Source of the DNA: an uncultured Clostridia bacterium
GTDB lineage: Bacteria > Bacillota > Clostridia > Christensenellales > CAG-314
Direction of reading: 5' to 3'
Length of the DNA: 64,000 nt
Assembly (NCBI GenBank): GCA_934230325.1
Contig: CAKQEP010000002.1
Location: 76,682-140,681 of the forward strand
Each line of letters starts with the position of its first letter. Within the stretch, counting starts at the first letter, position 1. The notes under the pieces are model-generated. The model was not told where the DNA came from. It worked only from the letters and a program-made list of their open reading frames with translations, and searched no databases. The position numbers and the translations under genes are program-made. Positions 1 through 64,000 of this stretch are shown in pieces.

Positions 1-633
1 AACGCCGTCGCGGTTTATAAAACATGCGTCTACGCCTGCGTTTTTTGCGCCCGCCATATCCCCCGTCAAACTGTCGCCGACAACGAGAGCGCGGCTTTTG
101 TCAAAATCTTTTATCGTCGCAAAGGCCTTGTCAAAAAACTCTTTGTGCGGTTTGTTTACGCCCAACGCGTCGCTGATAAATATGTCTTTAAAATACGGAG
201 TCAAGCCGCTCTCCGCAAGCCGTCTGTCTTGTGTCGCTTTGACGCCGTTGGTCACGATAAACAATTTGTATCTCGGTTTGAGATAGTCAAGCAATGCAAA
301 CACGCCGTCGTATACGTAATGCGTTTCGTTAAGGTTTTGGCGGTATATTTTTTCCGCTTTAGACGCGTCGATTTTGGGCAGATTAAGTTTTTCCGCAACT
401 ATAATAAACCTGTCCAAAAGCAATTTTTCTCGGGTGGTTTTGCCTTCGTCGTAAGCGCGCCACAATCTTTTGTTGACGGCGTTAAACACGGCGTGAATAT
501 CTGCGTCGTAAGGCAATCCGAGCGTTTCAAAGGTTTTGCCCAACGCCGTATATTCGCATTTATCAAAGTCAAGTAGCGTGCCGTCTGCGTCAAAAAAGAT
601 AAAACGGTATAAAGATTTTTGTGTAAAATCCAT
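1..633 (-). CDS. HAD-superfamily hydrolase (YjjG/nucleotidase-like); 3' end runs off the window
   Basis: My own reverse translation from ATG 633-631 gives MDFTQKSLYRFIFFDADGTLLDF (DxDxT motif I), LFIVTNG and VVGDSLTGDMAGAKNAG (motif IV). SD GGAGGA lies upstream. It is missing from the ORF track because no stop falls inside the window. Confidence 0.8.
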   Translation of the reverse strand, partial: MDFTQKSLYRFIFFDADGTLLDFDKCEYTALGKTFETLGLPYDADIHAVFNAVNKRLWRAYDEGKTTREKLLLDRFIIVAEKLNLPKIDASKAEKIYRQNLNETHYVYDGVFALLDYLKPRYKLFIVTNGVKATQDRRLAESGLTPYFKDIFISDALGVNKPHKEFFDKAFATIKDFDKSRALVVGDSLTGDMAGAKNAGVDACFINRDGV

Positions 634-635
634 TT

Positions 636-899
636 TTACCAGTCCTCCTTTACGTAGTCTGACGGTTGCTTTACGTCGTTGTAAAACTCTTTGTATTTGC
701 TTTTGCTGCTCGTAACGACGCGCTCCAAATCGGCAACTTCGTACGCTTCGCAATCTTGATCGTCTGCAAGCCGCATCAAATGCCAGTCGTCGAGTTTTGC
801 GTCGGGCTTTAAAGAAGGTTGTTTTTTGCCCACAAAACAAATTTCTTCTTCCGTTGCGTCGACGAGGCTTTCACTTGTAAAAACAAAACGCTTTTTCAT
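636..899 (-). CDS. hypothetical acidic 87-aa protein
   Basis: ORF in the track. Its stop abuts the SD of the HAD gene. A consensus promoter sits immediately upstream (see 906-934). No motif recognised. Confidence 0.55.
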   Translation of the reverse strand: MKKRFVFTSESLVDATEEEICFVGKKQPSLKPDAKLDDWHLMRLADDQDCEAYEVADLERVVTSSKSKYKEFYNDVKQPSDYVKEDW

Positions 900-905
900 G
901 CTTTT

Positions 906-934
906 ATTATACAGCCAAATTTAACTATTTGCAA
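906..934 (-). promoter_or_regulatory. sigma-70-type promoter TTGCAA-17-TATAAT, with 6 nt between the -10 and ATG 899 (leaderless layout)
   Basis: On the reverse strand, -35 is at 934-929 and -10 at 911-906. The gap 905-900 is followed directly by the ATG. Confidence 0.55.
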
Positions 935-995
935 GAGTTTTTATTATAACTGCCTTTTGTCGCTCATATTATATATCGTTTAGGAAGATGTAAAT

Positions 996-1739
996 ATGTA
1001 TACGATAACGATTTTTTCTGTTCTTGCGGGCGTGATAGGCACGGGAGCGGGCGGTTTGATAGGATTATTATTCAAAAATAAGGGCAACAAACCCGTGAGT
1101 TGCGTGTTGAGTTTTGCGGGCGGCGTAATGATATCCGTCGTTCTTTTTGACCTCGTGCCGGAAGCAACAAAAATCGCAGTTGGCGCAGGGTTGTCTTTTT
1201 GGGTGATTCTCGTCGCTTTGCTCGGCGGAATGGCTATTATCGCTTTGTTAAACTTTTTTATCGAAACAAAAAGAACAAAAAATAAATTTTCTAAAAACAA
1301 ACTGCTTAATAGCGGCATCGTTATGGCTATTGCCATAGGACTGCACAACCTTCCCGAAGGTATCGCTTTGGGAAGTAGCGGAAGTATTTCCGCCGCAAAC
1401 GCCGTTGCAATAACCGTTTTGTTGGGTTTGCACAATATGCCCGAAGGTATGGCTATTTCCGTACCCTTGCTGTCGGGCGGACAAAGCGCAAAAAAAAGCG
1501 TTGCCGCCGCTTTTTTGAGCGGCAGCGTAACGGTGCTCGGCGCACTGATAGGGTTTTTTGCGGGAAGTATATCCCCCGCCGTCATTTGCGTTTCCTTGAG
1601 TTTTGCGGCGGGCGCGATGACCTACGTTTCTTTTACGGAAGTTTTTTATCAAGCGTACTCCCTTTTTGGCGGCAAACTCACTTATTTTTACGCCGTAATA
1701 GGCATCGTGATAGGAATGTTGGTGATTTTTTTGATTTGA
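996..1739 (+). CDS. zupT: ZIP-family divalent metal (zinc) transporter
   Basis: Two HNxPEG signatures (GLHNLPEGIALG and GLHNMPEGMAISVPL), a multi-TM profile and SD AGGAAG upstream. Confidence 0.85.
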   Translation: MYTITIFSVLAGVIGTGAGGLIGLLFKNKGNKPVSCVLSFAGGVMISVVLFDLVPEATKIAVGAGLSFWVILVALLGGMAIIALLNFFIETKRTKNKFSKNKLLNSGIVMAIAIGLHNLPEGIALGSSGSISAANAVAITVLLGLHNMPEGMAISVPLLSGGQSAKKSVAAAFLSGSVTVLGALIGFFAGSISPAVICVSLSFAAGAMTYVSFTEVFYQAYSLFGGKLTYFYAVIGIVIGMLVIFLI

Positions 1740-1771
1740 CAGCGTTTATTAGTATAAAAAATCCCAAAAAA

Positions 1772-1808
1772 ACGGGCAGTTTTGCTAAAAAATTGCCCGT
1801 TTGATTTA
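1772..1808. terminator. bidirectional intrinsic terminator between convergent zupT and lysS
   Basis: Stem ACGGGCA (1772-1778) pairs with TGCCCGT (1794-1800). An A-run lies 5' and a T-rich tract 3'. Confidence 0.6.
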
Positions 1809-1849
1809 TATGATTTTTTGCCTCGCATTTGTTTTAGGCTTTTGCGTTT

Positions 1850-3358
1850 TTATTTTTCCAAAGGTTTCATAGTGGGGAACAACAAGACGTCGCGGATAGA
1901 ATAACTGTTTGTAAACAACATTACCATACGGTCAACGCCTATGCCGATGCCGCCCGTCGGAGGTAAACCGTACTCCAAAGCGGTGACGTAATCTTCGTCC
2001 ATCATTTGCGCTTCTTCGTCGCCGCACGCGCGTTGTTTAACTTGCTCGGCAAAGCGATTGTACTGGTCTATAGGGTCGTTGAGTTCTCCAAACGCATTGC
2101 CCATTTCTCTCGCATAGATAAAAAACTCAAAACGCTCGGTCATTCTGTCGTCCGTCGCTTTGCGCTTTGCAAGCGGAGAAACTTCTACGGGATAATCGTA
2201 AACGATGGTGGGTTGAATAAGTTTTTCTTCTACTTTTTGATCAAACACCTCGTACAAAACGTATCCCCACGTGCGCTTGTTTTTGTCAACTTCTACGCCG
2301 ACGGATTTTGCCGCTTTAACTGCGTCTTCGTCGGATTTTATCTCGTTGAAATCAAGCCCCACATACTTTTTTACCGCGTCAATCATTGTTATGCGCGTCC
2401 AGTCGTCAAGGTCGATAACAACTTCGTTGTAAGGAAGTTTGCGAGTACCCAAAACTTTGTCGGCGCAATACACAAACATATTTTGCGCAATTTCCATCAT
2501 ATGCTCGAGGTTGGTGTAGGCTTCGTACAACTCTATGGAAGTAAACTCGGGATTGTGTCTTATGTCCATTCCCTCGTTGCGGAACATTCTGCCGATTTCG
2601 TAAACTTTTTCAAACCCGCCGACGACAAGTCTTTTAAGGTACAATTCCGTCGCAACTCTCAAATACATATCCATATTGAGCGAGTTGTGGTGCGTAATGA
2701 AAGGACGCGCCGTCGCGCCGCCCGCTATTGTGTTGAGAATAGGCGTTTCTACTTCTATAAACCCTTGATTTTCTAAAAATTCTCTAATCGCGCTTATCAC
2801 TCTGCTGCGAATAACAAAAGTCTTTTTTACTTCCGGATTTGCGATAAGGTCAACGTAACGTTGGCGGTATCTCGTGTCGGCGTCCTTTAAACCGTGAAAT
2901 TTTTCCGGCAGCGGGCGCAACGATTTGGATAACAAGGTAATTTTTTCTGCCCTGACGGATACTTCTCCCGTGTGCGTGACAAAAACGACGCCGTTAACTC
3001 CGACGATATCGCCTATGTCCATATTTTTAAACTCGGCGTACTCGTCTTCTCCTACCACGTCTTTTTTGACGTATACTTGTATTTGTCCGTCGCCGTCAAG
3101 AATATGACAAAAACTCGCCTTGCCCATAATGCGGCGGCTCATTATTCTGCCGGCAATGCTGACGGGCATATCCAAAAGGTTGTCCTTATCCTTTAAAATT
3201 TGCAAAGAAGTGTGCGTGCGGTCAAAACGCGTGATTGCATACGGATTTTTGCCCGCTTCTATCAACGACGCAAGTTTTTCTCTGCGCACGCGCATAACTT
3301 CGTTTATATCTTGTTCCTGCTCGACCGCGATGTTTGTGTTTTGATTGTTGTCCTGCAT
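1850..3358 (-). CDS. lysS: lysine--tRNA ligase (class II)
   Basis: 502 aa with an N-terminal OB anticodon-binding region, class II core motifs ([17 protein letters not shown]) and the usual greA-lysS adjacency. Confidence 0.97.
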
Positions 3359-3380
3359 AATTATCTACCTTTTGTTTAGT

Positions 3381-3857
3381 TTAGCGGCTGATGTCCTTAA
3401 TAACGTACTTGGCAACGTTGCCTTGCGGCAAAGTTACGCTGACGGTATCGCCTTTCTTTTTGCCGACCACCGCCATGCCTATGGGTGACTCGTTGCTTAT
3501 CCTAATCGGCTTGACAAAAGGATCCGCTTCCGTCGTGCCTACTATCTGATACTGCCTGACCTTGCCTTCGCCTTCCAACGTGACAACGCTGCCCAACTTG
3601 ACTTCGTTGCGACGAGAAACGGAGTCCTCTATTATTTTGGCGTTTTTGAGTTTGGACTCTATTTCTAAAATTTCTCCCTCCGCCTGTGACTGCTCCGCTT
3701 TTGCCGCGTCGTATTCGGCATTTTCCGACAAGTCGCCAAAGTCGCGCGCAACTTTTATTTTTTCGCTGATTTCCGCGCGGCGTACCGTTTTGAGATATTT
3801 TAAGCGTTCTTCCAACTCTTTTTTGCCTTCCGCAGTCAAATATACTTCTTCTGCCAT
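3381..3857 (-). CDS. greA: transcription elongation factor GreA
   Basis: MAEEVYLTAEGKKELEERLKYLK...RRAEISEKIKVARDFGDLSENAEYDAAK is typical GreA. I prefer ATG 3857 (SD GGAGG 8 nt upstream) over the track's TTG at 3863. Confidence 0.95.
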   Translation of the reverse strand: MAEEVYLTAEGKKELEERLKYLKTVRRAEISEKIKVARDFGDLSENAEYDAAKAEQSQAEGEILEIESKLKNAKIIEDSVSRRNEVKLGSVVTLEGEGKVRQYQIVGTTEADPFVKPIRISNESPIGMAVVGKKKGDTVSVTLPQGNVAKYVIKDISR

Positions 3858-3920
3858 AATCAAGACCTCCGAAAATTTACTAATCGATATTATCTAATCG
3901 ATATAAGGTATTATAAAATA

Positions 3921-3942
3921 CACTCGGCGTTTTTTCCGAGTG
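3921..3942 (-). terminator. hairpin downstream of the DUF362 gene
   Basis: CACTCGG-N8-CCGAGTG with T-rich flanks on both strands. Confidence 0.4.
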
Positions 3943-4036
3943 ATTTTTAATTTTGTCATTTTAACACAAAATAATTTTAAAGTCAAGCAATTGACGGTAC
4001 TGATTTTTTTGGACTGAAAAACGAAAAAACAACTTT

Positions 4037-5233
4037 TTAGTCCTTTTTGCGTCCTTTTTTGTCGCTCGAACCGTTAAAAACTTTCATAGCGCGATACAAA
4101 AACGGCTTTTTTAAGTCAACCGCGTCAAAAGGGCAAAGTTCTTGACAGCAATAACATCGTATGCATTTTTTGGATATTATGCGAGCATGCCTTTTGCCGT
4201 TTTTGGCGGAGCGCATTTCTATCGCTTGTCGAGGACAGTGCGAGTAACATTTTGCGCAACCTTTGCAACGCTTTGCGCTTATTTTGGGTTTTTGCGTAAC
4301 CCATTCGCGCTTTAACAAACGACGGAATACGCCCTTTTTGTTAAAGTCCGTATTTAGTACCTTGACGGTTTTGTAATCGGGTATACGTTGCGACTTTATC
4401 TCGTCAAAATCTATGCCCGTATCGGATAAGTCGTCGGGCAAAAGTCCTCTCTTTTTTGCTTTGATAACTAACGGCATATCCGACGGGTTTGCAAAAAAAG
4501 ATACCCCCGCAACGTCAACAAGGTACGGGTTTTTGCCCGCGATAAGTTTGCCTATATATCTCGGCTGACCGTTTGTGGGACCGCTACCTTCCATTCCCAT
4601 AACCGCATCGAGAATATGCAAAACGATTTTTTTAGACGCGTACCGCTCTATGTCCACGAGGCAATCGGTAAAACCGTCCAAATCGGGATATAAACTGTGC
4701 GTTTGCGATTTTACAAGTCCGGGTATAAGCCCGTAAAGGTTTTTTACCACCCCTGTAAACCCCGTGAAACTGTGCGTTTTGAGTTTGCCTATATTGACTA
4801 CGACGTCGGCTTTTGTAAAAACGTCTATTATATCCAACATTCTCACTCTTTTGCCGTCAACGTACTCCGTTGCGCTACCAAAATCCTGATTGAGCGCAAC
4901 TCCCGCTTGTTCGCACGCGTCCTTTATTCCGCAAGTTTTGTAAACGGCGTTCATGACTGCGTGGTTGTAAGGCGCGCCGCTGCTGTCGCCGACGACGACG
5001 TTTGCGTTGCACTCGTTTTTTAGGTATTGCGCGACGGCGCGAACGATTGACGGGTGCGTAGTGCCGCATTTTTCCGGCGGCATTTCTCTGACGAGATTTA
5101 TTTTGATAAAGACGTTTTTGCCGACGCCTATTATATTTTGCGCCCCGCCGAGATATTCAAACATCTGACTTACCGCGCTATCGACGGCGTCGCGAGAATA
5201 ATCTTTGACGGAAGCGATAAAAACTTTTTCCAT
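4037..5233 (-). CDS. DUF362 domain protein with a C-terminal 2x[4Fe-4S] ferredoxin-type domain
   Basis: MEKVFIASVKDY...VFIKINLV is a DUF362-like N-terminus. The C-terminus has CKGCAKCYSHCP and CIRCYCCQELCP cysteine motifs. The start could be 5233 or the track's 5251. Confidence 0.8.
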   Translation of the reverse strand: MEKVFIASVKDYSRDAVDSAVSQMFEYLGGAQNIIGVGKNVFIKINLVREMPPEKCGTTHPSIVRAVAQYLKNECNANVVVGDSSGAPYNHAVMNAVYKTCGIKDACEQAGVALNQDFGSATEYVDGKRVRMLDIIDVFTKADVVVNIGKLKTHSFTGFTGVVKNLYGLIPGLVKSQTHSLYPDLDGFTDCLVDIERYASKKIVLHILDAVMGMEGSGPTNGQPRYIGKLIAGKNPYLVDVAGVSFFANPSDMPLVIKAKKRGLLPDDLSDTGIDFDEIKSQRIPDYKTVKVLNTDFNKKGVFRRLLKREWVTQKPKISAKRCKGCAKCYSHCPRQAIEMRSAKNGKRHARIISKKCIRCYCCQELCPFDAVDLKKPFLYRAMKVFNGSSDKKGRKKD

Positions 5234-5324
5234 ACCGATTGATTTTAGCATAAAAGTAAAAAAATGAAAACAAAATCAAAGGCATTCGCTTTATTATTTT
5301 TTGATATTGTGCTATTATATAGGA

Positions 5325-5582
5325 ATGAAAATATGGATAAAAACTTTTAAAAACGAAAAAATACGCCTCAATCACCTCGTAAACGACGCCGCGCCGCTCA
5401 CCGTAGACAATCTTTGCGCCGTCCTTACCGAAGTATGCGACAAGTACGATTTGCCTACTCCGATAATAACCGCAAACAACGTAGAAAATCTGCAAAATTT
5501 TAACCACACCAAACTAAAACAAGCGGATTTTCTAGAAAAAATCAACTTCGACTTTATGGAAATCACCAAAATATTAAAATAA
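5325..5582 (+). CDS. hypothetical 85-aa protein
   Basis: The ORF is open from 5301 (TTG). The first ATG at 5325 lies 6 nt after an extended -10 (TGCTATTAT). No motif recognised. Confidence 0.45.
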   Translation: MKIWIKTFKNEKIRLNHLVNDAAPLTVDNLCAVLTEVCDKYDLPTPIITANNVENLQNFNHTKLKQADFLEKINFDFMEITKILK

Positions 5583-5791
5583 AATTTTTCTTTTTGCGCC
5601 GCTCGACGGCGTTTTTTTTAGGTTTTTGATTGTGAAAATTTAAAACAATATTTTTTTCGGTAAAAATTTTAACAAAACAAAAAATTTTCGGTTTAAAAAA
5701 AGTTTGTGCAAAAAATATTTTGAATAATACGTCTAAACCCTTTACAACTACAGAATTGTGTGATACAATACAGTCACAAGGAGAGCGTTTA

Positions 5792-6250
5792 ATGGACCTT
5801 ATCGATACTAAAATAGTCAAATTGCTTACGCAAAACGCAAGAGCAAACTCTTCCGAAATAGCAGATAAAGTCAATCTTAGCATTTCTGCCGTTATCGAGC
5901 GTATCAAAAAGTTGGAAAATAACGACATCATCGTCGGTTATACCGCTCTCTTAAACCCCGCAAAACTCGGCAAGGACGTAATGGCTCTTATGAGCGTCAC
6001 GTTGGAGCATCCAAAGTTTAACGACGGTTTTATTTCCGCCGTCAACAAAAACAGCCACATAACCGAGTGTTTTTACTTGGCGGGCGAGTTTGACTATCAA
6101 CTCAAAGTCATTACCGACAACACCGCTATGCTGGAAAAAGTTTTAAACACGATAAAAAGCATCGCGGGCGTATCCAAAACAAAAACAAATATAGTTTTGA
6201 GCGTCACAAAAAACGAGCGCAACGCGGCGGTCGACGTATCGGTCGAGTAA
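5792..6250 (+). CDS. Lrp/AsnC-family transcriptional regulator
   Basis: MDLIDTKIVKLLTQNARANSSEIADKVNLSISAVIERIKKLE is the HTH, followed by an RAM/AsnC_trans domain. SD AAGGAG precedes ATG 5792. Confidence 0.9.
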   Translation: MDLIDTKIVKLLTQNARANSSEIADKVNLSISAVIERIKKLENNDIIVGYTALLNPAKLGKDVMALMSVTLEHPKFNDGFISAVNKNSHITECFYLAGEFDYQLKVITDNTAMLEKVLNTIKSIAGVSKTKTNIVLSVTKNERNAAVDVSVE

Positions 6251-6358
6251 GGCAAGTAGTTTAATAAGGTTTTATACTTTACAACAAGGTTATACCACCC
6301 TATCGAGGTGTAATAAATAATTACGTACGGCTAAACAGCCTACAGGAGGAATTTTTTT

Positions 6359-7519
6359 ATGATTATTGGTATCCCTAAGGAAATTATGCATGACGAGGCA
6401 AGAGTTTCCGCTACTCCCGAAACAGTCAAAAAGATGGTTGCCGACGGCAACACCGTCCTTGTAGAAAAGGGCGCAGGCGCGGGTTCTTTTTATCATGACG
6501 AAGATTACGTCGCGTCCGGCGCGACTCTCGTTGCCGACTGCGAGGAAGTTTTTGCAAAATCCGACGTTATCCTTAAAGTCAAAGAGCCTCTCTTTAATAA
6601 GGAAAAAAATAAGCACGAAATCGACATGATGCATAAAGGTCAATACCTTATTACCTTTATCCACCCTGCCGCCCCCGTCAACCACGAAATGGTCAAAAAT
6701 ATGGCTAAAAAAGGTATCGTAGGTCTTACCCTCGACGGTATCCCCCGCATAAGCCGCGCTCAATCTATGGACGCTTTGTCTTCTATGAGTACTTGCGCAG
6801 GTTACAAAGGAATGCTTATGGGAGCAAGCGATATACCCAAGTTTATGCCCCTTATCGGTTCTGCCGTCGGCGTAATCAAACCCTCCAACGTATTTGTTAT
6901 CGGTACGGGCGTTGCGGGACTTAGAGCAGTCGCTACCGCTAAATCCATCGGCGCTGTGGTTTACTCCGCAGATATTCGCCCCGAAGCAAACGAGCAAGCC
7001 GCTTCTCTCGGCGCAAAAATCGTCGATACGGGCGTACCCAAAGAGATTGCCGTTGCTCCCGACGGAAAACACGCTATGAAACTTTCCGACGAGTGGCTCG
7101 CAAAAGAACGCGCAAACATTGCGGAAACAGTCAAAAACGCAGATATTATTTTCTGCTCCGCTTTGCTTCAAGGACAACTCGCTCCCGTGTTGTTGACGGA
7201 AGATATGGTCAAATCTATGAAGCCCGGCTCTGCTATCGTCGATATTTCTATCGATCAGGGCGGCAACTGCGCTATTACTTCTCCCGGCATTCGCGATATT
7301 AAACACGGCGTAGTAATCGAAGGTATCAAAAATATTCCCGGTCAATTGCCCACCAGCAGTACTTGGTTGTTTGCAAACAATATTTACAACCTTCTCAAGT
7401 ACCTTTCCAAAGACTCCAAAATCGCGCTTGACACTTCTGACGAAATCGTTCAAGGCGTTTTGGTCACCCTCAACGGCGAAATCGTTCACAAGGGCGCTCG
7501 CGAGGCAATGGGAATCTAA
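6359..7519 (+). CDS. pntAA: NAD(P) transhydrogenase subunit alpha part 1 (dI, NAD(H)-binding)
   Basis: MIIGIPKEIMHDEARVSATPETVKKMV, an AlaDH/PNT fold, a VFVIGTGVAGL Rossmann motif and SD AGGAGG. Confidence 0.9.
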   Translation: MIIGIPKEIMHDEARVSATPETVKKMVADGNTVLVEKGAGAGSFYHDEDYVASGATLVADCEEVFAKSDVILKVKEPLFNKEKNKHEIDMMHKGQYLITFIHPAAPVNHEMVKNMAKKGIVGLTLDGIPRISRAQSMDALSSMSTCAGYKGMLMGASDIPKFMPLIGSAVGVIKPSNVFVIGTGVAGLRAVATAKSIGAVVYSADIRPEANEQAASLGAKIVDTGVPKEIAVAPDGKHAMKLSDEWLAKERANIAETVKNADIIFCSALLQGQLAPVLLTEDMVKSMKPGSAIVDISIDQGGNCAITSPGIRDIKHGVVIEGIKNIPGQLPTSSTWLFANNIYNLLKYLSKDSKIALDTSDEIVQGVLVTLNGEIVHKGAREAMGI

Positions 7520-7543
7520 TTAGCAAAAACAGTCGCACACTCA

Positions 7544-7579
7544 AAATTTTCTCCCGCTTTTTTAAACGGGAGAAAATTT
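7544..7579 (+). promoter_or_regulatory. 13-bp perfect stem-loop between pntAA and the next pnt cistron
   Basis: AAATTTTCTCCCG (7544-7556) pairs with CGGGAGAAAATTT (7567-7579) around a 10-nt loop. There is no long U-tract. Confidence 0.4.
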
Positions 7580-7635
7580 AAGTTAAGAGAAAAATTTTTA
7601 AAGAATTTTTAAAAAAAGATTAAAGGAAGATTATC

Positions 7636-10014
7636 ATGTTCGGATTAGATATACTTTATTATCAACTGATATTGTTGGGAGTGTTTGTGATAGCCACAAT
7701 CGTCGGCTACCTCCTCATAAAAAACGTCCCCAGCTTGCTTCACACCCCCCTTATGTCGGGTATGAACGCCCTTTCCGGCGTGACCGTACTCGGCGCGCTC
7801 ACCGCCGCCGCGTTGCTTTTTAAAAACGTCAGCGTCGTTTTGTCGGCCACTCTCGGCGCCGTCGCCGTCGCTCTCGCAATGGTAAACGTCGTTGGCGGGT
7901 TTGCCGTCACCGACAGAATGTTGGCTATGATTGCTAAAAAAAGAGCAAAATATCAGTCTTTGATTTACGTGTTGACGGCAATAATTGCCGCAGGTATCGG
8001 CGTTCTCGTAGTTTTTAGCAATATTAAACAAGAGGAAACGGCGCAATACTTCTACCTCGCCGCAAGCGTTCTGCTCACTTTGGGCGTGCTCGTCGGTATC
8101 GCTATGATGAGCAAGGTTAATATAAGCAAAATCGGCAACAGAGTCAGCGCCGTTTGCATGCTTCTTTCTATTATACTTACTATCGTTTACAACAAAATTT
8201 ATGCGGAATGGTCCATCTATATCGGACTTGCTCTCGGCGCAATCTTCGGCGCAATACTTGCCGCCAAAGTAAAAATGATTCAGATGCCGCAAATGGTAGC
8301 GTTGCTCAACGGTCTCGGCGGCGCGGCAAGCGCAATCGTCGGCGCTTTCGCTATGGCGGGCGTGGGTAGCGGTTTTGACGTATTCAGCAAAATAACCGCT
8401 TCCGTCGCTCTCGCCGTCGGTATGGTCACTCTCGTCGGAAGCCTTGTCGCCGCAGGAAAACTGCACAAAATTCTGCCGCAAAAACCCGTAGTGTACAAAG
8501 GTCACCAAGCGTGGACTATGGGAAGCCTTTTTTTGACCATCGTCGGCATCGTCTTGTACTGCGTCTTTGCTAAGGAAAACGCAAACCTCGCCATCGCTCT
8601 CGGTATCGCCGCTATCGGCGCGCTGTCGTCTTTCTTTGGGTTTATTTTCTCAATAAGAGTGGGCGGCGCGGATATGCCGATAACTATTTCTTTGCTCAAC
8701 AGCCTGAGCGGCGTTGCGGGCGCAATTGCAGGTCTTGCCATAAACGACCTTTTGCTTGTCGCCGTAGGCGGAATCGTCGGAGCGTCGGGCTTACTTCTCA
8801 CGCAAATTATGTGTAAGGCAATGAACCGTCGGTTGGGCGCGATTTTGATGGGCGCGACGGCGGCGCAACCCGCTCAACGTAAACCCGAAAACAACACTGC
8901 AACCAATAAAAAAGAATCCGAACAAAAGCAAGAACAAGTCGTTGTAGAGCAAAATCCTGCGGCTCAACTTAAAAACGCAAAGGAAGTCATTATTGTTCCC
9001 GGATACGGCATGGCAATTGCTCAAGCGCAACACCTTGTCAAAAAACTTGCGGACAAACTCACCGCAAACGGTACGAAGGTAAAATACGCCGTTCACCCCG
9101 TTGCAGGTCGTATGCCCGGCCATATGAACGTTCTTTTGTGCGAAGCAAACGTCGAGTACGAAGATTTGTTTGAAATGGGAGATATTAACCCCGAATTTAA
9201 AACTGCAGACGCCGCTATCGTCATAGGCGCAAACGACGTACTCAACCCCGCCGCAAGAGAAGCAAAAGACACACCCATTTACGGTATGCCCGTGTTGTCG
9301 GTTGACGAATGTAAAAACATTTATATTTTCAACTACGACCTTAAACCGGGATATGCGGGAGTAGAAAACCCCCTGTATTCCCGTAAAGAAGGCGTTCACC
9401 TTTATCTCGGCAATGCTCAAGACACTCTGGCTAAATTCATTAACGATATAGACAAAGGCGAAACTATTAAGACCGAACAAAAGCAAGAACAAATCGTTGT
9501 AGAGCAAAACCCTGCGGCTCAACTTAAAAACGCAAAGGAAGTCATTATTGTTCCCGGATACGGTATGGCAATTGCTCAAGCGCAACACCTTGTCAAAAAA
9601 CTTGCAGACAAACTCACCGCAAACGGTACGAAGGTAAAATACGCCGTTCACCCCGTTGCAGGTCGTATGCCCGGCCATATGAACGTTCTTTTGTGCGAAG
9701 CAAACGTCGAGTACGAAGATTTGTTTGAAATGGGAGATATTAACCCCGAATTTAAAACTGCAGACGCCGCTATCGTCATAGGCGCAAACGACGTACTCAA
9801 CCCCGCCGCAAGAGAAGCAAAAGACACACCTATTTACGGTATGCCCGTGTTGTCTGTTGACGAATGTAAAAACATTTACATTTTCAACTACGACCTTAAA
9901 CCGGGATATGCGGGAGTAGAAAACCCCCTGTATTCCCGTAAAGATGGCGTTCACCTTTATCTCGGCAACGCTCAAGATACTTTGGCTAAATTTATTGACG
10001 ATATAGACAAGTAA
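7636..10014 (+). CDS. pntB: fused NAD(P) transhydrogenase alpha part 2 + beta subunit (dII membrane domain) with two tandem dIII NADP(H)-binding domains
   Basis: The first ~105 aa are PntAB-like TM helices ending GGFAVTDRMLAMIAKKR. PntB TM helices follow. The soluble block VIIVPGYGMAIAQAQH...VHPVAGRMPGHMNVLL...GANDV then occurs twice. Confidence 0.85.
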   Translation: MFGLDILYYQLILLGVFVIATIVGYLLIKNVPSLLHTPLMSGMNALSGVTVLGALTAAALLFKNVSVVLSATLGAVAVALAMVNVVGGFAVTDRMLAMIAKKRAKYQSLIYVLTAIIAAGIGVLVVFSNIKQEETAQYFYLAASVLLTLGVLVGIAMMSKVNISKIGNRVSAVCMLLSIILTIVYNKIYAEWSIYIGLALGAIFGAILAAKVKMIQMPQMVALLNGLGGAASAIVGAFAMAGVGSGFDVFSKITASVALAVGMVTLVGSLVAAGKLHKILPQKPVVYKGHQAWTMGSLFLTIVGIVLYCVFAKENANLAIALGIAAIGALSSFFGFIFSIRVGGADMPITISLLNSLSGVAGAIAGLAINDLLLVAVGGIVGASGLLLTQIMCKAMNRRLGAILMGATAAQPAQRKPENNTATNKKESEQKQEQVVVEQNPAAQLKNAKEVIIVPGYGMAIAQAQHLVKKLADKLTANGTKVKYAVHPVAGRMPGHMNVLLCEANVEYEDLFEMGDINPEFKTADAAIVIGANDVLNPAAREAKDTPIYGMPVLSVDECKNIYIFNYDLKPGYAGVENPLYSRKEGVHLYLGNAQDTLAKFINDIDKGETIKTEQKQEQIVVEQNPAAQLKNAKEVIIVPGYGMAIAQAQHLVKKLADKLTANGTKVKYAVHPVAGRMPGHMNVLLCEANVEYEDLFEMGDINPEFKTADAAIVIGANDVLNPAAREAKDTPIYGMPVLSVDECKNIYIFNYDLKPGYAGVENPLYSRKDGVHLYLGNAQDTLAKFIDDIDK
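8920..10011 (+). repeat. tandem direct duplication with a 555-bp period (copy 1 8920-9474, copy 2 9475-10011), in frame within pntB
   Basis: Hand alignment of the two copies found 14 single-base differences over about 537 shared bp and no indels. Confidence 0.95.
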
Positions 10015-10035
10015 AAATTTAATTACGACAAAAAA

Positions 10036-10066
10036 ACGGCTGATTTTGCGTCAGCCGTTTTTTTTT
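10036..10066 (+). terminator. intrinsic terminator of the pnt operon
   Basis: ACGGCTGA-N7-TCAGCCGT followed by a T9 run. Confidence 0.75.
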
Positions 10067-10103
10067 ACGCTCAACGTTATTCTTTATCTTAAAAAGTGCG
10101 TTT

Positions 10104-10322
10104 TTAATAATATTCGTCGCTCAAACCGAGAATATAATCGGATTTTACTTCCAAAAGTTTACATAATTTTGCTAAAGTATCCAACGCAGGAAAAATATCC
10201 CGTTTCATATATTTAGAAACCGTTTGCGGCGATACCCCTATTTCTTTTGCTATTTGACGTTGCGAAAACTGTGAATTTTTTATGCAATCCCGCAATCGTA
10301 TTTGTATATCTTTCAAGTCCAC
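10104..10322 (-). CDS. XRE-family helix-turn-helix transcriptional regulator
   Basis: 72 aa with QRQIAKEIGVSPQTVSKYMKRDIFPALDTLAKLCKLLEV, a Cro/C1-type HTH. GTG start. Confidence 0.85.
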   Translation of the reverse strand: MDLKDIQIRLRDCIKNSQFSQRQIAKEIGVSPQTVSKYMKRDIFPALDTLAKLCKLLEVKSDYILGLSDEYY

Positions 10323-10369
10323 TACTATACACCCGATTTAATATTATTAACTTGTAAAAATTATCGCAC

Positions 10370-10416
10370 AATATACGATAATTTTCTTGACAATCGTATA
10401 TTAGGTGATATATAAT
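10370..10416 (+). promoter_or_regulatory. promoter TTGACA-18-TATAAT overlapped by a perfect 10-bp inverted repeat (candidate XRE operator)
   Basis: AATATACGAT (10370-10379) and ATCGTATATT (10393-10402) flank the -35 (10387-10392). The -10 is at 10411-10416. Confidence 0.5.
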
Positions 10417-10465
10417 ACAAGCGTCGATACAAAAATCGACAAAAAACAACTTTAAGGAGGCTTTT

Positions 10466-11026
10466 ATGTCGGATTACGTAGAAAACAATTTAGGAATGGG
10501 AGAAAAAGTAGTATTAAGAGCAAAAATCAGTTGGCTTACGCTACTAAAACCGATAATATCATGCGTTTTGATAGAAATTATTTTCCATGTCATACTCAGT
10601 ATGGTGTTAAAATCTTTTGACGATCCAAAAACAAAGACAATAATCATCGTGGTTTTGGAAATACTGATTCAGGTTATTGCTTGGTTGCCGTTGATAAAAC
10701 AAATCATAATAAACAACACTACAAAACTTGCAGTAACAAACAAGCGCATAATAGGCAAAATCGGGGTTTTTAGCATACACACAATCGATTATCATATAGA
10801 AAAAGTAGATAATATATCTTATAACGCGGGTGCGTGGGGAAATTTTTTAAAATACTACCGCGTCACGATAAGCGGAACAGGTGGTGACAGTATCACTGTC
10901 CCCGCAGTAAGCAACGCACAAGAGTTTAAAAATAAAGTTAACGAAGCAATAGAAAATCACGCCGCAGAAGCGAGAAGGTCGCAAGCGTCGGAAATTGCCG
11001 CCGCAATCTCCGACACAAGAAGATAA
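10466..11026 (+). CDS. membrane protein with a bacterial PH (bPH_2/YdbT-like) domain
   Basis: An N-terminal soluble stretch is followed by two TM helices. Then comes KLAVTNKRIIGKIGVFSIHTIDYHIEKVDNISYN, typical of bPH domains. SD AAGGAGG. Confidence 0.65.
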   Translation: MSDYVENNLGMGEKVVLRAKISWLTLLKPIISCVLIEIIFHVILSMVLKSFDDPKTKTIIIVVLEILIQVIAWLPLIKQIIINNTTKLAVTNKRIIGKIGVFSIHTIDYHIEKVDNISYNAGAWGNFLKYYRVTISGTGGDSITVPAVSNAQEFKNKVNEAIENHAAEARRSQASEIAAAISDTRR

Positions 11027-11049
11027 ACGCAAAAGCAACGCATCGTCAA

Positions 11050-11085
11050 AGCGTTCTGACATTAACCGTCGGAACGCTTTTTTTA
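11050..11085 (+). terminator. intrinsic terminator
   Basis: AGCGTTC-N15-GAACGCT followed by T8. Confidence 0.55.
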
Positions 11086-11212
11086 TTAAAATCGCTTTAA
11101 ACTAAATAATTAACCGTTTTTTGACGCCAACGCGCATTTTTGCGCATGCGTGGGTTTGGTTATATAAAAAAACGGGTAAAAAACATTTTGAAATATGCAT
11201 TTTAGGATATGC

Positions 11213-11250
11213 AAAAAAGGGGTTTGGCGTAAAGCCAAACCCCTTTGATT
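11213..11250. terminator. bidirectional terminator serving gdhA
   Basis: GGGGTTTGGC-GTAAA-GCCAAACCCC with an A-run 5' and a T-rich tract 3'. Confidence 0.7.
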
Positions 11251-11286
11251 GTTTTTGTTTTGATTGTTTTTGTAAAGTTGTGATTA

Positions 11287-12636
11287 TTACACCAAGCCTT
11301 GTGCAATCATAGCGTCCGCTACCTTCTTGAAGCCTGCAAGGTTTGCGCCCATAACAAGGTTGTAACCGAGTTTGTACTCTTCAAGAACGTCAACGATTTG
11401 CTTGTGAATGTTCTTCATGATGCCGTGAAGTTTTGCGTCAACTTCTTCTGCAGACCAAGAAAGTCTTTCGCTGTTTTGGGACATTTCAAGACCGGAAACA
11501 GCAACGCCGCCTGCGTTGACCGCTTTGCTCGGGCATACGAGAACGCCGTTTTCTTGCAAGTAAGCAAGAGCCTCGTTGGTGGTGGGCATGTTGGAAACTT
11601 CGTTAACGATTTTTACGCCCATCTTTACGATTGCTTTAGCGTCTTCTATACGGATTTCGTTTTGCATTGCGCAAGGCATATAGATGTCAGCCTTTACGTT
11701 GCCCCAAGGCTTTTTGCCTGCTACAAATTCGCAACCGAATTTGTCGGCGTAATCTTTAACGACGTTGCGGCCGCTGGAACGCATAACAAGCATATACTTG
11801 ATTTTGTCGCCGCTTACGCCGTCTTTGTCGTAAATGTATCCGTCAGGACCGCTGAGCGTAAGTACTTTGCCGCCGAGTTCTGTGATTTTGAGAGCCGCGC
11901 CCCATGCAACGTTGCCGAAGCCGGACAAGCAGAACGTCTTACCTTTGATGGTATCTTTTTGGTGTTTAAGAACTTCGTTGAGGAAGTAGGTTGCGCCAAA
12001 GCCGGTCGCTTCCGGTCTGATAAGGCTGCCGCCAAAGGAAACTCCCTTGCCGGTCAAAACGCCGTTTTCATAAGCGTTTCTGATGCGTTTGTATTGTCCG
12101 AAAAGATAGCCGATTTCTCTGCCGCCAACGCCCATATCGCCTGCGGGGATATCGACGTCAGGTCCGATATGACGATAAAGTTCCGTCATAAAACTCTGGC
12201 AAAAACGCATAATTTCTGCGTCGCTCTTGCCTGCGGGATCAAAATCGCTGCCGCCTTTGCCGCCGCCCATAGGAAGGCTGGTAAGGCTGTTTTTAAGAAC
12301 TTGTTCAAAGCCCAAGAACTTGATGATGCTGAGGTTTACGTTTGATTGAAAACGAAGACCTCCCTTGTACGGGCCTATTGCGCTGTTAAATTGTACTCTG
12401 TAACCGCGATTGACGTGGGGTTGACCTTTGTCGTCCGTCCAAGTCACGCGGAACATGATTTGACGTTCCGGCTCTACCAAACGCTCCAAAATAGCGTTTT
12501 TGCGGTACAGTTCTTCATTTGCTTCTACGACGGGAGCAAGGCTGGTAAGAACTTCCTTAACCGTTTGCATAAATTCCGGTTGTCCGGGATTTTTTGCTTC
12601 TGTTGCGGCGATAACTTCGTTAATGTAGTTAGACAT
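11287..12636 (-). CDS. gdhA: NADP-specific glutamate dehydrogenase
   Basis: 449 aa with LPMGGGKGGSDFDPAGKSD, the GDH active-site Lys motif, and GFGNVAWGAA as the dinucleotide fold. SD GGAGGA. Confidence 0.95.
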   Translation of the reverse strand: MSNYINEVIAATEAKNPGQPEFMQTVKEVLTSLAPVVEANEELYRKNAILERLVEPERQIMFRVTWTDDKGQPHVNRGYRVQFNSAIGPYKGGLRFQSNVNLSIIKFLGFEQVLKNSLTSLPMGGGKGGSDFDPAGKSDAEIMRFCQSFMTELYRHIGPDVDIPAGDMGVGGREIGYLFGQYKRIRNAYENGVLTGKGVSFGGSLIRPEATGFGATYFLNEVLKHQKDTIKGKTFCLSGFGNVAWGAALKITELGGKVLTLSGPDGYIYDKDGVSGDKIKYMLVMRSSGRNVVKDYADKFGCEFVAGKKPWGNVKADIYMPCAMQNEIRIEDAKAIVKMGVKIVNEVSNMPTTNEALAYLQENGVLVCPSKAVNAGGVAVSGLEMSQNSERLSWSAEEVDAKLHGIMKNIHKQIVDVLEEYKLGYNLVMGANLAGFKKVADAMIAQGLV

Positions 12637-12685
12637 AAAAATTCCTCCACAATTTTAGGGATTTTCTCCCCTTATGTTCGGCTTA

Positions 12686-12714
12686 ATTATAGATTTTTAA
12701 ACCGATAATGTCAA
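12686..12714 (-). promoter_or_regulatory. consensus promoter TTGACA-17-TATAAT for gdhA
   Basis: On the reverse strand, -35 is at 12714-12709 and -10 at 12691-12686. Confidence 0.6.
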
Positions 12715-12848
12715 GCAAAAAACGGCAGTTTTTATGCACTTTTTGAATATTTTTTCAATACCCTTTTTTTGCCTCCGTCGCACACGGCAAATACCCTCCA
12801 AAGCAAGAATTTTCACACTTAATTTTTATTTTGACAAAACGATATTTA

Positions 12849-12877
12849 TTGACTTATCTCGTTATATTTGTTAAAAT
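12849..12877 (+). promoter_or_regulatory. promoter TTGACT-17-TAAAAT
   Basis: The hexamers are at 12849-12854 and 12872-12877. SD GGGAGG and ATG 12899 follow. Confidence 0.55.
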
Positions 12878-12898
12878 ATAGTTGTCTGGGAGGATAAA

Positions 12899-13765
12899 AT
12901 GAACAAGCTCAAAAGACGGTTGCACCTTTTTTGCGGGTTGTTGCAAGCCATTGCGGGGATATTTCTTTTGGTCGGCGGCTTGTTTACTGCGTTTAAGTGG
13001 GTGATTCAAAACAAAACAAACGAGTTTTTGCCCGATTTTTATCAAAAAGCGTCAAAAATAATTACGTCGCCGCTGTTGCTTAAAATCGCCGTGCCTATCG
13101 CTGCCGCCGTCGTCGGTCTGTTTTTGTTTTCGCTCGCTCGCAAACTGCTAAAAAATCCTTACGACCCCGTCAAAAAAAAGTTTAATCAACGCAATATTAC
13201 AACAGTTTTGTCCGTCGTGTTTAACGCGTTGTGCGCTTACGTGGCTTTTAAAGGATTTGAAAATATTTACGGAATAGTCGGCGGCGTGTTTTTTGCCGTC
13301 GTCGCGGCGTTGGAAGCCGTGTCGCTTTTCCCCAACTATGTGGACGTTGACTCCCCCTCCCGACTTTCTGCAAGAGAACTTAAACAACAACAGCAAATGG
13401 CAACGGAAATTCAAAAAATTTACGTTTCGCCAAAGGAATGGGACTTTCGCTTTAACGAGCTTATTCGCCTTTACAAACGCAAAAAGTTGGATCAGGCGGA
13501 TTTTTTCGGTTGCATAGACAGTTTGATGAGATTGCCCGTTCAGGCGGATATAACCTATAAGATGGGATACTTAAAAAAACTTTACAGAAAAAGACTTATC
13601 GACCAAAACGCCTATTCTTCCTTTTTGGGCGCGATACTTACTTCGCCGAGTACGTCAAATCTGCGTACAAAAACTCGGTATCTGGAAAAAATGAGAAACA
13701 AAAGCCTTATCGACGACGCAACTTATGGGCGGATTATTCAACAAATAATGATGTCGGTATATTGA
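12899..13765 (+). CDS. hypothetical 4-TM membrane protein with three C-terminal SHOCT-like short repeats
   Basis: TM helices occupy the first ~150 aa. Then come LIRLYKRKKLDQADFFGCIDSLM, YLKKLYRKRLIDQNAYSSFLGAIL and YLEKMRNKSLIDDATYGRIIQQIM. Confidence 0.6.
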   Translation: MNKLKRRLHLFCGLLQAIAGIFLLVGGLFTAFKWVIQNKTNEFLPDFYQKASKIITSPLLLKIAVPIAAAVVGLFLFSLARKLLKNPYDPVKKKFNQRNITTVLSVVFNALCAYVAFKGFENIYGIVGGVFFAVVAALEAVSLFPNYVDVDSPSRLSARELKQQQQMATEIQKIYVSPKEWDFRFNELIRLYKRKKLDQADFFGCIDSLMRLPVQADITYKMGYLKKLYRKRLIDQNAYSSFLGAILTSPSTSNLRTKTRYLEKMRNKSLIDDATYGRIIQQIMMSVY

Positions 13766-13862
13766 TTTGTTTGTATAAAAAAACAAAGCCGTCGGCGTGG
13801 GTACGTTAAAACAAACTCGTTATAATACGTACGCTCTCCGACGGTTTAAATTTTTGTTAATA

Positions 13863-14462
13863 TTACTGCGCCACAACGTCAAAACTGTTTTCGTTGAGAA
13901 GAATATCTATATAATTGACCATTTCCTCCTCAGTGTACTTGCTGTCGTTGTTGAGCCACCACGATATGAGATTGACAAGTCCGCCGGTAAAAAACGACGA
14001 CATTATATTGATAGGTATACGGTACTTTTTAAACTCTCTGTTTTGCAACAAAATATACTTTATGCTGCGTTGCAACGCGTCCATAGCCACGCTAAAAACG
14101 TCGTCGGAATTGAGATTTTTGTACACCGCAAGCACGGACTTTTTGTGTTTTGCAAGATAAGCGAATCCGTTGCGCGCAAGGTACATATACATGGCTTTGG
14201 GGTTATCAAAGTCGTGCGCTTGACTGATGTCGAGAAAAATTTCCTCCTTCAAGTCCTCCAAAGCGTACATAAGAAGATGGTCTTTGTTTTCAAAGTGTTT
14301 GTAAAAAGTCGTACGATGAACCATCGCTTTGTTGCATATGTCCATTACCGATATTTTGTCGTATGAACGAACCTTTAACAAATCAAACAAAGCAGTTTTT
14401 AAAAGTTTTATCGTGCGTACTATACGCATATCTTCCTTTGTTTTAAACTGTTTATTATCCAT
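13863..14462 (-). CDS. TetR/AcrR-family transcriptional regulator
   Basis: IVRTIKLLKTALFDLLKVRSYDKISVMDICNKAMVHRTTFYKHFENKDHLL is a TetR_N HTH. I prefer ATG 14462 because a consensus promoter lies inside the longer track ORF. Confidence 0.85.
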   Translation of the reverse strand: MDNKQFKTKEDMRIVRTIKLLKTALFDLLKVRSYDKISVMDICNKAMVHRTTFYKHFENKDHLLMYALEDLKEEIFLDISQAHDFDNPKAMYMYLARNGFAYLAKHKKSVLAVYKNLNSDDVFSVAMDALQRSIKYILLQNREFKKYRIPINIMSSFFTGGLVNLISWWLNNDSKYTEEEMVNYIDILLNENSFDVVAQ

Positions 14463-14468
14463 AGCGGT

Positions 14469-14518
14469 ATTGTACAACATATTTTTTATTTTGTCAACAC
14501 TATAAACAGTTGCGACAA
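14469..14518 (-). promoter_or_regulatory. promoter TTGACA-17-TACAAT, 6 nt from ATG 14462, with an imperfect palindrome over the -35 (candidate TetR operator)
   Basis: The -10 is at 14474-14469 and the -35 at 14497-14492. TTGTCAAC...GTTGCGACAA spans 14491-14518. Confidence 0.5.
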
Positions 14519-14656
14519 ATATATTAAAAACCTTGCTATTTTTAACAAGATGTGATATATTAGTGCCAAGAAGTCGATTTTATTGTTCTAACAACGATAT
14601 TTTTACTTATCGACGACGTTCTAATCGGGTTCTAATCAATTAAGGAGGTTTACACT

Positions 14657-14845
14657 GTGGAAGATATCAAACTTGTATGCAAAGATTGCGGTAAGGAATT
14701 TGTTTTTACCGTCGGCGAGCAAGAGTTTTATCAGGAAAAGGGTTTTACTAATCAACCCGTCCGTTGTCGCGAATGCCGCAAAGCAAGAAAAAGCGCAAGA
14801 AACAAATCCAGACAGCAAGAAGAAAATCAAGAACAGGCGCAATAA
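14657..14845 (+). CDS. small zinc-ribbon protein (CxxC...CxxC) with a basic tail
   Basis: VCKDCGKEFVFTVGEQEFYQEKGFTNQPVRCRECRKARK. SD AAGGAGG lies 8 nt before the GTG start. Confidence 0.7.
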   Translation: MEDIKLVCKDCGKEFVFTVGEQEFYQEKGFTNQPVRCRECRKARKSARNKSRQQEENQEQAQ

Positions 14846-14880
14846 CCGCTATTGATTTAGATTTGTATCAAAGTTTTTTA

Positions 14881-14908
14881 AGACGCAGAAAAAATCTGCG
14901 TCTTTTTG
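14881..14908 (+). terminator. intrinsic terminator
   Basis: AGACGCAGA-AAAAA-TCTGCGTCT followed by a T-run. Confidence 0.75.
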
Positions 14909-15200
14909 TTTGTTTTTTGCTTTTTTAACGCAACCAAAAACAAATCGCGCCGCAAAAATTTTTGCCCGTTACCGCAAAACAGTTGACATTTTTTTCTAAA
15001 TGCTTTAAACATATATTAAACTGTTTATATTAAATATTAAACCGTTTTGGGGCTATGCCCGTAAATCACCCGCAATGGGTAAGAGGAATACTATTATAGA
15101 ATAAACGCAAAAAACAAAATCAAGGTTGTCGTCGGTAGTCGCTAATTGTTTTTGTAATGTTTAAAGGCATTGCAAACGATAATTAGTTTTGACGATAAAT

Positions 15201-15269
15201 GCCAAAAGGCAACACTAAACGCCAAAAGGCAACACTAAACGCCAAAAGGCAACACTAAACGCCAAAAGG
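15201..15269 (+). repeat. perfect 20-bp tandem repeat (GCCAAAAGGCAACACTAAAC x3 plus a partial fourth copy) ending in the mgtE SD
   Basis: Read directly from the sequence. The fourth unit diverges into GCCAAAAGGAGGTAAAAATG, which is the SD plus the start codon at 15278. Confidence 0.95.
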
Positions 15270-15277
15270 AGGTAAAA

Positions 15278-16651
15278 ATGGAAATTTTAGACTTGTTGAA
15301 AGAGAAAAAAATTTCTAAAGTAACGGAACTGCTCGACGACATGAACAATGTCGATATTGCGGCGCTTTTGCAAGAAATCGACTTGCAAGACGCCATAAAA
15401 GTTTTCCGATTGCTAAAAACCGACGACGCGGCAGAAGTTTTTTCCTATATAGAACCCGAAAAACAAAAAGAGATAATAGAAGTCATTTCCGAGCCGGAAA
15501 TAAACAAAATAATCGACGAGTTGTTTATCGACGATACCGTTGATATTATCGAGGCGATGCCCGCCAACGTGGTAAAAAAGATTCTCAAGTCGGCAAAACC
15601 GGATTTAAGACGAGAAATCAACAAGTTTCTTGCTTATCCCGACAATAGCGCCGGCAGTATTATGACGCCGGAATTTTTGGATTTGCGGCTTAATATGACG
15701 GTAAATCAGGCGTTGGAAAGAATAAGAAAAATAGGCGATTATAAGGAAACGGTCAACTCTTGTTACGTTCTCGACGCGACCAAACACCTCATAGGCGTGC
15801 TGTCAATCAAAGAATTGCTGTTGTCGCAACCCGACGTTTTGATTGACGATATAATGGAAACAAACGTCATTTTTTGCAACACCCTCACCGACCAAGAAGA
15901 AGTCACCCATATCATTAAAAAATACGACCTGTTGTGTATCCCCGTCGTCGACGCGGAAAAACGTATGGTCGGAATAATCACAATCGACGATATTATCGAC
16001 GTCATCGACGAGGAAGCGACGGAAGATATTCAAAAAATGGCGGCTATCACGCCGTCCGATACGCCTTATCTCAAAACAAGCGTGTGGCGGATTTGGCTCA
16101 ACCGCGTACCGTGGCTGTTGATTCTTATGGTGTCGGCTACTTTTACGGGGATAATAATCAACAAAAACGAGGAAATGCTTAATCTCCCCACTATCGGCAT
16201 TATTCTCACGGGGTGTATACCAATGCTTATGGACACGGGCGGAAACGCAGGAAGTCAGGCGTCCGTCACCGTCATTCGCAGTATCGCGTTGGGTGAAGTG
16301 ACAATAAAAGATATTTTTAAAGTCATTTTTAAAGAACTTCGCGTTTCCGTACTGCTCGGCGCAACGCTTGCCGTCGCGTGTTTTGGCAAACTTATGTTGA
16401 TAGACCGCCTGTACGCCGTACAACCGCACGGTTTTCTCGTGGCGCTGGTCATTTGTTTGACGATGTTTATCACAATCGTCATAGCAAAATTGATAGGTTG
16501 CTCGTTGCCGCTCGTCGCTAAAGCGTGCAAACTCGACCCCGCCGTCGTGGCAAGCCCCTTTATTACGACAATCGTCGACGCCCTGTCCCTTATCATTTAT
16601 TGCGGAATCTCCGTTGCCGTACTCGGACAATTTTATCAAACAATCCTTTAA
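15278..16651 (+). CDS. mgtE: magnesium transporter MgtE
   Basis: An N-domain, tandem CBS domains and a C-terminal 5-TM domain containing PMLMDTGGNAGSQAS. Confidence 0.95.
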   Translation: MEILDLLKEKKISKVTELLDDMNNVDIAALLQEIDLQDAIKVFRLLKTDDAAEVFSYIEPEKQKEIIEVISEPEINKIIDELFIDDTVDIIEAMPANVVKKILKSAKPDLRREINKFLAYPDNSAGSIMTPEFLDLRLNMTVNQALERIRKIGDYKETVNSCYVLDATKHLIGVLSIKELLLSQPDVLIDDIMETNVIFCNTLTDQEEVTHIIKKYDLLCIPVVDAEKRMVGIITIDDIIDVIDEEATEDIQKMAAITPSDTPYLKTSVWRIWLNRVPWLLILMVSATFTGIIINKNEEMLNLPTIGIILTGCIPMLMDTGGNAGSQASVTVIRSIALGEVTIKDIFKVIFKELRVSVLLGATLAVACFGKLMLIDRLYAVQPHGFLVALVICLTMFITIVIAKLIGCSLPLVAKACKLDPAVVASPFITTIVDALSLIIYCGISVAVLGQFYQTIL

Positions 16652-16701
16652 AACAACGGGCAAAATCTACGCAAAACCGGTCGGCGTTACCGCAAAAAAA
16701 C

Positions 16702-17586
16702 TCAATCGATATTTATCAAATCGTAATCGGCGTTTCCTACGCCGATTTTTTGCGCCGCGTCGATAATGTGTTCGCCGTTTTGACGGTTTACTCTATCCAA
16801 AAAATGCTGCCTGCCTTCGTCTTTGGATTGCTTTATCAGGTCCATGCACGCTTTGTCTATCGCAACGGGATTAAGCGACGCCAACAAACCTATATCTTTC
16901 ATGCACGGGTCTTCCGCTTTGGCGCAACAATCGCAATCGACGGACAGATTGACCATCATATTGACGTATACGAGGTTGTTTTTAAAAAAGTTTACGACGG
17001 ACAAAGCAGCGTCTGCCATAGCCTCCAAAAACAAATTTTGCGGCGCAATACTCTTTTGCCACAACGTGTATTGATTGTCGTCTTTGCCTGCGGAATGAAT
17101 AAGACTCTTTCCCCTACTGCTTGCGCAACCGATTGACAACTGTTTTAATGCGCCGCCAAAGCCGCCCATCGGGTGACCTTTAAAATGCGACAAAACAAGC
17201 ATCGAGTCGTAGTTGACCATGTTTTTGCCGACAAAATTCTGTTTTAAAACTTTACCGTCGGGCAAATCCAAGCAAATATCTCCGTCGGCGTCCATAAGGT
17301 CAACGTCAAAATATTTTGTCCAACCGTGATTGTCAAGCAATTTAAGATGCTTTTCCGTCGTGTTGCGTTCTCCGCCGTAAGCCGTGTTGCACTCCACCAC
17401 TTTACCGCCGACAAAATCTATCAGCGACTTGACAAACTCGGGTTTGACGTAGTTTTGGTTGCCTTGCTCGCCGGAATGAAGTTTGACGGCAATTCTGCCC
17501 GTAAGTTTTTTGCCCGCCGCATTGTACAAATCCATCAACGCTTGCGGCGTAATCTTGCTCGTAAAATATACCTTTGATTTTTCCAT
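16702..17586 (-). CDS. DUF362 domain protein
   Basis: KVYFTSKITPQAL...IAVKLHSGEQGN...HFKGHPMGGFGGALKQLSIG. It lacks the ferredoxin tail present in the 4037-5233 paralogue. Confidence 0.75.
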   Translation of the reverse strand: MEKSKVYFTSKITPQALMDLYNAAGKKLTGRIAVKLHSGEQGNQNYVKPEFVKSLIDFVGGKVVECNTAYGGERNTTEKHLKLLDNHGWTKYFDVDLMDADGDICLDLPDGKVLKQNFVGKNMVNYDSMLVLSHFKGHPMGGFGGALKQLSIGCASSRGKSLIHSAGKDDNQYTLWQKSIAPQNLFLEAMADAALSVVNFFKNNLVYVNMMVNLSVDCDCCAKAEDPCMKDIGLLASLNPVAIDKACMDLIKQSKDEGRQHFLDRVNRQNGEHIIDAAQKIGVGNADYDLINID

Positions 17587-17659
17587 AAAAACTTACCTCT
17601 CTTTTTTTACCGAATTTTTGCAACCGTATTCGCGGTGTTTATTATCAATATTAAAACCG

Positions 17660-19099
17660 CTAAAACAACGACAGAATTTTGTCCAACACCTCTCGTTGCG
17701 TGACTATAATAGCCAACTTGCTGCGCACTCTCGTCAATCCCTGAAAAAGCATTTTTATCAAAACGTACTCGGGGTCGGGTTGGTTTTTTGCCTGCAATTT
17801 GTCGCCGTCGTAATAAAAATCGTCGTCAACAACCATACACACGTTTTCAAACTCTTGACCTATGACGGCAAGCGCGTTTAAGGTTGTATTTGCGCGTTTG
17901 CTCAAAAAAGATATATACGTATACTCTTTCATCGACTTTGCGCGAGCGACGGCTTTTTGTTTGTCGGGTTCAAAAATGACTTTTACATCGTCAAAGCGGT
18001 ACTCTTTTTTGTACCGCGACAAATTGAGCAGGCAGGAAACAAACAAAGACAACTGTTCGTTTGTCCGCACCCTGTTTGTGAGTTTAAATACCGAGTTGCC
18101 GCACAATTCGTCGATTTTTTCGCACACCGCTTTAAACTCTTGCGTTTCAAACAAAGTCTGTTCTTTATCGTAGGAAAAAACGCATTTTGCGCCCTTTTTG
18201 ACGGATTTTTCCGCTATGTCGTTAAGCGACAAAAAAGGCAATCTTTGCGCTTCGTCAACTATTACGACGTCGTAATCCGCGCCGTTTATTTTTGCTTTGT
18301 CGTCAACGGAAACGACGGTAACTCCGCAAAGATGTTTGCCAAGCCTTATATGCCCCAAACAAAGCGGACCGACGTGAATCACCAAAACTTTTTGCTTTTG
18401 ACCTATCTGCTTTGCAAGGTCGTACACCAAAAGCGTTTTTCCCGTGCCTGCGCCGCCCGTCAAACCGACAAAAAGGTCGCTTTTGGACTTTAAAAACTTT
18501 GTGAGTTGGCTTTTGGTCGTCTGCTGGCTTTGCGTCAAAAGATACCGACCCGCCAAAAACCTGCTCGTGTTGTTTAGCGGCGATACGAGAATGTTTTTGG
18601 GCTTAAACGCTTCGTTAAGGTCGGCGTCGTCCGACTTTAACCCCTTTAAAACCTTGCGCAATTCCCCAAAAGAACACTCGCTCACCTGCTCTCCGTCCAA
18701 CTTGTACAATTTGTCCGTTTCCGTCACGTAGGTAAAAAAATAATTGTCGCGCTTACCCAAAATTCCGAGATAGTATTTGTTTTGAAGTAATTGCTTTTTA
18801 ATTCGCGCTAAACCGACGTTAAGACTTTTTAACTCAACGTTTACGCAACAATTTTCCGAAGTCTTAATGAGGTCAAACTCTTTGCTGAGTTGCGGCACGG
18901 TATACCCCGATACAAACCCTTCCGCGTCGGATTTTGACAAAGATAAATGCGTCAACAAAGCGGTTATGCCGACAATTTCCTGATGCCGATACTCGCTGCT
19001 CTTTTTAAAGCCGCAAAGATAGCGCACGTATTTTTTGCAAAGCGCGGGATTGTCCGACAACTTTGTCAAATCGTATAAAGAAACCCTTTTGTACTGCAT
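17660..19099 (-). CDS. NERD/PD-(D/E)xK nuclease-like N-domain fused to a DUF2075/SF1-helicase-like P-loop NTPase
   Basis: N-domain core is EFDLIKTSENCCVNVELKS (D...ExK). Walker A is GLTGGAGTGKT and Walker B is DVVIVDEAQRL. The C-terminus has VIGQEFENVCMVV and FQGLTRVRSKLAII (SF1 motif V/VI-like). I prefer ATG 19099 (MQYKRV). Confidence 0.7.
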   Translation of the reverse strand: MQYKRVSLYDLTKLSDNPALCKKYVRYLCGFKKSSEYRHQEIVGITALLTHLSLSKSDAEGFVSGYTVPQLSKEFDLIKTSENCCVNVELKSLNVGLARIKKQLLQNKYYLGILGKRDNYFFTYVTETDKLYKLDGEQVSECSFGELRKVLKGLKSDDADLNEAFKPKNILVSPLNNTSRFLAGRYLLTQSQQTTKSQLTKFLKSKSDLFVGLTGGAGTGKTLLVYDLAKQIGQKQKVLVIHVGPLCLGHIRLGKHLCGVTVVSVDDKAKINGADYDVVIVDEAQRLPFLSLNDIAEKSVKKGAKCVFSYDKEQTLFETQEFKAVCEKIDELCGNSVFKLTNRVRTNEQLSLFVSCLLNLSRYKKEYRFDDVKVIFEPDKQKAVARAKSMKEYTYISFLSKRANTTLNALAVIGQEFENVCMVVDDDFYYDGDKLQAKNQPDPEYVLIKMLFQGLTRVRSKLAIIVTQREVLDKILSLF

Positions 19100-19106
19100 A
19101 TATTTT

Positions 19107-19135
19107 ATTTTAACAAAAAACAAATCGTTTTACAA
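19107..19135 (-). promoter_or_regulatory. promoter TTGTAA-17-TAAAAT, 7 nt from ATG 19099
   Basis: On the reverse strand, -35 is at 19135-19130 and -10 at 19112-19107. Confidence 0.45.
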
Positions 19136-19294
19136 GAAAAAAACCGCTTTTTTGCTTTTTTAACGTAATTTTGCCGCTTTCGTTTGCATTAAAACCGTAA
19201 ACGACAAATTTATTTTTGCAACGGGCGTTTTCACAAAAAAAGTATTCGAAGCGTATTATTAAATACGACAATATTTTATAATCGGGAGAGTTTT

Positions 19295-19843
19295 ATGGCA
19301 AATTATAACGTAACTATTACCAACGGCGCAGGCAGTCAAACGATGCAGGCAGGAACTTACAACGTTGCGGCAACGGCGGCGGGATACGACGTCAGCACCC
19401 TCACCCCCGCCACGTACACGGCAACGGAAAATGCGGGAAACGGCGCGTTTACCCTTGCGGCTAACGGCACGCTGACTTTAAAAGTTAACGAAACGGGCGC
19501 AGAAGGCGGGACGGCGGTCACGGGCGGCACGGTCGTTATGACCGACAGCACGGGAAACACTCAGTACGGAAACGCCGTCACGATAGACGGCAGCGGAAAC
19601 GCCGTATTTACAAAAGTTCCTTTCGGGGACGGCGCGACGCCCTACGTCTTGCACTTTAAACAATTGACTTCCGACGCCACGCACAATGCGTTTGAAGGCG
19701 TGATTACCGTCAATATGACAAGCAACGAACAGACGGAATACCTGCTTAACACGGCGGCGGCGCAACAAAACTTTACCGTCACCGACGCAAACTACTCGGG
19801 ATTGCCCGTCAACAACGCAACGCTTGAATTTTCTGCGCAATGA
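19295..19843 (+). CDS. hypothetical Thr/Gly/Ala/Asn-rich protein, probably beta-sandwich repeats, with no signal peptide
   Basis: SD GGGAGAG. GGTVVMTDSTGNTQYGNAVTIDGSGNAVFTKVPFG resembles carboxypeptidase-regulatory/Cna-B-like strands. GC is visibly higher than in the flanking genes. Confidence 0.6.
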   Translation: MANYNVTITNGAGSQTMQAGTYNVAATAAGYDVSTLTPATYTATENAGNGAFTLAANGTLTLKVNETGAEGGTAVTGGTVVMTDSTGNTQYGNAVTIDGSGNAVFTKVPFGDGATPYVLHFKQLTSDATHNAFEGVITVNMTSNEQTEYLLNTAAAQQNFTVTDANYSGLPVNNATLEFSAQ

Positions 19844-20190
19844 CGGCGATGCAAAAAATCTATCTGAATATATCGTCAAATTTGTCACCCGCGCGACTGA
19901 CGATAACCGATTTCGAAGGCAATATAGTGAGTTGTTGCGACTTGACGACAAACACGACGAGCGGATATTTTTGCTCGGCAAAAAAAGATTTTGTCGTTGC
20001 CCTTACCCCTGCTAACGGAGAGGCAAAACCGCAAAGAAGAATTTTGACGGTGACGAAAAAACAACGAAAGTTTTGCTTAAACTTTGAGTTTTTGCAACCG
20101 CCGACAAACGCTTTTTTGCTTACCGACAAAAACTACGGATTGCCCATAGACGGCGTATTGTTTTTTACGCAGACAACTTTCAACGTTTAA
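19840..20190 (+). CDS. hypothetical 116-aa protein, translationally coupled to the previous gene
   Basis: An ATGA start/stop overlap at 19840-19843. The C-terminal LLTDKNYGLPIDGVLFF echoes TVTDANYSGLPVNNATLEF of the upstream protein. Confidence 0.55.
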   Translation: MTAMQKIYLNISSNLSPARLTITDFEGNIVSCCDLTTNTTSGYFCSAKKDFVVALTPANGEAKPQRRILTVTKKQRKFCLNFEFLQPPTNAFLLTDKNYGLPIDGVLFFTQTTFNV

Positions 20191-20245
20191 AAAAATCCAA
20201 ACCTTTTTTAAGGACAATTTTTTGTAAGACAGTTTTTTGTACGAC

Positions 20246-20270
20246 AATCGCCGCAAATTTTGCGGCGATT
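20246..20270. terminator. bidirectional terminator between convergent genes
   Basis: AATCGCCGCA-AATT-T-TGCGGCGATT, a near-perfect palindrome with T-rich flanks. Confidence 0.65.
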
Positions 20271-20343
20271 GAATTTTAAACTATTTTTGCAACTATATTA
20301 CAACTATATTTTTGTATCAAAAACTGCGATACGTATGCGATTT

Positions 20344-21939
20344 TTACAAATTTTCAAAAATTGCGCAACCCTTTGTTTTTGTCCAACGGTACAGCGCAAA
20401 ACACAAAACGACAACGAGCATAAGCCACATTGACAAATACAACTCGACGGAAGCGACGGAACTTACCGCAAAGTATAGTCCGATAAACAATCCCGCAAAA
20501 ATCATATTTGCAATAGTACACAAAAACACGCTAAAACTTTGTTTTAACACCACTACTTCGTTTGACCAAGATAGATTAGGACGCAAAAGTCCGAGAAACA
20601 TTCCAAACAAAGCGAAAAGCGCGATACTCAAAAAGGTGAAAGGCAAAGAGAGCAGCCATATCCACACGTTGGGCTTGACGACGATAAGAACAATCAAATT
20701 TGCCAAAAGCGCAGGCGCGGCAGTAATAACAACGTGAAGGTTGAGTTTTGCCTTGATTATTTGCCACGCCGACACGGGCATACTTTGCAATATCCAAATG
20801 CTTTTGCCTTCCAGCGACACGGACGGAGCGGAAATGTCGTTCATAGACGCCAAAGCGCAGACTGCGCCGCACAAAAAGAAAGCGAATCCGTCAATGCTCA
20901 TTCCTTTAAAAATATTTTGAAATACGTCAAAAAGCGAACTGCCGAAAATCGCAAAATACACCGCAAAAATAATGAGAAATATCGTCCCGAACGAGCAATT
21001 TAATATATAGTTTGCACTATGAAAAAATCTGCCGAATTCTTTTTTTAACAAAGCGCGCGGTACGCTTTGCGACTTTATTTTGCGGTCGTCGTACTTTGTT
21101 TTTGCGACGCCGCTTTTAAAGGTTGCGATTTTTATAAACGTGCGTTGCAACACCCAAAAAGACAGCGCAAACAACGCCGCAGATATTGCAAAAACGCTCA
21201 AAAACGCAACGACGTTGCCCGTACCCGCAAGCCCCAACGCATACAGCGGATAAAATTTTGATATATTTGCGCCGACGTTTCCCGCGTCGGTAATTATTTT
21301 TTCAAAAAACACTTGCGCGTAAAAAATAAACGCGTAGTACGCCGCAAAAAACAGCAAGGCAAACAATACGGCAAAAAGGCTTTTGCGTTTGGCTTTTGCG
21401 GTGATTTTTGCAACTAAAAATCCTACCAAAAAGGATAAAAAAGACACGATAAGCGATATAGACAAAATTAAAAACAATCCGCCAAATACCGCCGCAACCG
21501 ACGGAGCAAACACGACGTATACCACGACGGCGGGCAAGCTCACTATACCGGAAAAGAGAAGCGACAGCAAGCAAACGCTTGCGACTCTCGACGCGACTAT
21601 ATATTTGACGGGTATCGGCATACTCAACAGCAAATCGTTGTCTTTTGGTTGGTACAGCACTGCGGAAGTATTAAACACGCTTCCAAAAAGACCCAAACAC
21701 AAGGCTAATATACTCATAATAGAAAAGTAAAGCCAACCAAACCCCGCCGAAAGGAGCGGCTCGCACAGAGAAATAGACAGTTTTACAAAGGTTCCGCCGA
21801 TAACGCCGAAAAACAGCAAAACGTACCCCGCAATAATGGCAATACTTGCCCATTTGTTGCGCATTTTGCCCTTTTTTGCGTCGTAAAAAAATATTTTAAA
21901 ATTTTCCGCAAGTTGCTTTTTAAGGAGAATTTTAAACAT
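20344..21939 (-). CDS. polytopic membrane protein, putative ABC-exporter permease partner
   Basis: 531 aa with at least 10 predicted TM helices. It starts 3 nt after the ATPase gene's stop, and the N-terminus MFKILLKKQLAENFKIFFYDAKKGK resembles the 'putative ABC exporter' families. Confidence 0.7.
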   Translation of the reverse strand: MFKILLKKQLAENFKIFFYDAKKGKMRNKWASIAIIAGYVLLFFGVIGGTFVKLSISLCEPLLSAGFGWLYFSIMSILALCLGLFGSVFNTSAVLYQPKDNDLLLSMPIPVKYIVASRVASVCLLSLLFSGIVSLPAVVVYVVFAPSVAAVFGGLFLILSISLIVSFLSFLVGFLVAKITAKAKRKSLFAVLFALLFFAAYYAFIFYAQVFFEKIITDAGNVGANISKFYPLYALGLAGTGNVVAFLSVFAISAALFALSFWVLQRTFIKIATFKSGVAKTKYDDRKIKSQSVPRALLKKEFGRFFHSANYILNCSFGTIFLIIFAVYFAIFGSSLFDVFQNIFKGMSIDGFAFFLCGAVCALASMNDISAPSVSLEGKSIWILQSMPVSAWQIIKAKLNLHVVITAAPALLANLIVLIVVKPNVWIWLLSLPFTFLSIALFALFGMFLGLLRPNLSWSNEVVVLKQSFSVFLCTIANMIFAGLFIGLYFAVSSVASVELYLSMWLMLVVVLCFALYRWTKTKGCAIFENL

Positions 21940-21942
21940 AAA

Positions 21943-22647
21943 TCAACCCTCGAGTTCCAAAAAGACGTTTTCTAACGACGAGTCGCCCTTTACTTCTTCC
22001 GTTTTGCCGCAGCGAATAAGTTTGCCGTCCTTTATTATGGCTACTTTGTCGCAAAGTTTTTCCGCTACTTCCAGCACGTGGGTAGAAAAAAATATCGCGC
22101 CGCCGTCGTCGCACAATTCCCGCATCATTTGCTTGAGAACGTGCGCGGCTTTTGGGTCGAGCCCGACAAACGGCTCGTCCATAACTATGAGTTTGGGAGC
22201 GTGAATCCACGCGGATATGACGGCAAGTTTCTGTTTCATGCCGTGAGAGTAACTGCTTATTGTCATACCGAGTTTGTCGGTCATCTCAAACAAATCGGCG
22301 TATTTTGCTATTTTTGCCTTTCTTTCTTCCGCGCTTATCTTAAAAACGTCGGCTACGAAATTGAGGTATTTTATCCCCGTCATAAAATCGTACAAGTCGG
22401 GGTTGTCGGGAATATACGCAATGCGTTTTTTACACTCTACGGGGTTGCTTTTTAAGTCGATGCCGTCAACGAGTATCTGCCCCTCTTCAAAGGAAAGTAT
22501 GCCGACAACCGCTTTGAGCGTCGTGGTTTTGCCTGCGCCGTTGTGTCCGATAAAACCGTAAATTTCTCCGCTATCGATAAAAAGACTCAAATCGTCAACG
22601 GCTTTTTTGTCGCCGTAACTTTTGGTGAGATGCGATATGTCGAGCAT
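21943..22647 (-). CDS. ABC transporter ATP-binding protein
   Basis: Walker A GHNGAGKTT, signature SHGMKQKL, Walker B LIVMDEPFVGLD and SD GGAGG. Confidence 0.92.
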   Translation of the reverse strand: MLDISHLTKSYGDKKAVDDLSLFIDSGEIYGFIGHNGAGKTTTLKAVVGILSFEEGQILVDGIDLKSNPVECKKRIAYIPDNPDLYDFMTGIKYLNFVADVFKISAEERKAKIAKYADLFEMTDKLGMTISSYSHGMKQKLAVISAWIHAPKLIVMDEPFVGLDPKAAHVLKQMMRELCDDGGAIFFSTHVLEVAEKLCDKVAIIKDGKLIRCGKTEEVKGDSSLENVFLELEG

Positions 22648-22674
22648 TGTCTTTGCCTCCTTTTTTTGTAGTCG

Positions 22675-23607
22675 TTACCCGTTTGTTTTGGCGGGTTTAC
22701 GTTTGATTTTGATTTTGATAAAGTTGACGAGCAAGTATGCCGCAAGTAGCGCCGCCAAAGAAGCAATCACAACGATATACATTGCGGCTACGGATACTTT
22801 TACGTCAAAAAAGTAAATATTACAGTCTAAGCTGTCCTTGATTTTTTCTATGGCTTCGGGCGGAAAATTCTGCGCCGCCATCTCCCTAAACACGCCGTTT
22901 AACGCGTGATTGCGAATAAGACTCGTTCCGTATGTGCTTGGCAAAAAGGACATCACTCTTTGCAGCGTCGTACCGAAACTCGATATCGGCATATACGCTC
23001 CGCTCACAAATCCGTATCCCGCAGAAATTATCGTTCCTATTGCGGAAACCTGCCCTTGCGTCGTCAAAAAGTTGTTGATTAAGCAAGAAAAAGCCGTGCC
23101 GAAAGCCGTAAGCACAAAAACGTCGAGCAATATGAGCAAAACGTCGCCAAAAGACAAAAACCAACCGTTTTTAAGCGCGATGTATACGAAACTCACGCCC
23201 GTAGCCACGTACGTGACGATAATGGTAGATATCATCGTCGCGACGTAATACGCCAAAGCCACCGTAGATTTTTTGACGGGGGTAACCATCATATCTTTTC
23301 TTGCGCCGTTAAGTTTGTCCGTCGCCATAAGTGTGTTTGAGCAAAAAGCAACCGTCACGCAACACACCGCCAAAAGAGAAGAAAAAAGTTCTCCCGCGAC
23401 TGCGCCGTTAATAAGTTTGTCCGCCGCGTCCTGCGCCAAAAATCCCGTCGGTATAAAGTTTGCAAAATTGTCCTTATAAACGTTAGCCAAAAATGTCGAG
23501 TACAAAACGAGAAGTATTATCGGCGTAATAAGAGAAGTAAAAAACATTCCCTTATCCTTAAAAAATACTTTTACGTTGCGCTTTACAAGCATACAAAACG
23601 CTCTCAT
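22675..23607 (-). CDS. ABC-2 type transporter permease
   Basis: 310 aa with 6 TM helices. A 4-nt overlap with the upstream ATPase gene. Confidence 0.85.
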   Translation of the reverse strand: MRAFCMLVKRNVKVFFKDKGMFFTSLITPIILLVLYSTFLANVYKDNFANFIPTGFLAQDAADKLINGAVAGELFSSLLAVCCVTVAFCSNTLMATDKLNGARKDMMVTPVKKSTVALAYYVATMISTIIVTYVATGVSFVYIALKNGWFLSFGDVLLILLDVFVLTAFGTAFSCLINNFLTTQGQVSAIGTIISAGYGFVSGAYMPISSFGTTLQRVMSFLPSTYGTSLIRNHALNGVFREMAAQNFPPEAIEKIKDSLDCNIYFFDVKVSVAAMYIVVIASLAALLAAYLLVNFIKIKIKRKPAKTNG

Positions 23608-24527
23608 AAGTTGCCTCCTACAAGTTTTTTGCCCGTAACCGCCAAAAATACGTCGTCCATCTTGCCTTTTGCTATTTCAAAATCAACAAATATCTGCGGA
23701 TTTGCTATTATCATATCCCGTGCTTCCGCCGTGTTTTTGACAAAAATGCGAAAACCGTCGCTGACTTGTTCGTAAACGAAACCTCGCGCCTTTAAAACCG
23801 CTTCTTCTACGCCGTAAACGGTGACAAAATCGCCCGTGTACCTGTTTTTAAGGCTCAACGGCGTGCCTTCCGCCGCTATTTTTCCGCCGTCGAGTATGAC
23901 GACGTAATCGGCGTCGGCGGCTTCTTCCATATAGTGCGTGGTCAAAAATACCGTCATTCCCCTTTCCTTTCTGCACCGCTCGATAACTTGCCAAAGCGTT
24001 TTGCGCGTCTGCGGGTCAAGCCCCGTCGTCGGTTCGTCCAAAATAAGTATCTGCGGTTGGTTTAAAAGCGCTCTCGCAACGTCTATTCTGCGGCGCTGTC
24101 CGCCGGAAAGTTTGCCGACGGGACGGTTGATAAAACTTTCAAAATCCAAGATTTTTGCAAGATTGTCTACCCTCTCTTTACATTCCTGCGCAGAAAGTCC
24201 GTACAAACTTGCCTTTACCGTCAAATTGTCTTTTACCGACAACGCGCCGTCAAGCGCAGAGTTTTGAAACACGACGCCTATTTTTTGAGTAATCGCCGCC
24301 ATATCGGTATCGACGTTTTTTCCGTCGATAACTACCGAGCCGCCGTCTTTGACGAGCATACCGCACATTATCGATATGGTGGTTGATTTTCCCGCGCCGT
24401 TTACGCCCAAAAAGGCAAACAATTCCCCACGCTTTACCTCAAAAGACAAATCGTTTACCGCGTGTACTTCGCCAAAACTTTTGTCGAGATTGTCTATTTT
24501 TATTATAACGTTATCGCCGTCTGCCAT
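23604..24527 (-). CDS. ABC transporter ATP-binding protein (DrrA/CcmA-like)
   Basis: Walker A GVNGAGKST, signature LSGGQRRR and Walker B ILILDEPTTGLD. I prefer ATG 24527 (SD GGAGG 11 nt upstream) over the TTG at 24545. Confidence 0.92.
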   Translation of the reverse strand: MADGDNVIIKIDNLDKSFGEVHAVNDLSFEVKRGELFAFLGVNGAGKSTTISIMCGMLVKDGGSVVIDGKNVDTDMAAITQKIGVVFQNSALDGALSVKDNLTVKASLYGLSAQECKERVDNLAKILDFESFINRPVGKLSGGQRRRIDVARALLNQPQILILDEPTTGLDPQTRKTLWQVIERCRKERGMTVFLTTHYMEEAADADYVVILDGGKIAAEGTPLSLKNRYTGDFVTVYGVEEAVLKARGFVYEQVSDGFRIFVKNTAEARDMIIANPQIFVDFEIAKGKMDDVFLAVTGKKLVGGNL

Positions 24528-24940
24528 TAAGCAAAACACCTCCAAAAGGTCGCTTTTTTAAAGATTTTAACCTTTTTTATTATATTGCACGCGCGCGTAT
24601 ATGTCAATAAAAATAATAAAATTACGCTCAAAAAAACCGCCCCTCCGCCTACTTTAATACCGCTATAGGATAATACCGTATATAAATATTGCCGATACGG
24701 ATATACCCCGTTTTGCATAATCGAAACGTTGCAAAAACTAATATTTGCAATCTTTTTATATAAAGTTTTATTGCGGTTTGGTGTTGATTTTGATAAATCG
24801 ATTAAACGACTATATAAGAAATTTGAAGCGTTTTTTTGCCTTGATTTTTTGATTGACTTTAATTTTTAAAGGTGCTAATATCCACTCGATATTACAAATA
24901 TTACTTTACTCAACGCATACGCTTTGTTACAGAAAAAATC

Positions 24941-26320
24941 ATGAAAAAAAGACAGCCTATTGACGAACATTTTTTCGGTACTGCAAATATTTGGAAAATA
25001 TTGTTTAGAGTTGCTCCGCCCGTTATGTTGGCGCAACTCATTCTTGCGTTGTACAATATCGTAGACAGTTTTTTTGTCGGCAAATATTCCGGCGACGGGC
25101 TGACCGCGTTGTCGGTAATTTATCCCGTTCAACTTATCGTTATGGCTCTTGCGATAGGTACGGGCGTGGGCGTAAATACTTATATGGCAAAACAATACGC
25201 CCTAAACAAACCGCAGGAAGCGCAACGTACCGCCGGCGCGGGACTTGCCGTTGCGTTGGTTATGTGGGCGGTTTTTTCCGTTGCGTCGATTTTTGTTTTA
25301 AAGCCTTATGCTGAAAGTTCCGCAAGTTCTCCCCAAGCCGTAAAATATACGATTGACTACGGAATTATCGTCTGCGTCGGCAGTTTGGGCTTGTTTTGCG
25401 AAAGCATTTGGACAAAAGCGCACCAAGCGCGCGGAAATATGTTTACGCCTACCGTAGCACAAATAGCGGGTGCGGTTACAAACATAATTCTCGATCCGAT
25501 TCTTATTTTCGGTTGGTGGATTTTTCCCGAGATGGGAATAAAAGGCGCGGCAATCGCAACGGTAGCAGGACAATTTGTAGCCGCCGTAATCGTCGGCGTA
25601 AAAGGTTGCAGCAAACCGCCCAAACTCAAGGAATCGGGCGCGTACGTAAAACAAATATTTAAACTCGGTTATCCGTCGATACTTATGCAGGCAATGTTTA
25701 CCGTTTATATAGGCGCGCTCAACCTTATTCTTGCCAACCGATTTAACGATCAGACGGTGACGGTGCTCGGTTTGTATTACAAATTGCAAGCGTTTTTCTT
25801 TATTCCGCTGTTTGGATTGCAAACGTGCATAGTACCTATTTTGAGTTACAACTACACAAACAAACGATACGACCGATGTAAAAAAATATTTGCGGATTCT
25901 TTGATTATATCCGCCGTGTGCATGACTTTGGGCATATTGTGCTTTGAAATAATACCGACGCAACTCATATCGATTTTTTCCAAAGACCAAAAAGTGTTTG
26001 AAATAGGCAAAACGGCTTTCCGCATAATAGGGTTGAGTTTTTTGCCCGCAGTTTTTTCTATGATGTCGCCGATATTTTTTCAAGCCATCGGATACTCGAA
26101 AACAAGCACGTTTTTGTCGGTTTTGCGGCAACTCATTTGCCTTGTTCCCGTATTTTGGGGGTTTTCCTACGTCGGACTTAACTATTGTTGGATAGCCTTT
26201 CCCGTTGCAGAAACGGTGACGACCGCAATAGGCGTGATTTTGTATTTTTCGGCAACAAAAAAATGGAAGGCAGAGCAAAAAGCAACGCCTCCCGTCGCGG
26301 CAAAAATGCCGACCGAATAA
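24941..26320 (+). CDS. MATE-family efflux transporter
   Basis: 12 TM helices. The N-terminus IWKILFRVAPPVMLAQLILALYNIVDSFFVGK is typical MatE. The first ATG is at 24941. Confidence 0.9.
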   Translation: MKKRQPIDEHFFGTANIWKILFRVAPPVMLAQLILALYNIVDSFFVGKYSGDGLTALSVIYPVQLIVMALAIGTGVGVNTYMAKQYALNKPQEAQRTAGAGLAVALVMWAVFSVASIFVLKPYAESSASSPQAVKYTIDYGIIVCVGSLGLFCESIWTKAHQARGNMFTPTVAQIAGAVTNIILDPILIFGWWIFPEMGIKGAAIATVAGQFVAAVIVGVKGCSKPPKLKESGAYVKQIFKLGYPSILMQAMFTVYIGALNLILANRFNDQTVTVLGLYYKLQAFFFIPLFGLQTCIVPILSYNYTNKRYDRCKKIFADSLIISAVCMTLGILCFEIIPTQLISIFSKDQKVFEIGKTAFRIIGLSFLPAVFSMMSPIFFQAIGYSKTSTFLSVLRQLICLVPVFWGFSYVGLNYCWIAFPVAETVTTAIGVILYFSATKKWKAEQKATPPVAAKMPTE

Positions 26321-26404
26321 TATCAGATAACCAAATTACAGCGATACGTAACGACAAAATTGCGACAAAATCGCAATAAAATCACAACAATCGACGCCGA
26401 CAAA

Positions 26405-27553
26405 TCAAACGGAACGATTTTGTTTTTCGTTGTCGGTCAGCGACTTGACAAAACAACGTCTGCGTTTGTGCAGTACCGCGTCAAAACGCCGCCACTGATT
26501 TATAATGTTTACGTTGCCTTCCAAATTGAGGTTTGTTTCCGCATACTTAACGCCGTCTTCGTCAAGTATGTCCATCAACCTTGAAATAATGGCAGTACTC
26601 ACACCCTTTTGCGCGTATTCCTGCTTGACGCCTACGAGCCCGAGATCTATTATTTCGGGCTTTTTTATCGATTTAAGCAACCTTATCAGAGTGGGCAAGG
26701 TCAACCGACCGCCCGACTTTTGAACCGCCTTTGCGATAGACGGAAAACAAATGGCAAAGCACACTACGTTGTCGTTTTCGTCTACTATTACCGTGACGCG
26801 ACGAAGGTCGACGATGAATTTAAAGTTGGATATCATCATCTTTTTCATGGCGGGGGTAAAGGGTACGGTACCGTAAATATCGGCATACGTTTCGTCCAGC
26901 AAATCAAAAAACTTGTCGCCGTACCGACGAATAAAGTCCTTTATGCTTTTGCACTTGGCAAATTTAAGGTTGTATTTTTTAAGCATCATATCCGATACTC
27001 GTTTAAATTTTTCGTCAACGACGGCAGGCTTGTAAATTTTTCGCTCTTCCCAGTCCACTTCTTTGACATAACCGTTGTTTTCGATAAGTTTTTGGTAGTA
27101 CTCGTAATTGTACTGCTCCTCAAACGTGGATAGTTGGTCAAAACCTTCTATCAACAACCCTTCCCTCTCTAAATCGGAATAACCGAGCGGACCGCAAACG
27201 GTATCCATTCCGTTGTCTTTTGCCCAGTTTTCTATGGTTTTAAACAGTGCGGCGGCTACTTCCTCGTCGTCGATGCTGTCAAACCGCGTAAACCGTACGC
27301 GTTTTTGCCCGCGCAATTCGTTGGACGCGCGCTGAATAATTCCGCTCACGCGACCAACCGTTTTGCCGTCTTTCTCCGCCAAAAAAAATACGCTGTCGCA
27401 AGTATCGGCGTAAACGTTGTTAAGCGAAAAAATCTTTTTTTCTTCCGCATACAACGGCGGCACAAAATACGGACAGTTTTTGTACAATCTTAAAGGAAAA
27501 TTAAGAAACTCTCTTTTATCTTTTTTTGTCTTGACTTCTCTTACGCAAACCAT
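26405..27553 (-). CDS. GNAT-like acyltransferase, uncharacterised family
   Basis: 382 aa. REVKTKKDKREFLNFPLRLYKNCPYFVPPL is a family-typical N-terminus. The C-terminal VGVKQEYAQKGVSTAIISRLMD is a Q/RxxGxG/A-like acetyl-CoA motif. Confidence 0.6.
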   Translation of the reverse strand: MVCVREVKTKKDKREFLNFPLRLYKNCPYFVPPLYAEEKKIFSLNNVYADTCDSVFFLAEKDGKTVGRVSGIIQRASNELRGQKRVRFTRFDSIDDEEVAAALFKTIENWAKDNGMDTVCGPLGYSDLEREGLLIEGFDQLSTFEEQYNYEYYQKLIENNGYVKEVDWEERKIYKPAVVDEKFKRVSDMMLKKYNLKFAKCKSIKDFIRRYGDKFFDLLDETYADIYGTVPFTPAMKKMMISNFKFIVDLRRVTVIVDENDNVVCFAICFPSIAKAVQKSGGRLTLPTLIRLLKSIKKPEIIDLGLVGVKQEYAQKGVSTAIISRLMDILDEDGVKYAETNLNLEGNVNIINQWRRFDAVLHKRRRCFVKSLTDNEKQNRSV

Positions 27554-27589
27554 AATGTCACCTTAGTATTATTTTTAAAAACCGTCAAA

Positions 27590-28939
27590 TCATACCTGAC
27601 GGGATAGCGCGCACAGCGTTTCGACGTGCTTTGTTTGCGGAAACATGTCGTAAGGCTTTACGTATTCCACTTTGTACACACCGTCTTGCGTCAATAGTTG
27701 CAGGTCGCGGCTTAACGTCGCGCTGTCGCACGATACGTAAACGATTACGTCGGGTTTGACTTCCGTCAATAACTTTGCCGTGCTTGCCGCAATGCCTTTG
27801 CGAGGCGGATCAAGCACTACCGCCGTTCGCTTGCCTACGTTTTCTGCCAAAACTTTAGGCAATTCCGTCGCAACATCGCCGCAAATATTTGTCATATCGG
27901 TGAGGTTGTTTAATTTTTTCATGTTTTCTGCGTCTGCCGTAGCGGAAGGAACTATTTCTATACAATATTCCTTTACCCCTTGCGTATACAGACACGCAGA
28001 CAGCAACCCCGCGCCCGAAAAACAGTCCACCAAAACTTCCGTGCCGTACTCCGACAGCAAACGTTTTACGTCGGAATAAATCGCCCGCATAACATCAAAG
28101 TTTACTTGAAAAAAACTGTCGGGACGCAACACAAAATCTATGCCCATCGTTTCGCCCGATATATACTTTAATCCGCAAAGATGCTTTGTTTTGTCGCCCA
28201 AAATCACGTTTGTGTTTTGTTTGTTTACGTTGACAAACAATCCAAAATCGTCAAAATCGCGTTTAAGTAATGCGGCAAACTCCGAGAAAAACGGCAAATC
28301 GTCGCCGTTTACCACTACCGTAACAAGTAATTGACCGCAAACGTATCTCCCTATCAAGTGCCGCAACAAGCCTTTGCGCGTCGTTTCGTCGTATACCGAC
28401 AACTTGAGTTTTGTCGCGTACGCCAAAAACGCGTCGGCAAGTTTTTTTGCCCAACTTTTTTGCAACGGACAGTTTTTTATTTCCACAAGTTTGTGCGTTC
28501 TGTCTTTAAAAAGTCCTAATATCGGCTTTCCGTCCGCCGTCCCGACGGGAAACTGAACTTTATTGCGGTATCCCCACTGCTTTAAAGAAGGCTCGACAGG
28601 CAACACGTCAAAATCTATCTTGCCTATTTTTGACAAGTTTTGCTTAACCAAGTTGCGTTTAAACTCGAGTTGCGCGTCGTACTTTAAATGCTGAAGTTGA
28701 CAGCCGCCGCACTTTAAAAACTTTTGGCATTGCGGCGTCGCTCTGTCTTTGCTTTCATTAAAAATCTTTTTTACTTCGGCATACGCCGCGCCGCGTTTGA
28801 CGTAAGATATGCGCGCCTCCGCCGTTTCTCCCGCCAAAAGATTTTTTGCGTACACCAAAACGCCGTCCGCTTTGCCGACTCCTTGCCCTTCGCTACCCAA
28901 AAAATCCGCTTTAAGTTTTATTCTGTCACCCTGTTTCAC
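27590..28939 (-). CDS. rlmD: 23S rRNA (uracil-C5)-methyltransferase, RlmD/RumA family
   Basis: An N-terminal TRAM domain, the Fe-S cysteines CQKFLKCGGCQLQH, plus DPPRKG and YVSCDSATLSRD. Confidence 0.9.
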   Translation of the reverse strand: MKQGDRIKLKADFLGSEGQGVGKADGVLVYAKNLLAGETAEARISYVKRGAAYAEVKKIFNESKDRATPQCQKFLKCGGCQLQHLKYDAQLEFKRNLVKQNLSKIGKIDFDVLPVEPSLKQWGYRNKVQFPVGTADGKPILGLFKDRTHKLVEIKNCPLQKSWAKKLADAFLAYATKLKLSVYDETTRKGLLRHLIGRYVCGQLLVTVVVNGDDLPFFSEFAALLKRDFDDFGLFVNVNKQNTNVILGDKTKHLCGLKYISGETMGIDFVLRPDSFFQVNFDVMRAIYSDVKRLLSEYGTEVLVDCFSGAGLLSACLYTQGVKEYCIEIVPSATADAENMKKLNNLTDMTNICGDVATELPKVLAENVGKRTAVVLDPPRKGIAASTAKLLTEVKPDVIVYVSCDSATLSRDLQLLTQDGVYKVEYVKPYDMFPQTKHVETLCALSRQV

Positions 28940-28948
28940 TTTTTCTCC

Positions 28949-31900
28949 TTAGCCGAGCTTTTTGTCCACAAACACTGCCGTGTTGTCGCCGAGAAGCCCT
29001 TCCAACTCGTACACAAGCCCGTTTACGCGCCTGACGCAATACGGCGCGCGTTTTTTGTGTCCGTCCACGACGATAACGACGGGAACGTTGCCGACGTAGT
29101 TTTGCAAAATCGAGCATAATGCGTCAAAATCGCTCTCGTCTTGCAACTTGACGTACAACTTGCACTCTGCGTCGGACAATTTTCCGTTGCCGTTGCCGTT
29201 TGCTTTTCCGTTGCCGTTTCCGTTGGCGTAGTCGTCTTTTGCCGCAACGTTCACTACCTGCGGTTGTTGATTTTCGCTTTCCCACGTCGTGATTTTTTCT
29301 ATCATCATTTTGGGTTTTTCTTCCTTTAAAGAAAGTCTGCCTTCCGCCACCACGACGGCGTCTTCTACAAAACTATCCTTTATCGCGCCGTACGCTTTGG
29401 GAAAAACGGTAATATCCAGACCGCCGTACAAATCTTCTATGCGAGCCGTCGCCATAGCCTGATTTTTTTTGGTGATTATTTTTCTGATGTTTGTGAGCAT
29501 TCCCAACAACTTGACGCGCTTGCCTTCGTACGCGTCGATAAGTTGCTCTCTGTCAAACTCCTCCATATCTTCCGGCATATCTATTTTGCCGGTGTTAAAG
29601 TCGAACTGCTTAAACGCCTCCTTGTACTCTGCGAGCGGGTTTCCCGTGATAAACATTCCCAAAACGTCTTTCTCAAACAGCAACTTGATTTTGGTCTGAT
29701 ATTCTTCGCTGTTGTCGATTTTTATTACGTCCATGTTTCCGAGAAGGTCGCTGGTTTCAAACAACGACAACTGACCGCTTTCCTTACGCTTTTTTTCGTC
29801 GGAAGCCTGATCCATCATCTGCTCGTAAACCTTTATCATTCCCAACCGAGTATCCCCGAAACAATCGAATGCGCCTGCTTTTATCAAATTTTCTACAAGC
29901 CGCTTGTTTAGCACGCCGCTGTCAACGCGCTTGATAAAATCCTGCAAACTTTTAAAGTCGCCGTTTTTTTCGCGCTCGGCAATAAGTTTTTCTATGCCTG
30001 CGATTCCGATGCCTTTTATCCCCGCCAAAGCGTACCGTATTTGCCCTTGTTCCGTTTCAAAACCGACGCCGCTCTTGTTTATGTCGGGCGGCAATACGTT
30101 GATATTTTTGTCCAAACAAAAGCCTATATGCTTTTTTATGTCGTCGATATTTGTTATACGGTTGTCCAAAACCGCGCTAAAATACTCTACGGGGTGGTAC
30201 AGTTTGAGATACGCCGTCTGATACGTAACGTAAGCGTATGCCGCCGAGTGCGCCTTGTTGAAACAGTACTCGGCAAATTTTAGCATTTGGTCAAACAAAG
30301 TGTTTGCCGCTTCTTCCGTGACGCCTCGTTTAAGCGCGCCTTCTATCGGGTGCGACGCGTCGTTCGGATCGCCGTTGATAAAGATTTCTCTTTGCTTTAT
30401 CATCTTTGCCATGTCTTTTTTGCCCATAGCGCGTCTAACGATGTCTGCCTGACCGAAAGAATACCCCGCCAACTCGCGGAATATTGCCATTATCTGCTCT
30501 TGGTACACCATACAGCCGTATGTCGTTTTTAAAATCGGCTCGAGCAAAGGCGTGACGTAAGTTATGTTTTCGGGGTGGTGTTTTCCCTCGATGTAGTCGC
30601 CGATAAATTGCATAGGGCCTGGTCGGTACAATGCGATACCCGCCAAAATATCTTCCATACAGTCGGGGCGCAACTCTTTCATCATCTTTTGCATTCCGCT
30701 GCTTTCCAACTGAAACACGGCGTTTGTATCGCCCGACGCAATCAGATTGAATATAGCGGGATCGTCGTAGGTGCATTGAGAAAAATCTATTACTTCGCCG
30801 CTGTTTTTGTATACTTTTTTTATCGTCTTGTCTATGTCGGTGAGAGTGCGTAATCCCAAAAAGTCCATTTTGAGCATACCCAACTCCTCCACCTCGTTTT
30901 TGTCGAACTGCGTGGTTATGTCCGCGCCGCTACGCTGCAACGGTATGTTGTCTGAAATATCTTCGCTACAAATAACGACGCCGGCGGCGTGCATACCCGT
31001 TTGGCGCGGCATTCCTTCTACCGCTACGGCAAGGTCAAAAATCTTTTTAAGCCCGTAGTCGTTGTTGTATAAATCCGCTAATTCCTGTATCGTTTCTCCC
31101 TGTTTTGCGGGGTTTAATCCCAAAATTGTTTTGAGATCTACTTTGCCGTTGGGCATCAATTTGGTGATTTTGTTTACTTCTTCAAAGGGTATGCGCAAAG
31201 TGCGGGCAACGTCTTTTACCGCTTGTTTTGCCGCCATAGTGCCAAAGGTTATTATCTGCGAAACTCTTTCTTTGCCGTACTTTTTGATGACGTAATCTAT
31301 TACTTCGCTGCGTCTGTCCATGCAAAAGTCTATGTCAAAGTCGGGCATGCTTTTGCGCTCGGGGTTTAAAAACCTTTCAAAGTATAAGTCGTAACGCAAC
31401 GGCTCGACTTGCGTTATCCCTATCGCGTATGCGATTATACTGCCTGCGCCGCTTCCGCGTCCAGGTCCTACCGGTATCCCCATACTGTGCGCATAGTTGA
31501 TAAAATCCCATACGATAAGGTAGTACTCGACAAAACCTTTCATATTGACTATTTTCAACTCATAATCCGCTCTCGCGCGTATTTCCGGCGTAATCGTACC
31601 GTAACGCTTTACCAAACCTTTTTCCATAAGGTCTTTTAAAAATTCGTACGGAGTCATACCGTTTTCCGGTACGTAAGGCGGCAAAAGCGGCTTGCGGTCG
31701 ATGGTTACGTTGCATTTGTCGGCAATTACCAACGTGTTGGACAACGCGCGGGGATAATTTTTGAACCGCTCGTACATTTCGTCGTAATCTTTAAGGTAAA
31801 ACTGCGTGCCTTCAAAACGCATGCGGTTGGGCTCGTCTACGTACCTGCCCGTCTGAATACACAACAAAATATCGTGCGTTTCTGCGTCTTCTTCCTTCAA

Positions 31901-32566
31901 ATAGTGAACGTCGTTGGTTGCGACCAACTCTATGCCGAGTTCTTCCGCTATTTTTGCGAGTTTTGGCATTACGTACAACTCGTCGGCTATACCGTGATCC
32001 TGCAACTCGATGTAATAATCTTCCCCAAACAAATCTTTGTATTCTTTGGCAAGTTTGCGCGCGCCCTCCCAGTCGCCGTCGCGCAAAAGACGCGGCAACT
32101 GCCCCGCAATGCATGCGGATAGGCAAATCAATCCCTCGTGATACTTGACGATCGTTTTAAAATCGATGCGGGGTTTGTAGTAAAAACCGTCCACAAAGGC
32201 TATTGAATTGAGTTTTACCAAATTTTTGTACCCGACGTTGTTTTTTGCAAGAAGCACAAGGTGAAAAAATTCCCTTTTGGCGTCCCCCGCTTTAAGCGTC
32301 AAATCTTCCGTAACGTAAAACTCGCACCCTATGATAGGTTTTACGCCCGCCTTTTTGGCAAGTTTGAAAAACTGATACGCGCCGTACATGTTGCCGTGAT
32401 CGGTTATCGCGCAGGCAGGCATATTTTTTTGTTTGCATGCTTCAAAAAGCACGCTTTGCGGCTCTATCTTTTTTTCTTTGTCGCCTGCCGTCATCTGATT
32501 TATTCTCGTCGCGCCGTCCAGCAAACTGTACTCCGTATGTAGGTGCAAGTGTACAAATTGTTCCAT
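28949..32566 (-). CDS. dnaE: DNA polymerase III subunit alpha (DnaE type)
   Basis: 1205 aa. PHP domain FVHLHLHTEYSLLDG, palm/fingers GRGSGAGSIIAYAIGIT and DFDIDF, then HhH and OB regions. Confidence 0.97.
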   Translation of the reverse strand: MEQFVHLHLHTEYSLLDGATRINQMTAGDKEKKIEPQSVLFEACKQKNMPACAITDHGNMYGAYQFFKLAKKAGVKPIIGCEFYVTEDLTLKAGDAKREFFHLVLLAKNNVGYKNLVKLNSIAFVDGFYYKPRIDFKTIVKYHEGLICLSACIAGQLPRLLRDGDWEGARKLAKEYKDLFGEDYYIELQDHGIADELYVMPKLAKIAEELGIELVATNDVHYLKEEDAETHDILLCIQTGRYVDEPNRMRFEGTQFYLKDYDEMYERFKNYPRALSNTLVIADKCNVTIDRKPLLPPYVPENGMTPYEFLKDLMEKGLVKRYGTITPEIRARADYELKIVNMKGFVEYYLIVWDFINYAHSMGIPVGPGRGSGAGSIIAYAIGITQVEPLRYDLYFERFLNPERKSMPDFDIDFCMDRRSEVIDYVIKKYGKERVSQIITFGTMAAKQAVKDVARTLRIPFEEVNKITKLMPNGKVDLKTILGLNPAKQGETIQELADLYNNDYGLKKIFDLAVAVEGMPRQTGMHAAGVVICSEDISDNIPLQRSGADITTQFDKNEVEELGMLKMDFLGLRTLTDIDKTIKKVYKNSGEVIDFSQCTYDDPAIFNLIASGDTNAVFQLESSGMQKMMKELRPDCMEDILAGIALYRPGPMQFIGDYIEGKHHPENITYVTPLLEPILKTTYGCMVYQEQIMAIFRELAGYSFGQADIVRRAMGKKDMAKMIKQREIFINGDPNDASHPIEGALKRGVTEEAANTLFDQMLKFAEYCFNKAHSAAYAYVTYQTAYLKLYHPVEYFSAVLDNRITNIDDIKKHIGFCLDKNINVLPPDINKSGVGFETEQGQIRYALAGIKGIGIAGIEKLIAEREKNGDFKSLQDFIKRVDSGVLNKRLVENLIKAGAFDCFGDTRLGMIKVYEQMMDQASDEKKRKESGQLSLFETSDLLGNMDVIKIDNSEEYQTKIKLLFEKDVLGMFITGNPLAEYKEAFKQFDFNTGKIDMPEDMEEFDREQLIDAYEGKRVKLLGMLTNIRKIITKKNQAMATARIEDLYGGLDITVFPKAYGAIKDSFVEDAVVVAEGRLSLKEEKPKMMIEKITTWESENQQPQVVNVAAKDDYANGNGNGKANGNGNGKLSDAECKLYVKLQDESDFDALCSILQNYVGNVPVVIVVDGHKKRAPYCVRRVNGLVYELEGLLGDNTAVFVDKKLG

Positions 32567-32576
32567 TTTTCTCCCG

Positions 32577-33509
32577 TTATCGCAGTTTTGCGGCTATCTC
32601 CGCCAACTTTCTCATTCTGTGATTTATACCGCTTTTTGTTACGCCGCACATCGCGGCAAGTTCTTCCATCGTGGCGGATTCGTTTTTAAGACGCGCTTTT
32701 GCCGCGTCCGTAAGCGGCGGCGACAAAAATTTCCACCCCTTTTTTTCCACGATAAGTTTAATGTCTTCCGTCTGTTTTTCCGCCGCAACAACCGCCTTGT
32801 CTATGTTTGCCGTGATGCAGTTGGATTGACGATTTGCGTTGTTTCTAAAATTGTTTTCTATCAGCATGTTTTGCAAATATAACACCGCTTTGTCGGCGTT
32901 GAGATACGCCAAAACGTCGCTGACAGTGCCGCTGTCCTTGACGTAAACGACGGTTTTTTCTCCCCGCGTCGCCGTTTTGAAAACAAAACCGACAGAACCG
33001 AGTAGTTTGATTAGGTCGTTTGCTACTTCTTCCGACGCGAGATTAAACTCCAAATAGTACCCCGCAGGCTTTTTTTCTTCGGGAAAAGTCACCGTGCCGC
33101 ACCCGACAAACAACCCTTTGACAAAACTTTGTTTGCAACAAGGCTCGCTGACGGCGTATTTGTTTATGCCCGCCGCTATCCGAGTGCCTTCTTCCTGCCT
33201 TTCGAGAATGTTTAACTCGTACAAAATATCCACGTCGTCCACCGTCACAGAGTAAATCGCGCGTTTTTTTATCGGATTGTACTCTTGGCGAACGTCGCAA
33301 ACGTATCCGTAAACGACGGCAAGAATATCCTTTGCAAAATCAAAAAGTTTGGCGTTTTCTCCCGTAACCGACAGACTCAAACCCTTGTTGTTTATGACGA
33401 TACTGCCCGCCGCTCTAAAAAACGCCGACAAAAACGCCTCCTTGCAACAAGGCAGCATATCGGTGATATTGCTTAATATTTCTTCCTTGACCTTTGAGGA
33501 TAACGACAT
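32577..33509 (-). CDS. whiA: DNA-binding protein WhiA
   Basis: SKVKEEILSN...CCKEAFLSAFFRAAGS, a degenerate LAGLIDADG scaffold, and the C-terminal HTH MEELAAMCGVTKSGINHRMRKL. Confidence 0.93.
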   Translation of the reverse strand: MSLSSKVKEEILSNITDMLPCCKEAFLSAFFRAAGSIVINNKGLSLSVTGENAKLFDFAKDILAVVYGYVCDVRQEYNPIKKRAIYSVTVDDVDILYELNILERQEEGTRIAAGINKYAVSEPCCKQSFVKGLFVGCGTVTFPEEKKPAGYYLEFNLASEEVANDLIKLLGSVGFVFKTATRGEKTVVYVKDSGTVSDVLAYLNADKAVLYLQNMLIENNFRNNANRQSNCITANIDKAVVAAEKQTEDIKLIVEKKGWKFLSPPLTDAAKARLKNESATMEELAAMCGVTKSGINHRMRKLAEIAAKLR

Positions 33510-33512
33510 AAG

Positions 33513-34262
33513 TCACCCCTTTTTAAAAACGACGGGCTTGTCCATGTTGGCAATACGACTGTAATCTATCCCCAACCGCTCAACCGTTTTGAGAGGCAAC
33601 GCAACGTCGCCGACTCTTTCGGGCGTGTGAGCGTCGCTGTTTAAAACGAAGGTTACGCCGCAATCTTTTAGCGTGTTTATCTGTTGGTCGGACAAACTGC
33701 CGACGTGTTTGCCGTTCAACTCTATCAAAACGCCGTAATCGGCGGCGGCTTTGCCTACTTCTTTTACGTCGACGGGCATTGCGTAACCCAAATGCGCCAA
33801 AATGTCGGGCTTTTGCGTTTTTATCATGTTTACGTACGCTTTGGTATAAGTTTTTACCATACTCGCGCTAAAATTGCGGAAAAACGCAGGCATATTAAAC
33901 CTGAACGCGTCGACAAAATTTTTGCTCCACACCATCTTGTGAAAACCTACTATCACAAAATCGAGAGTGCTACGGTCAAAATTTATCAAATCTACAAGTC
34001 CGTCGCTGCTGAATATGTTGGCTTCTATCCCGAGCAAAACTTCAACGTCGCTTTGCTTGCCGTTGATTGCGTCTACCTGCCGCCGCAACTTGCAAAGTTT
34101 TTTTCGGGAAGTACCAAAACATATGTGGCGTAAACCGTGATCGGTCAAGCCTATCTGCTTTAATCCTACTTTTTTTGCCTGCGCGGTAATTTCTTCCGCC
34201 GTTCCTTTCGCATGAATCGGGCCGCTAAAAGATGTGTGTATATGAAAGTCTCCCCAAATCAT
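33513..34262 (-). CDS. PHP-domain (polymerase/histidinol-phosphatase-like) metal-dependent phosphoesterase
   Basis: GDFHIHTSFS...GLTDHG...SDAHTP motifs. Confidence 0.8.
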   Translation of the reverse strand: MIWGDFHIHTSFSGPIHAKGTAEEITAQAKKVGLKQIGLTDHGLRHICFGTSRKKLCKLRRQVDAINGKQSDVEVLLGIEANIFSSDGLVDLINFDRSTLDFVIVGFHKMVWSKNFVDAFRFNMPAFFRNFSASMVKTYTKAYVNMIKTQKPDILAHLGYAMPVDVKEVGKAAADYGVLIELNGKHVGSLSDQQINTLKDCGVTFVLNSDAHTPERVGDVALPLKTVERLGIDYSRIANMDKPVVFKKG

Positions 34263-35160
34263 CGGTATCTCCCAAGTATTTTACTTCCGGTTGTAAAATC
34301 AAACCGTTTTTTTCCCTTATTTTGTTGCCTGCCACGTCGATAAGCGTCAAAAAATCTTCCGTCGTGGCTTGGCCTGTGTTGATAAAAAAACCTGCGTGCT
34401 TGTCGCTTATCCGAGCGCCGCCCACCGTCAACCCTTTGAGCCCTGCGGCGTCAATCAGCAAAGCCGCGCTTTTGCCGTCGCAACTTTTAAATACGCTGCC
34501 AAAAGACGGATAATCCAACGGCTGCGACGCACGTTTAGTTTCCTTTATTTTTTGCATAAGTCCGCTTATCGCCGCCGCGTCGCCCTTTTTGAGCGTGATT
34601 TTTACCTTTGCAACTACGTCGTCGTTGCGACAAAATACGCTGTCGCGATAACCGTAACAAATTTTTTGTTTTGTATAAGTTTTTTTGCCGTCCGCCGTCA
34701 CCGCATACACAGACGTTACTACGTCCGCCATACAGTAGCCGTAACACCCAGCGTTTATTACCGTCGCGCCGCCTACGCTACCGGGTATTGCGCACAAAAA
34801 TTCCGCGCCTGCAAGCGAATTTTTAAGAGCGAACGCCGATACTGCGGCGCAACTCGCCCCCGCTCCGACGGATAAGGAAACTTCGTCCTTGCAAAGAGAA
34901 ATTCTGCCGAAATAGCCGCCTATTTTTATCACTATTCCGCTATAACCTTCATCGCTGACTAATGTGTTGCTTCCGTTGCCCAAAACAAAATATTTTTCTC
35001 CTTTTTGGCGTAAGGAATAAAGTATTTTTTGCAACTGAAAAACGTTTTTCGGGTAAGCCACCGCCCGCGCTCTACCGCCGGTTTTTACCGTGACCATAGA
35101 GGACATATCGACGTCGTAAATTATTGAAACGTCCTCGCCCAAAAAAGTATATCCGTACAT
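34225..35160 (-). CDS. murB: UDP-N-acetylenolpyruvoylglucosamine reductase
   Basis: An FAD-binding PCMH domain (TGGRARAVAYP, LGNGSNTLV) and the C-terminal SVFKS...AGFFIN motifs. Confidence 0.93.
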   Translation of the reverse strand: MYGYTFLGEDVSIIYDVDMSSMVTVKTGGRARAVAYPKNVFQLQKILYSLRQKGEKYFVLGNGSNTLVSDEGYSGIVIKIGGYFGRISLCKDEVSLSVGAGASCAAVSAFALKNSLAGAEFLCAIPGSVGGATVINAGCYGYCMADVVTSVYAVTADGKKTYTKQKICYGYRDSVFCRNDDVVAKVKITLKKGDAAAISGLMQKIKETKRASQPLDYPSFGSVFKSCDGKSAALLIDAAGLKGLTVGGARISDKHAGFFINTGQATTEDFLTLIDVAGNKIREKNGLILQPEVKYLGDTDDLGRLSYTHIF

Positions 35161-35371
35161 TTTTATTCTCCTTTAATAATACACTATTTCTCGATTTTTT
35201 TCAAGTAATAATACGTTGTTTTTGTTTTAAGCCTTTTTTTGTTTTTTGCGTCGTTAACGGTAAACTAAGCAAAAACCTGCTTTAATAAACAAAAAAGACC
35301 GCCTGAACGGACAAAAAACACGGTTTAAAAGGGTAAAAAATCCGATTTAACGCAATATTCGGCGCAAAAAT

Positions 35372-36493
35372 TCACAGTAAATATTTTTTTACGTCGCTTT
35401 TGTTACCGTCAAAAACCGCCTTTTTTGCCGCAGTTTTAAACCCGTTTAACACCTCTTGCGAAGCAAACGCGCTTATCGTTTTGCTTTTTAACGCGGCGGC
35501 GTACATTTCTGCGACAAACCCGTCGGGAACTTTTGCGTTTTTTGTCGTCGGCAACATTCCGACGCTTGTCAATGCCGCTTGAGAAGCGTCGCTCAACAAA
35601 AATTCCGCAAAAGAAGTCGCAAGTTTTTCTCTCTCCGCGTCGGCGTTCTGCCCCACCGCAACGTACTGCGTAAGGTCGTTGAACCCGCCCAACGCATTAA
35701 AAATTATTTCTCCGATATTGCCGCTTTTTTGTCGGTTGTCCAAACGAAAATAGTCCCTTTGCGTGCCGAGAAGCACCGTCGCTTTGTCGCCGCGTAAAAA
35801 ACTCGTATACGCTTCGTACTGCGTCGTATCAAAATCACAGCAAACATCCCCGCTTTTTGCTTTTTGGTCGGCGTTTAGCGACAACGCCGCCAGCGGATTG
35901 TTAAACGCGCCGAATCCCGTCGCGACAGAAGCAAGTTTGCGAGTTGTTTTTCCTATTTTTTTGTCGAGAGCGCAGTTGTAAAGGTCGGACGGCAAACCTT
36001 TAAACCCGTTGACCTGCCGCGCGTCGGATTGTCTTATCGCAGTGACGTAACACCCCGTACAGTAGGGCAAAGCGTAAATTTTTCCGTCAACCTTGCCGCC
36101 GCAGAGCAAATCGTCGGGAATATCTCCCGCTTGCCGCAGGGGAACAAGCAAGTTTAATACGTCCAACCCCACGCCGCCGCCAAATCCGATAAGGTCAAAA
36201 CCTTGCCCCTCTTTCAATCGGTTTTTAAACTGTCGGTAATCAGTTTTGCACACGTCGATATAAACGCCTTTGTGCGATTTTTGAAATACGTATGCGCGTT
36301 TTTTTAACCATTCGCCTCTGTCGCCCGTACCGCCTTCAAAAGTTTCTACGTGCCACATCGTCAAAATTATTTGTTTGGATTGCTCGACGGTTTGCTCTTT
36401 TAGCGGCAGATTAGGCAACAAAAAAGCAAAAAAAGACAAAAAAACAGCCGCCAGCAACGCAAGCGATATTATCGTTTTGGGTTTGTCGTTCAT
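35372..36493 (-). CDS. membrane-anchored extracellular solute-binding-protein-like protein (no adjacent permease or ATPase)
   Basis: An N-terminal TM/signal anchor IISLALLAAVFLSFFAFLL, followed by an SBP_bac_1-like layout (LTMWHVETFEGG). Confidence 0.65.
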   Translation of the reverse strand: MNDKPKTIISLALLAAVFLSFFAFLLPNLPLKEQTVEQSKQIILTMWHVETFEGGTGDRGEWLKKRAYVFQKSHKGVYIDVCKTDYRQFKNRLKEGQGFDLIGFGGGVGLDVLNLLVPLRQAGDIPDDLLCGGKVDGKIYALPYCTGCYVTAIRQSDARQVNGFKGLPSDLYNCALDKKIGKTTRKLASVATGFGAFNNPLAALSLNADQKAKSGDVCCDFDTTQYEAYTSFLRGDKATVLLGTQRDYFRLDNRQKSGNIGEIIFNALGGFNDLTQYVAVGQNADAEREKLATSFAEFLLSDASQAALTSVGMLPTTKNAKVPDGFVAEMYAAALKSKTISAFASQEVLNGFKTAAKKAVFDGNKSDVKKYLL

Positions 36494-36530
36494 ACTGCAT
36501 TATATTTTTAAGGTTGGTTTTTTAATACGA

Positions 36531-36563
36531 AAAAAAAGGAAAAACCGCTTGTTTTTCCTTTTT
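36531..36563. terminator. bidirectional terminator after uvrC
   Basis: A7-GGAAAAAC-CGCTT-GTTTTTCC-T5. Confidence 0.7.
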
Positions 36564-36643
36564 AAAAAAGTATAAATCGTCGTTTTAAACATCAAGTACG
36601 CCCAAAAAATAGAATTAAAAAATCAAATCGGTTTTTTGTTCTC

Positions 36644-38479
36644 TCATTTTTGCGGCGCGTCTTGCGGTAAGTCTTTGTGAAAGTAATCGTATATCTTTTG
36701 CGCCGTATTTGTCGATATTCCGTCGGTGGCGGCAATCTGCTCTACCGTCGCGGTTTTTAGCGCGGAAAGACTTCCGAATTTTTTGATTAGCGCGGTTTGC
36801 CGCTTTTGCCCTACTCCTTCTATCTCGTCGAGTTGCGATTTAAAAGCGTTTTTGCCGTGTAGTTTGCGAAAATAAGTTATCGCAAATCGGTGCGCTTCGT
36901 CACGTGTGTTTATCAGTACTTTTAACGCATAACTGTTTAGCGGCAAGCGTATCGGCTCGTTGTTTTTTAAGGTGTACACAAGTTCTTCCCGCTTGGCAAG
37001 AGATACCGTTTCTATGCTTATTCCGCTCTCTTGCATCGCTTCTTTTACGTAACCGAGTTGTCCTAAACCGCCGTCGATAACAAATAGGTCGGGTTTTGCC
37101 CCAAATCGCTCGTCGCCTCGTTTAAGCCGCTCCAACCGCCGCAAAATAACTTCCTTCATGCACGCAAAGTCGTTTGCGCCTTCTACCGTGCGTATTTTAA
37201 ATCTTCGGTAATCTTTGGGGGATTTTTTGCCGTCGACGGTCACTACCATGCTCGCAACTTTATCTACGCCGCTGATGTTGCTTATGTCAAAACACTCTAT
37301 GCGTTTTGGCTCGGATTTTAGTCCCAACAACTCTTTGAGTTGTACGACTGCCCCCGTAGTTGCGGCGTACTCCCTCTCCTCTCTCGCAAAACTCTTTTTA
37401 AGGTACTCCGCCGAGTTTTGCGCGCTCATATCGGAAAGTTGCTTTTTTGTTCCTTTTTGAGGTACGCCGACCGTGATTTTTTTGCCGTATTTTTCCGTAA
37501 GCAACAATGCGAAATCTTGTTCGCCTTCTATGTGTCTGTCCAGCAAAACTTCCTTTGCGGCGTCGTTGCAATCGGAATAGTAAGCGTTTAAAAAGGCGGA
37601 CAGCGTTTGTTTTTCGTCTATGCCGGCGTCGGATACGCTCGTGTTGGACGAGGACAAAACTCTGCCCCCGCGCACGACGGTGACGTTGACTACGCTTTGC
37701 GTGCCGTCGCTTGCAATGCTGAAAACGTCGTAATCCACAAGTTTGCCCAACGTCACAACTCTCGTATCGTTTAAACTATCCACAAGTTTGAGTTGCTGTT
37801 TGTACCGCAAAGCGTCCTCGAAACGCTCTTCGTCGCTTGCTTTTTGCATTTTTTGCCTAATTATTTTTTGCGCGTCGCCCGTGTCGCCCTTCAAAAACCG
37901 ACAGCATCCGTCAATAAGTTTTTGGTACTCTTGCTTAGTAACTTTGCCTGCGCACGGCGCGCAACATTTGCCTATATGAAAATTAAGGCACGGGCGAAAG
38001 TTTTTGGGTAGGTTGTCCATATCGACGTTGCACGTGCGGGTGGGATACAATTCTTCCAGCAATGCGAGCAACTCTTTTATTCCGCCCATTATCGGACCGA
38101 AATATTTTGCTTTGTCCTTTAAAACCTTTCTCGTAACGACGAGTCGCGGGAAAGACTGCCGCATATCTATCTTGACAAAAGGATACTGTTTGTCGTCTTT
38201 AAGCAATATGTTGTACGGCGGGTTGTACTTTTTTATCAAAGTATTTTCCAGCGCGAAAGCGTCGGTTTCGCTCGACGTCAAAATATACTCCATATCCGCG
38301 ACGTATTTTAGCATTACCGACACTTTGTAAGGTTTTGCGCCTGTATCAAAAAAATACTGACGTACCCTGTTTTTTAGGTTTTTTGCTTTGCCGACGTAAA
38401 GTACCCTGCCGTTAACGTCGTAATAAATATATACGCCGCTTTGGGTGGGTAGTTGCCGCAATTTTTCCTGCAAGGTCAT
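36644..38479 (-). CDS. uvrC: excinuclease ABC subunit C
   Basis: GIY-YIG (GVYIYYDVNGRVLYVGKAKNLKNRVRQY), UVR, an Endo V-like domain and a C-terminal HhH2. I prefer ATG 38479 (MTLQEKLRQLP). The alternative is TTG 38512, which has a GGAAGG SD. Confidence 0.95.
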   Translation of the reverse strand: MTLQEKLRQLPTQSGVYIYYDVNGRVLYVGKAKNLKNRVRQYFFDTGAKPYKVSVMLKYVADMEYILTSSETDAFALENTLIKKYNPPYNILLKDDKQYPFVKIDMRQSFPRLVVTRKVLKDKAKYFGPIMGGIKELLALLEELYPTRTCNVDMDNLPKNFRPCLNFHIGKCCAPCAGKVTKQEYQKLIDGCCRFLKGDTGDAQKIIRQKMQKASDEERFEDALRYKQQLKLVDSLNDTRVVTLGKLVDYDVFSIASDGTQSVVNVTVVRGGRVLSSSNTSVSDAGIDEKQTLSAFLNAYYSDCNDAAKEVLLDRHIEGEQDFALLLTEKYGKKITVGVPQKGTKKQLSDMSAQNSAEYLKKSFAREEREYAATTGAVVQLKELLGLKSEPKRIECFDISNISGVDKVASMVVTVDGKKSPKDYRRFKIRTVEGANDFACMKEVILRRLERLKRGDERFGAKPDLFVIDGGLGQLGYVKEAMQESGISIETVSLAKREELVYTLKNNEPIRLPLNSYALKVLINTRDEAHRFAITYFRKLHGKNAFKSQLDEIEGVGQKRQTALIKKFGSLSALKTATVEQIAATDGISTNTAQKIYDYFHKDLPQDAPQK

Positions 38480-38483
38480 TTTT

Positions 38484-39968
38484 TTATTTACACAGCGTTT
38501 GTTTGACGGCAAAACGCCAGCCTTCCAAAAGTTTTTCTCTGCGCTCGGCGCTCATGTCCGGCGTGAAAATCTTTTCCGTTTCCTTATTGTCGCGTATATC
38601 GTCTATATCGCGCCAAAAACCCGTGTTTAGTCCCGCAAGGTATGCCGCCCCCAACGCGGTTGTTTCGATAACTTTGGGACGTATCACGTCCGTTTCCGAA
38701 ATATCCGCCTGAAACTGCATGAGAAATCCGTTTGCGGACGCGCCGCCGTCTACGTTAAGACTGTTTACTTCTATGCCGCAATCGGACTTCATCGATTGCA
38801 TAACGTCTTGAACCTGATACGCTATGGACTCCAAAGCCGCGCGAATAAAGTGTTCCCTTTTTGCGCCGCGAGTCAATCCCGTCACAAGCCCCGTGCAATC
38901 GCTTTGCCAGTAAGGCGCGCCCAACCCGACAAAAGCGGGTACGATATAAACTCCGTTTGTGTCTTTGACTTTTAGCGCGTATTCTTCCGTTTCCGCCGCC
39001 GTTTTGACAAGCCGCATTTCGTCGCGCAACCACTTTACAACCGCGCCGCCTACAAAAATGCTGCCCTCCAAAGCGTAACACGGTTTTTGTTTGTCCGTCG
39101 TCGCCGTCAACGTCGTGATAAGACCGTTTTTTGACGCAACGGGTTTTTCGCCCGTGTTCATAAGCATAAAACAACCCGTGCCGTACGTGCTTTTTACGTC
39201 GCCTTTGTTTACGCAAAGTTGACCGAAAAGCGACGCTTGTTGGTCGCCGCACACTCCGCAAATAGGAATGTCCGCCCCTACGACGGTTTTGTCGGCGTTG
39301 CCAAAAAAGTGGCTGCTCGGATAAACTTTTGGCAACATACTGCGCGGAATATCGAATATATCCAACAATTCGTCGTCCCAGTCTAATTTGTGAATGTTAA
39401 ACAACATCGTTCTTGCGGCGTTGGTGTAGTCGGTGGCAAATATTTTGCCGCGCGACAAATTCCACATCAAAAAAGTGTCCACAGTACCAAACAGCAAATC
39501 GCCTTTTTGCGCGCGCTCTCTCGCGGCGGGTACGTTGTCGAGAATCCACTTTAATTTTGACGCGGAAAAGTACGGGTCGAGAACAAGCCCCGTCTTTTGA
39601 TATATCGTGTGCGCCAAACCTTGCTTTTTGAGTTTTTCGCAGTATGCGGCGGTGCGGCGGCATTGCCATACTATGGCGTTGTAAACGGGCGCGCCAGTGT
39701 TTTTGTCCCAAACAAAGGTGGTTTCCCGCTGATTTGTTATGCCTATCGCTTCTATGTCGTCGGCAGATATGCCGGCGCGTATCAAAGCTTCGGGAACAAC
39801 GCCTATCTGACTGCCGAGAATATCTTTGGGGTCGTGTTCTACCCAACCGACGTGAGGGTAAATTTGGTCAAACTCCTGTTGAGCCATGCCTACGACGTCG
39901 CCCTGTCTGTTAAAAACTATCGCGCGACTGCTCGTCGTGCCTTGATCCAACGCAAGAATAAATTTCAT
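38484..39968 (-). CDS. glpK: glycerol kinase
   Basis: [19 protein letters not shown]...GITNQRETT...[15 protein letters not shown] precedes ATG 39968. Confidence 0.97.
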
Positions 39969-39972
39969 CGTT

Positions 39973-40335
39973 TTACCTCCATTTGCTTTGTTTTGCACGC
40001 TTTGTAGCGACAAAATCCGCGCCGTATACGTCGGATTTTATTACGTCGCCGATATTGACGGGCGCAAAAACGGATATCCCTTTGAGTGTCTTTAGCGCGT
40101 CGAAAATATGCTCTTTGGGTATCGCTTGCGACGTTTTGACCGACAACATGGCTATATCGCCGTTTTTTATCGGTACGACCGACGTAACCATTCGTTTTGG
40201 CGCGGTAACTTCGTCAACGGCGTACTTTTTGCCTCTCGGACAAGCGTTTCCGCTAACTTTTATATCATTTTTGTCGCTGTCGTCTACGGTAAGATTGCAT
40301 CCTATCGGACAGCATATACATATCAAATTTTTCAA
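39973..40335 (-). CDS. DUF1667 domain protein (small subunit-like partner of clostridial G3P dehydrogenase)
   Basis: [14 protein letters not shown]...[11 protein letters not shown]. An ATGA overlap with the upstream gene. Confidence 0.85.
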
Positions 40336-41594
40336 TCAGCCGCCTCCAGTCCGACGGATATTTTGGTTGCTCCGCGCAAAAGTGCCGTTTGGTTTTGGTC
40401 AAGCGATATGGTTTCCATCTCGCCGGCAGTGACGACGGGACGCATTTTTGAGTAAATTTTTACGCCGTCGGCATACACGTTTAGTCGTACTTTTTTGTAT
40501 ACGTTATTAACTCTCAAGCGCAAAGTAACCGTTTTGTCGCCTTTTTTGTTTATCGTCTGCGGGACGGTGTAACGTACCCCGCCAAAAGTTTCTATTTTTG
40601 CGCCGTCGCACGTTTTTTGCGGTTTTGACGCTATATACTTTGCGGCGCATCTGCCTACCGCGCCGCCTTCCTCGCTGACGTAATCCACAAGGTCGTGCAC
40701 GTGCAAAACGTTTCCGCAAGCAAACACGCCGTCAACGTCGGTCATAAATTCGTCGTCTACCGTCGCTCCGCCGGTGACGGGGCTTATCGTGACGGAAGCG
40801 CCGCGCGCCAACTCGTTTTCCGGTAACAATCCAACCGACAGCAACAACGTGTCGCAGGTTATGCGTTGCGTGGTTTCTCGTATCGGTTGCAATTTGTCGT
40901 CTACTTGCGCTATGTCTACGCTTTCTACTCTGCCGTCTTTGCCGTTTATCGCTACGACGGTGTGGCTGAGCAACAACGGAATATCAAAATCGTTTAAACA
41001 CTGCTCTATGTTGCGTCTAAGTCCCGAAGAATAAGGCATCAACTCTACCACTGCTTTGACTTTTGCCCCCATAAAGGTCATTCTGCGGGCAGTAATTAAA
41101 CCGATGTCGCCGCTGCCTAATATGACAGCCTCTTTCCCTACCATATAACCGTCGATATTTATCAGTTTTTGCGCCGTTCCTGCGGAAAAAATCCCCGCAA
41201 CGCGCGCGCCCGCTATGTTTATCGCTCCGCGCGGACGTTCTCTGCAACCGCACGCAAGTATGACGGCGGCGGCTTTGAGTGTGACTACGCCGTCTTGCTC
41301 GCTGACGTAAGTCACGGTTTTGTCTTTAGATACGTCCAAAACGGTGGCGTTTAAACGGTAGGGTATGCCGAGTTCAAGCACTTTTTGAACGAATCTGTCG
41401 GCATATTCCGGTCCTGTCAACTCTTCGTTGAAGGTGTGCAGACCAAACCCGTTGTGTATGCACTGATTGAGTATTCCGCCAAGTCGCGGCTCGCGCTCTA
41501 ATATCAATATATCCTTTGCTCCGCTCTGATGTGCGGAAATTGCGGCGGCAAGACCTGCCGGACCGCCGCCCACTATCACGAGTTTTTGCGACAC
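40332..41594 (-). CDS. FAD/NAD(P)-dependent pyridine nucleotide-disulfide oxidoreductase (GlpB-like partner)
   Basis: LVIVGGGPAGLAAA and AVILGSGDIGL dinucleotide folds. I prefer GTG 41594 (SD GGAGGA 7 nt upstream) over the TTG at 41621. Confidence 0.85.
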   Translation of the reverse strand: MSQKLVIVGGGPAGLAAAISAHQSGAKDILILEREPRLGGILNQCIHNGFGLHTFNEELTGPEYADRFVQKVLELGIPYRLNATVLDVSKDKTVTYVSEQDGVVTLKAAAVILACGCRERPRGAINIAGARVAGIFSAGTAQKLINIDGYMVGKEAVILGSGDIGLITARRMTFMGAKVKAVVELMPYSSGLRRNIEQCLNDFDIPLLLSHTVVAINGKDGRVESVDIAQVDDKLQPIRETTQRITCDTLLLSVGLLPENELARGASVTISPVTGGATVDDEFMTDVDGVFACGNVLHVHDLVDYVSEEGGAVGRCAAKYIASKPQKTCDGAKIETFGGVRYTVPQTINKKGDKTVTLRLRVNNVYKKVRLNVYADGVKIYSKMRPVVTAGEMETISLDQNQTALLRGATKISVGLEAAD

Positions 41595-43021
41595 TAATCT
41601 ATCCTCCCCGTCAATACGCAACCGTCAAGGCTGTTTTTTGTGATTTTTTCCATAGGAATACCGAGTTCCTCACTTATTATCTCCAAAATTCTCGGACAAC
41701 AAAACCCGCTCTGACAACGCCCCATACCCGCGCGGGTGCGGCGTTTTACTCCGTCAAGGTCGCGCGCGCCCAACGGACGACGTATGCTGTCGCGTATTTC
41801 GCCTTCGCTGACTCTCTCGCAACGGCAAACTATCTTTGCATAACTTCCGTCTTTTTTGACCAACTCGGCGTATTGCTCGTTGCTCAAATTCGCTATGTGC
41901 GGCGTGTCTATACGGCGGTTTTTAAAATGAGATTTTTTGCTTAACGTCAGTTTTTCTGCAATACGTATAGCCGCAAACTCGCCCAAAGCCGGCGCGGAAG
42001 TCAATCCGGGACTCTCTATCCCGCCCAACGTAAACATTGCGTCGGTCGTCCAGTCAACGATAAAATCGTCCTTGTCGTCGTGCGCTCTGTTGCCCGCAAA
42101 CTGCGTGATTACGTCGCGTTTGCTCAACGACGGAACGGATATTTTTGCAGTTTCAAAAGCCTTTTGCAAACCGTCAAAAGTAGTGTCTACGTCGGATTTG
42201 TCGTCAATATCTTCCGCCGTCGGCCCGACCAAAAGGTTTCCGTGAACCGTCGGCGCAACCAAAACGCCTTTGCCTTTTTCTGTCGGCAACTGAAAAACGG
42301 TAGCAGTCACCGTTTTGCCCGCTTGCTTGTCCATAAGCATATATTGACCTCTGCGAGGCGTGATTTTAAACTTTTTGTCGCTCCCCGCCATGTCGTTTAG
42401 TTCGTCGGCGTACAATCCCGCGCAATTTACTACGACGTCGGCGTACAATTCCCGTCCGTCGGCGGATTTGACAAGATAACCATCGTCGCGCTTTTGCAAC
42501 GCTACCACTTTAAAACCAAACTCAAACTTTGCGCCGTTTGCAATGGCGTTTTCTCCGAGCGCAAGCGTCATTTCGTAAGGGCTTACTATGCCGCTGTCCG
42601 CCGCATACAACGCCCACTTAACTTTGTCGGACAATGCGGGTTCTTTGGCGCGCGCCTCGTCCCCCGTTAACACAAAAAGATTTTTAACGCCGTTTTTTGC
42701 GCCTTTTTCCGCTAAATCTTGTATGCTCTTTTTGCCGCTATCGTCAAAACATAAAACAAACGCTCCGTTGCGATAAAAAGGAAAATCCAACTCTTTGCTC
42801 AACTTGTCAAACATCGCGTTGCCCGCAACGTTAAACTTTGCCTTTTTTGAGCCGACTTCTGCGTCAAACCCCGCGTGAACTATCCCGCTGTTGGCTTTGC
42901 TCGTGCCTTCGCTTACGTCAAAACACTTTTCCGCAACAACGACTTCGCAATCGAAACGAGTCATCTCCCTCGCCACAGCGCAACCGACGACGCCGCCACC
43001 GACAATCACGATTTTTTTCAT
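41594..43021 (-). CDS. glpA: FAD-dependent glycerol-3-phosphate dehydrogenase/oxidase with a BFD-like [2Fe-2S] domain
   Basis: KIVIVGGGVVGCAVAREM and a DAO fold. The C-terminus has CRCERVSEGEI...GMGRCQSGFC. SD GGAGG precedes ATG 43021. Confidence 0.85.
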   Translation of the reverse strand: MKKIVIVGGGVVGCAVAREMTRFDCEVVVAEKCFDVSEGTSKANSGIVHAGFDAEVGSKKAKFNVAGNAMFDKLSKELDFPFYRNGAFVLCFDDSGKKSIQDLAEKGAKNGVKNLFVLTGDEARAKEPALSDKVKWALYAADSGIVSPYEMTLALGENAIANGAKFEFGFKVVALQKRDDGYLVKSADGRELYADVVVNCAGLYADELNDMAGSDKKFKITPRRGQYMLMDKQAGKTVTATVFQLPTEKGKGVLVAPTVHGNLLVGPTAEDIDDKSDVDTTFDGLQKAFETAKISVPSLSKRDVITQFAGNRAHDDKDDFIVDWTTDAMFTLGGIESPGLTSAPALGEFAAIRIAEKLTLSKKSHFKNRRIDTPHIANLSNEQYAELVKKDGSYAKIVCRCERVSEGEIRDSIRRPLGARDLDGVKRRTRAGMGRCQSGFCCPRILEIISEELGIPMEKITKNSLDGCVLTGRID

Positions 43022-43209
43022 GATACCTCCAAACACTGCTCCGTTTAATTTTTATCGTGTACTATTGCTATTTTACCACTATTTTGGCTCTTTGGCAAGT
43101 AAACGCAAAAATTGACAATACGTTTTTGCAAACAAAAAAAGACAAGCGCCGTCAACCTTGCCTTTTTTGCTTTGTCATTCTGTTTTTTAAATCTGAATCC
43201 GCGATAAAA

Positions 43210-43240
43210 GCAAGTCCCGCAGAAATCCTGCGGGACTTGC
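43210..43240 (-). terminator. intrinsic terminator of clpB
   Basis: A 13-bp stem GCAAGTCCCGCAG/CTGCGGGACTTGC with a 5-nt loop, and TTTTAT following on the reverse strand. Confidence 0.75.
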
Positions 43241-43402
43241 TTTAAAAAAGGAGGAAAATGAAAAAATGAATAAAACGAAAAATCAAGAACGAGGCGAAGA
43301 TGCGGGTTCGCACTCTGCTGACTTGCTTGTTTTATGCTTGCCGCCGGTTGCGATAGTTTAGGGCGGCGGCAAATAGATTTAGCGATTTTTTGTTTGTACG
43401 TT

Positions 43403-46000
43403 TTATGCTACGGTTTTGCTCGTAAGCGTAAGGTCGCCGTCTTTGACGTCCACCGTCACTACGCTGTCGGGCAAAATTTTGTTGCCTACGATGTCCTTTG
43501 CGAGCAAAGTTTCTATCGTGTGTTGAACGTATCTCTTTAACGGGCGCGCGCCGTATACGGGGTCAAAGCCGTTGTCTGCGACGTATTGTTTTGCTGCGTC
43601 GGTCATTTTGAGAGTGAGGCTTTGCTGTTCCAAACGTTTGTTGAGCGACGCTACTATCAAGTCTATTATATTGTAAATGTTGTCTTTTGTCAACGGTTTG
43701 AAAAATACGATTTCGTCAAGGCGGTTTAAAAACTCGGGGCGGAACTGCGATTTGAGTAATGCGCCGACCTGTTGTTTTGCCTCGTCGGAAATGTCCCCTT
43801 TATCGTTTATGCTGTCGAGAATCACGGTGCTGCCGAGATTTGACGTAAGAATGATTACGGTGTTTTTAAAGTCCACCGTGCGACCTTGACCGTCGGTAAT
43901 TCTGCCGTCGTCAAGCACTTGCAACAAAACGTTGAAAACGTCGGGGTGAGCTTTTTCTATTTCGTCAAAAAGAACGACGCTGTACGGTTTGCGGCGGACT
44001 GCTTCTGTGAGTTGACCGCCTTCGTCATAGCCGACGTATCCCGGAGGCGCGCCGATAAGTCTGGATACGGAAAACTTTTCCATATACTCGCTCATATCTA
44101 TACGTATGAGATTCTTTTCGTCGTCAAAAAGGGTTGCGGCAAGAGTTTTTGCAAGTTCCGTCTTGCCGACGCCGGTCGGACCTAAAAACATAAAACTGCC
44201 TATAGGCTTGTCGGGATCGCTTATCCCTGCGCGGCTACGAAGTATCGCTTCCGAAACTTTTGATACGGCTTCGTTTTGCCCGATAACGCGTTTGTGCAAA
44301 ATCTCGTCCATATGAAGAAGTTTTTCTCGCTCGCCTTCCATCAGTTTGCTCACGGGAATCCCCGTCCATCTGTTGATTATCTTGGCAATTTCTTCCTCCG
44401 TCACTCTGTCGTGCAAAAGATTGTCGTCTGCGCCGGATACGGATTTCTCTGCCGCTTCCAACTGCTTGAGTAGGTCGGGACGTTTGCCGTATTTGAGTTC
44501 CGCCGCCTTGTCAAGGTTGTACTCGCGCTCGGCTTTGTCTATTTCGGCGTTGACCGACTCTATCTGCTCCCTGAGTTTTTGTACTTTGGATATGTTTTGC
44601 TTTTCGTTGAGCCATTGAGTTTTCATCACGTTGTATTTGTCACGTAACTGCGCCAACTCCTTTTGCGTTTCTGCAAGATGCGCTATCGATAAGTTGTCGG
44701 TTTCTTTTTTGAGAGCCGCTTCCTCTATCTCCAACTGCATTATTTTTCTGCCGATGTCGTCCATCTCCGACGGCATGCTCTCCATTTCGGTTTTGATGAG
44801 CGCGCACGCCTCGTCTACAAGGTCGATGGCTTTGTCAGGCAAAAATCTGTCGCTGATGTACCTGTTGGATAACGTTGCAGCGGCTATAAGCGCGCTGTCG
44901 GTGATTTTTACGCCGTGAAATACTTCATAACGCTCTTTGATGCCACGCAAAATACTGATTGTGTCCTCAACGGTCGGTTCGTCCACGTGAACGGGCTGGA
45001 ATCTACGCTCAAGCGCAGGGTCTTTTTCTATGTACTCCCTGTACTCGTCCAACGTCGTCGCGCCTATGCAATGCAACTCGCCTCGCGCAAGCATCGGCTT
45101 GAGAATGTTGCCCGCGTCCATCGCGCCGTCGGTCTTGCCCGCGCCTACGATAAGATGAAGTTCGTCAATAAAAAGTATGATTTTGCCTTCGCTCTTTTTG
45201 ACTTCGGACAATACCGCCTTTAAACGCTCCTCAAACTCGCCGCGATACTTCGCCCCCGCTACGAGAGAACCCATATCCAAACTGAATATTACTCGGTCCT
45301 TAAGCCCCGCCGGTACGTCGCCTTTGCTTATCCTTTGCGCTAAACCTTCCGCTATCGCCGTCTTGCCAACTCCCGCCTCTCCGATAAGAACAGGATTGTT
45401 TTTGGTCTTTCTGCTCAATATCATTATGACGTTGCGAATTTCGTTTTCTCTGCCGATGACGGGATCGAGTTTTTGGTGGCGAGCAAGGTCTACAAGGTCC
45501 GTGCCGTACTTTTTGAGTACGTCGTACGTGCCTTCCGGATTGTCGTTGGTCACCCTTACGTTGCCCCTCACCGACGCAAGCGTCTTTAAAAACGATTCCT
45601 TAGTGACGCCGTAATCGGCAAATATCTTTTTGATTTGCGTGTTGGGAACGGTCAAAAGCCCCAAAAATAAATGCTCTACCGAAACGTACTCGTCTTGCAT
45701 CTGCTTTGCGATTTTTTCCGCCTCCGTCAACGCATTGTTGAGTTCGTTGCTGACGTACGCGCCGCCGTTGCCGCCGGACATACGCGGCATCTTGTCAACG
45801 GAATTCTTTACCCTTGCGATAAGAGTGTCGACGTTGACGTTCATTTGACGTAACAACTGCTTGATAAAACTTTCGTTGTCGGACAGTAACGCATACAAAA
45901 TATGCTCCTCGTCAAGCGTCGAGTTGCCGTTTTGCCGCGCAAGATTTTGCGCGTCGTTTATCGTTTGTATTGTTTTTTGTGTTAAATTTTGTGTATTCAT
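43403..46000 (-). CDS. clpB: ATP-dependent chaperone ClpB
   Basis: 865 aa with a Clp_N domain, two AAA+ modules (GEAGVGKT and GPTGVGKT) and a long coiled-coil middle domain. Confidence 0.97.
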
Positions 46001-46103
46001 ACCCTCACCTGCCTTTGTCTGTATTTTGTTTTTGTTTTGTTGTTTGTTGTCGATGTTTTTTTGTTTTTTTGTCGGTCTTTCGGCTAATCTAACGCCGCAA
46101 AAA

Positions 46104-46754
46104 TCAACTCAAAACGATTTTTTGCGATTTTAACGTGTTTACGTACAATGCTTCTAACTGCGGAAAAACGTTGTCGGCTTGGTCTAAATTTGCAAAATAT
46201 AAGTTTAGCAACCGATTGAATACGTTGACGTAATCCGCTATCGCTTCACCGACGGCGCGATTATCAAAACTTTCCGCATTTTTAAGACGAAGTTTGCGAA
46301 AATATTTTTCGCCTTCTATCTCGCACTCCACGTCGCCGACGTATTTCTGCTCCAAACTGAAAAACAGCCAGTAAAACTTGTTTACTTCCCGCAATACCTG
46401 CGCGTTTGTGCTGCGTAAAGATACTTTGAGTTCTCCAAGATGCTTTTTGTGGTTTTTGTACAACTCAACCGCAAACTTTACCGTCGGATTGTACCTGAAT
46501 GTAATCGCGCCGCACACCGTCGCAAATCCCGACGATTGCTGCGGCAAAAACCGCAACGACTGACTGCGCTCCACCAACGCCTGCATATGACTGAATATGT
46601 CGGAAGAACGTCTTTGCGGCGTTTCCAACTCGAGATACTCGGCAATGATTTCGTTAACCATATTGCTGCGGGACACGCCCTTTTTGTAAGCGACTCTGTC
46701 CAACTCTGCTATCAAATTGTCGTCCAGCACAAGGCTGTAAACCGTTTTAGCCAT
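46104..46754 (-). CDS. ribbon-helix-helix (CopG/Arc-like) N-domain protein with an uncharacterised ~170-aa C-domain
   Basis: KTVYSLVLDDNLIAELDRVAYKKGVSRSNMVNEIIAEYL follows a beta-alpha-alpha RHH pattern. SD AGAGG. Confidence 0.6.
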   Translation of the reverse strand: MAKTVYSLVLDDNLIAELDRVAYKKGVSRSNMVNEIIAEYLELETPQRRSSDIFSHMQALVERSQSLRFLPQQSSGFATVCGAITFRYNPTVKFAVELYKNHKKHLGELKVSLRSTNAQVLREVNKFYWLFFSLEQKYVGDVECEIEGEKYFRKLRLKNAESFDNRAVGEAIADYVNVFNRLLNLYFANLDQADNVFPQLEALYVNTLKSQKIVLS

Positions 46755-46788
46755 ATTTTTGCCTCTTTTGTTTCTTTTTTATAATGGT

Positions 46789-46816
46789 ATTATACTACTA
46801 TTTTTAATTTTGTCAA
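46789..46816 (-). promoter_or_regulatory. promoter TTGACA-16-TATAAT upstream of the RHH gene and clpB
   Basis: On the reverse strand, -35 is at 46816-46811 and -10 at 46794-46789. Confidence 0.55.
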
Positions 46817-46962
46817 GCGAATTATATAATTTTGTTTGCAAATTATTAAATTTTATTTGATTTTATTTAATCGAAACAAACAAATTATTTTTTAAGAACA
46901 AAAATAGCAACCCTACACTTTGCAACTTGTTGTATGCTTTTAATTTTTTGTGTTTTTTACGG

Positions 46963-46991
46963 TTGCTAAAAGCGGGCAAAACGGTTATAAT
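46963..46991 (+). promoter_or_regulatory. promoter TTGCTA-17-TATAAT, 6 nt from ATG 46998 (leaderless layout)
   Basis: The hexamers are at 46963-46968 and 46986-46991. There is no SD between the -10 and the ATG. Confidence 0.6.
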
Positions 46992-46997
46992 CTCGGT

Positions 46998-47711
46998 ATG
47001 AGCATTCAGAATTACAACATAACGGTTTTCGGTGATTCGGTGAGCAAAGGCGTCACGACGGACGATGGTCTTGCTACCGTCAAAACCAACGCAATCAACT
47101 GCGTGGAACAACATTTTGGCGTTACCATAACCAACAAAAGCGTTTTTGGTATGACTTTAAAAAAGTTTGTGGACAAACAAACCTTTAAAAAATTTGTGGA
47201 CGGCGCGGATAAATCCGCAAACAATCTCGTCGCTCTCGCTATCGGCGGAAACGACGCAGACTTTGACTGGAGAGCCGTCAACGAAAATCCGACGGGGTTT
47301 CACCTGCAAAATACGCCGCTAAAACAGTTTGGCGAACTTTTGACCGATACGGTAAATCTTTTTAAGCAAAACGGCGTGAGAGTGGTGCTGACTACCTTGC
47401 CGCCGATAAATCCTTACCGCTATATCGACAACAGAATCGTGGGGCTTGCGACAAAGGAAAACGTTATGACCTTTTTGAAGGGCGACGTGCTTAATATGTA
47501 CCGCGACCACGAAATGTATTCCGACGAAATTATGCGCGTTGCGCTCGTTACCGATACGCCGCTCATCGATTTGCGGAGAGAACTTCTGCCGATAAAGGAT
47601 TACAACGATTATTTGTGCCACGACGGCATACACCCCAACCAAAAAGGTCAACTTGCAATAGGCAAAGTAATAATCGATATTATCCAACAAAACAAAATTT
47701 TGAATTACTAA
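46998..47711 (+). CDS. SGNH/GDSL-family hydrolase
   Basis: ITVFGDSVSKG (block I GDS), AIGGNDA (block III) and CHDGIHPN (block V DxxH). Confidence 0.8.
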   Translation: MSIQNYNITVFGDSVSKGVTTDDGLATVKTNAINCVEQHFGVTITNKSVFGMTLKKFVDKQTFKKFVDGADKSANNLVALAIGGNDADFDWRAVNENPTGFHLQNTPLKQFGELLTDTVNLFKQNGVRVVLTTLPPINPYRYIDNRIVGLATKENVMTFLKGDVLNMYRDHEMYSDEIMRVALVTDTPLIDLRRELLPIKDYNDYLCHDGIHPNQKGQLAIGKVIIDIIQQNKILNY

Positions 47712-47762
47712 CGCAACAAGACAATAAAGCCCACTTAAAAACGCGTAGACCTTTAAAAAAAC

Positions 47763-47791
47763 TTGAAAAAACCAAAAATCGGTGCTATAAT
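47763..47791 (+). promoter_or_regulatory. promoter TTGAAA-17-TATAAT (preceded by TGC), 6 nt from ATG 47798 (leaderless layout)
   Basis: The hexamers are at 47763-47768 and 47786-47791. Confidence 0.6.
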
Positions 47792-47797
47792 GCGAAT

Positions 47798-48532
47798 ATG
47801 GAAAAAATAAGCCAAAAAAAAGCACAAGAATACATATCCCGTATCGGCGTGACGGGAATAAATCTCGACGGGTATTTGTACGCAAATCCTAATACGTCAG
47901 AGTGTTTTAGCGACAAAAACACGTCGGGTTTGCTTATCCGCGACGGCAATCACTGTCAACTTCACTCGCAAAACAAGGAGTTTTTGAAAGAGGCGTACGA
48001 CTTTGTTTCCTTCGGAACAATGCTCGGTTGCGTAGAACACGGCGCGGCAAAATTTTTGAGAGATTGTTGCGGGGCGCAGTACGACGAGTATTGCCACATT
48101 TTGTCCTATACAAAACCCACCGCTCCTTCCTTTGAAAAACCGCAAAACCTTACCCTTAAAGCCATCGACCTGAAAGACCTCGATATTATCGACGGATACT
48201 ACACTTATCGCGGTCCAGAAAGCAAGGCAAGGCTTTTTAAAGAAATCACTTCTCGTCCGAGTAGCGCGTTGTACGACGGTGACAAAATAATAGCGTGGAA
48301 TCTGTTGCACTCCGATATGTCTATGGGAGTAATGTTTGTGCCGCCGGAACATAGGGGCAAAGGGTACGCTTACGTCGTTGCCGCCGACCTTATCTCAAAG
48401 GTGCTCGCTATGGGCAAAACGCCTTACATTCAGGTAGTAAACGGCAACACTGCAAGTCTTTCGCTTGCGGCAAAGTTGGGGTTTGAAAAGATTTTTGAGG
48501 CGTGTTGGCTTCATAAAGAACAAACGGTATAA
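47798..48532 (+). CDS. GNAT-family N-acetyltransferase
   Basis: The C-terminal half has MGVMFVPPEHRGKGYAYVVAADLISKVL (RxxGxG/A acetyl-CoA motif). The long N-terminal extension in the track overlaps the promoter and the previous gene. Confidence 0.75.
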   Translation: MEKISQKKAQEYISRIGVTGINLDGYLYANPNTSECFSDKNTSGLLIRDGNHCQLHSQNKEFLKEAYDFVSFGTMLGCVEHGAAKFLRDCCGAQYDEYCHILSYTKPTAPSFEKPQNLTLKAIDLKDLDIIDGYYTYRGPESKARLFKEITSRPSSALYDGDKIIAWNLLHSDMSMGVMFVPPEHRGKGYAYVVAADLISKVLAMGKTPYIQVVNGNTASLSLAAKLGFEKIFEACWLHKEQTV

Positions 48533-48566
48533 CAAAATCGCGACAAAAACAATTTTATTAGTCACA

Positions 48567-48595
48567 AACTCCGCTTGATATTGCGGAGTTTTTTG
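48567..48595 (+). terminator. intrinsic terminator
   Basis: AACTCCGC-N8-GCGGAGTT followed by T-run. Confidence 0.65.
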
Positions 48596-48600
48596 TATGC

Positions 48601-48637
48601 AAAAAAACAGACGAGCCTTTAAATTCGTCTGTTTTTT
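48601..48637. terminator. bidirectional terminator after the CoA-transferase gene
   Basis: A7-CAGACGA-N10-TCGTCTG-T6. Confidence 0.7.
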
Positions 48638-48668
48638 ATCGTTTTGCGATTTAGTTTTTTAATATCGG

Positions 48669-49994
48669 TTATCTTATAAGTCCGAGTTTTTTGGCTTCTA
48701 CCGTGAGCCATTCGCGATATTTGGGGTGTGCGATGGATATGATTGCGTGCGCTCTCTCCTCTATCGTCAATCCTCTAAGGTTTACGACGCCGTACTCGGT
48801 GACGAGATACATCATATCGTTGCGGCAAAGGGAAACTGCCGCGCCCGCTTTGAGTTGCGGAACGATTTTAGAAATTTCGTGTCTTTCGCCCGTTGCGGGG
48901 TCCTTGACGTTTGCGGTGGAGTACAACGCAAGAAAACTCTTGCCGCCCTTGCTCATTTGCGCGCCCATCGTGGTGTCGGTTTGTCCGCCCGTACCGCTAA
49001 ACTGTCTGCTTCCGATAGATTCGCTGCACGCTTGTCCCGTCAAATCGACTTCTAAAGTAGTGTTTATGCTGACTTGGTTGTCGTTTTGACCTATCGTGTA
49101 CGGATCGTTGCATTTTTCGCAACTCATAACGTATACGTCGGGGTTGTTGTTGACAAAATCATAAGTTTTGTTAGTGCCGAGCACGATGCTGGTAACGATT
49201 TTTCCTTTCAAAAACTGTTTTTTGCTACCGTTAACGATGCCTCTTTGCGCCAAATCCACTATGCCGTCGCCCAACAATTCCGTGTGAATACCCAAATCTT
49301 TTTTGCCTGCCAAAAATCCCGTTACGCTGTTGGGTATGCCGCCGATGCCTATTTGCAAGCAATCGCCGTCGTTGATGTATTGCGCTATGTATCCGCCTAT
49401 GATACTGTCTTTTTCCGTCACGGGAACGGGCGGATCTTGCGGCAAATCAAACTCGACGGGAACGAGATAGTCTACGTCGTCTACGCTGATAAGGTTGTCG
49501 CCGTATGCAAAAGGCATATTTTTGTTGATTTCCATAACGACGGTTTTGCCTGCCGCTTTCGCTTCTCTCAAAACCGAAGTCGTGTAAATGTTTGACATAC
49601 TCACCGACATCATTCCGTCTGCGTTGGGCAAGGAACAACTGCTGATAAATATATCGGGAACGCCTTGCGCGCACATAGTGCGGCAAGTATGCCTCAAGTG
49701 GGTAGGCGCAAAACTCACGTCGATAAGTTTTGACGCTTCTCTCGTCGGCTTGGACATAAACAAGCATTTTATTTTAAAACTGTCCGCATATTTTGCGTCT
49801 TCCATAAAGGGGTAACTGCGCATTTGCAAACAAGTCCAAATTTCTACGTTTTTTACTCTGTCGGCAATGGTGTGAAGTTGACTCATAAAGCCTTGCGGTT
49901 CGACAGAAGCGTCACCGACGCCGATTTTGTCGTTGCTTTTTACCAAAGCAAGAATATCCTGTACGGACGCGATTTTGTTTTGATAATCTTTCAT
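48669..49994 (-). CDS. acetyl-CoA hydrolase/transferase-family acyl-CoA:acetate CoA-transferase (4-hydroxybutyrate/butyryl-CoA transferase-like)
   Basis: 441 aa with ...ESIGSRQFSGTGGQTDT... (the SG-GGQxD motif) and the family-typical N-terminus QDILALVKSNDKIGVG. Confidence 0.85.
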   Translation of the reverse strand: MKDYQNKIASVQDILALVKSNDKIGVGDASVEPQGFMSQLHTIADRVKNVEIWTCLQMRSYPFMEDAKYADSFKIKCLFMSKPTREASKLIDVSFAPTHLRHTCRTMCAQGVPDIFISSCSLPNADGMMSVSMSNIYTTSVLREAKAAGKTVVMEINKNMPFAYGDNLISVDDVDYLVPVEFDLPQDPPVPVTEKDSIIGGYIAQYINDGDCLQIGIGGIPNSVTGFLAGKKDLGIHTELLGDGIVDLAQRGIVNGSKKQFLKGKIVTSIVLGTNKTYDFVNNNPDVYVMSCEKCNDPYTIGQNDNQVSINTTLEVDLTGQACSESIGSRQFSGTGGQTDTTMGAQMSKGGKSFLALYSTANVKDPATGERHEISKIVPQLKAGAAVSLCRNDMMYLVTEYGVVNLRGLTIEERAHAIISIAHPKYREWLTVEAKKLGLIR

Positions 49995-50071
49995 ATTGAT
50001 TTTTCCTTAAAAAAACGTTTTGTCGGCTTTGGCGAGCGTCAGAGCCGACAATAGCGATTTTTGTGTTTTAA

Positions 50072-50599
50072 TTAAAGCGCATAGCCCGCTTCAAAGCATT
50101 TTAATGCCGTTTCCAACACGGCGGGTTTCTTTTCGAAACTGTGTTTTAATACCGCAATAGCCGTTTCGTACGGGGTGATGCCGGTGTGCTTTACGTACGC
50201 GCCAAACATAACGATGTTTGCGTTACGCGCGCTGCCGCACTCTACTGCTATGTCGTTTGCGGGAACGTAAACGGCGTTGATGTCCGTTCTTGCCGCTTTT
50301 GCGTCGATAAGACTGCTGTTGATAAAGAGATAACCGCCTTTTTTGACCGCCGACTCAAACTTTGCAAGGCTGGGTTTGTTCATAACGATAACGACGTCCG
50401 CCGACGTGACGATGGGGCTACCGATTTGTCTGTCGCTGACAACGACGGAACAACTTGCAGTGCCGCCGCGCATTTCAGGACCGTAAGAAGGCATCCACGT
50501 GACTTCCTTATCGTCGTGCATACCGCCGTAAACGACGTATTTGCCGATGGTCAAAACGCCTTGTCCGCCAAAACCGGACATAACAATTCTTTTTTCCAT
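50072..50599 (-). CDS. 2-oxoacid:ferredoxin oxidoreductase subunit gamma
   Basis: IVMSGFGGQGVLTIGK..., the POR gamma domain. Confidence 0.9.
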   Translation of the reverse strand: MEKRIVMSGFGGQGVLTIGKYVVYGGMHDDKEVTWMPSYGPEMRGGTASCSVVVSDRQIGSPIVTSADVVIVMNKPSLAKFESAVKKGGYLFINSSLIDAKAARTDINAVYVPANDIAVECGSARNANIVMFGAYVKHTGITPYETAIAVLKHSFEKKPAVLETALKCFEAGYAL

Positions 50600-51363
50600 T
50601 ATTTTGCCTCCTCAATATCTTTAAACACGCCGAGAGGATATTTTTTGGTCATTTCCGTCTTGACAAAGTTGAGAGCGTCGACGGGAGTCATGTGCCAGTT
50701 TGTCGGGCAACCGGAAAGCAACTCGACAAAGGTGAACCCTTTTTTAGCCATTTGATATTCAAACGCCTTTTTGATTGCTTTTTTGGCTTTCATGACGCTT
50801 GCGGGATCGGTAAGCATAACGCGCTCGATATAAGCGGGACCGTCGAGAGTGGCAAGAAGTTCACTGACGTGAATGGGGTTGCCGTTTATGACTTCGCCCG
50901 CTTCGCTACGGGGTTGTCTGCCGTAAATGCAGGTGGTGGCTTTTTGTCCTTCCAAAGTGGTGGGGGCCATCTGACCGCCCGTCATACCGTAAATTGCGTT
51001 GTTGATGAAGATAACGGTAATGTTTTCTCCCCTTGCTGCGGCGTGAACGATTTCTCCCATGCCGATAGAAGCAAGGTCGCCGTCGCCTTGATAAGAAAAT
51101 ACCGCCGTATTTTTGCGAACGCGCTTGATTGCGCTTGCAACTGCGGGGGCGCGACCGTGAGCCGCTTCCTGCATGTCGCAGTTGAAGTAGTTGTAAGCAA
51201 AGACGGCGCAACCGACGGGCGCAACGCCTACGATATTGTCAACCAAACCGAGTTCTTCCGCCGTTTCTGCAATAAGTTTGTGTACTATGCCATGAGTGCA
51301 ACCAGGACAATAATGCAACGGGTGATCCGTCAACATTGCGGATTTTTTGTATACTACAGCCAT
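50599..51363 (-). CDS. 2-oxoacid:ferredoxin oxidoreductase subunit beta (TPP-binding)
   Basis: HPLHYCPGCTHG...SYQGDGDLASIGMGE...NNAIYGMTGGQ. Confidence 0.92.
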   Translation of the reverse strand: MAVVYKKSAMLTDHPLHYCPGCTHGIVHKLIAETAEELGLVDNIVGVAPVGCAVFAYNYFNCDMQEAAHGRAPAVASAIKRVRKNTAVFSYQGDGDLASIGMGEIVHAAARGENITVIFINNAIYGMTGGQMAPTTLEGQKATTCIYGRQPRSEAGEVINGNPIHVSELLATLDGPAYIERVMLTDPASVMKAKKAIKKAFEYQMAKKGFTFVELLSGCPTNWHMTPVDALNFVKTEMTKKYPLGVFKDIEEAK

Positions 51364-51364
51364 A

Positions 51365-52429
51365 TTACTTTAAAACCTCCTTAACTTTTTGGCAGATTTC
51401 TTCCGGAGAAAGCACAAATCCGCCGAGTTTACCCAAAAACTCTACCGGTTTTTTATCCATAACGGCAAGACGTACGTCCTCTATCATTTGTCCTGCGTTG
51501 AGTTCTACGTCGATAAACGCTTTTACTTCCTTTTTGGCGGCGTACTTTTTGTACACGTCGTAAGGGAAGGGATAAACGGTGATAGGTCTTATCATACCGA
51601 CTTTGACGCCTTCTGCTCTGAGGTCGTCAACGACGGTGCGGATAATTCTGCCCATAGAACCAAAGCCCGTCACGATAATCTCTGCGTCGTCGCAAAGATA
51701 CTCTTCGCATTGAGTTTCGTTCTCTTGAAGTTGTTTGTATTTAGCCTGCAATTCGAGGTTGCGGGGTTCGCAAATTTCCGGCTCGATGTAAAGGCTGTTG
51801 ACGATACGTCTGTCTTTGCCGTGATGAGAACCGGTAGTTGCGTAAGGTTTTGTTTCGGGGTCGGGCATTTCCTTCATAGGTTTAAAGGAAACGGGCTCCA
51901 TTATCTGTCCGAGAATACCGTCGCCGAGAATAAATACGGGAACACGATATTTTTCTGACTTGTCAAACGCGTCATAAAGAATATCGACGGCTTCCTGAAC
52001 GGTGCTTGGGGCAAAGGTCAACATGCGATAGTCGCCGTGTCCGCCGCCCTTTGTCGCTTGAAAATAGTCGCCTTGACTGGGTTGAATTCCGCCCAGTCCG
52101 GGACCGCTACGAGTCATATTGATGATTACGCAGGGAAGTTCTGCCATGCAAATATAACTGATGCCTTCCTGCTTTAAACTGACTCCGGGTGAACTGCTGC
52201 TGGTCATTGCGCGAGCGCCTGCGCCTGCCGCGCCGTATACCATGTTGATGGCTGCCAACTCGCTTTCTGCCTGAATAAAGTCGCCGCCTACTTCGCGCAG
52301 ACGCCAACTGAGATACTCGGGAATTTCGTTTTGCGGGGTGATGGGATAACCGAAGAAAAATCTGCAACCGCCGCGAATCGCGCCTTCTGCAAGGGCTTCG
52401 TTGCCCTTCATCAATACTTTGTCGCTCAT
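51365..52429 (-). CDS. 2-oxoacid:ferredoxin oxidoreductase subunit alpha
   Basis: MSDKVLMKGNEALAEGAIRGGCRFFFGYPITPQNE. ATG 52429 forms an ATGA overlap with the delta-subunit stop. The longer track ORF is an out-of-context extension. Confidence 0.92.
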   Translation of the reverse strand: MSDKVLMKGNEALAEGAIRGGCRFFFGYPITPQNEIPEYLSWRLREVGGDFIQAESELAAINMVYGAAGAGARAMTSSSSPGVSLKQEGISYICMAELPCVIINMTRSGPGLGGIQPSQGDYFQATKGGGHGDYRMLTFAPSTVQEAVDILYDAFDKSEKYRVPVFILGDGILGQIMEPVSFKPMKEMPDPETKPYATTGSHHGKDRRIVNSLYIEPEICEPRNLELQAKYKQLQENETQCEEYLCDDAEIIVTGFGSMGRIIRTVVDDLRAEGVKVGMIRPITVYPFPYDVYKKYAAKKEVKAFIDVELNAGQMIEDVRLAVMDKKPVEFLGKLGGFVLSPEEICQKVKEVLK

Positions 52430-52632
52430 TATCTGTACACCTCCACTGCGCTGTCGGGGCACATACGCGCGCAAGAAGCGCAACTGACGCAAGCGTCTTG
52501 GTCGTTGCATTCCGCTACGAAATACCCCTTGTTGTTGCTCTTTTTGCCTATCTGCATAAGGTGTTTGGGGCAAGCCAAAACACACAGACCGCAACCTTTG
52601 CAAACTTCAAAGTTTACTTTAACCTTTTCCAT
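52429..52632 (-). CDS. 2-oxoacid:ferredoxin oxidoreductase subunit delta (2x[4Fe-4S] ferredoxin)
   Basis: CKGCGLCVLACP and CVSCASCARMCP. Confidence 0.85.
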   Translation of the reverse strand: MEKVKVNFEVCKGCGLCVLACPKHLMQIGKKSNNKGYFVAECNDQDACVSCASCARMCPDSAVEVYR

Positions 52633-52660
52633 TATAGACAGTCTCCTTAAGATTGTTTTT

Positions 52661-53716
52661 TTACGCTTTAACTTTTGTTACCCAACCGAATTTGTCGGGA
52701 ACACGTCCTTGTTGAATACCCATGATTGACTCAAACAAATCTTTGCCGACAGGACCGGGTTTGTTGTCGCCGATAACGTAATCTTTGCCTTCATAACCCA
52801 AAACGCCTACGGGGCTGACGATTGCCGCAGTGCCTACGCCAAACATCTCGGTGAGTTCTCCCGTCGAGGCTTTTTGAACGATGTAATCTACGCTGAGTTG
52901 CTCTTCCTTGACGGTGTAGCCCTTTTCCCTAAGAACGGTGATTGCGCTGTCACGGCTGATTCCGCGAAGAATACTGCCCGACAATGCCGGCGTTACTACT
53001 TCGCCGTTGATGACAAACATAACGTTCATCGTGCCGACTTCTTCTACGTACTTGTGCGTAACGTCAAGCCACAAAACTTGGTCGTATCCGTGCTTTTTTG
53101 CAAGTTCCATAGCCAAGAAACTCGCGCCGTAGTTGCCTACGCACTTCGCTTCGCCCGTGCCGCCTACGCAAGCGCGTACAAGCGTGTCCTCGATTTTGAT
53201 TTTGACGAGTCCCGCGCCCGCTTTAAAATAACTCGCAACGGGACAGCATACAACGTAAAATTTGAACTGCTTGCAGGTGGTCACGCCGATTTTGGGTTCC
53301 GTCGCTATCATCGTAGGACGAAGATACAACGCCTTGCCGTCGCCTACGGGTATCCAGTCTTTTTCTAAGGCGACCAACTTTGCGATGCCTTCCTTAACGG
53401 CAGCAAGGTCAAACGTCGGCATTCCCATACGCCACGCAGACTTGTTCATTCTGTCAAGGTTGGACTCGATGCGGAACATGCTTATCTCGCCTTTGTCGTT
53501 TTTAAAGGCTTTTGCTCCTTCAAATACGCCTTGTCCGTAGTGCAGAATCATTGCCGCAGGACTGAGGGAAAAATCACCGTAAGGTTTGATGACCATCTCG
53601 CCCCATTCGCCGTTGTTCCAGTCCATTTCCAACATGTAGTCGGTCATGTACTTGCCAAAAGGCAGGTCGTTGAAATCGGGCTTTTGCTTTAAGTTTTTGC
53701 ATTTTATGATTTTCAT
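52661..53716 (-). CDS. ilvE: branched-chain-amino-acid aminotransferase
   Basis: Class IV aminotransferase with ...LHYGQGVFEGAKAF...YLRPT...GTGEAKCVGNY...EVGTMNVMF. I prefer ATG 53716 (SD GGAGGAAG) over the GTG at 53731. Confidence 0.93.
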   Translation of the reverse strand: MKIIKCKNLKQKPDFNDLPFGKYMTDYMLEMDWNNGEWGEMVIKPYGDFSLSPAAMILHYGQGVFEGAKAFKNDKGEISMFRIESNLDRMNKSAWRMGMPTFDLAAVKEGIAKLVALEKDWIPVGDGKALYLRPTMIATEPKIGVTTCKQFKFYVVCCPVASYFKAGAGLVKIKIEDTLVRACVGGTGEAKCVGNYGASFLAMELAKKHGYDQVLWLDVTHKYVEEVGTMNVMFVINGEVVTPALSGSILRGISRDSAITVLREKGYTVKEEQLSVDYIVQKASTGELTEMFGVGTAAIVSPVGVLGYEGKDYVIGDNKPGPVGKDLFESIMGIQQGRVPDKFGWVTKVKA

Positions 53717-53831
53717 GTTGACTTCCTCCACGAGAAGAATTTTATATTTTATTTTTATGCGCGTCGGCTAATTTGAAAAATTGCGGCGTACACCGCGATT
53801 TTTGACATACTACACCGATTACGACAATAAT

Positions 53832-53860
53832 ATTGTAGTTCATATAACAATTTAAGTCAA
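53832..53860 (-). promoter_or_regulatory. promoter TTGACT-17-TACAAT for the ilvE operon
   Basis: On the reverse strand, -35 is at 53860-53855 and -10 at 53837-53832. Confidence 0.5.
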
Positions 53861-54058
53861 GCACTATTTTGAATAAAAAAAATAAATTCACAAAATAAAT
53901 CGTGAAATTTATTCATTGTTTTCAAGAAAAATCGCTTACTAATAAATATAGATTTTTAAGCAAAAAAATACACGATTATCGGCAACTTTTGTGTATAATA
54001 TACAAACCGATTTCCCCCGATTTTATCCGCCCAAATAAACGAAAGATAAATTATTCAA

Positions 54059-54157
54059 ATTGCAAATTTTTTCTTCATAATGACAAGTAAAACACTTTCA
54101 ATCAGGTATAAAGATATTGCGTTGTACTTTGTAGTAAGTATGTATTTTTAAGCGGCT
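54059..54157 (+). repeat. intergenic repeat X, copy 1
   Basis: Shares a 38-nt core (ATTGCAAATTTTTTCYTCATAATGACAAGTAAARCAC) and a 27-nt core (GGTATAAAGATATTGCGTTGTACTTTG) with 54609-54708. Confidence 0.85.
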
Positions 54158-54257
54158 ATTTTTTTAAATTGTCATTGCGAAGCGTAAATTTTTGGCTTTT
54201 TTAAACCTAACCTTATAAATAAAAATTTACGCTGTGGCAATCCCGCGGAAGCGTACC

Positions 54258-54363
54258 TCGTCGCAGCACCGCCCAAAGGCTTGTCGGTATATATTCATAT
54301 ACCGCCTACGCCCTACAGCGGGCTGCTCCTCTCCAACAAAATGCTTGCATTTTGTTGGGTTTT
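54258..54363 (+). repeat. intergenic structured repeat Y, copy 1 (candidate small RNA 3' module)
   Basis: 106 nt with 5 differences from 54491-54596. It ends in a 12-bp perfect hairpin CCAACAAAATGC-TT-GCATTTTGTTGG followed by GTTTT. Confidence 0.85.
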
Positions 54364-54490
54364 AGTGGTTGCGAACATCTAAACTTTTTGGCGGCAATAT
54401 AAACGAGAGCCTATATAGTATTACCTTTGCGCATTAAGCAAGTTACGGTATTATTACTGTATCTTGCACGAGGTTCACTTCCGTGCGATT

Positions 54491-54596
54491 TCGTCGCAGC
54501 GCCTCCCAAAGGCTTGTCAGTATATATTCATATACCGCCTACGCCCTACAGCGGGCTGCTCCTCTCCAACAAAATGCAAGCATTTTGTTGGGTTTT
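54491..54596 (+). repeat. intergenic structured repeat Y, copy 2
   Basis: Same as copy 1, except the hairpin loop is AA instead of TT. Followed by GTTTTGGGG. Confidence 0.85.
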
Positions 54597-54608
54597 GGGG
54601 GTACTACC

Positions 54609-54708
54609 ATTGCAAATTTTTTCCTCATAATGACAAGTAAAGCACCTTTTCTCGGGTATAAAGATATTGCGTTGTACTTTGCGATTAGTAAGTACTTTAA
54701 AAACGGCT
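54609..54708 (+). repeat. intergenic repeat X, copy 2
   Basis: See copy 1. It abuts the coaE stop codon. Confidence 0.85.
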
Positions 54709-54716
54709 TTTGATTG

Positions 54717-55319
54717 TTATGGCAGCAAGGCGGTTTTGATTAGGCAATCGGTTTTGTCGTATAAATCGGTCAATGCGCCGTCGTTGGTCAAAACGACGGT
54801 TTTCTTATCTTTTTCCGCTTTTTCAAGCGCGGATTTTTGGCGGGCTATAAGGTTTTTTATTTCCTCTTTATCTCGTCCGTCACGCGTCGCAACTCTGTTT
54901 TGAGCGGTATCGTCGGCGCATTTGACAAGCCATACGACGTCAAATACGTCTATGATTTCTTTTTGCGGAACTTGCAACTCCACAAACACCGTTTTGCCTT
55001 TTGTTTGCCGTATTTGCTCCAAAAGCATTTCCAAAATTACGGGATGAAAAATTGCGTTGAGTTTTTGAGTTTTTTGTTGGTCGGCAAAAACCTCCCGAGC
55101 GAGAGCGCGGCGCAAAAGTTTGCCGTCTTTGACAAACTTGCTACCAAACGTATCGGATATTTTTGTCAATACGTCTTTATTTTCCGCCGCTTTGCGGGAC
55201 AGGTCGTCGCAATCTACGACGGGATAACCTTTGTCCGCAAGATACTTGCAAACGGAAGATTTGCCGCTACCTACGCCCCCCGTCACCGCTATTATTTTTT
55301 TATCGCTATTTTGTTTCAT
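54717..55319 (-). CDS. coaE: dephospho-CoA kinase
   Basis: IIAVTGGVGSGKSSVCKYL is the P-loop. 200 aa, with a 14-nt overlap with polA. Confidence 0.9.
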   Translation of the reverse strand: MKQNSDKKIIAVTGGVGSGKSSVCKYLADKGYPVVDCDDLSRKAAENKDVLTKISDTFGSKFVKDGKLLRRALAREVFADQQKTQKLNAIFHPVILEMLLEQIRQTKGKTVFVELQVPQKEIIDVFDVVWLVKCADDTAQNRVATRDGRDKEEIKNLIARQKSALEKAEKDKKTVVLTNDGALTDLYDKTDCLIKTALLP

Positions 55320-57837
55320 ACAGATTTGCTCCGCACTCGATATTTACGTCAAACGGAACTTCCGTCACGATGGCGTTTTCCATCTCTTCTTTCAACACTT
55401 TTTTGACTTCTTCCGCCTCGTCGTTAAAGGCGTCGACGATAAGTTCGTCGTGAATTTGCATTATTATTTTGCTTTTTAATCCTTCCTTGTTTAAGCGGTT
55501 GAAAACGTTTATCATTGCGATTTTCATTAAATCGGCGGCGCTGCCTTGCAAGGGCATATTCATTGCCGCGCGCTCGCCAAACGCCCTTAATGCGGCGTTA
55601 GAACTGTTTATCTCGGCAATGTAGCGGCGGCGTCCTAAAATGGTGGTTACGTACCCGTCGGCTTTTACCTTTGTTTTGCTGCTTTCCAAATATTCGCCTA
55701 TGCTCGGGTATCTTTGAAAGTATTTAGCAATGTACTCGCGGGCTTTTGCGACGGAACAACCGACGTTTTTGCTCAAACCGTACTCGCTTATGCCGTAAAT
55801 TATGCCAAAGTTGACGGCTTTTGCGGTGCGGCGCATGCTTGCCGTCACCATCTCTTGCGGAATACCGAAAATTTCCGCCGCAACGGTACGGTGTATATCT
55901 TCGTGATTTTTAAAGGACTCGATAAGGTTTTTGTCCTTGCTAAAATACGCCAAAAGTCGCAATTCTATCTGGCTGTAATCGGCGGAAATCAACAGGTCGC
56001 GTTTAGGTACAAAGGCTTTGCGAATTTCCTTGCCCAACTCGTCGCGCACGGGAATGTTTTGCATATTTGGATCGCTACTGCTCAATCTGCCCGTCGCCGT
56101 CTGCGTTTGGTTGAAGTGCGTATGAATTATTCCGTTTTTGATAAAGGGTTTTACGCCTTCTACGTACGTGCCGTTGAGTTTTGAGTATTGCCTTATCTTT
56201 AATATAAGGCTGGCAATCGGGTGGCGGTCCGATATTTTTTCCAACGCGTCGTTGTCGGTGGAGTACCCCAACTTTGTCTTTTTGCCTTTTGGCAAACCTA
56301 ATTTTTCGTACAGAACGACGCTCAACTGCTTTGGACTCAAAACGTTGAAAGTTTCGCCCGCCATCTCGTATACCGCCGCTTTGAGTTTTTCCGTTTCCGC
56401 CACAAACTCTGCGCTCAATGCGTCGAGAACGCTCTCGTCCGTCTTTACGCCCTCTTTTTCCGTCTGAAAAAGAACTTCCGACAGCGGCAACTCTACGTCG
56501 TAATACAGTTTTTGTACGTTGGCTTCCTTTATTTTGTCAAGGTAAAAGTCGCGCATAACAAACAATCCCGACGCAAACGTCGTTTGTCCGTGTACCTGCT
56601 TTAACTCTTGCAGCGTTTTGTAACTGCGGTGTTCCGCTAAATATTGCAACAAGTCTACGTCGTGTTTTATCGCGTTGACGCGCAAGCCGAAGTCGTCAAG
56701 ATAACGGTTGAGCGATTTGCCGTTGTATACGGTTTTGGGAATGTCGCTCTCAAAAAGCGGCTTTAACGTATTTAAAGCCGAGTCAAAACGTAACCCCGAC
56801 AGAAAATTGTCGCTGAATACGACTTTGTACTCGGTTTTTTCGTCCGTCGCAAGATAAACGCCTTCGTCCACGTACAAGGCAAGTTGCGATTTGGTCATCG
56901 CTTGTTTAACAAAATTTTCCAACTCGTCGCGAGAAGTTATTTCTACGACGGTTGTATCAAGTTTAGGCAAAACCTGCTCTTTTGCGGCGGAAAAATCAAG
57001 GCGTTTGATTATGCTTCTAAACTCTAATTCCACCATACGTTTGTGAGCGGCGTCGCCAAAAACGGGCAATCCGCACTCGTTTGCGTCGCACTCTACCGCC
57101 GCGTCGGTGTCTATCGTGGCAAGGCGGCGGGATAAATACGCCATATCTTTGCCCGCTATAAGTTTTTGTTGCAAACTTCCTTTGATTTTGTCTATTGCGG
57201 CGTACACGCCGTCAACGTCGCCGTACTGCGCCAAAAGGTTGAGCGCGCCTTTTTCTCCTATGCCGACTACTCCCGGTATATTGTCCGAAGCGTCCCCGCG
57301 AATCGCTTTGTACTCCACTATTTGTTGCGGAGTCAAGCCGATTTCCTCGTCGATATTGTCTATGGTCACGGTTTGAACTTCGCTGACGCCTTTTTTGGTG
57401 AGAAGAACCGTCGTGTCGTCGCTGACTAATTGCAACAAGTCCCTGTCCCCCGTCACTACGACGTTTTTGCCGCCAAACCGTTTGCATAGCGTTCCGATAA
57501 TATCGTCCGCTTCCACACCCGCTTTTTGTACGTATCTAATTTGCATATCGCTCAAAAGACCTTGCAAAACGGGCATTTGTTGCGCTAAATCGTCCGGCAT
57601 ACCCTTTCGGTTGGCTTTGTACTCGGGATATAATTCCTTGCGGAAGTTTTTGCCCCGCATATCAAACGCCACCACGACTTTGGTCGGGGATTGCTCGTCT
57701 ATCGCTTTGAGCATAATATTTAAAAATCCGTATACGGCGTTTACGTTTTGCCCTTCGCTGCTGTTGAGTACGGGCAAAGCGTAGTACGCTCTGTTTAAAA
57801 GGCTGTTTCCGTCGATAAACAAATATTTGTCTTGCAT
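55306..57837 (-). CDS. polA: DNA polymerase I
   Basis: MQDKYLFIDGNSLLNRAYYALP is the 5'-3' exonuclease N-terminus. Polymerase motifs are ADYSQIELRLLA and QIHDELIVD. The track's N-terminal extension to 58131 overlaps the spo0A terminator and a promoter, so I rejected it. Confidence 0.96.
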   Translation of the reverse strand: MQDKYLFIDGNSLLNRAYYALPVLNSSEGQNVNAVYGFLNIMLKAIDEQSPTKVVVAFDMRGKNFRKELYPEYKANRKGMPDDLAQQMPVLQGLLSDMQIRYVQKAGVEADDIIGTLCKRFGGKNVVVTGDRDLLQLVSDDTTVLLTKKGVSEVQTVTIDNIDEEIGLTPQQIVEYKAIRGDASDNIPGVVGIGEKGALNLLAQYGDVDGVYAAIDKIKGSLQQKLIAGKDMAYLSRRLATIDTDAAVECDANECGLPVFGDAAHKRMVELEFRSIIKRLDFSAAKEQVLPKLDTTVVEITSRDELENFVKQAMTKSQLALYVDEGVYLATDEKTEYKVVFSDNFLSGLRFDSALNTLKPLFESDIPKTVYNGKSLNRYLDDFGLRVNAIKHDVDLLQYLAEHRSYKTLQELKQVHGQTTFASGLFVMRDFYLDKIKEANVQKLYYDVELPLSEVLFQTEKEGVKTDESVLDALSAEFVAETEKLKAAVYEMAGETFNVLSPKQLSVVLYEKLGLPKGKKTKLGYSTDNDALEKISDRHPIASLILKIRQYSKLNGTYVEGVKPFIKNGIIHTHFNQTQTATGRLSSSDPNMQNIPVRDELGKEIRKAFVPKRDLLISADYSQIELRLLAYFSKDKNLIESFKNHEDIHRTVAAEIFGIPQEMVTASMRRTAKAVNFGIIYGISEYGLSKNVGCSVAKAREYIAKYFQRYPSIGEYLESSKTKVKADGYVTTILGRRRYIAEINSSNAALRAFGERAAMNMPLQGSAADLMKIAMINVFNRLNKEGLKSKIIMQIHDELIVDAFNDEAEEVKKVLKEEMENAIVTEVPFDVNIECGANLYETK

Positions 57838-57942
57838 GTTTTTTTCTCGCTCGATAATTTTTTTAGTTTTGCGTATTTTAATACCGTTTTGTTTATTATA
57901 CCATATTATTAGAAGTTTGACACTCAATCCAAAGCAAAACAT

Positions 57943-57976
57943 AAAAAAAACGGGTAATACTCTGCCGTATCGCCCG
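57943..57976 (-). terminator. terminator after spo0A
   Basis: CGGGTAATAC-N6-GTATCGCCCG (2 internal mismatches) with an A8 run on the plus strand, which is a U-tract on the reverse strand. Confidence 0.55.
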
Positions 57977-57998
57977 ATTTTTTGTTTGCGCCGTAGTT

Positions 57999-58766
57999 CT
58001 ATCCCGCGCCTTCCAACAACATTTTGTCCGCAAGCAACGCAATAAACTCGCCGTTGGTGGGTTTCTCGTTTGCGGAATAAATTTTTACGCCAAACAAACT
58101 GTTTATGTTTTCTATCTTGCCCCTGTTCCACGCAACTTCTATCGCGTGCCTTATCGCCCGCTCAACCTTGCTGGGCGTAGTGTCGTACTTTTTTGCGATT
58201 TCCGGATACAATCCGCGCGTAATGCTGTTGATAAGCGACGGCTCGTCAACGACGCACTTTACGCCGTCACGCAAAAATTGATAACCCTTTATGTGCGGCG
58301 GTATCCCGATGCTGACAAATATCGTCGCAAGTCGCTCGTCTATACTGCGTACAAAATCGCGTACCGTCACCGACTTTTGCTTTTCCGTCGTCGCAAAACC
58401 GTTGCGAATATCCGCTATCTTATCGTCCAACTGCTTTAAATTGAGCGGTTTTAACAAATATCCGCTTGCACCGTCGGACATACACTTAAACAAAAACACT
58501 TCGCTCTTTAAATCCGACACTATGATAAATTTTGGGTTGTACTGTTTTCCCGCAAAATGCCGCATAAGGTCCAAACCGTTTACGTTTTGCATAAGAACGT
58601 GCGTGATTACGATTTGCGCGCCCGTTTCTTCCAAGCGGCGTATTGCGTCATAACCGTCATCCGTGTTGAGAACGATTTTTACGTCGGAACGTTGTCCAAA
58701 ATACGAATCTATACTCTCGCGCATTTCTTTATCGTCGCTGATAACGGCTATTTTTGTTAACTTCAT
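57999..58766 (-). CDS. spo0A: Spo0A-family response regulator, atypical (His at the phospho-acceptor position)
   Basis: The C-terminal Spo0A_C signature is GIPPHIKGYQFLRDGV...ITRGLYPEIAKKYDTTPSKVERAIRHAIEVAWNRG. The receiver domain keeps DD, S and K, but IVITHVLM replaces the consensus LVLLDIIM. Confidence 0.88.
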   Translation of the reverse strand: MKLTKIAVISDDKEMRESIDSYFGQRSDVKIVLNTDDGYDAIRRLEETGAQIVITHVLMQNVNGLDLMRHFAGKQYNPKFIIVSDLKSEVFLFKCMSDGASGYLLKPLNLKQLDDKIADIRNGFATTEKQKSVTVRDFVRSIDERLATIFVSIGIPPHIKGYQFLRDGVKCVVDEPSLINSITRGLYPEIAKKYDTTPSKVERAIRHAIEVAWNRGKIENINSLFGVKIYSANEKPTNGEFIALLADKMLLEGAG

Positions 58767-59062
58767 TGATGCTTTACCTCCGATGTAACACTATAATAGC
58801 ATATACTTTTGTAAAAAACAAGCATTTTTGTACTAAATATCGAAATTATTTTGTACAAAATAATCACTTTTGTGGTATTATTGTCGAAATCTGTTAAAAT
58901 TAAAATGCATTTTGCAAAAATGGTATTAAAAAATTGTAAATAAAAAGCACATAAATGCGCTTAAATTTGTATTTTAGTAAAAATATCGCTTTTTTAATAT
59001 AAAAATCCTTTTTTTAGCGATTTTTGAAAATTTGAAAACCGAAACGCAGGTCGCAAGCAAGT

Positions 59063-59239
59063 TTAATCTTCGTAAATGGCAGCCATCGGACAAGAAGCCA
59101 TCGCTTCTTGCGCTTGAGGACTGTTTTTGTCCGCGCCCTTTTTTACGGCGGATTTTTCCCCCTCCGTCAGGCAAAAGCAATCGGGAGCAATCCTTACGCA
59201 CAAACCGCAACCTATACACAAACTCTCGTCCACTTTCAT
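59063..59239 (-). CDS. small ferredoxin (single-cluster type)
   Basis: MKVDESLCIGCGLCVRIAPDCF...ASCPMAAI has a CxxCxxC...CP pattern. SD AGGAGA precedes ATG 59239. Confidence 0.8.
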   Translation of the reverse strand: MKVDESLCIGCGLCVRIAPDCFCLTEGEKSAVKKGADKNSPQAQEAMASCPMAAIYED

Positions 59240-59471
59240 TGTCGTTTCTCCTAAATTTAAGTCCGCAAACAATCGGTTTTGTTTTTTAGATTTGCAAATA
59301 CGTCTTTCAACCGTTTTTGACAGATAAATATTATAGCACAACATCGGTTTGAACGCAACTTTTTTAACGCACAACTTGTTTAAAAATCGCCGCTATAATA
59401 ACTTGATTATTGTACAATCGTTATGTTATAATGTATTTGTTAAAGTTCGGATTTTTTACGGAGAGAAAAAA

Positions 59472-61091
59472 ATGACAACATCTGAAATTATTTTGTTTAT
59501 CGTGCAGATTTTGGCGGGAACGGGTGTGTTTCTCGTGGGAGTAAGGTTGCTGACGGTAAATATAGAACAACTCGCTACGGCAAAAATAAAAAGTTTGTTT
59601 AACAAAACGGCAAACAAAAAACTGGTAAACGTCGGTATAGGTACGGTGACTACCGCTATTATACAGAGTTCCGGCGTCACTACCGTGCTTATCGTCGGTT
59701 TTGTCAACGTCGGCATTATGAACCTGACTCAGGCAACCGCTATGATTATGGGCGCAAATATCGGTACGACCATTACGGCGCAAATCGCCGCCTTGAGCGC
59801 ATTTGATTTTGCTAAATATATCACCTTGCTCGCCTTTATCGGCATTATGATGGCTATGCTGTGCAGCAACGAAAAAGTCAAAAAAAGCGGCCTTATCATT
59901 GCGGGTTTAGGACTCGTTTTTATCGGGTTGTCCCTTATGTCCTCCTCTATGAGCCAGCATAAGGACAGTATTCAAGGCATCTTTGAAACGGTCAAAAATC
60001 CGTTTTTGCTCGCTTTTGCGGGTATTATTCTCACCGCTTTGGTGCAATCGAGTTCTGCCACTACGTCGGTCATTATCGCAATGTCGGCGGCAGGTCTGGT
60101 AATAGGCAGCGGCGGAAACGAAGTGTTGTATATCATTCTCGGCACAAATATAGGCTCTTGCGTCACCGCCATTATCTCCACTATCGGAGCAAACGCAAAC
60201 GCTAAACGCGCGGGATTGATTCACTTGATGTTCAACGTGTTTGGCTCGGTCATTTTCTTTATCGTGTTGACTTGCTGGCCAACCTTTATGCAAACCACTT
60301 TCACTGTTTGGTTTCCCACCCCCGCAACGCAGGTTGCAATGTTCCACACGTTTTTTAACCTCATCTGCACTATTATCTTTTTGCCCTTTACAAGCGTCTT
60401 TGTCAAAGTGTCCGAGTGGCTCATTAAAGATAAGCCGACAAAAAAAGCGGAAACGTTTTTGGACGACAGAATACTTACTTCTCCGTCGCTCGCCCTGTCG
60501 CAAGTAGATAAGGAAATGATGATGCTCGCAGATACCGCTATGAACGCCTTTAAAACTTCCTACAAAGCGTTTTGCGACGCCGACGCTTCTCAAATAGAAA
60601 AGGTGCTAAACGGCATAGAAGAATCCTACACGATAAGCCAAAACATAACCAACTACTTAATAAAACTGTCCCCCAACTGCAATATAGATCAGGAAACCAT
60701 TGTTTCTTCTATGCATGACAATTTGGGCGACATTATGAGAATAGCGGAAATTGCCGACAACTTTATCAAGTATACCCGCAAGGAAATCGACAAAAATCTC
60801 GTGTTTTCCGCCGCCGTCAAACAAGATCTCGACGTAATGGTTAATACCATCGACGACCTGTTTGCCTGCACTAAAGCCACTATTTTAAACAGAGATCCGT
60901 CGCTGTTGCCGACTGTGGACGAATTAGAAAAACAAGTGGACTCGATGAAGAAAACGCTCGTCAACAACCACGTAGAACGCCTCAACAAAGGCACTTGCCA
61001 CGCAGAAAGCAGCAGCATATTTATCAATCTCGTATCCAACATAGAAAGGTTGGGCGACCACCTTACTTATATTGCCCATTCCGTCAAATAG
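59472..61091 (+). CDS. Na+/phosphate cotransporter-family protein with a C-terminal PhoU-like domain
   Basis: Duplicated Na_Pi_cotrans repeats (IQSSGVTTVLIVGF and VQSSSATTSVIIAM) and a C-terminal helical repeat with ...ERLGDHLTYIA. Confidence 0.9.
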   Translation: MTTSEIILFIVQILAGTGVFLVGVRLLTVNIEQLATAKIKSLFNKTANKKLVNVGIGTVTTAIIQSSGVTTVLIVGFVNVGIMNLTQATAMIMGANIGTTITAQIAALSAFDFAKYITLLAFIGIMMAMLCSNEKVKKSGLIIAGLGLVFIGLSLMSSSMSQHKDSIQGIFETVKNPFLLAFAGIILTALVQSSSATTSVIIAMSAAGLVIGSGGNEVLYIILGTNIGSCVTAIISTIGANANAKRAGLIHLMFNVFGSVIFFIVLTCWPTFMQTTFTVWFPTPATQVAMFHTFFNLICTIIFLPFTSVFVKVSEWLIKDKPTKKAETFLDDRILTSPSLALSQVDKEMMMLADTAMNAFKTSYKAFCDADASQIEKVLNGIEESYTISQNITNYLIKLSPNCNIDQETIVSSMHDNLGDIMRIAEIADNFIKYTRKEIDKNLVFSAAVKQDLDVMVNTIDDLFACTKATILNRDPSLLPTVDELEKQVDSMKKTLVNNHVERLNKGTCHAESSSIFINLVSNIERLGDHLTYIAHSVK

Positions 61092-61117
61092 TTTTAATAA
61101 TCTACGATATACAAAAA

Positions 61118-61148
61118 AACCGTTTTAATCGCTTAAAACGGTTTTTTC
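61118..61148. terminator. bidirectional terminator between convergent genes
   Basis: AACCGTTTTAA-TCGC-TTAAAACGGTT with an A-run 5' and a T-run 3'. Confidence 0.75.
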
Positions 61149-61209
61149 TTTGGGTTTTGTAAAATTGCTCATCGCTTTTGAGCGATAAAAGGCTTTGGGC
61201 GGTAAATCA

Positions 61210-63531
61210 TCAATCGTCTATGGATTCTTCCGGCTCGCCGAGTCTTTGCCAACCGCGATAAGATTGCGTTTTAAGCAGTTCTGCGGCGGTTTTTGCGTTT
61301 GCGAGTTCTTTTGACGGGATAGTCGCGATTTCGCTACTCAAAGAATACGTCCAACCGACAGGCTCTTTAAATACCGCTTCCGTCAACGCGTTGCAACCGT
61401 CAAAAGCGTTGAATCCTATGGTAGAAACCGTTTCCGCTATAACTATCTTTTCGAGTTTGTCGCAACCTTTAAAGGCATTCCAACCTATCTCTTCCACGCC
61501 GTTTTGTATCGTTACCGTTTTGAGATTAAAGCAGTTTGCAAACGCGCTTTCGCCTATGTTGGTCACGCCGGCAGAGATAACCACGCTCGTGATAAGACCG
61601 TCGCCCGCAAAGGCGTTTTTGTAAATTTCGTACTTTGCGCCGTTGTAATATGACGGCAAAACAAGGTCGGTACTCGCGCCGATATATCCGACAAGACAGA
61701 GTTTTGCGTTGCCCGATTCTCTCACGGAAGCAAACAGGTAGTCGCCTTCCTCCCTTATTTTGTTTTCATTTTCTGCAGTGAGAAGGAATTTTGCGTTTTG
61801 GCAAATATTGCCGTAATCCGTACTGCCTTCTACAAGCGGCAAAGCGCTCAAATTTATCACTTGGATAAGTTTGGAGCAACCGTAAAACGCTTGCTGGCGT
61901 ATTTCCGTCACCGACGCCCCCAACGTCACGGAGATAAGCGCGCGACAACCAAAAAATGCGTTTTGGTCGATTTCCGTCACAGAATCGCCTATTTTTAGTA
62001 TTGCGAGTTTTGAGCAGTTTGTAAAGGCGTTTTTGCCTATCTTTTTTGCGCCGCCCGACGGTATCGTCACTTTGGTAAGGGTTTTGCAACCGTAAAACGC
62101 AAAATCGTTGATTACGTACTCTTGATTTTTGTAATTTTCCGGCAAATTTAACGTTATCGGGGATTCCCCGTCATAACAAACGAGATAGTTGGCTTGTTCC
62201 GTCGGCAAAAACACAAAGTTGGATTGATAAACAAGTTTGCTTTGTTGGTTGTGAATTGTAATGGAGAAAAATCCTATCCAACCGTTGTCGATATTTTTTT
62301 CTATCGTCAAATTGCTTTTGTTTATGACTTCTACTAATTTGTAACACTCTTTAAAAGCGGCGTCGCCTATCGTTTCCACCGATTGCGGAACGGAAACGCT
62401 TGTCAAGGAATAGCAGCCGTAAAAAGCAGATTCCCCTATTTCGCGCAAATTTTCCGACAAGGTCAAGTTGTAAAGAGAAACGCAACCGTAAAAAGCCTCG
62501 TCCCCTATTTTGGAAGAAGATTTAATATCGGCGGTTCTTAAATTTACGCAGTTTTTAAAAGCCCCTTGACCTATTTCGAGCGCGCTGTCGGCAGGAATTT
62601 TTACCGACGTGAGCGTTTCGTCTTGATAAAAAGCGTACTTGTTGACGTAATACGGCTCGTTTGAAACGGGCAACGTGAGTTTTGTAGCGTTGTCGTCGCC
62701 GTCATAACCTACGAGATAGTTTGCGTCGTCAAGGCGCACAAATAGGTAGTTTTCTGCAGATTTTCTCAATTTGCTGTTTTGTTGGTTGTGAACGGTTATT
62801 GCATAAAAAGCGACGTCGCCGTTGTCTTCTGCGCCCGCAGATATGTTGAGAGCGCTTCTGTTTATCACTTCTACAAGTTTAAAACAGTCGTTAAACGCGC
62901 CGGAATCGATTTCTTTAACGCTTTGAGGAATGGTGACGGTCATCAGTTTGTCGCAACCGGAAAAAGCGTAAGAATAAATGTTTTCCAAACCGTTCCCAAA
63001 GTCGATGTTCGTCAGAGAAGAACAGCCTTCAAACGCGCTTTGACCGATGCTTTTTACGCTGTCGCCTATTTTTAACGTTTGGATTTTTTTGTTGTTTTTA
63101 AAGGCGGCGTCGTCTATGTGCGTGATTTCTATTTCTCCGTCTTCCGTCGAAATTGCGCTCGGAATAACAACTTCGCTATAGTTTGCGTTTGCGCCCGCCG
63201 CAAAACCCGTGACCATCGTGCCTTCGTACGCAAGGTAGTATTGCCACTTTGCGGTAAGACGAAGTTTGTTTGCGTATACGGGAGTCAATTCCTCCACTTT
63301 GTTTCCTTCGTCGTCAAACCACCCCAAAAAGTCAAAGTACTCTTTGGTCGGCTCGAGAAGTTTAAAGTTGCCGCTTTTTTTGTCGTATTCGGTCGGGTTT
63401 CCTTTGGCGTTTACGCCGCCGTCAAGGTCGTATTCGATTTTTACTTTGCCGCTTCCGCAAGCGACAAAAACCGCCGAAAGCAAAACAAAAACGACAAGTA
63501 TCAACGATAATAATTTAATCTTTGCGGACAT
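61210..63531 (-). CDS. surface lipoprotein with a Listeria-Bacteroides (Flg_new) repeat and BspA-type leucine-rich repeats
   Basis: Signal peptide plus lipobox LLSAVFVAC|GS. YDLDGGVNAKGNPTEYDK...FDFLGWFD is the Flg_new repeat. Many IGxxAFxxCxxLxxVxIP units are LRR_5 repeats. Confidence 0.85.
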   Translation of the reverse strand: MSAKIKLLSLILVVFVLLSAVFVACGSGKVKIEYDLDGGVNAKGNPTEYDKKSGNFKLLEPTKEYFDFLGWFDDEGNKVEELTPVYANKLRLTAKWQYYLAYEGTMVTGFAAGANANYSEVVIPSAISTEDGEIEITHIDDAAFKNNKKIQTLKIGDSVKSIGQSAFEGCSSLTNIDFGNGLENIYSYAFSGCDKLMTVTIPQSVKEIDSGAFNDCFKLVEVINRSALNISAGAEDNGDVAFYAITVHNQQNSKLRKSAENYLFVRLDDANYLVGYDGDDNATKLTLPVSNEPYYVNKYAFYQDETLTSVKIPADSALEIGQGAFKNCVNLRTADIKSSSKIGDEAFYGCVSLYNLTLSENLREIGESAFYGCYSLTSVSVPQSVETIGDAAFKECYKLVEVINKSNLTIEKNIDNGWIGFFSITIHNQQSKLVYQSNFVFLPTEQANYLVCYDGESPITLNLPENYKNQEYVINDFAFYGCKTLTKVTIPSGGAKKIGKNAFTNCSKLAILKIGDSVTEIDQNAFFGCRALISVTLGASVTEIRQQAFYGCSKLIQVINLSALPLVEGSTDYGNICQNAKFLLTAENENKIREEGDYLFASVRESGNAKLCLVGYIGASTDLVLPSYYNGAKYEIYKNAFAGDGLITSVVISAGVTNIGESAFANCFNLKTVTIQNGVEEIGWNAFKGCDKLEKIVIAETVSTIGFNAFDGCNALTEAVFKEPVGWTYSLSSEIATIPSKELANAKTAAELLKTQSYRGWQRLGEPEESIDD

Positions 63532-63765
63532 TGTGTTTTTTCCTCCGTGTTAATCGATAAAATCAAAAAAATATCAAAACGACAACGGGCTGTGACTATT
63601 GCGTTTTGTTGCGTAATACTTTACGCATTATAGTTATTTTAACATAGCAAAAACTTTCTGTCAATATACGGCGGATACGTAAATATTTTTTCACAATTCG
63701 TCAAAAAAATAAAGCCGCAAAAAAAAGGCGGACAGGCAAGACAAAAAGCAAAAAAGCAACAAAAA

Positions 63766-64000
63766 TCAAGCAAGTTCAAAACTGTTTATCAGCAACTGAA
63801 ACTCGTACCCGAGATATGCGGACGCAACGCGGCACATCTTCATTCTGCCGAGAAAAATTTCAAAATAGTCCATAGGCGAGCAAATGCTCTTGTCGATTTC
63901 AAACACAAACTTTATTTTTTTGTTTTTTACGTCCACTTTAAGGTCGCTTTTGACTACGGCGTAATTTACTCTGTCGTGTATGTCCTCTTTGTCTACAAGC
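63766..64000 (-). CDS. hypothetical protein, C-terminal 77 codons only (5' end lies outside the window)
   Basis: My reverse translation is open from the window edge: ...LVDKEDIHDRVNYAVVKSDLKVDVKNKKIKFVFEIDKS...GYEFQLLINSFELA, with a TGA stop at 63768-63766. No motif recognised. Confidence 0.4.
   Translation of the reverse strand, partial: LVDKEDIHDRVNYAVVKSDLKVDVKNKKIKFVFEIDKSICSPMDYFEIFLGRMKMCRVASAYLGYEFQLLINSFELA

Follow-up and report, generated by a model that had tools for sequence, protein, structure and literature searches.

The window, by which we mean the whole stretch of 64,000 nucleotides that was analysed, contains two adjacent transhydrogenase genes on its forward strand, to which all further coordinates also refer. 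The upstream gene, pntAA (6359..7519), encodes the soluble NAD(H)-binding domain I (dI) of 386 aa (Pfam AlaDh_PNT_N and AlaDh_PNT_C) as a separate polypeptide without a membrane tether; the NCBIfam PntA alpha model matches at positions 1–368 only, and a direct reading of the translation shows the Rossmann Asp (in 'SADIRPE') as well as a 'PRISRAQSMDALSS' motif. Directly downstream lies a fused pntAB-pntB gene (7636..10014, stop codon included), a 792-aa open reading frame with Pfam PNTB_4TM and PNTB matches, whose product comprises, in order, PntAB-like helices, an extra helix, the PntB membrane domain (dII) and two consecutive dIII domains. With pntAA next to it and the PntAB part fused at aa 14–100, all split-alpha partners of the transhydrogenase are present. 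On sequence grounds, the 792-aa protein is assigned to the proton-translocating transhydrogenases (EC 7.1.1.1), as a subunit in which PntAB and PntB are fused; the host is an uncultured Clostridia species of the human gut.

The PntAB-like (alpha2) part (7675..7935, aa 14–100; PF12769 at 14–100) was predicted by AF2 to form helices 6–28, 33–61 and 67–99 and aligned to the T. thermophilus alpha2 chains 4o9p_C and 4o93_A, its histidine being H36 in the conserved 'LLHTPLMS'. An extra transmembrane helix at aa 107–128 (7954..8019; AF2) joins this part to PntB, and may have a topological role analogous to that of TM5 in the single-chain mitochondrial NNT. The dII domain (8032..8847, aa 133–404), which aligns with the PntB proteins of E. 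coli and T. thermophilus, contains nine AF2-predicted helices between 133 and 395 as well as intact 'GGADMP' and 'CKAMNR' motifs, the alignment showing 'GGADMPITISLLNS' and 'CKAMNRR'. The protonatable channel histidine is found in the alpha2-like part (His36), the beta-H91 position being occupied by Asn as in T. thermophilus. The linker between dII and dIII (8848..8949, aa 405–438) was predicted to be disordered (pLDDT <50 for 406–438), and its distal part, from 8918 onwards, already belongs to the repeat unit described below. The full-protein AF2 model itself, built from an 8-sequence alignment, was of low confidence (mean pLDDT 60.7, pTM 0.44) and usable for helix counts and disordered linkers only.

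PF02233 (PNTB) matched with 736.9 bits (cutoff 31.7) over profile positions 5–454 of 456, with a second stretch corresponding to dIII copy 2, and the score for the NCBIfam equivalog NF006974 ('Re/Si-specific NAD(P)(+) transhydrogenase subunit beta') remained below its cutoff (505.8 bits versus 689). Among structures, the best matches were E. coli PntB (9l76_C, 1.5e-85), T. thermophilus 4o9u_B and sheep NNT 6que_A. Finally, direct reading of 10036..10066, 22 nt past the stop codon of the fused gene, revealed an intrinsic-terminator-like hairpin with a 7-nt loop (ACGGCTGA / TCAGCCGT) and, behind it, a T run. A promoter/terminator pattern scan yielded background levels and did not list this hairpin, and an Rfam search of the whole window returned no RNA family.

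The tandem dIII repeat

A repeat search revealed a direct repeat with 555-nt spacing, in which 8918–9456 matches 9473–10011 base by base. The first unit (8918..9472, 555 bp) spans the distal linker, dIII copy 1 (fold at approximately aa 441–607) and a junction, while the second (9473..10011, 539 bp) spans the inter-domain linker and dIII copy 2 (aa 620–792) and runs into the stop codon at 10012–10014. Over the 539 aligned bp the copies are 97.4% identical without indels, which excludes a chance origin, and they differ by 14 substitutions, 11 of them synonymous and three conservative (V435I, E585D and N603D), exactly reproducing the counts of the original prediction. The 16-bp junction (9457–9472) is unique; it codes for GETIK and supplies the first base of codon T613. 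When one dIII was used as phmmer query, two domains were recovered (435–607 and 620–792), and positions 296–456 of the NCBIfam PntB model matched copy 2 alone. These results confirm the earlier claim: the complete dIII head, together with the distal part of the linker, has indeed been duplicated in tandem and in frame. Tandem Repeats Finder reported no repeat because its longest period is 500, and a period of 555 is therefore beyond its range. The linker between the two heads (609–623) was predicted by AF2 with pLDDT <50. An internal start yielding a free second dIII was considered and rejected, as no in-frame ATG, GTG or TTG with a plausible ribosome-binding site was present at the junction.

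Both copies are under purifying selection. A formal dN/dS calculation yielded an omega of 0.07 (11 synonymous versus 3 non-synonymous changes; Fisher p = 6.6e-6) at a dS of 0.10, in line with the original prediction that selection keeps both copies. Moreover, the nucleotide-site motifs of dIII (PGYG, HPVAGR(M/L)PG and GAND) are present in each of them.

Such an architecture departs from what has been described for characterised enzymes, which have a "universally conserved three-domain architecture" with one dIII per beta chain (PMC5742237). The original prediction had said as much, and a single dIII was indeed found in all characterised enzymes among the PDB matches and the literature. Among the closest arrangements is that of the T. 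thermophilus / Rhodospirillum rubrum enzyme (PDB 4O9U, 4O9P), in which alpha1 is dI, alpha2 contributes three transmembrane helices, and beta consists of nine transmembrane helices and one dIII. The window protein shares with it the separate soluble dI, the HTPLMS histidine in alpha2-type helices, the nine-helix beta domain with GGADMP and CKAMNR, and the dIII Rossmann domain with PGYG, HPVAGRMPG and GAND (E = 4e-83 to T. thermophilus beta, with >50% identical dIII residues), but differs from it by the fusion of alpha2 to beta via the extra helix, by its two dIII heads, and by an N-Y-D sequence in place of KRS/KRG. E. coli PntAB (PDB 9L76 and related; the NF006974 equivalog) has the same dII-then-dIII order and catalytic motifs, whereas its dI is fused to four transmembrane helices in the alpha subunit, its single dIII carries KRS, and its proton-channel histidine lies in beta (H91), where the window protein has Asn and carries the histidine in the alpha2-like part instead. 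In sheep mitochondrial NNT (PDB 6QUE/6QTI), alpha-type helices are likewise joined to the beta membrane domain via an extra helix, and residues 14–597 of the window protein align continuously to NNT 502–1072; unlike the window protein, however, NNT has only a single dIII, retains KRS and carries dI fused at its N-terminus.

Multi-dIII homologues and the KRS position

All of the best 120 database homologues (120/120) carry two to five tandem dIII domains, and such arrays also occur in many species-representative genomes, so that the duplication is not a singular event. Examples, Porphyromonas isolates among them, include the complete chromosome of Alkalicella caledoniensis (CP058559.1), where pntAA and pntAB accompany a gene for a PntB of 1010 aa with four dIII domains, the 841-aa PntB of Porphyromonas endodontalis with three, and the 1033-aa PntB of P. 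uenonis, a further and uncharacterised multi-dIII homologue. The window gene belongs to a large and divergent PntB clade with dIII copy numbers of one to five that occurs chiefly in anaerobes (Clostridia and other Bacillota, Bacteroidales/Porphyromonas, Riflebacteria, Anaerolineaceae and Desulfovibrio), and the multi-dIII architecture is thus widespread in gut and oral anaerobes, Porphyromonas included. The repeat period is tightly constrained across homologues (177–199 aa), and in eight homologues with two copies each, neither copy deviates from PGYG, HPVAGRMPG or GAND. The multi-dIII homologues share with the window protein the repeat architecture, an N-[YFL]-D sequence, a free dI and highly similar copies; most of them, however, have a separate pntAB gene of 98 aa where the window gene is a fusion, and copy number differs as well.

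A free dI polypeptide was found in all 76 loci in which this was visible, including all 33 multi-copy loci. Since it occurs in single- and multi-copy loci alike, it does not discriminate between them, and a link between multiple copies and the split alpha was rejected.

The multi-dIII homologues are annotated just as 'NAD(P)(+) transhydrogenase (Re/Si-specific) subunit beta', and a search of full-text literature, covering few subscription-journal papers, yielded neither an account of dIII domains in tandem nor one of the N-x-D variant. The family with two to five heads therefore appears to be undescribed: of the possibility that the architecture might prove both common and already known, only the first half was borne out, in the databases. 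This challenges the accepted architecture, as all mechanistic models assume strictly 1:1:1 domains with one dIII per protomer flipping between dI and dII.

When the protein was aligned by HMMER with the enzymes of E. coli, T. thermophilus and sheep, N566-Y567-D568 of copy 1 (9331..9339; codons AAC TAC GAC) and N751-Y752-D753 of copy 2 (9886..9894), which has the same replacement, fell at K424-R425-S426 of E. coli beta. [quoted passage not shown] Almost every one of the 399 dIII copies in the multi-dIII homologues has N-[YFL]-D, as do single-copy relatives, while all readable loci of the Proteobacteria, Verrucomicrobia and Deinococcales types have K-R-[SG]. The notion that multiple copies occur only in the N-x-D clade is nearly true, a few KRS-type proteins (P0256 and P0258) having two dIII stretches. 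Sought as a compensating basic residue, a Lys at the position of E. coli N428 was more frequent in the N-x-D clade (74% versus 5%) but not invariant. With N-Y-D replacing KRS, the ligand of the heads is therefore uncertain and the 'NADP(H)-binding' label of the window dIII copies is an assumed one; for the clade as a whole, 'NAD(P) transhydrogenase' may not be a safe functional annotation.

The N-x-D clade, of which the window gene is a member, might even constitute a functionally distinct class of ion-translocating transhydrogenases of anaerobes, combining nucleotide recognition unlike that of any characterised enzyme with a multi-head shuttle, although we regard this as doubtful. In such a class, the specificity or affinity could be altered without a Lys-Arg-Ser pocket for the 2'-phosphate, and two to five equivalent heads, arrayed in tandem, could move back and forth between a single proton channel and dI dimers that are free. 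We know of no transhydrogenase that uses a multi-head shuttle mechanism.

Possible roles and maintenance of the heads

Taken together, we assign a probability of roughly 0.7 to the reading that the duplication in the window is real, selected and part of a multi-head clade. As to how several heads could work, first and last copies from 41 representative lineages differed at 6.5% of core positions, and no position-specific residue recurred. We tentatively suggest, with somewhat less than even confidence, that the heads may be equivalent and, on flexible tethers of approximately 12–25 residues, would take turns at two docking stations: the single dII proton channel, met face-down, where coupled nucleotide exchange would occur, and the soluble dI dimer, met face-up, where hydride would be transferred. 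With more heads per channel, it would be more probable that both stations are filled, and the untethered dI dimer would be kept at the membrane. Against this model, an isolated dIII of characterised enzymes binds NADP(H) near-irreversibly unless it touches dII, so that heads out of reach of dII would be kinetically dead. In its favour, structures reveal a dIII that alternates between face-up and face-down orientations, with only one dIII fitting under the dI dimer at once (PMC5742237).

Alternatively, the extra dIII domains might have been selected as docking sites for soluble dI dimers or as a tethered store of nucleotide, with only the proximal dIII being coupled to the channel. This would agree with the free dI polypeptide in all multi-copy loci examined, with the tight dI2-dIII complexes that an isolated dI dimer and dIII form (PMC5742237), and with the native dII-dIII linker context, which only the first dIII has. 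However, no residue separated proximal from distal copies across the 41 lineages, not even on surfaces expected to matter for dII docking alone, and split-alpha enzymes with a single dIII (T. thermophilus and many of the loci sampled) manage without additional docking sites, making this alternative unlikely. Whether several heads can use the same channel and the same dI dimer, or most of them act otherwise, the outcome would constrain the flipping and alternating-site model. The two to five equivalent and selected heads in this respect constitute a natural experiment in which head number and tether length vary.

A third possibility is that the window copies arose by a recent neutral duplication, the second being a passenger and the synonymous excess having been imported by gene conversion of already-filtered polymorphism. 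The dS of only 0.10 between them would fit such an origin, as would the activity of gene conversion, which can keep a useless copy healthy-looking for some time. In other lineages, however, copies reach a dS of 0.3–2.1 at an omega of 0.01–0.1 (e.g., L026, L011, L040 and L085), and passive persistence cannot explain why they are intact at such omega values with a dS of 0.5–2. Moreover, multi-copy arrays span several phyla with a tightly conserved period, and none of the 399 copies examined had a frameshift or stop (copies cut at contig ends excepted). We therefore consider neutral duplication very improbable; with dS values up to 1–2 at an omega of 0.01–0.1 in other lineages, long-term maintenance by selection is the best reading. 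Selective maintenance need not extend to every head, as some distal copies look less constrained (72% identity to the other copies for copy 4 of L010, and approximately 60% for copy 5 of P0025) and may not be functional.

That the tandem arose during assembly, by the joining of one dIII from two alleles or two strains, is barely credible: the copies do differ by only 2.6%, typical of strain variation, and no fewer than nine contigs of species representatives break off within the dIII array (L003, L015, L021–L023, L037, L042, L050 and L059), such repeats troubling short-read assemblers, but the in-frame junction at 9457–9472 is unique and absent from either flank, all close relatives have two or three copies, a complete isolate genome has four, and the 792-aa architecture was assembled on seven contigs from two independent projects. 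Five of these contigs, from Hadza gut metagenomes, encode the identical 792-aa protein, and a 99%-identical 792-aa variant was present in two samples of the second project, which upholds the original view that the repeat did not arise artificially. Its copy number does rest on short-read metagenome assembly, in which repeats of 97–99% identity can be subject to mis-phasing of variants. The tendency of dIII arrays to break short-read assemblies is also a source of many 'partial' PntB annotations in MAGs.

Strain comparison revealed strain-specific variants common to both copies and a short converted tract separating two strains, and the window copies share an identical core of 225 bp (by chance p = 0.007). 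These observations support homogenisation of the copies by gene conversion, even if part of the strain-level signal could be chimeric through assembly mis-phasing. The low divergence between the copies thus has two sources: the purifying selection holds (omega 0.07), but selection alone does not, since gene conversion was seen and the low divergence stems partly from homogenisation. Concerted evolution is also supported by the identity of copies, approximately 88% within one protein versus 60–75% between proteins, and positional orthology of copies is visible only above approximately 85% identity. Recombination between the repeats would presumably also change dIII copy number.

A tandemly repeated nucleotide-binding head

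Within the 792-aa pntB fusion ORF of the window (7636–10014, plus strand), a repeat search revealed direct repeats spaced 555 nt apart. Specifically, base-by-base comparison at this period matched positions 8918–9456 to 9473–10011 over 539 bp without indels, and codon-by-codon comparison of copy 1 with copy 2 yielded 14 differences, of which 11 were synonymous and three were conservative replacements (V435I, E585D and N603D). The original prediction of a tandem duplication of dIII (the nucleotide-binding head), with its period, its 14 substitutions and its V/I, E/D and N/D changes, was correct in all particulars. Between the two copies lies a unique 16-bp junction (9457–9472, plus strand), which encodes GETIK and supplies the initial base of codon T613, and copy 2 is ended by the stop codon, with a hairpin and T run 22 nt downstream. 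Pfam assigned PNTB_4TM to aa 14–100 and PNTB to two stretches of the protein, in which a single-dIII query (phmmer) found two domains (435–607 and 620–792). An antisense ORF of 394 aa (8791–9975, minus strand) spans the repeat and is internally repeated itself; most likely it is not a gene and merely results from the repeat and the codon composition.

The identical protein is encoded on five contigs from Hadza gut metagenomes, and a 792-aa variant (99% identical) on two contigs from another project, which bears out that the duplication is genuine and makes a collapsed-allele artefact very unlikely. The best match among species-representative genomes (76% identical), in an uncultured Clostridia/Lachnospiraceae MAG, has two copies too; the window thus comes from a gut species of Clostridia that is itself uncultured.

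Upstream of the fusion gene lies pntAA (6359–7519, plus strand), encoding a stand-alone dI (the soluble NAD(H)-binding domain, 386 aa) that retains the NAD-type Asp. The 792-aa chain aligns to alpha2 of T. thermophilus and to PntB of both E. coli and T. thermophilus, and continuously with residues 502–1072 of sheep NNT. In its N-terminal part (7636–8031, aa 1–132), an alpha2-type PntAB is joined to PntB via an extra helix (aa 107–128) resembling TM5 of the single-chain mitochondrial NNT; in contrast, pntAB is a gene of its own (98 aa) in most multi-dIII relatives (e.g. Alkalicella and Porphyromonas). AF2 modelling, at low confidence (mean pLDDT 60.7), gave transmembrane helices in a 3 + 1 + 9 arrangement together with two domains of Rossmann type, and predicted aa 406–438 and 609–623 to be disordered. 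The channel and coupling motifs (H36 in LLHTPLMS, GGADMP and CKAMNR) are kept, as are the dIII motifs PGYG, HPVAGRMPG and GAND.

Distribution and evolution of multi-head PntB

The duplication is not a singular event: all of the 120 best-scoring database homologues carry several dIII domains (two in 8, three in 76, four in 30 and five in 7), and arrays occur in several phyla. Among species-representative genomes, arrays of 2–4 dIII were found in Clostridia and other Bacillota, Bacteroidales and Riflebacteria, as well as in Anaerolineaceae, Limnochordia, Haloplasmataceae and Desulfovibrio. Porphyromonas endodontalis has three copies; P. gingivicanis, P. uenonis and P. circumdentaria have four each, as does Alkalicella caledoniensis, whose pntAA-pntAB-pntB locus lies on a complete 3.70-Mb chromosome. 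Since a query with dII (the membrane domain) only also retrieved many single-dIII relatives of 460–495 aa, copy number ranges from 1 to 5 inside one clade. Among the 4,095 dIII-containing representatives of a 50%-identity clustered library, 21 of the 150 best have two or more dIII stretches, and the multi-dIII architecture is a recurrent minority among PntB. The repeat period is under tight constraint (177–199 aa, median 185). At least nine MAG contigs (L003, L015, L021, L022, L023, L037, L042, L050 and L059) stop inside the array, so that copy numbers from short-read MAGs are lower bounds; many PntB annotations are 'partial' because the dIII repeats break short-read assemblies.

Reviews call the three-domain architecture universally conserved (PMC5742237). 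Searches of full-text literature turned up no account of tandem dIII domains, nor of the N-x-D variant discussed below, and multi-dIII sequences are already public with generic annotations. The window gene is thus one member of a widespread, apparently undescribed group, which would surprise a transhydrogenase specialist and offers a direct way to probe how dIII flips.

Copies within one protein share ~88% identity, compared with 60–75% between proteins; orthology by position can be traced only where two proteins exceed ~85% identity, and lineage-specific residues are present in both copies. In four assemblies of the window's species, the copies differ at 14, 11, 8 and 4 positions, and strain-specific variants at 9072 and 9120 are repeated at their +555 partner positions. 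The sole difference between the window and conspecific assembly L081 is a 3-SNP tract in copy 2, which in L081 has the copy 1 sequence, and the copies share an identical 225-bp core (p = 0.007 by chance). Taken as a whole, these patterns indicate that gene conversion homogenises the copies, although variants in repeats of this kind can be mis-phased by short-read assembly. Copy number presumably changes via recombination between repeats.

The original reading, that both window copies appear to be kept functional, is partly borne out: the formal dN/dS calculation supports purifying selection (Nei-Gojobori: dS = 0.101, dN = 0.0072, omega = 0.07; Fisher p = 6.6e-6); gene conversion, however, adds to their similarity. 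In other lineages the copies are far older at synonymous sites and nearly identical as proteins (dS 0.44–2.1 and omega 0.01–0.03 in Riflebacteria locus L026; dS 0.5–1.7 and omega 0.02–0.09 in L011, L040, L027 and P. endodontalis L085), which argues that every copy is under long-term purifying selection. When first and last copies were compared in 41 representative lineages, only 6.5% of core positions differed, no residue was recurrently tied to one place in the array, and the heads look equivalent. The last copy of some arrays has diverged much further (72% aa identity for copy 4 of locus L010 vs 97–99% among the others; ~60% for copy 5 of homologue P0025 vs 80–89%), which could reflect decay or specialisation of terminal heads.

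Replacement of the KRS motif

[quoted passage not shown] Alignment to K424-R425-S426 of E. coli beta revealed N-Y-D in both window copies (9331–9339, aa 566–568, and 9886–9894, aa 751–753; plus strand). N-[YF]-D is found in nearly all of 399 copies from multi-dIII homologues and likewise in single-dIII relatives. More broadly, N-[YFL]-D-x-(K)-P-G-Y occurs in essentially all examined members, with one dIII or several, of a PntB clade that is large and consists mostly of anaerobes. Positions discriminating this clade cluster round the KRS loop (S404T, K424N, R425[YFL], S426D, F439Y, M446L and F448L); the N-x-D clade is also enriched for Lys at E. coli position 428 (74% vs 5%), though this Lys is not invariant. 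The window protein scores below the NCBI PntB equivalog cutoff (505.8 vs 689 bits). Going by Rossmann folds in general, an Asp is what a site rejecting the 2′-phosphate would be expected to have; NADP(H) is thus only the presumed ligand of these heads, and the clade may not share the nucleotide specificity of the transhydrogenases characterised so far.

Species-representative loci split cleanly into N-[YFL]-D types with 1–4 copies and K-R-[SG] types with one copy in all. Two database homologues, P0256 (664 aa, second copy seemingly degenerate) and P0258 (a 255-aa fragment), are KRS-type with two dIII stretches. Head duplication therefore arose outside the N-x-D clade as well, and with a few such proteins the link between N-x-D and copy number is strong, not absolute.

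Possible working of the heads and neighbouring genes

Known dIII domains alternate between a face-up position beneath the dI dimer, where there is room for just one at any time, and a face-down position on dII, to which they are linked by 14–19 residues (PMC5742237). The inter-head linkers are predicted to be disordered and are similar in length to this native linker, and dI is free in 33 of 33 multi-copy loci examined. For the extra heads we infer, with a probability of roughly one in three, that they take turns at two stations, the dI dimer and dII; several heads would make it likelier that each station is filled, and would keep the dI dimer, which has no tether of its own, at the membrane. 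The main alternative, in which distal heads would only dock dI or store nucleotide, seems rather improbable.

In the window's species, the pnt genes are flanked upstream by an AsnC-family regulator (5720–6250) and downstream by an ELFV-family glutamate dehydrogenase (449 aa; 11287–12636, minus strand), which hints at a link to amino-acid and NAD(P)H metabolism. Between pntB and the latter lies a two-gene cassette (10104–11026), encoding a 72-aa Xre-type HTH protein (minus strand) and a 186-aa bPH_2 membrane protein. The window, L081 and L083 all carry this cassette; strain L082 has just a 46-aa ORF in the corresponding interval (5380–5660 of L082).
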